Of a stretch of 43,416 nucleotides of DNA, positions 1 through 43,416 are shown in pieces (position 1 is the first letter of the stretch; the number at the start of each line of letters is the position of its first letter). The DNA is taken from assembly GCF_001194135.2 (NCBI RefSeq), contig NC_068983.1, positions 13,248,792 through 13,292,207 of the forward strand, written 5' to 3'. Source of the stretch: Octopus bimaculoides (taxonomy: Eukaryota). The translations under genes were made by a program, and so were the position numbers. The notes under the pieces were generated by a model, which did no database searches, was not told the DNA's origin, and saw only the letters and a program-made list of their open reading frames with translations.

Positions 1-39
<39 letters not shown>

Positions 40-42
40 ATA
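1..42. repeat. (TA)n microsatellite
   Basis: Directly visible TA dinucleotide run. Confidence 0.95.
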
Positions 43-1277
43 TATGCGATGCGGATCCTTCATTTCGTTCACTTACTGTCTATTGCTGATTTGCACATTT
101 CAGAAAATGTCAGCGTTGGTGCTGCTGCTTTTTCTATTTTTAGTCGGTTATAAAACTAAAATAATGAAATAACTTACTTGATGAAAACTGTCAGATGTTA
201 ATAGAACTTTAACACTGTATTCATTAAACAGTTAAAAGCCATTTTCTAATCAACACTTCAATGGAAGTCGTTTACACTTGCCACTGTTTCAATCACACAT
301 CGTCCGTTAGCTCATTATTAAATGCTTCGTTGAAACAATACTTACTTCGTGTGATTACGTTGTCATTTATTTTGATTACTCTTGTTATTGTTATTATTTT
401 ACTTAATTGTAAATGGCTTTAGAGCTACTTTTGACTTTATTCTTCGTTCTTCTTTCAGTATGAGTTATGCGCAATAATTACCATTTACAAATATTCGAAC
501 TAAAAGAGATGTATAGAATAAAAACAAAGCTAATACTCTAAAAGGAGAAAGCAGGCGAGAAAGAAATACATTTATTGTTGCTTTTAATGGGGAGAAATCT
601 GTTTTTATGGAGATATCGCAATTACTAATCAAACTTTATTAATATTTAACAATATGCATTAATTTAGATGGATTCTAATGTAGAGTTAACTGTAAATACG
701 GTGAAATGTATACATACTTAAACGGCAGCCGCCAATAACATGCTTTAATGCAATTTAAAGATATTTCCACTAAAATCAATTAAATTTCAAAACGCGTCTC
801 GCCTTACCAAGAATATCAGTGGAACTATATGCACACAACAATTTCATGCTTATAATTCCAATTTATATTTCTGACATTCTCTGGCTTATGTCCGTATGAT
901 ATAAAGTAACTGCTGTTGTTTAACTCTGGGCCAGTCTTCCAGGCTTATGATTTTTTAGTATGCCAGTTATTTTCTCGAACACCTATAATTAAAAACATAC
1001 CACTTGTGACTATCTAGCCTTCATTTAGTTTTAGAATACCAAAAACTACATTATTTTATATAACTTTACTTGAGATTTAATTATTATTTCTAATCTAATC
1101 TCGATCAAACGGATATATCTTCTTTAGAAACGGCTCTCCTGAACCACGTAAAAAGGTTATAAATAAAAGGGGATTTTCATTTCGGCCTAATATAATTTTA
1201 TTGGAAAACTTCATGATAGACAATCATTAATCAGGAGCTATAACACCGAATGATATACTTCTGTGATCGTATATTAG

Positions 1278-1488
1278 TTTCAAATGTTGGCACAAGGCCC
1301 ATAATTTCGGAAGAGACGTCAAGTCGATTATATCGGCCCCAGTGTTCAAAGGGCATTTATTTTATCGAACACGAAAAGCTGAAAGGCAAATTCGACCTCT
1401 GCGGAATTTGAATTCAGAATATAAAGACAGACGAAATGCCGCTTAGTATTTTGCCCGGCGAGCTTAACGATTCTCTCAGTTCGCCAGC
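1278..1488 (-). mobile_element. tRNA-derived SINE, family B (Nin/Deu-domain-like body), short-tail variant, degenerate
   Basis: Reverse complement aligns to the better copies at 23485-23730 and 14462-14682: GCAGAATCGTTAG head, GAGTTCAAATTCCGCCGAGGTCGAC B-box region, CCTTTCGGGGTCGATAAA-TAAGTACCAG body, GGCCTTGTGCC tail. Confidence 0.8.
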
Positions 1489-1527
1489 ATTTTGCGATCG
1501 AATATTCCTTTCTGCCTTTCTACCATA

Positions 1528-1730
1528 AACACAAGGCCTTAACTTTTAGGGAAAGGAGTAAGTCGACTGCATTGATCTCAGTATCCAACTGGTATTTATT
1601 TTATCTTTCCCTGCTGGATGAAATACAATGTCGAACTCGGCGAAATTGAACATACTAAAGATAAAGACGGACGAAGTGCTGTTAAGCATTTTGCTTGTGC
1701 GTGCTAAAGATTCTGTCAGGTCACCGCCTT
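1528..1730 (-). mobile_element. SINE family B copy, degenerate
   Basis: Same head, body and tail motifs as the other B copies, in reverse orientation; ends in AAGGCGGTGACCTGACAGAATC. Confidence 0.8.
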
Positions 1731-2480
1731 TCTGTGACCGAATATTGAGATACTGTATTATCGTTGTTGCTTCACCACAAATTAACCCAGATCCAGAAGA
1801 TATATGACCAGTTACTCCAGTCATGACAATCTTGTCTCTTCTGGTTGAGGATGACTGTATTACGAAATATTTCCTTTCTAAGACGGTAGCGGCGTAATCG
1901 GACAGCGATTCGGTTGATACTACTAGCAAGTCGAGGGACTAATTAAAGGGGCCTTATTTGCTCAATCGGCATTTGTATGAGGGGCGCGATACAAGTGTAT
2001 AATAATGTTTTTTAGGGCAGCTAAGGACTTTGTCAATTAAATTTAGTTCTCCATGACACAAGGCATCATCTTCTAATTTATAACCACTCCATTGTGAAGC
2101 AAATTTGCCTTGACCCATTGGTATTTCCTCTTCTGTTGTTAAATGAAATTCGTCTCTGTGATGGATAATATCGACTTCCTGCAGTCTCAAGAAGAGCATA
2201 TTATTAGTACTGATATAAGAGTTACAGTAAAAATGTGCAATACTTCACTGGAAATAATCTGTAGATAATTTTGAAAATTTTGCACATATTAATTTAATAA
2301 ATGTGAATATGTTATTAGTCTCGGCATCGATTCTGAACTAAAACGCGAATTAAAATATAATAAAATATATTACAGTAAGGAGGCAAAATGTAGTAATTTT
2401 CCATGCTGAAGATAGAAATCAATATATTTTGTAAATATTTCGATTTGAAATAGGAATATTAGACAATAAAAGGAAATATG

Positions 2481-2626
2481 TATTTCTTTATTGCCCACAG
2501 GTGGCTAAACATAGAGGGGACAAACAAGGACAGACAAAGGGATTAAGTAGATTACACCGACCCCAGTGTGTAACTGGTACTTATTTAATCGACCCCGAAA
2601 GGGTGAAAGTCAAAGTCGACCTCGGG
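2481..2626 (-). mobile_element. SINE family B, long-tail variant, 5'-truncated
   Basis: Near-identical to 18995-19140 and to the reverse complement of 23590-23722 (TATTTCTTTATTGCCCACAGG...GGACAAACAAGGACAGACAAAGGGATTAAG). Confidence 0.9.
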
Positions 2627-3984
2627 GCTCACCTCAGTGTTAAGGACAACGAAGCAGAAAAACACAAATCCTTTCTCGCTGCTAGCTACTCTTCAGTAAA
2701 TCTCGAATAAATGGGATTCCCTCGTGAACATCCCAATTTCTTTTCAACGCTGCTCCTTATATTCAAGATGATGAAACATGATTGGAAAAAGCCTTAGTGA
2801 AATTTCAAAGGAATTAAGCAACCTCGTAGCGTGTCTCATGAAATATGTTAACCAGATTTTCAAATAATTAACAGTGCGTTTCGTTGTGAATGAAACCAGG
2901 TTCATACAACACTAATTTTATTCAGAGTCCAGATAGACGAGAAATAGCATCGATCATTTTCTTTTTCCGATAGTCAAGGTTGGTGTGAGAACTTGTCGAA
3001 AGGTTTTCCTCAGTGTGGATTCCGGCAAAAGATATGGGGTTGCATGAAACCGGATTTACTATTCCCCCGAGGAATTTCCACACGTTTTAAGTTGGTTGAA
3101 TGCCACACGAAGCTTTGAATGAACCTGACTGAGGATACCATTGAAAACATTTACCCTACTTCCCTTTAAGATCTTCAGCACTTTGGCTGACACAAAACGA
3201 TGTAAAAACAACAAAATGTATGTCGTAACAACATAGCCATTTTCTAACATTTTCTAAAGGTTCTTGAGAACTTTGATCATACAGGATGTGCGCATTTGTA
3301 AGTGTGCTGCAATTTCTTGACTTTTGAAAGAAAAAATACAGTGTAATATAACTTCATTTTATGGATGTTAGGGCCGTTAGAGTTAACACCAAATAAATCA
3401 TTATTTCTTAGAAAAATAAGCGATGCGATGAAGTTGCCTATATTTTTTTATTCATTTTTTTATTCACTTATTTTCTCACAGAAATTTGTTTAGGTTTTTA
3501 TGATGTTACATTAAATTAAATTGTAGAATCTCATGCCAAAATCTAGTGTAGTATTTTATCAATAGATCTATCGTTTGGTTGGATGAATCCTGTTATGAGA
3601 AACGTAAAAATGTGTGAAGTGTGGCTTATAAACTATAGTAGACCAAAGATGGCAAAAAATTTACTCAGATAATATTTAGTGTTTAAAGGAGTGGATTAAA
3701 AAATTCTCTGTAGGGTTTATTTTTTGGGTGATTCTTTTTCCCAAGCAACACATGACTTAGGATATAATAGACGTTACATGTTTACATAAAAAGAAATGTT
3801 TCACAATATATGTATATATCTGTATTTCTATATTGAGATTTGTAATATCGATGTATATCTCTTTTTTTCTTAGTGCCTGTGTATCTTTACAAGCTTATAT
3901 ATATGTATGCATGTACATATATATGTACGAATGTATGTACATATGAAGTGTGTATGTGTGTGTGGGTGTGTGTGTGATTATGTT

Positions 3985-4075
3985 GCTGCGCTCATGATCA
4001 CAAGATCGTAGGTTCGATTCTCAGACCGTCCGGGTTGTGCTCTTCAGCAAAACACTTCATTTCACTTTGCTTTGC
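3985..4075 (+). mobile_element. Degenerate SINE head (tRNA B-box plus CORE-like segment)
   Basis: B-box-like GGTTCGATTC at 4011-4020, followed by GTGCTCTTCAGCAAAACACTTCATTTCAC. Confidence 0.5.
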
Positions 4076-4689
4076 TAGTGGGAGAATGGCCGAATCGATG
4101 GCGCTCCGGGGAACACGCTTTATGATATACCTTCCATTTCTCTATATTCTGAGTTCAAATGCTACGTACCTGAAGAAGGCAAAAGGAAATCTTTCCCGGG
4201 AAAGCGGGGCTTGTCCTTTGGTTCCGTTCTCATAATTGTTTCAATAATCCAATAACAGCAATACAAAGTATGTAGCCCTTAAAATGGTTTTCTACATTTA
4301 CAGAGAATACCGAACTGTCTTACACAGGATCGTGTTTTTAGGAATTCCCAATAAGTTATGAATACCCAAATTATGAAGTCAGTTATGTAATAATATGAAA
4401 TTAGTTTCCCGATAGTAAGAATTCAAATAAAGTATCCCCGAAAAGAGCTTTAATGCGTTCCCAGAGTATATAGAAGATAGGAGGAAATACTAATAAAGTA
4501 TGTATACTAAAATCGTGAAGCATGTTATGCAATAACAGGCTAATCAGATGTGAGATAATAACAATTCAAAGTAAATAACTCTGCAAAGAGCTGTTGTGTG
4601 TTCCCAGAGAATATTACCCTCAGAGGCGCTAGTGTTGCTATATTCGTGAATAAGTCACTAACTGAAATAAGTGGATCTATTGTTTAGGA

Positions 4690-5095
4690 AAATACTATTT
4701 ACTTGTTTAAGGGTTGTACTGGATAAAGTGCGAAATTAACCCTAACAGTTCAAATAATAAGAAATAAGCATACTCAGTTTGATTTTTACCAAATAATTTA
4801 GGAAGATGAACGGGTTATTTCACTTGGCTATATATAAAGATCCCTTCTAGGGGCGGATGGGTTATTTTCCTTGGTTTTTAAAATAAGATATATTAGATAT
4901 ATAAGGATCCTTTCCAGGGGCCCTCTTATCGATGTTTTCAACAAGCTGAGTATGCCATGAGGTTTCCAGACATGAGGTCTACTAACATGTCAAGTTTCAT
5001 TAAAATCGATAAACCGATGTAAGAGGAGTTAGCTAACAACTCCACAAATACACCCACAGACGGACGCGTTAATAGATATGCATATGTATATAAAG
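4690..5095 (+). mobile_element. Probable non-autonomous DNA/Helitron-like (HINE/DINE-type) element
   Basis: Internal imperfect direct repeats (GGGTTATTTTC..TTGG...GATCC.T.C.AGGGG at about 4812 and 4859). The 3' segment AAGTTTCATTAAAATCGATAAACCG...ACAGACGGACG resembles ends of such elements. The family assignment is pattern recall only. Confidence 0.35.
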
Positions 5096-5221
5096 ATGCG
5101 CACATTATTTGTAATTGACGCCTACTTGCATGCTAGAACATTATAGGTATTCAATGCGGGATTTTGTCTCGCATAAGAACTTCCTCTCTATAGACATTAA
5201 GCTCCAAATGATATCAAAAAA

Positions 5222-5270
5222 GTATCAGGCACATTGTTTCGGCGTGACCCAGCCTCATCAGTTGCAGATA
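5222..5270 (-). ncRNA. Hammerhead-ribozyme-like motif with intact core and degenerate helix I and cleavage site
   Basis: Minus strand reads TATCTGCAA-CTGATGA-GGC tgggtcac GCC-GAAAC-AAT-GTG-CCTGATA. CUGAUGA, helix II and GAAAC are canonical, but the triplet is GUG and proximal helix I is mismatched. Confidence 0.45.
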
Positions 5271-5644
5271 ACACCTCGTTCATTCGAAGCTAGACCGGAA
5301 ATATTTATATATAGAAAAAGAAAACAGCGAACGATGCAGATGTTGCAGAATGTTTGTAGCTTTCAAAAAAAAAAGGAGTACGTACTTGGTGATGCATCCG
5401 TCTCTCCTGGACGATTGTATTCTGATTCTCTTGCATGCATTTCTGTGTTTTTCAACACAATTGGTGTATCACAGATGTTTTCTCCAGACGAATACCGTAG
5501 TGTAGCAGGTTTTTATATTGATATATGTACGTAGATGCATACATTCAAACTTATACGTATGTATATATATATATACAAAGAGAGTGGGGAAGAGCGATAA
5601 GCCATACATATATAGGTATAGTAAATATCTATCTATCCATATAG

Positions 5645-5647
<3 letters not shown>

Positions 5648-5699
<52 letters not shown>

Positions 5700-6216
5700 T
5701 GCGTGTGTATGCATATTTATGTAAATATATATATATAATAGGAAAATGAAAAAAAGGCAGAATGCTAAACTGGAAGCATATTTTAATAAAGTTTAGCATT
5801 CTGCCTTTTTTTCATTTTCCTATTATTTCTCCACGTGCGGTTAACACAACCCCACTATTTACTGACTTATATATATACATACATACATACATACATACAT
5901 ACATACATACATACATACATGTATTCATATATATCTGTATATATGTATGTACATGTATTCATATATCTGCATATAAATGTATATGCATGTGTCTATATAT
6001 ACATATATATATATATACACGTATGTATCTATCTTTCTATATAAACATACACGCACACACTTGTATATACATATACATATACATATATATATAGAGAGAG
6101 AGAGAGGGAGAGAGAGAGACAAAGAGAGAGGGAGAGGGAGAGGGAGAGAGAGAAAGAGAGAGGGAGAGAGAGAGAGAGAAAGAGAGAGGGAGAGAGAGAG
6201 AAAGAGAGAGGGAGAG

Positions 6217-6247
<31 letters not shown>

Positions 6248-6308
6248 GAAAGAGAGAGAGACAGAGAGAGAGACAGAGAGAGAGAGTGAAAGAGAGAGAT
6301 AGAGAGAT
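5648..6308. repeat. Compound microsatellite block: (TG)n, (TACA)n/(TA)n, (GA)n
   Basis: Directly visible; it explains the low-complexity ORFs in the track. Confidence 0.95.
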
Positions 6309-6447
6309 TAGTGGTACAACAAAGCACCAATGTCAACTAGAAATAGCGGTCGATACATTTACGATGCTATAGTAAAGCTTCAATGTGTATATGCTGCCAA
6401 AGACGAGTGAGAGCAGCAAACATGAAAAAATGTATTTAAATTATTTA

Positions 6448-6676
6448 ATTCGACGGTTATTTGTCCTCATCTTGTTTGTTGTTAACAGATCGCTTCGGTT
6501 GATACACCCTCCAGCCTTCTTCAGGTGTGTTGGGGAAATTTGGAACCTGGGTCCTCATTCCTAAGGTATTTTTCGATGTTATTATTATTATTATTTTTAT
6601 TCGTGTTCACATCACTGCTTGGAATCGAACTCAGAATCTTGGGTTAGTAGCCCGCGCTCTTAACCACTACACCATA
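6448..6676 (-). mobile_element. tRNA-headed SINE, family C, with a hammerhead-like (Penelope-type) 3' tail
   Basis: Minus strand: A-box TGGTGTAGTGG, anticodon-arm-like GGGCTACTAACCC, B-box GAGTTCGATTCC, (AAT)n linker, then CACAC-CTGAAGA-A-GGCTG..CAACC-GAAGCG. A second copy lies at 40080-40200. Confidence 0.85.
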
Positions 6677-6826
6677 AAAAAATTTGTCTTACCCCTAGGA
6701 AGAATTTTATATAAATGAACAATCCCAAATTGGATAATGCAATACCTAGTTTCCGAAATCTTCAAATAGGTTTGTCAATTTAAATTCGATTAGTCTTCAT
6801 GAGGTGGATTTACCTGGACAATATTT

Positions 6827-7319
6827 NNNNNNNNNNNNNNNNNNNNNNNNNNNNNNNNNNNNNNNNNNNNNNNNNNNNNNNNNNNNNNNNNNNNNNNNNN
6901 NNNNNNNNNNNNNNNNNNNNNNNNNNNNNNNNNNNNNNNNNNNNNNNNNNNNNNNNNNNNNNNNNNNNNNNNNNNNNNNNNNNNNNNNNNNNNNNNNNNN
7001 NNNNNNNNNNNNNNNNNNNNNNNNNNNNNNNNNNNNNNNNNNNNNNNNNNNNNNNNNNNNNNNNNNNNNNNNNNNNNNNNNNNNNNNNNNNNNNNNNNNN
7101 NNNNNNNNNNNNNNNNNNNNNNNNNNNNNNNNNNNNNNNNNNNNNNNNNNNNNNNNNNNNNNNNNNNNNNNNNNNNNNNNNNNNNNNNNNNNNNNNNNNN
7201 NNNNNNNNNNNNNNNNNNNNNNNNNNNNNNNNNNNNNNNNNNNNNNNNNNNNNNNNNNNNNNNNNNNNNNNNNNNNNNNNNNNNNNNNNNNNNNNNNNNN
7301 NNNNNNNNNNNNNNNNNNN
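6827..7319. other. Assembly gap (N run)
   Basis: Run of N. Confidence 1.
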
Positions 7320-7789
7320 ATATATATATAGATACATACATACATCATACATGCATGCACATATTCAAGCATTTATACACACATATACACATACATACAA
7401 ACATACATACATGCATACATACATAGTTACACATGTATGTATGTATGTTTATATGTGTGTGTAAGTGTGTGCATGTAAATGTGCATACGTGTATATTCAC
7501 GTACATGTTTTCTTGTGGAATGAAATATTTTACATTTCATTGTAGCATTTAAAAAAGCAATTAAATTTAATCCTCTGATCTGTTTCTTACATTAATCTAT
7601 AATAAATCACTAATTAGAAGCTGCTTTTTGCAACTCATTACCATATAATCTGTGTAGTTCATAATTAACTATGAATTTAATCAACAAAACGATGTTTCAT
7701 CAAAGAAGAACGCCTTTAAGCTTGCCTTCACATAACATGTGAGCCTGAAGACTGGTTTCCAAATATTTAAAAATCATTCGATTCTATGC

Positions 7790-8115
7790 AAATTGTAGGT
7801 GAAGTGTGACCGAATAGTTTAAAATTTCACTTCATAACCACTAGTTTCCGAGTTCGATCTAGCTGCTTTGATGTTTTAGCTTCTGTCTGTCCACTCTGAG
7901 GGGTTTGGGGCAGCTGGCATGTTATAGAAACTAGTCTAGTGGATTGTACCTGTAATTCGGAAATACTGTCCTCACATATATACTGCGTTACACAGATTCT
8001 GACTAGAAAATTATGCTAAGGGTATACGTGATTGCGGGAGCTCAACCATTTCAACACCAATTCAGGAGCAGGTAAGTTAGCTGATCTAACTACTTATCCC
8101 GATTTATCGAACAAC
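7790..8115 (+). mobile_element. Old degenerate SINE with an A-like head and a family-D tail
   Basis: The head (ACCACTAGTTTCCGAGTTCGATC) matches 10930-11010. Segment 8005-8105 (TATGCTAAGGGTATACGTG...CAGGAGCAGG) aligns with the D tail at 31090-31190 (TACGTTAAGGGTACACGTG...CACGAGCAGG). Confidence 0.55.
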
Positions 8116-8241
8116 TGATACCTAGCATCTTCATTCTACACAAAAACAAAGCGAGAGTCATCTGACGGAATGTTGTGATTTCTCATCAAACAAAATGCTT
8201 CACGTTTTTCTTTTTATTTTCTGGTATGATTTTCTTTTCAG

Positions 8242-8290
8242 ATGTGCAAAGGCGGAGTTCATAACGTTAATTTGAAACCTTCCGTAACTG
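8242..8290 (+). other. Candidate 49-nt spliced exon, unverified
   Basis: Acceptor TTTTCTTTTCAG| and donor CTG|GTGAGT; only one frame is open (MCKGGVHNVNLKPSVT). No homology recognised. Confidence 0.3.
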
Positions 8291-8388
8291 GTGAGTGGAA
8301 CGTAGGAAGGACGTTATCGTCCAAAATTATCGATCGCAAGGACAATACGTTATCCATTAAGACACACGTTCACATAAGGCAAAAACCA

Positions 8389-9641
8389 TCAGGTCATTAA
8401 GAATGAAATGTCCGATTTTGAACTGAAAGTTTAATTTAATTCATCTCAACAAAAAGCAATGCAGTTAATCAAATTTTGCACCTAAATTATCAACACAATT
8501 TTGCCATTTTATCGGTAGATGGAGAGCAAGAGGTGATGCAAGCACGAAAGGCTGCTTTTGCATCTTCTTGATATTTGAAGATCTTCTTCGCAAAATGTTG
8601 TCTAATGTCTGGAAAACGTGATAATTGGTGCAAAGTCTGGTGAGTTTGGTGGATGACTGAGTACTTCCAAGCTCAGTTCCTGTAACTTGAGTAGCATTCT
8701 TTATACAACATGTGGTCGAGCATTGTCTTGCAAGAGGATTGGCCTGATTCTATTGATCAATCGCGGTTGTTTAGTTGCAAGTTCACTCATGATTTCATCC
8801 TACTGGTTGATGTATACATCCGCAGTAATTGAATTACCGGGTCTTATGAAGCTATATTGGATGACACCAGCGCAGGACCATCAAACAGACGCTATTAGCT
8901 TTTTTTGGTGAATGTTCTTTTTGGATTGTGTTTTGGCACTTCATCTTTATCCAACCGCCTTGCAGAACGCTTGATATTGTTGAAAAGAATGCATTTTTCA
9001 TCGCGCGTAACAATACGATACAAAAATGGTTCGCTTTTATGCCGTGACAGCAAAGAACAGCAAGTATCAAGACCACGTATCATTTGACACTCGTTCAGCT
9101 CGTGTGGTACCCAATTGTCCACCTTCTTTATTTTGCATATTTGTTTCAGATTGTCCAATACAGTTGCAACCGAAACATCAAACTTTGCTGCTAACTCACG
9201 CGTAATTTCACATATATCTGCTTCTACTACAGTTTCCAGGTCATCATTATCCACCTTGGTCTCTGGTCTACCACGGGGTTCATTTTCAAGAGTAAAGTCA
9301 CCAGACCGGAACTTCTCAAACCATCGATGTACAGTGCGCTCATTCGCCACATCTTCACCAAATACGTCCTTGATGTTTCGAGATGTCTGGGATGTATTTG
9401 TTCCGTGACGGAACTTATATTCATAACCAGCACGAAATTTTTATCCATACACGGGTTCACAAAAATTGATTTACAAGAGAAAACTAATAATATAATGAGA
9501 CACCATGAATTATACTTCAAAAAGTGTTAATGTAACTCGTCAATGTTGTAAAACAAAAAATTGCCTGGATAAAACATTAGAGTTAACGATTGTCACACTT
9601 AGTGCATAAGAAAATCAAATGTTTCATTCCTAATGACATGA
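8389..9641 (-). mobile_element. Full-length (about 1.25 kb) mariner DNA transposon, cecropia/Hsmar1-like, inactive
   Basis: Imperfect TIRs: TCAGGTCATTAAGAATGAAATGTCCGATTTT at 8389 versus reverse complement TCATGTCATTAGGAATGAAACATTTGATTTT ending at 9641. TA follows the right end (9642-9643) and CA precedes the left end. Encloses a transposase pseudogene. Confidence 0.9.
8465..9448 (-). pseudogene. Mariner transposase pseudogene (frameshifts, deletions)
   Basis: Translations give ANERTVHRWFEKFRSGDFTLENEPRGRP (HTH), WVPHEL, RIVTRDEK (first D), PILLQDNARPH (second D), HPPNSPDFAP (YSPDL-like) and C-terminal KWQNCVDNLGAKFD*. Confidence 0.92.
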
Positions 9642-9744
9642 TACATGGAAATCACCAATGGATTTTGTGTTTAAGAGCTTTAGTGGTGAGGGTATGTAAA
9701 TGCATATATGTACCATTTTATTAACTGCCATACTAATCTAACAA

Positions 9745-9918
9745 GTTGGAACAATCGTTTGTCCGCCGCACAAAATGCTTACTGGCATTTTCGTTTTGAG
9801 TTCAAATTCCGCCGAGATCGATATTTTTTTCTTTTTATCCCTTTTGGGATCGATGAAATACGTACCATTTGTGCTCTGGCATCGATGTTGTTGATTAGTT
9901 CATCCTGCCCAATTTCGG
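9745..9918 (+). mobile_element. SINE family B, degenerate
   Basis: GAGTTCAAATTCCGCCGAGATCGA and CCTTTTGGGATCGATGAAATACGTACCA match the B consensus. Confidence 0.75.
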
Positions 9919-10707
9919 TTTAAGTGTCTAATGTTGAAAGGATTATCTTTCAAATGCTTCAGTATCTTGGATGTCTAAAGGCTGACCCAGAATTGTTGCC
10001 AGTGTCAAAATGGCTGAGATCTCATTCGTTTAAGTGCCATAGTGACGAGGAGGTGCTGGGGTTACATTGTATGTAAATTTACTATGATAATAAAATGATG
10101 TGGCTGTGTCATTCATTCTTTGCCAGAGAGTATCAAAGGTATTTTGATGCATCTTTCACAAATAATGTCAGATTTAATCCTACTGCGCAGTGATATGTAG
10201 AAGTGTTTTACTACTTTAGCCTCGGATCAGTGAAATTCTTTTGAGTGAAGTATTGTACACAATGGATCAATTCAGAAGTAACATTTCATTTTTAGGGTTG
10301 GTAGACTCAATAAATTACCAAGCTAAACATCATTAACTAGCTCTTAAGTGGCCTTAGTAAGACCCACTTTGCCGCAACACATTCATGCTCCTAAATTCTG
10401 AGACATTTGTGTAGAGGCTGAAGAAATCCAACATGTGGTGAAGTAAGATGGTGGTAAAAGTAGACACAGAAGAAAAAAAATACCTATTCGTATCGAATCT
10501 CGCGGTTTTACGAGTTGTATAGATTTTGTATAGATTCACGCTGCAGTTGACATTTCGTGGGTCGATAAAATAAATATCCGATATCCACTTTGTTTCTTGA
10601 CTCTATCGACCACTTTGAAGTTTTGCAATTTTTGCACTTACGCAAGTTAAGTGAGGAAAACTGCACTGGTAAATATTTTGCATACTTATTTTGAGGTCAC
10701 GGGCATT

Positions 10708-10752
<45 letters not shown>

Positions 10753-10800
10753 GCATACATACATACTAAAAAAAAATAGTGAAGAAACACATATTTACAA

Positions 10801-10838
<38 letters not shown>
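10708..10838. repeat. (GATA)n and (TA)n microsatellites
   Basis: Directly visible. Confidence 0.95.
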
Positions 10839-10841
<3 letters not shown>

Positions 10842-10929
10842 TGTATGTTTATATACGTATGAGATTTTGCACGTGAACGTGCGTATGTGTATATACGCAT
10901 ATATTTTAAAATAATTCTATTCTACGCAA

Positions 10930-11010
10930 AATGTAAGTGCAGTGTGACTAAATGATTTAAAATTCCGCTTTGCAATCACTAGTTTCCGAGTTCGATCGCA
11001 CTGTATGGTT
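10930..11010 (+). mobile_element. Degenerate tRNA-like SINE head
   Basis: Similar to 7790-7870; B-box-like GAGTTCGATC. Confidence 0.5.
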
Positions 11011-24005: not shown

Positions 24006-24230
24006 TAAGGTGGTGAGCAGACAGAATCGTTTGCACGCCGAAGAAAATGATTAGCGGTCTTTCGTCCGACTTTGCTTTCTCAGTTGAAATAACGCCGAAG
24101 TCAATATTTGCCTGTCATCCTTTTTGGGAGCAATGAAATAAGTGCCATTTGAGGATTGTGGGTCAATGAAATCAACTATCTTTTTCCCAAAAAATTTCAA
24201 GCCTTGTTCCTGTGGTAGTAAAGGATATTA
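24006..24230 (+). mobile_element. SINE family B, degenerate
   Basis: TAAGGTGGTGAGCAGACAGAATCGTT head and CATCCTTTTTGGGAGCAATGAAATAAGT body. Confidence 0.75.
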
Positions 24231-25182
24231 GTTTCCTTTATTTGATGACAGCAAATTGTTACATTCGCTTGATAATCAGACTGGCTGTTGAGCAGTATTT
24301 GCTTCTGCGCTCTAAGTTCAAATGTAGTTAAGGTCAACGTTAAATTGCATCCATTCAGGATCTATAAAGTGTGTATCAAGGGTTGGTTGACGGTACTGCT
24401 TGAGTGATCGAAACAGTTCATCTTGGTATCGGCTCCGGCTCCATGCATTTTGAGTTCAACTCGCGCCTAGTCACTCAAAAACGAAAATTCTTCTCTCAGT
24501 AATTGCAACTCAATGACATTATCATCAATTTGAAGATCCAATGGAGTCTATGTTTCCTTGCACTGATCGGAAGGTCAGGCTACACCATTATTTGTACCTA
24601 ATCACCATAAAATTATTCCATTCTTTGGAACACCGATTTTTTGTTTTGCTACAAAATGTGTCATAACGGATGTATTAAATATAAGGAAAATAGTATTCCA
24701 TATATCCGAAACAATTCAGACCCTTCCGACAAGGTATCGTGCATAATCCAAAGACGGTAAGTACGTCATATGACTGCGGAAAAGGCTTCCATAAGGATGA
24801 AATTGACAAGTGTTAGTAAACCAAGAAGTAAATTTTGACAGACCGCAAGTGTAATCCTTAATTATTTTAATATATGGCCATTTACCCTAATCACCGAGCA
24901 GTTGGTCATATACATGTCCAGGACTGGTGAAAACTACATCTGGACATATGTCAACACACCTATTCACCGTCATAGAGTTGCTGATAATGTCTCATCCTCA
25001 TGCACGGCACGCCAAATTGTTCACGAAGTAGATGCTGACAAATAGATGCTGACAAATAGAGCGTGTTGTCCAGTTAAGAATTCGTGTAGGAGTTAGCGAC
25101 TTATCCAACCATCAAAATTACAGGCCTTGTGGCAAAATTTGAAATCAGGTTTTTCAAGTTTTTCAAATCAAGTTTTTCTCCC

Positions 25183-25400
25183 TAAGGCGGCGGGCTGCCA
25201 AAGTCGTTTGCATGTCGGACAAAATGTTTAGCGGCATTTTGTCCGTCAGTACATTCCAACTTCAAATTCCGCCGAGGTTGACTTTTTTTTTTATCTTTCC
25301 GGTGTCGATAAAATAGTAACAGTTGAGGACTGCAGTCGATGTAATTGACAAACCTCCTTTCCCAGAATCCTTGGCCTTGAGCCAAAGTTTGGAACCAATG
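25183..25400 (+). mobile_element. SINE family B, short-tail
   Basis: TAAGGCGGCGGGCTGCC head, TTCAAATTCCGCCGAGGTTGAC, GTCGATAAAATAGTAACAG body. Confidence 0.82.
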
Positions 25401-25788
25401 TTTTATCTCTCTCAGTCTGATAATTTACTACATTTAATTACAGAATACATATATTTTCTGAATGTTCTTTACATGAACGTAAAATGGATCCCATAAGACT
25501 TAATTTTCATAGAATATATCATAAGCTGTACAATTATATACTACTCAATTTATATACTCAGTAATTTAGGGGAATCTTTGCATTTTCCGGTAACATACAT
25601 TTTGTAAGATGATAAATCAGGTCATGATAATGGAGAATTAACGTTTCAGGGTCTATCTATTGATTCTTCCCAATATTCTCCACGCTTCACAGATTATGTT
25701 TTTACAAAATTATATTACTTGGGGGAGATTTGGGATGTAATCTATATTTATTATTTTTCTGTAGTCCCCCATCTTTATTGTTGTTTAA

Positions 25789-25789
<1 letters not shown>

Positions 25790-25877
<88 letters not shown>
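25790..25877. repeat. (TAT)n microsatellite
   Basis: Directly visible. Confidence 0.95.
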
Positions 25878-25878
<1 letters not shown>

Positions 25879-26883
25879 TGTGCTTATTCATCTACTGTCG
25901 TATTTCCATTTATATTAATATGGTCTGTTATCCAAATCGTTTCTATTTGTTTAATATTTCAAAATAAATAATTTAATCTAGGCAGTGTAATTTTTTTCGT
26001 TTTTTCTATCAACACTATCTCTATTTTTTAATTCAATAATTCTAGATTAGATAAACTAAATATAATTCATTTTTTTCTTAATTTCACTTTCTTGCTATTT
26101 CTATAGCTGAAACTGACGATATTATTTCCTACACACTGCATCGAATATTATAAAATTATGATGTTATTTTAAGCTGATATTTGTTTTAATGTGTTAAAGG
26201 GCACTGAATTGATAAAATCGTTAGAGCGTAGGGGGAAAATGCCTTCAGGCATTTTATCCGGCTCAGTTTTCTGCACTTAGATCATTCTTTACTAATTTTT
26301 CGTTTCAAACCATCAACAAATATAAAAGAAACGGAAAGATTTTACTTCTTCCATTTCCCCCAAAATACACACCTTTATCGTAAAACAGTAATTATCAGCT
26401 AATGATGACTTAAAAACAAGAAACATAAATTTAATCATTTATAAACAATGGAATATTATGCAAGATACAGTCCTAAATATATTTAATGATATAATGAAAT
26501 TTCAACACCAAGGAGATACATAGCAATTTGTTGATAATCGTTAAATACTAAAAAACAATTACAGCTGACTACTATTCAGCTAGATCATATCGACTTGTGA
26601 ATAGCTATACTAATTATACTGTCTACACTGTTGAGAAAACATTATTGGTAATAAATTATCTTAGGTGAAACACAAAATAGTTTTCCCTAATTTTATATCA
26701 CATTAAAATATTGAAAGAATGTGTACATAAAAATAACATCAGAAAATCCAAATAAATAATAAAATGATTAAAAAAGTATCGTAGAAAGGCTTTTTCACAA
26801 AAGGTAGTTATAGCTCTTACAGAATTAACCGGAGCAAGTGAAATCGAGAGCTCTGAGAAGTGAAATGGAAATAATAATAATAA

Positions 26884-26975
26884 TAAGTCCTGCTGTCGAT
26901 TTGCTCCACCAAAGGCGGTGCTCGAGCATGGCTGCAGTCAAATGACTGAAACAAGTAAAACAGTAAAGAGAGAGT
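26884..26975 (+). mobile_element. SINE family A 3' tail fragment
   Basis: AAAGGCGGTGCTCGAGCATGGCTGCAGTCAAATGACTGAAACAAGTAAAA matches 33685-33740. Confidence 0.85.
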
Positions 26976-27619
26976 ATACCTTGAAGCATTTTCATGGATG
27001 TTCTACCTGTGTAGCTAATCCACTCCTTTTGTCTAGCATTTATAATTCTTTCTGTCATAGACACAAGGTCTGAAATTTGGAGTAAGAAGATTACTAGAAT
27101 ATGTTGTCCCCCAGTACTCAATTATGGAAGACGACTTCTTCGGCAGTATCTGAATTAAGAACGTAAATTGCCCAGCGTGCTAACGGTTCTAATTATAACA
27201 ATGAAATAAATAGAGTACGACAAATGCAATAAAATGGCCGAATGGATATGGACAACAGTTTGATACTCTCAAACATACATGTTGCCTTGCTCCTACTAAT
27301 TTTCTATTGGCAGATGTGAGATCATTACATCGACAATGTAGATATCAATTTTCATTTGATAGATTCGGTGTCAATTTTCTCAACCCCACATGTTATCAGT
27401 TATCAATGTCGTAAAATATACTAAATAAATCGTTTATTAATACATCGTAAACTCTATTAAAACCACTGGTATTTAAACATGCCATATATAAATTGGGAAA
27501 TTCACCTCAGATAATATGGTTAATATGGCAGCAATCAAGGTCATATGAAATATCAATGTTCACTATATATAATAGCTTGAGATTATAAAATAAGCGTGTT
27601 ATCAACGTTCTATGTTGAT

Positions 27620-28030
27620 ATAATTGTAAAGAATGGATAGATATTTGCACTACTTATCGACAAACTGAGAAAACATTTCGGACTCACTCAATTCCCATCG
27701 TGGTCAACTTTGTTTCATGACCGATAAAATAAAGTGTCTGTGAATTAACGGGGTTGGTGATCTCGATTAATTGCCTCCCCCTCACAATTGCCTACCTTGT
27801 GCTTAAATCAGAAAAGAAATTTGCGAAGTGGCAGAATTTTTAGCACGACAAACAAAATACTTACTGATATTTGTTTCGATTCTTTACGCTCTGAAATCAA
27901 ATCCAACCGTGGTCAATTCTGCTTTTCATACCTTCGGGGTCGATGACGTAAGTCCTAGTCAAGTACTGTGATCGATGTAATCAACTTACCCCTTTCGTCA
28001 AACTGCTGGCCTTGTGCAAAAATAAGAAAT
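27620..28030 (+). mobile_element. Two adjacent degenerate SINE B copies (about 27620-27820 and 27822-28030)
   Basis: Second copy: GTGGCAGAATTTTTAGCACG...CCTTCGGGGTCGATGACGTAAGTCC. The first copy is more decayed but shows the same motif order. Confidence 0.7.
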
Positions 28031-28037
28031 ATACATA

Positions 28038-28460
28038 TACTCTTTACTCTTTTACTCTTTTACTTGTTTCAGTCATTTGACTGCGGCCATGCTGGAGCAC
28101 CGCCTTTAGTCGAGCAAATCGACCCCAGGACTTATTCTTTGGAAGCCTAGTACTTATTCTATCGGCTTCTTTTGCCGAACCGCTAAGTGACGGGGACGTA
28201 AACACACCAGCATCGGTTGTTAAGCGATCTTGGGGGACAGACACAGACACACAAACATATACACACATATATATATATATATATATACATATATACGACA
28301 GTTTTCTTTCAGTTTCCGTCTGCCAAATCCACTCACAAGGCTTTGGTCGGCCCGAGGCTTATAGTAGAAGACACTTGCCCAAGATGTCACGCAGTGGGAA
28401 TGAACCCGGAACGATGTGGTTGGTAAGCAAGCTACTTACCACACAGCCACTTCTGTGCCT
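28038..28460 (-). mobile_element. SINE family A, full length
   Basis: Reverse complement of 33313-33750, including the (GAGTAAAA)n tail. Confidence 0.93.
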
Positions 28461-28469
28461 ATATATTTC

Positions 28470-28590
28470 TTCGATGACAGAAGAATGAAAGGCAAAGTTG
28501 ACCTCGATGAGATTTGAAATCAGAATGTTAGTGGTCAAAAGAAACACCGGAATTCCGACCGACACTCTAACGATTCAGACAATCTCCTCT
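28470..28590 (-). mobile_element. SINE family B 5' fragment
   Basis: GAATGAAAGGCAAAGTTGACCTCG..GATTTGAA.TCAGAATGT matches the minus-strand B copy at 19115-19165. Confidence 0.75.
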
Positions 28591-28693
28591 TTTGTCATAA
28601 ATCTATTAATTGTTTTGTATTATAGGCTTCCAGCTTAACATTTCACATTTTTAAATGACAAATTGAGGTCGGAATACAACCACATAACGTGCG

Positions 28694-28738
<45 letters not shown>

Positions 28739-29103
28739 ACTCATATACACACATATACACACACACGTACATCACGCACATACACACACCACCACCATAC
28801 AGGCACACATACCTATACGCACATAATTACACGCATAAATCATACTTGTGTTTGCTTGGTAATGGCATCATTATTGGAAAAGTGCAATAAAATATATAAT
28901 TACCTTCATTAAAAATAATAAAGGATGTGAATAGGTTATCACACGAAGGACATTCAGTTCCAAACAAGGAATATTATCATCCTTGAATATTCATACACAC
29001 TTTATCGTTATACGATAGTTCATGTAGTATTTTCGAAACACGATTGAGCTTTTATTGAATTGCTTATATATTATGAAGAGCAACTAGAAGCCTTCTACAT
29101 TCC

Positions 29104-29142
<39 letters not shown>

Positions 29143-29206
29143 ATATATCTAAATTCATTTGCTTTTATAATTGACTTTTATTAAATTAAATTTGTTGTAA
29201 TAATTA

Positions 29207-29760
29207 GTTGTATATTATCAACTTAACGTGACAGTCTCAGTAAGGGAATCGTACTACTGCTATTTAGCCCTAGGAAGCTGGACCGCTTCCTGTCGTCCTT
29301 GACACATTTCCTGTGTCCTTATGTTTACGAGGGGGTGACAAGCACCTCCACCCAACCTAGCCTGCATTCATGGACATGTTTCTAAGTTTTTGCTGGTCAT
29401 CAGCCTGAAGTAGCATGACTAGCTGGCTGAAGATGTCTGTCAAGCTCTCGTGAACATATATTTCTAGTGAAACACATTCACTGATTACAAAAATTAGAAA
29501 TGGTTTATTTCTAAATCTCACAGGGATACTTAAGCAGCAATGTTACGATAAAGTAGTTGCATACTGTCAACTTAACGAGACAGTCCCAATAAATGATCAT
29601 ACTACTACTATTTAGCCCTAGGAAGCTGGACCGCTTCCTGTCGGCCTTGACCCATTTCCTGTGTCCTTATTCGGACTGTCACGTTAAGTTGACAGTATAC
29701 AACTACTTTATCGTAACACTGCTGCTTAAGTTTCTCTGTGAGATTTAGAAATTTCTAATT
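29207..29760 (-). mobile_element. Hammerhead-containing non-autonomous retroelement (retrozyme/Penelope pLTR-like)
   Basis: 16-bp TSD TTTGTTGTAATAATTA (29191-29206 and 29761-29776); direct repeats 29207-29322 and 29556-29670 (period 349); inverted arms 29487-29586 and 29673-29765; HHR motif at 29367-29409 on the minus strand. Confidence 0.72.
29367..29409 (-). ncRNA. Minimal type-I hammerhead ribozyme motif, predicted GUC cleavage between 29373 and 29372
   Basis: TTCAGG-CTGATGA-ccagcaaaaactta-GAAAC-AT-GTC-CATGAA. Full core, palindromic ACAUGU helix III, GUC triplet and helix I with 5 of 6 pairs; helix II is poorly paired in this copy. Confidence 0.65.
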
Positions 29761-30260
29761 TTTGTTGTAATAATTATTTTACAGTAATATCCGTACAGTG
29801 TTGAATTCTTTAAAATGCCGTTTAATTTATTTTGTGGTAGTATAGTACATTTCTTCACGTTCACATCTTTAAAACCCGTCTTGCTTTCCCTCAGGTACTT
29901 AGGTGATTCAGTATAACGAAGTGTAGTAGCCGCCACACCTCAACTAATTGATCCAATGTTTTTGTTCTGCCTCTGCTGTCCCACGTACATAAGAAGCATG
30001 GATATTTGGTGTATCCACTTTGTTCCCCACGGAAAACTTGGCCATCTTAAAGGCCACGCATATTACCCTCTGAGGACTGAGTTGGGGTTTGGGTATCTTG
30101 AAATCTAGACATGATGTTAAATAATTGTATTTACAAAAATCATGTATATTTTTAAGATAGCAATATGTGGAAGTATCAGATGAAGATCGCCCGTGTGTGC
30201 CCAGTGAGATCATAGAGCTGCTTATGGCAACCACCGCTTCAAGGCCTAGAAATAGACAAT

Positions 30261-30760
30261 TTAATTAATTTCTTCGCTCCCTATAGAGCATAGGCAATCG
30301 AATGCTTTTTTCCAGCCTTTTCGATTCTAAGATCTCTTTTCGGCTTCTCTTCTGTTGGAACCTTCCTTTTTGCTGAAGTTGTCATTCAGATTTTGCCGCA
30401 CATCGTCATATGTTTCCCGGATGGGAATTCCCGGATGGGCAAACATATGACTCTCCCAGGTATTGTTGATTTTAAATCGTCACTGACACTTGTGTACTTT
30501 TGCTTTTTTTTCCAGAAATGGGTGTTGATCATACGCAAACCCAGTTTCATCTCAACGAGTAGATGGTCCACGTTACTCAAGTATCTAACCCTTCACCTGT
30601 CCAGCATGGTAAGCCTTACCAGTCGCTGGCGGTCCGTTTGGGCTCCGTTTGCATAGCGCTCAGAGTCACTGAAGCCCACAAGCCACCATACCGCAACAAG
30701 GATTCGATCACAGTGTGAAGAAATTTACAGTGTTTAGTTATTATTTCTATAAATGGCCAG
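30261..30760 (-). mobile_element. RTE-clade LINE 3' fragment, decayed
   Basis: Minus-strand TVIESLLRYG (cf. xVESVLLYG, RT thumb region) and C-terminal *NRKGWKKAFDCLCSIGSEEIN* (cf. AQxRxxWRxxVxALCSxGSEED*). Confidence 0.65.
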
Positions 30761-30899
30761 CAGCTTTCTATACATACATGTTTCTCCCTATGCCATCGAC
30801 ATCGTCTAAGGGAAACAAAAGGCCGATACAGCTTAGCACTTACCTTCAAATGTGAAGATGCCGTATACTATAATATAAATATGGTACAAAATCGCTAAA

Positions 30900-31220
30900 C
30901 AGACCGGGCGTTGTGAGTGTTTATTGAGCGAAAACACCTAAAGCTCCACGAGGCTCCGGCAGAGGGATGGTGGCGAACCCTGCTGTACTCTTTCACCACA
31001 ACTTCCTCTCACTCTTACTTCCTGTTTCTGTTGTGCCTGTTATTTCAAAGGGTCAGCCTTGTCACACTGTGTCACGCTGAATATCCCCGAGAACTACGTT
31101 AAGGGTACACGTGTATGTGGAGTACTCAGACACTTGCACGTTAATTTCACGAGCAGGCTGTTCCGTTGATCGGATCAACTGGAACCCTCGACGTCGTAAG
31201 CGACGGAGTGCCAACAACAA
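30900..31220 (+). mobile_element. SINE family D, head-truncated, (CAA)n tail
   Basis: High identity to the reverse complement of 11995-12289; its first 130 bp or so are shared with 36536-36665. Confidence 0.92.
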
Positions 31221-33312
31221 ATTCTGTTGGCTAAATATCACACTTACTTTGAAGTGATTCAGTTGTTAATACAATCCGAATGAAAATATTGTTATTTTTT
31301 AAATCCTTTTTTAAAGGATGCTGATGTTTGTTTCCAAGTATGCTATAATATTTCGCATTTATTGCAAACATACCGGAACAGATACCATAGGAAACGTCTT
31401 ACGACGCTCTAATAATTCTACTTAATTCACTGTCTAGGATTTGTATTTCTTCATTGACCCTCAAGAGAATAAACTGCCAATAATGACTGCAGTACGATTT
31501 GAACCGACAACACATAGAACCGAAGCTATTAACGCTAGGTATTCAATCTGCACCTTCCCTTATTGCCTCTACTCACTCCTCTGCGCATCAGCTGTATTTA
31601 GTCAAGTATCTTTGCGTTACGACTTAAACACATGTTAAAGTCATTCGTCTTTTTCTTTCAGATTTCCGGAGTCGATAAAATAAGTACTGGCGAAAGAAAA
31701 TAAATAAATTAGGAGTTTTAATTAACGAAATGAATTTGATCAAAAGGTTTAACTAATGATAAACACTAACACTAACACAACCAAACCACCAACAGGAATA
31801 ATTTGAAACTACCATTGCAGAGTTCTTTAAAAGATTATGGTTTATTTCTAATTAAATCAGTGTTCCAAATAGTAATTTATTGCGACTGTAAAGATATAGA
31901 GAAGCACTTCTTAACAATAATAAAAGAATGCAAACTCCAATAGCTAAGAGTCTTAATTAATATTACTAAACTGAATAATCAACATCAAAACATGGATTAA
32001 AAAATAAACTATTCCAAGGAACACGAATTATACAAGGTTCCGTCGATCTAAATGGAGATTATAGAAGTAGCAAAATCGAAGAATACATGTATGCTAAAAA
32101 GAAATGAAATAATTTCTCACTCAACACTATCTTGATATAACAACACCAGCACCACCACCAACAACAACAACAACAATAATATTAATATTTTGTTTATTCA
32201 CCACCAAGCATTAATTAAAACATTGTATGAAACAGGATAAATGCGAGTAGAAATTAAAATAACAAACGCTGAAACTCAGAAAGGATGAGACATTCGAGGA
32301 AAAATACTGCCAAAAGTGATACGACTTCCAAAGTCTTCTAGTGGATACACCACGAAACTACAGTCAAACTGTCCACTAAGGCAATGCTTTCAGTTCTACT
32401 CCTCCAATCAACAGACGCGTGCTTAGAGCAGACCATGCTCACTACTTACATTCACCTTTCAATAAATTCACTAGGCTGCAGCACTTCTCTCTAAACACTC
32501 ACATTCCTTTCAACGTAAGACTTGAAATATACTGAATTAGGTACAAGTCCCTGACGTGGTACAGAAAAATACATACAAACGTGAAACCGACCGCTCACCA
32601 CGACATGAGATGAATGCATAATCGTTGAACTTACTTTTTTTCCCAGTATTGTTTATGACTGGATTTTCCAATAAGTTCCGTGAGAAATGCTGCTCTGTTA
32701 TAGAGGATTGCTGAAATCTAATGCTTCGGAAAGAACATTGAAAATTAGTATTAGTAATCGGTCTTTCTTTATACTGTGTAAAACATAATCTCATTCCCTT
32801 CACGATCCGTACTTCGTCTCGAAGTTACTTGTGTATATTGTGTGTTTTATGAGGGAATTGTTCGTCTAGTGAAGAGTGGTCATTGTTTTTTTTCGGGGAA
32901 AAGTTTGGTTTCATTTCATATGATATTGTCTGAAGTAGGAGTAACTTCTTTGTCCAGTTACACTAAATAAGTTCAATTTACTATAATTATTGAAGATTTC
33001 GAGCTTATGGTAAAAATTAGAAATACCGTAAACGACTCTATATAATTTATTATTTTTAAGTTAATCGCTACAGATTTTCTATAGAGATAACTGAAAGATA
33101 TGGCGTATCTTATACGAATACGTTTATGCAAAAAATGCGATCGAAGATAGAAGTAATAGGTAATGAGTGCATATACATGATAACGCTTAGAATATGCATA
33201 TAAACCCGTTACCTATTTTTTCTGTCTTCGAAGGCATTATTCCCATATATGTATTCGTACACGAAACGTAACTTTCAGTGCTGGCTCTGAATTCTATACA
33301 AAAACTGTACAT

Positions 33313-33486
33313 GGCGCAGGAGTGGCTGTGTGGTAAATAGCTTGCTTACCAACCACATGGTTTCGGGTTCAGTCCCACTGCGTGGCACCTTGGGCAAGTG
33401 TCTTCTACTATAGCCTCATGCCGACCAAAGCCTTGTGAGTGGATTTGGTAGAGGAAACTGAAAGAAGTCTGTCGTATATATGTATG

Positions 33487-33546
<60 letters not shown>

Positions 33547-33750
33547 TGTGTTTGTCCCCCCACCATCGCTTGACAACCGATTCTGGTGTGTTTAGGTCCC
33601 CGTAACTTAGCGGTTCGGCAAAATAGACCGATAGAATAAGTACTAGGCTTACAAAGAATAAGACCTGGGGTCGATTTGCTCGACTAAAGGCGGTGCTCCA
33701 GCTTGGCCGCAGTCAAATGACTGAAACAAGTAAAAGAGTAAAAGAGAGAG
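33313..33750 (+). mobile_element. SINE family A, full length, internal (TA)n(TG)n
   Basis: A-box GTGGCTGTGTGG, B-box GGGTTCAGTCCC, CORE-like GTGGCACCTTGGGCAAGTG, tail GAGTAAAAGAG. Confidence 0.94.
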
Positions 33751-34063
33751 TATGGAAACTTAGAAATTAGAACACCGTGCTGATAACACAATAGTATGAC
33801 ACAGAACAGACTTGTAAACCTTTGATATACTTGACTGGATATTATGGTTGCAAAACAAGATACTGTGTCCTTGCCGGCAATTAACAATTTATTATGTATT
33901 GTCATTTCCAAGGTCAAAACTTTGCTTTTCAGTCATTTTCAGTCGAAGTGTAATTGGTGTGTGAATTATTAATTTTCTCCAAGCTTATGCATCCATGGAA
34001 AAAGGAAATTTATTCTGATGTAAATTTCTTCTTATGATTACAGACTGTTCTGCTGTAATAACA

Positions 34064-34170
34064 TGGAAATACATTCGAAGGTAAGCTTGAATCAAAGAAA
34101 AATCTCTGACTGCTCTTGGAAATACATTCGAAGGTAACCTTGAATCAAAGAAATATCTCAAGACTGCTCT
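34064..34170. repeat. 53-bp tandem duplication (2 copies)
   Basis: TGGAAATACATTCGAAGGTAA.CTTGAATCAAAGAAA.ATCTC...GACTGCTCT occurs twice. Confidence 0.9.
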
Positions 34171-35584
34171 ATTTTACGGATTTTATATCGGAAGACACTA
34201 ACTGCCAAAAATAAAATAGAAGAAATGTTGGCAGACATGGTGTTACTCGTCAATACCTACAAGCAACGCAGGCTCTTCTTCTGCATTCTGGGGACCCACA
34301 GTTATTCCTGGCAAGAATTTTTGAGAAAATGAACTACTGATGCTTTTACTGAACAATGCAAAGTGAAAGGAATATCTTTAACATACCAATTTGCATTCTG
34401 CGATTTCTACCTTTGAACACTTAATTCGATTCAACTTGTTACTTCAAGATAAATACGTGACATCATCGATGTCCTTGGAGAAAGTTAAGTAACTTGAAAG
34501 GAATGATTTTTAGCTTAGCAAATTACGTTACATGACTTTTACTTTGGAATATTTGATTCGGTTCCACTCATCACTTGAAGGTAAAGTAGATATCTTTCAT
34601 ATCGTTGGGAAAAACAGAAGCCACAAAAACGAAGATCACATATGACATTCCAACTTATATACTGACAATTTTTTCTATTACTCATATTTTGAAAGTTTCT
34701 TGAAATATTGTGGAAAGAAAAACTATCTGATATGGAGAATAAAACTGTAGGACACACATTCAGAATCTCTGCAGTTATAGTGTTGAAATGTCAAAAAATA
34801 TCTAGCTGAAAAGCACTTGTAGGATTTGGAAAATCTGATGTGAATAGTTAATTCTTTTGTTACGCCAGTCAAGCAGAGCTGGGGGGAAACATCAAATGTA
34901 TTGCTAGAATTTCAATATGATTTCACTCTTAGATTTTCTTTTTGGATCAACTGCTACAGTACTACTACTATGGAAGTTATCGATTTGAATTCCTTGCTTT
35001 ACGCGAATAGAAGACAATTAACTTAAGTGTTCTTTAGTCTCCAGTAACTATGATAATTTACTTATCTGGACAATAACTTACATGTTGGTAGAACTGAAGA
35101 TCAAAACACTAAATTCACCTTAGTAATTTTGGTTCGCCAATGACGAAATGTAACTATTCGGCACGGCTGTTTAGACGATGTCTCTTTGGCACGGCTGACA
35201 GGACATTGAACTTGTCTCGGAGATGGCTTTGGGATGACAACACATGTTCACACACACAGAAAATACACATATGCTTTTAAATAAATAGATAGATAGATAC
35301 ATACATACATACATACATACATACATACATACATACATACATACACACATAGAGAGACAGATAGTTATATCGACAGAGACAGAGAGACAGAAAAAGAGAT
35401 TAATTATAATATATTGATTGCATCCGGTTAACATAAACACATTCACTCTTCTCTAAAACACAAAGAGAACTATACCGACGCACATAAAAACAACAGACAC
35501 AGATAAATGGGTAAGATAGATAGATAGATAGATAGAGAGCGAGAGGGGTATTTGTAATAAACTGGGTTATTTTATATGTTTTAA

Positions 35585-35642
<58 letters not shown>

Positions 35643-36476
35643 TGTCTCTCCTCCTTTCCGATTTTTCTGATCACAACACTAACATTGAAATTCACTGTGA
35701 GTTGTATTTGGTCACAAATGTACAGAAATCCACTGCGAGAACAGTTTTATTCTCCTCGCTTCTTCAATATTTCACAAGCCTTCATACACCTTAAGTGAAG
35801 CAGAAAGCTAAACAAAGTTTAGTAGTTGAGTAATTAGAAATTCCAATTATAGATTTGCTGACAACTAGAATGCAAATAGGTTCCTGGGACAAAACGCTTC
35901 GAATCAGTGACACCAAATCGACGGGGTCAAAACAGCTGTGCCACAACGTCTCATATGCGCGCATGTACATCGTAGTTATTGATGACGATGAAAAAAATAT
36001 CCAAGTTATTTTGGAAGAAAAATACTTGTCATTTCTTTGACGTAAACATACACGATAAGGAAACATTTCTAAGCATCTAAGACCTAAGACAGCTCATCAT
36101 TGACTTAAGTTTTTATAAATAAGAATAATTCTTTGAATTATTTTGGTTCTTAAGATTTGTGTCAGTCCTGGTGATTCTTTTCTATTTGTTAAGATGTTCA
36201 AAGAGATGAATAAAATAAACAATTAAGAAATAAGTTTTTCTGTTATTTTTTTATTGTGTAGCTAAATTAATTAGGTAAAAATGAATGCACAAAAGAAGAA
36301 TAAAATGAAAATAAGGAAAAACAAAAAAAAAATTGATTGTAGATGAATGGATGTTTCTGTAATAAAAACCCAGGTAAGGACAACGCTGGAATAATTTTAA
36401 AAGCACGTGCTGTAGCATGGCCGAGTCAAATGGCTCAAACAAGTAAAAGAATATGTATTAGTAGCGTTATTATTGT

Positions 36477-36787
36477 GGAGGCGCAATGGCGCAGTGGTTA
36501 GGACAGCAGACTCGGGGGATCGCGGTTTCGATTTCCAGACCGGGCGTTGTGTGTGTTTATTGAGTGAAGACACCTAAAGCTTCACGAGGCTCCGGCAGGG
36601 GGTAGGTGGCGACCCCTGTTGTACTCTTTCACCCCAACTTTCTCCCACTCTTTCTTCCTGTTTCTTGAGTAATGCTGCGATGGACTGGCGTCCCCGTCCA
36701 GCTGGGGGGAACATATACGCCATAGAAACCGGCAAACCGGGCCCATGAGCCTGCCAAGGCTTTAAAAGGGCGCATAAATAAATAAAA
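36477..36787 (+). mobile_element. Full-length SINE with the family-D head and body but a different tail (D2)
   Basis: A-box TGGCGCAGTGG and B-box-like GTTTCGATTTCC. The body is shared with 30900-31030; the tail is GCGATGGACTGGCGTCCCCGTCCAG...(TAAA)n. Confidence 0.88.
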
Positions 36788-36794
36788 TCGTTAC

Positions 36795-37232
36795 TATTAT
36801 TATTTTGGTTTGGCTCAGGTTCGGTCTTATTACTGGTAAGATTTATGTGAGTAGTAGGTTAATACTTGTAAGCTTAGATATCCATAAGTCTTCAGCTGTC
36901 TTTCAAGTGCTTGGAACTCTTCTGATGATCTTTGCTGTCCCTAAGCGGCAAACTTTCTGTGTGACCTGTACCAGGCATTATTCTCCACTCTCCTTCAGCC
37001 ATTTCTCTATATCTTAGATTACAGTTCCCAACTTACCAATCATTGTAGGCACGACCTTTACTGTTCTTATACTCCAATTTTTTTCCCATTTCAAATTTTA
37101 GGGGTTTGTATTTTCTTTGTTCCTCCCTCCCTCTTTCTTTGCGATCCTGAAATGAAACGGTGTTGAAGGATCGATCAGTAAGCAACTTCGCTTTTTCTTA
37201 TCTATAGTTGTCATGTCCGGTTTATTATTGTC
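36795..37232 (-). mobile_element. 5'-truncated Dong/R4-type RLE non-LTR retrotransposon, decayed
   Basis: NKPDMTTIDKKKRSCLLIDPSTPF..RIAKKE...TVKVVPTMIGKLGTVI..QKVCRLGTAKIIRRV matches the R4/Dong RLE C-terminus. The 3' end is AATAATAATA and the 5' junction abuts a (TAA)n array. Confidence 0.85.
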
Positions 37233-37359
<127 letters not shown>

Positions 37360-39345
37360 CTAAGAAAAACGACAAGCCTCATTACACCACAGATATAACA
37401 TACATGTACAATTCTATATTCCGGAGGTAAATTTGTTGTCTGCATATCTTTGTTCTCCATATTCTGTATTCCATTACTACTACTACTACTACTACTACGA
37501 CTACTGTGATTTTTTTTACTTAAGATACTATTCATATTGGTTTCTTTATATAAGAAATATGATTTTTCTCATGCTATTTTTAGAATTTCTAATATTTTCG
37601 TTTGAGAAATGCAATTTTATCTTCTGCTGCGAGCATCTTTTCGTAGTTGATTAACGGTGACAATGTGTGTAAAATGATTTAAACATGACATTAAAATGCA
37701 TTGTGAATGTTTTTAGCTGATTTTTTTTTCACCCCGGAAGCTTGCAATTCATTATTGGTTATTCGACTAAACAATAGGCGAAATTCTTAAGCAGTACGAT
37801 AGAGTACACGTTATGCATGTCAGCGCTTATCTGCCCTTTCTTTTCTATTGCTTCGTGTGCCACAGAGTAATGTGAAGCCACATTGCTTTTTGTTGTCTGT
37901 TTGTCTTTTCAATATGTTAACTTTCATGTCTACTTCTGTACAACTTAATTACTTTCACGTCATTGGTTCTGATTCGTTAAAGATATATACGAATTTCCAG
38001 CGCAAGACATTGAAGGGAAGCTTCCTGCACATGTTCGTGAACATGTTCTGATATCACAGCATTTTAGTTTTTATATCTTTTCGGAAGTTCAACGGACTAG
38101 CAGAGGGCAACGGAAAACTATTGTATCTTTCCCAAGATGAAAAAGCATGCATCTCCAGAATTTAACATGAAGGTCCATAATCGCTGATGGGTGGAAGCAA
38201 GACATACAAAGATAGATTTAATAAGAGCGAAACATGTCCGGATTTGTCTTCTGTCAAGTCAAGTATTAGCCAGAGCAATTCTACCATCAGGGATCTGAAT
38301 TGTTTATATATTCCCCTCCCTAATTTCTGAGATTTCTTAATGCATTCATTTTAGCTCATCCCAGTCCTGGAGAGTTTTTCAATCGATGCACCGGAATCAC
38401 TGATTTTTTCTCTTCATCCTACTGTTCCTGTGAATCTTTCTCATTTACCCAACGCTAGTGTATTTGTTTGTATAACATGGAGCGGAGTTCTACCATGTAA
38501 TGAGAATTCTGCGAAATTATATCATATCGAAATCGAAAAATTTTATCTCAATGTTTTCCTAGTATCTTCCAAATTATTAAAATAAAATGGGTCATAGCGT
38601 GAATGTTAAATGTCCTCACCTTATAATAGCATTCCAATACGATATTGAAGTTTATAATAGACTCGAACATTGATATATAGTTCGATAGGTAGCAAGGAAC
38701 TTTTCAACTGCCATATTTCGTGTGGTTCCGGTTCAAGGCACGATTCGACCCTTTGTTCCATCCCTCCCGTATCAATTATAAGTTCAAACCATACTGATTT
38801 CGATTTCACATTTCAACATCCGAGTTCAATAAAATAATTACCAGTCAAGTATTGTTTTATATCATCAACGGAACGTGTTGTCCGAAACCTGCGGGTGATT
38901 TAGTGAATATGTTTCATGGTTGTGCCACGAATAATATTTCCAACTATCTGAAAGAATAGAAATGGCACGAAAATTAATACCAGAAGACGAGGAGACAAGA
39001 AAAACAAAACAAACACAAGCACGCAGTAGTGAACATCGATAGTCCCGAAGGGAAAAGAATCATTGATATATATACGAAAACAAAATCCTTGAAACCTATT
39101 TTATGAATGTATGAAACTGAGACGACTGTGAAGAACCAGGAAGCTGCCAATCTAGACGGTTTGCGTGCAAGATCTGTCACGCGTGACAAATAGAACCAAC
39201 TCGGTCAATTTCAACATGAATGGCTTGTTGCCAAAGATTACAAAGTTTGTAAATGTCTCTCCTTCTCCCTCTTCTCCCATCTCTCTCATCCTCCTCTCTT
39301 TCTCATTCTCTCTCCCTATATATACATACATACATATATATATTT

Positions 39346-39355
39346 NNNNNNNNNN
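39346..39355. other. Short assembly gap (10 N) inside a (TA)n/(TG)n block (about 39318-39590)
   Basis: Run of N. Confidence 1.
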
Positions 39356-39387
<32 letters not shown>

Positions 39388-39984
39388 GTGTATATATATG
39401 TATACATATATATATTTATCTATCTACTCACGTGTGGAAGATATACATACAAATGTGTACCTGTGTGAATCTATGGACGTATGTGAGTATATGCAAGCAT
39501 GTGTGTGTGTGTGTGCGTGTGTGCATGTGTGTATGGTTGTGTGCGTGTAAGTGCGCGTGTGTGTGTACGTGTGGGTGCGTGTATATGTAGGCTAAAAGCT
39601 TGCAGTGTTGCTTGGTCCCAAATCGATAGATATCGTATTCAGTCTATTCTTTCTTATCATAAAGAGGAAATTTGATTATAATTACAGCGAATCGAGTTGC
39701 TGCGTAGAGCATCCTGTCATAGCGCATACAAAAAACAAAAAAAACTGTTCACTTAATTTAGAGTACCACTGATGCTTATAGAAAACATGAAAGAGATGAA
39801 AAATCGCCGGCATTTTTAGACATACATATCAATGAATAACTAGGTTATCCGGATTCTAACCGTTTTTATGTTATAGAAAAGAGATAAATGACTGTACACT
39901 AAGTATTTGTAAATATATCTATAAGCAACGCACGTGTGCATTTGTAAAAATATCTATAAGCAATGCACGTGTGCAGCGTGATAA

Positions 39985-40200
39985 ATAAGTGTATGGTAAC
40001 ACTTGACGAATATGAAGTATCAAAACAGTCGAATATGAAGTATAACGACATACGCATAAGTACATTATTTACATTATTGACGGATATTTGTCCTCATCTT
40101 GTTTGTTGTTAACACAACGTTTCAGCTGATATACCCTCCAGCCTTCATTAGGTGTCTTGGGGGAAATTTCGAACCTGGATTCTCATTCCTAAGGTATTTC
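39985..40200 (-). mobile_element. SINE family C, headless copy, with HHR tail (40111-40156) and 3' extension
   Basis: 40080-40200 is near-identical to 6451-6570. The left boundary of the 3' extension is approximate. Confidence 0.8.
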
Positions 40201-40297
40201 TAAATAATGTACATAATACCTCATTTCTTAAACATATAACTATACGCAAAAGTGTTTATACATATATAACTTCATGTATATGTGTGTGTGCTTGGTA

Positions 40298-40500
40298 TTT
40301 ATTCATCTATTTCAAGCCAAGCCTCATCTTCTACAACATAATGCTTCCCTCCCTTTGGTGTCTTTTCGAGTCTGTTGTCAGCTTCTTCGAATGATCTGAA
40401 CCATTTTTATGCCACTCGTTCGTTGACGCTTGGTGGGCCTTCCAAAAGATTAATTATCTTTGGCCGTATCCCTTACACCCAGTCCCTGTTTTTCCCCAAA
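40298..40500 (-). pseudogene. Mariner transposase N-terminal fragment, third lineage
   Basis: VNERVA*KWFRSFEEADNRLEKTPKGGKHYVVEDEAWLE resembles mariner HTH2 (VNERTAQRWFxxFxxGDxSLEDxPRSGRPxxVxDEAL). Confidence 0.72.
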
Positions 40501-42579
40501 CCACCTTAGAATAAGTCCTAAATGGTATTTTTTGACGACTATAAAACCGGTAAAATAAAGAATAAACATTTAATGTTTATATGTTATATATGAAAATTAA
40601 AATATACAATTCAGCAACGGTTGGACAATTTGCATGACGTTAATAATATAACATGTAAACACAAGTTGCCAAATATCACCAGTGAAAATCCGAAAAAAAC
40701 CTTTGACTTAGACTTTAGACGGTGCTATGAAAAAGAATTAGTTGCTTATTATAAGTATACATAATCTCCCTCAATGAATCGCCTATTTCTTTTCTAAAAT
40801 AGTAGTTTGTTATTTTTGAGCGATTTTTAAAAGTATTTGTAGGCAATCGTGTAGTAATATAGTCTCTTTCCTTTGACTAGAGTGTGTTTTTCACCTAAGA
40901 GCTAGTTCCCCTCTTAGAAAGCCATGTTTTTTTTTATCTCTCTATTAACATTTATTTCTCGTCCGTTCAATTTTAGATTATACTAAGTTATCTCCTCTAA
41001 CCCTGAATCAGCAATGGTTGAGATCTCTGATTACAGGTATTTCAGTCATGAATCCTCCTCCCTTTATTTTAGATACTATGTAAGACTATAATATTCAATG
41101 TGTCCCAGCTGTTTTAAAAATGAAGGTATAATTGGTCACAATTTGACGACTACTTCTTGGAGGATAGACGACTACGTAAAAGTTCCTCAAAGGCGGTTGT
41201 TTAGTATTTGTTGTTTAGTCACCGGTTAATCTTGCTCAAACAGGTTTATAATGAAATACTTTTCACCTCTCAGTACACGTTCTTTTATTGACCATTAGGT
41301 ATTTATCACAGCAATATCCAACAAATCCTCTAACTTTTGTTGACGGTATGGGAATTTAGCAGTTATTGCTAGTATGTCGATTAAATACGTATGAAAGATT
41401 TTCCACGACTTCTGTGTTAAGTTCTTCTTTTGAAAATCAGTTTTCTGTCTGTTGATGTATTATCTATTTAATTCACCCAAACTGCAGTTTGTCTACGACT
41501 ATTATTTTGCATCTTAAGCCCGTATCTGTTTGTCAAATTGATTCTTTAACTCTTCAAACTATTTGCTCGTTTACTAATACATTTGTTTTTCTGATGTTCT
41601 ACAATTATTTTGTGCCTATTTAATAATATAAAGCAGAGGAATTTGTTCATGTCAACAATCTCAACTACAGTGAAGAGGAAGAGAATTTGGTGTTTCGGAG
41701 AAAGCAATAGTGAGACAGCAAAAGCTATTCCCACCAAATACATTCAAAATGCTCACGCAGTTGCTATCAATTTATTCTTCTATTATTCCGGATCTTATTC
41801 TGTTTAATAGATTCCCACTCGAGTCGAAGACAGACCCTTTACGGTGGTCATACAATCTATTAGAAATAGGCATATACTTCAAATCACATTCTAGTGTATG
41901 AGAAAGAAACTCACACCAGATAATGCAGCCTCAAAAAAGATGAAATGGTCATAGCTGAAATGCCTTTAGGCCTGTATCTGTTTGCTAGGGCCGACTTGGG
42001 ACTGAACAACAATAACAATTGAAACAACGACAAAATGTTTCTCACTCAGATATCTTTCATGTTTATGTACATATCTTTCTTCCACCTTGTCTACGTGTAT
42101 ATTCGTTTGTTTGACTACATTTTTAATCCCATGTTTGATTGCATGCAACGTCACCTCCTGATCCATCTTCGTCTTTAGATATTTGTTTGAATTTTTTATC
42201 TGTAAGACTGTTTTTTCTAATTCCACGTAATGTTGTTCATATTTAGTTTTTCCTTTATCATTTCTTTGCTGAACATTGTCATTTATTTATATTTTCTTCA
42301 TTGACATTCTAATCTTTTCTTCTGCATTTTATCTTCCATTTTCCCATTGTTTCATCATTTATTTTTTTCCTACTTATTGTTTACTTTTTCATTTCAACAG
42401 AGTATTTCATCCTTCCCGTGACAATTTACATTGTGCAAAAGTAAAAGAAAAAAAAAAGCGGGCTATATGGAGTGATGGAATAAAATTAGATTAGCTACAC
42501 ATAACTTTTATTTTTTTCTGTTCCTCGCTTTAATATTCTAAGGAATTGTATTACTCTTGTGAGTCATATTAAATATCAG

Positions 42580-43027
42580 CAACAACAACAAAAACGAAAA
42601 GAGGAAGAACTGCAACAACAACAACAACTACAATTATAACATTGAGAACAAGAATAATAACAAAATCAAAGTCAACGACAGGGACAAGAACAAGGAAAAC
42701 GAGGACTTTCAAGAGAAAAATAAACAGCAGTAACAACTACAACAGTACCGTATATGTGTGTTTGAACGCGTGTATGCACGTATACGTGGGGAGGAGCGGA
42801 AGCAACATCGACAACAACAACAACACAAATAATATTGGTGCTAACAGCAGTAACAACAAAGCGAGGGCTAAATGAAGCTATATTCCTGAAATAACAACAA
42901 CAGCAATTACAACAATATTTACCAATAAATATCTACAAAACTCACATCGCTATACAACATCAATAACAATAAATATTACTACTACTACTAAGGCGGCTGT
43001 TGCTGCTGCTGCTGCTCCTCCTCCACG

Positions 43028-43084
<57 letters not shown>

Positions 43085-43416
43085 CACTACCACTACCACT
43101 ACTACTACTACCGAAATGATGGTTCAAGAGCAAATTTTTTTTTCAAAAAATGCTAGTCATCAAAATCATGAACACCACCATCCACAACAACATGAAAAAC
43201 ACCTGAAGCATCAACACCAACTACAAAAAATAAATTAAAAAAACACAGCAGCAATTATTGCCTGTCAGCCATAATTATCAGCAAAATACTTTTTTTCATT
43301 ATTGTTATTGTTTTGTTGTTTTTTTTCAATGCTAGTTTTGAAAGTTGTAAGAGTTATAACGGAACAGATAATAACTACCAAAAAATGCAATAATAATAAT
43401 AATAATAACAATAATA
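42580..43416. repeat. Low-complexity trinucleotide region: (AAC)n, (TAC)n, (GCT)n, (AAT)n
   Basis: Directly visible, with a strong A/C skew. Confidence 0.85.

What the first reader, a model, noticed from the sequence alone, without database searches (positions are those of the whole stretch)
29207..29760. Retrozyme-like element: a 349-bp unit with a hammerhead, terminally redundant, inside a 16-bp TSD
Seen in sequence: the insertion is bounded by an exact 16-bp direct repeat (TTTGTTGTAATAATTA). It is built R1(29207-29322)-U-R2(29556-29670), where R1 and R2 are about 115-bp imperfect direct repeats 349 bp apart. U holds a minus-strand type-I hammerhead: CUGAUGA core, GAAAC-AU-GUC with a palindromic ACAUGU helix III, and helix I UUCAGG/CAUGAA. 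There is no ORF. Established knowledge: minimal type-I HHRs with palindromic helix III mark Penelope-like element pLTRs and metazoan non-LTR retrozymes, which make small circular RNAs of a few hundred nt and can cleave as dimers. Inference: this is about 1.3 turns of a circularly permuted 349-nt monomer, reverse-transcribed from a circular or multimeric RNA. That would be a cephalopod retrozyme family probably mobilised in trans by a Penelope RT. Helix II is damaged, so this copy may be inactive.
Basis: partly seen in the sequence, partly recalled or inferred. Interest (0 to 1): 0.85.

Follow-up and report, generated by a model that had tools for sequence, protein, structure and literature searches.

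The report
Decayed hammerhead retrozyme-like insertion
This is one old, broken copy of a small non-coding mobile element carrying a hammerhead self-cleaving RNA motif; its layout suggests it was reverse-transcribed from an RNA longer than one unit, and it belongs to a kind already known in animals.

Summary
An exact 16-bp direct repeat (29191-29206 and 29761-29776) brackets a 554-bp non-coding insert. The insert holds 1.33 head-to-tail turns of a 349-bp unit. On the minus strand, 29423-29350 carries a hammerhead-like motif with the canonical metazoan type-I layout. It is the best Rfam match in the region (HH9, 20.5 bits, E 0.037), far below the curated cut-off of 52 bits.

They are an inverted copy of 29487-29592. 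On the hammerhead strand the layout is therefore an inverted 5'-truncated copy followed by a partial tandem. That is the published arrangement of Penelope-like element insertions.

All three junctions show microhomology. Both 3' ends of the staggered break appear to have been extended on a template of the same polarity, the hammerhead strand, which is also the strand whose RNA folds best.

I read this as a decayed retrozyme-like insertion made by target-primed reverse transcription on both strands. Helix II is broken and only one ribozyme is present.

No other copy could be reached in the window or in any searchable collection. Family membership, host identity, circular RNA and the Penelope helper remain untested. 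It would be a new member of a known kind, of modest interest.

The parts
29191..29206 (.). Left copy of the 16-bp target-site duplication, TTTGTTGTAATAATTA. Its 3' end on the + strand is the inferred primer for the long cDNA.
   Evidence: Exact repeat, (D4). Rarity in the window. Loose similarity (~10 of 15) of its 3' part to the unit sequence just upstream of the start point.
29207..29245 (-). Segment a1: a partial second copy of the inner 39 nt of segment A. On the hammerhead (minus) strand this is the 3' end of the element.
   Evidence: Aligns to 29556-29592 with 5 mismatches in 37, and to the reverse complement of 29667-29703 with 4 in 37.
29246..29322 (-). Segment L1, first copy of a 77-nt segment that includes the hairpin GGAAGC-N6-GCTTCC.
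   Evidence: 95% identical to 29596-29670 (D2). 4 substitutions and 1 indel.
29323..29486 (-). Segment U, present once. It holds the hammerhead motif and most of a long imperfect hairpin that prolongs helix I.
29350..29423 (-). Hammerhead-like motif with the canonical metazoan type-I layout. Predicted cleavage is 3' of C at 29373, that is between 29373 and 29372. Helix II is broken (2 of 4 pairs), helix I pairs at 5 of 6, and helix III can only form between two copies.
   Evidence: Rfam HH9 at 20.5 bits, E 0.037, with the consensus UAC internal loop and CAAAAA loop 2 matched. Descriptor statistics. Negative control. A monomeric helix III has a forbidden 2-nt loop.
29318..29455 (-). 138-nt irregular hairpin with the hammerhead at its tip. 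It is rich in G-U pairs and therefore strand-specific.
   Evidence: Minus strand: -48.8 kcal/mol, z -3.75, 0 of 200 shuffles as good. Plus strand: z -1.98, 7 of 200.
29207..29555 (-). One complete 349-nt unit (a, L, U, outer A). 29556-29670 is the following 0.33 unit.
   Evidence: Repeat offset of 348-349. Folded as a circle, hammerhead polarity gives -102.7 against -78.3 kcal/mol for shuffles, z -4.9. The other polarity gives z -3.0. GC is 41.5%.
29487..29592 (-). Segment A, full length (106 nt), in direct orientation.
   Evidence: I1 and I9.
29593..29670 (-). Segment L2, second copy of L. On the minus strand this is the 5' end of the direct part. Its last bases, CCTTAT(T), are shared with the inverted copy.
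29667..29765 (+). Segment A': an inverted, 5'-truncated copy of A. Its last 5 nt (TTTGT) overlap the right TSD copy as microhomology.
   Evidence: 86-nt arms, 93% complementary (I1). Extension past a 7-nt indel (I9). A-L2-A' folds as a ~100-bp hairpin, -163 kcal/mol, z -25. At the two sites private to A, A' agrees with a1, so it was not copied from the present-day A.
29761..29776 (.). Right copy of the 16-bp target-site duplication. The 3' end of its minus strand is the inferred primer for the short inverted cDNA.

Best explanation
The insert at 29207-29760 is a single, old, now inert copy of a small non-coding retroelement. Its ~349-nt unit carries a canonical metazoan type-I hammerhead ribozyme, so it is a retrozyme-like element.

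Shown by the sequence:
- It sits between two copies of a 16-bp AT-rich target sequence.
- Read on the hammerhead (minus) strand, it has a ~95-100-nt inverted, 5'-truncated copy of segment A, followed by 1.33 head-to-tail units (L-A-U-L-a).
- There is short sequence overlap at the left junction, the right junction and the inversion junction.
- The three copies of the shared 37-nt segment differ from each other in a star-like way.

Inferred:
- A staggered break with 16-nt 3' overhangs was made in AT-rich DNA.
- The + strand 3' end (...AATTA) primed a 459-nt cDNA on an RNA of hammerhead polarity. That RNA was longer than one unit, so it was either a multimer or a circle copied 1.3 times round.
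- The minus-strand 3' end (...ACAAA) primed a second, ~95-100-nt cDNA on RNA of the same polarity.
- The two cDNAs were joined at the 6-7-nt overlap CCTTAT(T).

This is twin priming. It is also what a Penelope-like enzyme that cleaves and extends both strands would produce. I take a Penelope-like element as the most likely helper, by analogy only.

Since insertion each copy has drifted by about 6%. That is enough to explain the three defects in the ribozyme. With one damaged ribozyme the locus cannot release a circular RNA.
For: - TSD: exact, and one of a very few such repeats in the window.
- Unit and partial tandem.
- Inverted copy (I1 and I9).
- Junction overlaps: right TTTGT (5 nt); inversion junction CCTTAT(T) (6-7 nt); left 2 nt exact and ~10 of 15 loose.
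- Polarity argument. Extension of both TSD-proximal 3' ends requires templates of minus polarity. Independently, that is the strand with the hammerhead and the strand that folds best as RNA (unit z -4.9 against -3.0; hairpin z -3.75 against -1.98).
- Hammerhead motif. HH9 is the best match in the region, and the consensus UAC and CAAAAA loops are kept. The strict descriptor is expected 0.04 times per window. The control motif gets no hammerhead match.
- Star-like divergence. A' lacks both changes private to A. JC distance of 0.12 between R1 and R2 predicts about 4 changes in a 74-nt ribozyme. 3 defects are seen.
- Not a coding element and not a tRNA-derived SINE.
- Literature:
  - Metazoan non-LTR retrozymes have 150-450-bp units, low GC, TSDs longer than 4 bp, and structured circular RNAs; cDNAs longer than one unit are expected from circles (PMC7229834, PMC7761336).
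  - Penelope-like insertions are partial tandems, often with an inverted 5'-truncated copy at the 5' end (PMC8557442).
  - A Penelope-like protein cleaves AT-rich DNA and extends both strands from internal start points (PMC11167929).
  - Vertebrate retrozymes are related to Penelope pLTRs, and solo monomers occur (bioRxiv 10.64898/2026.07.22.740005).
Against: - Only one copy was seen. There is no second copy in the window and none in any collection reachable here.
- The hammerhead score is far below Rfam's cut-off (20.5 against 52). The hit is absent from the whole-window scans.
- Helix II, which is essential, pairs at 2 of 4 positions, and position 10.1/11.1 is C/A rather than G-C.
- The locus has one ribozyme, not the tandem ribozymes that define a working retrozyme.
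- No Penelope-like reverse transcriptase or GIY-YIG sequence was recognised among the few ORFs tested in the window, and the window was not scanned exhaustively.
- The left-junction overlap is weak.
- An RNA template cannot be told from a DNA template using one locus.
Confidence: 0.6

Rival explanations
1. The insert is a fragment of an autonomous Penelope-like element, for example a pLTR that itself contains short tandem repeats. It would then not be a separate non-autonomous retrozyme family. The insertion mechanism would be the same, but no independent 349-nt circular RNA would be implied.
For: The layout is the Penelope-like one (PMC8557442). Penelope-like insertions are often heavily 5'-truncated. 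Axolotl Penelope-like elements carry hammerhead copies in tandem (PMC7229834). Retrozymes and pLTRs are sequence relatives in Xenopus (bioRxiv 10.64898/2026.07.22.740005).
Against: The repeat period is 349 bp with no coding sequence between the repeats. The hammerhead has the canonical type-I layout typical of retrozymes, not the minimal pLTR type with a 7-8-bp helix II (PMC4209133). The whole unit folds as a compact structured RNA.
Confidence: 0.12
2. The hammerhead-like motif is a chance resemblance. The element is some other short non-coding retroposon, or a transcribed satellite unit, copied by a LINE-type enzyme with twin priming.
For: The Rfam score is far below threshold and is absent from the whole-window scans. 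Helix II is unpaired at 2 of 4 positions. A relaxed descriptor hits about 0.36 times per shuffled window. The same window has another retroposon-like insert with a 24-bp TSD, so long TSDs are common here.
Against: The strict descriptor is expected 0.04 times per window, and the motif falls inside a 554-bp insert that covers 1.3% of the window. Loops 1 and 2 match the HH9 consensus. The chance control gets no hammerhead hit. The motif is on the strand that the insertion geometry and the RNA folding independently pick out. There is no poly(A) or simple-repeat tail, as LINE-dependent elements usually have.
Confidence: 0.13
3. The insert arose at the DNA level. A piece of a 349-bp tandem satellite, for example from an extrachromosomal circle, was captured at a staggered break. 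Alternatively, local duplication and inversion by microhomology-mediated replication switching produced the structure. No RNA intermediate is involved.
For: Microhomology at all three junctions also fits template-switching repair. Circularly permuted ends are expected from DNA circles too.
Against: An exact 16-bp duplication of the target with both 3' ends extended is the signature of target-primed synthesis. There is no donor array in the window. The deduced template polarity coincides with the ribozyme strand and with the better-folding RNA strand, which a DNA mechanism does not predict.
Confidence: 0.08
4. The insert is a foldback or MITE-type DNA transposon with long terminal inverted repeats (A and A') and an internal duplication.
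For: There are ~100-nt inverted repeats around a 74-nt loop, forming a very stable hairpin (I1). There is no ORF.
Against: The inverted repeats are not terminal. The left end of the insert (GTTGTATATT...) is an internal part of A, and the two ends of the insert are unrelated. No duplication flanks the A...A' pair itself. 16 bp is long for a cut-and-paste TSD. The direct 349-bp repeat is unexplained.
Confidence: 0.05

Closest known systems
Metazoan non-LTR retrozymes (Cervera and de la Pena 2020, PMC7229834; review PMC7761336), including the older 'satellite' hammerhead repeats of newts, schistosomes and cave crickets
   Same: The unit is short and non-coding (349 bp, within the published 150-450 bp) with low GC (41%). 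The hammerhead has the type-I layout with a weak palindromic helix III that needs a dimer. The unit RNA is highly self-paired. The TSD is longer than 4 bp. More than one unit was copied per insertion, as expected from a circular or multimeric template.
   Different: Only 1.33 units and a single, damaged ribozyme are present, so the locus cannot make a circle. An inverted partial copy is attached, which the papers I read do not describe for retrozymes. Family, expression and circularity are untested. None of the papers I searched reports such elements in cephalopods, and a 2026 Octopus vulgaris repeat annotation mentions neither hammerheads nor retrozymes.
Penelope-like element insertions (pseudo-LTR partial tandems with an inverted 5'-truncated copy; PMC8557442, PMC11167929)
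   Same: The layout is identical: an inverted 5'-truncated copy at the 5' end, then a partial tandem, all within one TSD. The target is AT-rich. Start points are internal to the template. A hammerhead is present.
   Different: There is no reverse transcriptase or GIY-YIG ORF, and the unit is 349 bp rather than 3-4 kb. The hammerhead is the canonical type, not the minimal pLTR variant (PMC4209133). The published enzyme starts at sites not homologous to the target, whereas here the right junction has a 5-nt overlap.
Twin priming of LINE-1 (inversion plus truncation within one TSD; recalled from established knowledge, not read here)
   Same: Both 3' ends of the staggered break prime on the same RNA. 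The result is a 5' inverted segment joined by microhomology to a 3' direct segment, inside a 7-20-bp TSD.
   Different: There is no poly(A) tail and no L1 sequence. The template is multimeric or circular, so the direct segment exceeds one unit.
Rfam Hammerhead_HH9 (RF02275), the conserved intronic type-I hammerhead of amniotes
   Same: It is the best-scoring Rfam family. The shared features are the core, the 6-bp helix I preceded by UAC, the 4-bp helix II with a CAAAAA loop, and GAAAC...GUC.
   Different: The score is 20.5 bits against the gathering score of 52. Helix III is shorter here (2 bp, 2-nt loop) and helix II is mispaired. The context is a repeat, not a conserved intron.

Membership tests
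Hammerhead ribozyme, type I (Rfam clan CL00010) | Conserved core: CUGANGA, GAAA, and a cleavage triplet UH | tested here: met
   CUGAUGA at 29403-29397, GAAA at 29382-29379, GUC at 29375-29373.
Hammerhead ribozyme, type I (Rfam clan CL00010) | Helix II base-paired (about 4 bp in canonical metazoan motifs, usually G10.1-C11.1) | tested here: not met
   CCAG/CUUA gives only A-U and G-C. Position 10.1/11.1 is C/A. This is compatible with decay but is not shown to be decay.
Hammerhead ribozyme, type I (Rfam clan CL00010) | Helix I paired and open-ended, with loop 1 / loop 2 contact nucleotides | tested here: met
   UUCAGG/CAUGAA pairs at 5 of 6. The UAC internal loop and CAAAAA loop 2 match the HH9 consensus. 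Helix I continues into a ~130-nt hairpin.
Hammerhead ribozyme, type I (Rfam clan CL00010) | Score at or above the family's curated gathering threshold | tested here: not met
   20.5 bits against 52. No match at gathering thresholds.
Hammerhead ribozyme, type I (Rfam clan CL00010) | Self-cleavage activity | not testable with these tools
   This needs in-vitro transcription of monomer and dimer constructs.
Metazoan non-LTR retrozyme | Short (150-450 bp), non-coding, low-GC unit carrying a type-I hammerhead | tested here: met
   349-nt unit, GC 41.5%, no ORF longer than 61 aa and no homologues.
Metazoan non-LTR retrozyme | Tandem arrangement with a ribozyme in each unit (at least two ribozymes, so that a unit can be excised) | tested here: not met
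   Only 1.33 units, and segment U with the ribozyme occurs once. The locus resembles the 'solo' monomers described in bioRxiv 10.64898/2026.07.22.740005.
Metazoan non-LTR retrozyme | Multi-copy family in the genome, with a conserved ribozyme and compensatory changes | not testable with these tools
   No eukaryotic genome collection can be searched by DNA. Indirect attempts found nothing. There is no second copy in the window.
Metazoan non-LTR retrozyme | Expression as a small, highly self-paired circular RNA | tested here: inconclusive
   The predicted fold of the circular unit is unusually stable (z -4.9, 64% paired). Expression and circularity cannot be tested.
Penelope-like element (as an insertion type) | Partial tandem (pseudo-LTR) with an inverted 5'-truncated copy at the 5' end, inside a TSD | tested here: met
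   compared with the description in PMC8557442.
Penelope-like element (autonomous) | ORF with a reverse transcriptase and a GIY-YIG endonuclease | tested here: not met
   No ORF in the insert. None recognised among the selected window ORFs.
MITE / foldback DNA transposon | Inverted repeats at the two termini and a short TSD of fixed length | tested here: not met
   The termini of the insert are unrelated. The inverted repeat is internal on the left side. The TSD is 16 bp.
tRNA-derived SINE | tRNA-like head and an A-rich or simple-repeat tail | tested here: not met
   No tRNA found by ARAGORN or Rfam. No tail at either end.

The most novel reading that the evidence does not exclude
The locus would be a genomic footprint of a circular or multimeric hammerhead RNA copied 1.3 times round and primed from both strands of one staggered break. 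That would be single-locus evidence that animal retrozymes are integrated by Penelope-type both-strand target priming.
Probability: 0.35. Interest if true: 0.55.

Novelty: new member of a known kind. Interest (0 to 1): 0.35.

Why it matters
Small hammerhead-bearing repeats that make circular RNAs are known in many animals. How they are put back into DNA is still inferred rather than shown.

A copy that preserves its target duplication, a cDNA longer than one unit, an inverted second cDNA and the junction overlaps gives a concrete prediction for that step: both strands prime, on one RNA polarity, at internal sites. A genome-wide survey of the family's junctions could test that prediction.

If the host is a cephalopod, this would add an unreported repeat class to genomes whose repeat content is under active study. 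Taken alone, this copy is dead and has no evident function. At most, its ~100-bp hairpin could feed small-RNA pathways.

Tried and rejected
- Other copies in the window: blastn of the insert against the window found only self-matches.
- Copies elsewhere, via spurious ORFs. The 61-aa frame, and then a concatenate of all frames of the insert, were searched against 5.8 billion proteins with no result. The 61-aa frame against 1.84 billion representatives with full HMMER also gave nothing.
- Exact-pattern scans gave nothing. The most conserved 22-mer was scanned in metagenome, viral and prokaryote genome contigs. A hammerhead pattern with a free helix II was scanned in metagenomes.
- Identifying the source organism or an empty site:
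  - exact look-ups of two window ORFs failed;
  - a homologue search with the flanking ORF fragment at 29894-30046 found nothing;
  - there is no paralogous empty site in the window.
  The host therefore remains unverified.
- Other hammerheads in the window: none by Rfam. One relaxed-descriptor hit at 2696 was judged chance, because it lies outside the nearby repeat and has no Rfam support.
- Penelope reverse transcriptase in the window: only selected ORFs were scanned against Pfam, and only mariner domains were found. A full six-frame scan was not done.
- MITE, SINE, DIRS-like and LTR-retrozyme readings were considered and set aside:
  - the inverted repeats are not terminal;
  - there is no tRNA head or tail;
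  - a TSD is present, whereas DIRS-like elements make none (recalled from established knowledge, not checked here);
  - the hammerhead lies in the unique part, not in the terminal repeats.
Full report
**What is in the sequence**

The 16-mer TTTGTTGTAATAATTA occurs exactly at 29191-29206 and 29761-29776 (D4). I listed all exact direct repeats in the window that are 16 nt or longer, not microsatellite, and 100-1500 bp apart. Four pairs came out: this pair, the internal repeat of the insert, one other putative target duplication at 12430/12750, and one microsatellite-like pair at 28256/28742. The duplication is therefore not a chance feature of AT-rich DNA.

Between the two copies lie 554 bp with no reading frame longer than 61 codons and 41% G+C. 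No tRNA-like sequence is present.

**Architecture**

29207-29322 and 29556-29670 are 88.8% identical at an offset of 348-349 bp. However, the insert continues for about 90 bp beyond R2, and that stretch is an inverted copy.

- 29507-29592 and 29667-29752 are 93% complementary over 86 nt (I1).
- Across a 7-nt indel the match runs out to 29487 and 29765 (I9).

The full plan on the + strand is:

| Segment | Coordinates | Note |
|---|---|---|
| a1 | 29207-29245 | inner 39 nt of A |
| L1 | 29246-29322 | first copy of L |
| U | 29323-29486 | present once, holds the hammerhead |
| A | 29487-29592 | full length, direct |
| L2 | 29593-29670 | second copy of L |
| A' | 29667-29760 | inverted copy of A |

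The two ends of the insert are unrelated to each other, so it has no terminal inverted repeats. A-L2-A' would fold into a ~100-bp hairpin (-163 kcal/mol, z -25).

**The hammerhead**

On the minus strand, 29423-29350 reads GCUAGUCAUGCUACUUCAGG-CUGAUGA-CCAG-CAAAAA-CUUA-GAAA-CAUG-UC/CAUGAAUGCAGGCUAGGUUGGGU.

Rfam aligns it end to end with Hammerhead_HH9 at 20.5 bits and E 0.037 for the 1.2-kb search. This is the best hit in the region. The alignment keeps several features:

- the core;
- a 6-bp helix I, with 5 of 6 positions paired;
- the UAC internal loop 5' of helix I;
- the CAAAAA loop 2;
- GAAAC...GUC.

Helix III is two pairs around a 2-nt loop. That cannot close in one molecule, and ViennaRNA rejects it. 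It is part of the palindrome ACAUGU, which would pair between two copies.

This matches the published description of canonical metazoan type-I hammerheads: helix I 6 bp, helix II 4 bp, helix III 1-2 bp capped by a 2-4-nt palindromic loop, active as dimers (PMC4209133). It does not match the 'minimal' Penelope pLTR variant with a 7-8-bp helix II.

There are weaknesses:

- The score is far below the curated 52 bits.
- The hit does not appear in the whole-window scans.
- Helix II pairs at only 2 of 4 positions.

For scale, a descriptor that ignores helix II is expected 0.04 times (strict) or 0.36 times (relaxed) per shuffled window. The only other relaxed hit, at 2696, gets no hammerhead match in an equal-sized Rfam search.

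**RNA structure**

- Helix I continues into a 138-nt imperfect hairpin (29455-29318, minus strand). Its energy is -48.8 kcal/mol, z -3.75, and none of 200 shuffles folds as well. The complementary strand gives z -1.98.
- The 349-nt unit folded as a circle gives -102.7 kcal/mol against -78.3 for shuffles (z -4.9, 64% paired) in hammerhead polarity. The other polarity gives z -3.0.

A compact, strand-specific fold is what is described for retrozyme circular RNAs (PMC7229834, PMC7761336).

**How it was probably inserted**

Read on the hammerhead strand, the insert is an inverted, 5'-truncated copy followed by a partial tandem. [quoted passage not shown]

The junctions carry overlaps.

- Right junction: the end of A' and the target share TTTGT.
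- Inversion junction: the end of L and the reverse complement of the start of L share CCTTAT(T).
- Left junction: only TA is exact, with loose similarity (~10 of 15) further in.

The target is a 16-nt staggered break. Suppose each of its two 3' ends was extended.

- The + strand end made a1-L1-U-A-L2 (459 nt, 1.33 units).
- The minus-strand end made the ~95-100 nt of A.
- Both products are complementary to a template of minus polarity.

That polarity follows from geometry alone. It coincides with the strand that bears the hammerhead and with the strand that folds best.

A cDNA of more than one unit needs a multimeric or circular template, as the retrozyme model predicts (PMC7761336). Priming from both strands is the twin-priming scheme known from LINE-1, which I cite from established knowledge. 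It also matches the in-vitro behaviour of an Anolis Penelope-like protein. [quoted passage not shown]

The target here is AT-rich (...AATAATTA^TTTTAC, and ...CAACAAA^TTTAATT on the other strand). These steps are inferred, not shown.

**Age and decay**

In the 37 nt present three times, the copies differ pairwise at 3-5 sites. At the two sites private to A, A' agrees with a1. A' was therefore not copied from today's A, and the three copies look like products of one event.

R1 and R2 are 0.12 apart (JC), about 6% per copy. That predicts about four changes in a 74-nt ribozyme, and three defects are seen (two in helix II, one in helix I). Changing CUUA to CUGG in silico makes the minimum-energy fold adopt helices I and II of the hammerhead. 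This is only an illustration.

**What could not be done**

The decisive test is other copies and their consensus. No tool here searches eukaryotic genomes by DNA.

- The window has no second copy.
- Searches for spurious ORFs from sister copies found nothing.
- Exact-pattern scans of metagenome, viral and prokaryote contigs found nothing.
- The host could not be identified.

The window is AT-rich, rich in microsatellites, has assembly gaps, and carries mariner remnants and SINE-like repeats. That fits an invertebrate genome but proves nothing more.

If the host is an octopus, Penelope-like elements are annotated there. The 2026 O. vulgaris repeat annotation mentions neither hammerheads nor retrozymes.

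**Comparison and verdict**

The element works like, and most probably is, a decayed solo copy of a metazoan non-LTR retrozyme, integrated in the Penelope manner.

| Question | Result |
|---|---|
| Unit size, composition, ribozyme layout, TSD and fold | met |
| Tandem ribozymes at this locus | not met |
| Intact helix II | not met |
| Rfam gathering threshold | not met |
| Family, expression, activity | untestable here |

Retrozymes are established in cnidarians, molluscs (a mussel), amphibians and many other animals (PMC7229834). Their link to Penelope-like elements has been argued for vertebrates (bioRxiv 10.64898/2026.07.22.740005). This would therefore be a new member of a known kind.

The one feature worth following up is the junction anatomy. 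It makes the both-strand priming model testable on the family's other insertions.

Confidence in the main reading is 0.6 and interest is 0.35.

Noticed in passing
window 12430-12773: A 24-bp exact direct repeat (AGATAGATAGATATTATAAAGTGA, at 12430 and 12750) flanks a ~296-bp insert (12454-12749). The insert ends in a (TAGA/CAGA)n run. It looks like a SINE-type retroposon with a simple-repeat tail and a long TSD.
   Followed up: partly
window 2480-2625, 18994-19140, 23578-23722(-), 14541-14626(-), 1321-1399, 27907-27995(-), 31645-31687(-): A ~145-nt interspersed repeat family, 73-92% identical between copies, often next to microsatellites. It is unrelated to the hammerhead element.
   Followed up: partly
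window 8898-9440(-) and 15003-15272(-): Mariner/Mos1-type transposase remnants. The first hits HTH_48 at E 3.5e-14 and HTH_Tnp_IS630. The second is a weak HTH_48 hit below the cut-off.
   Followed up: partly
window 16217-16582(+): A 122-aa open frame contains '...RPDIAIWDREEKLCTVVEISCP...'. From memory this resembles the nuclease-like C-terminal region of some retroelement proteins. It has no Pfam hit.
   Followed up: partly
window 29894-30046(-): About 120 bp right of the insert there is a 51-aa frame with 'GYTKYPCFLCTWDSR', which looks like a fragment of a transposon protein. No Pfam hit and no homologue were found. The insert may sit inside an older degraded element.
   Followed up: partly
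window 12127-12304(-), 30928-31166(+), 36578-36761(+/-): Three copies of another repeat are recognisable by the shared translated strings 'GGEPCCTLSPQL' and 'VAN.AVLFHHNFLSL'. Their class is unknown.
   Followed up: no
window 6827-7319, 15436-16106, 17515-18214, 19396-19829, 39346-39355: Runs of N (2308 in all), each flanked by microsatellites. These are assembly gaps in simple-repeat tracts. Most sub-threshold Rfam 'miRNA' hits in the window are such microsatellites.
   Followed up: yes
window 29487-29765: The A-L2-A' part of the insert is a near-perfect ~100-bp hairpin with a 74-nt loop (-163 kcal/mol). It could yield double-stranded RNA or small RNAs if transcribed.
   Followed up: partly
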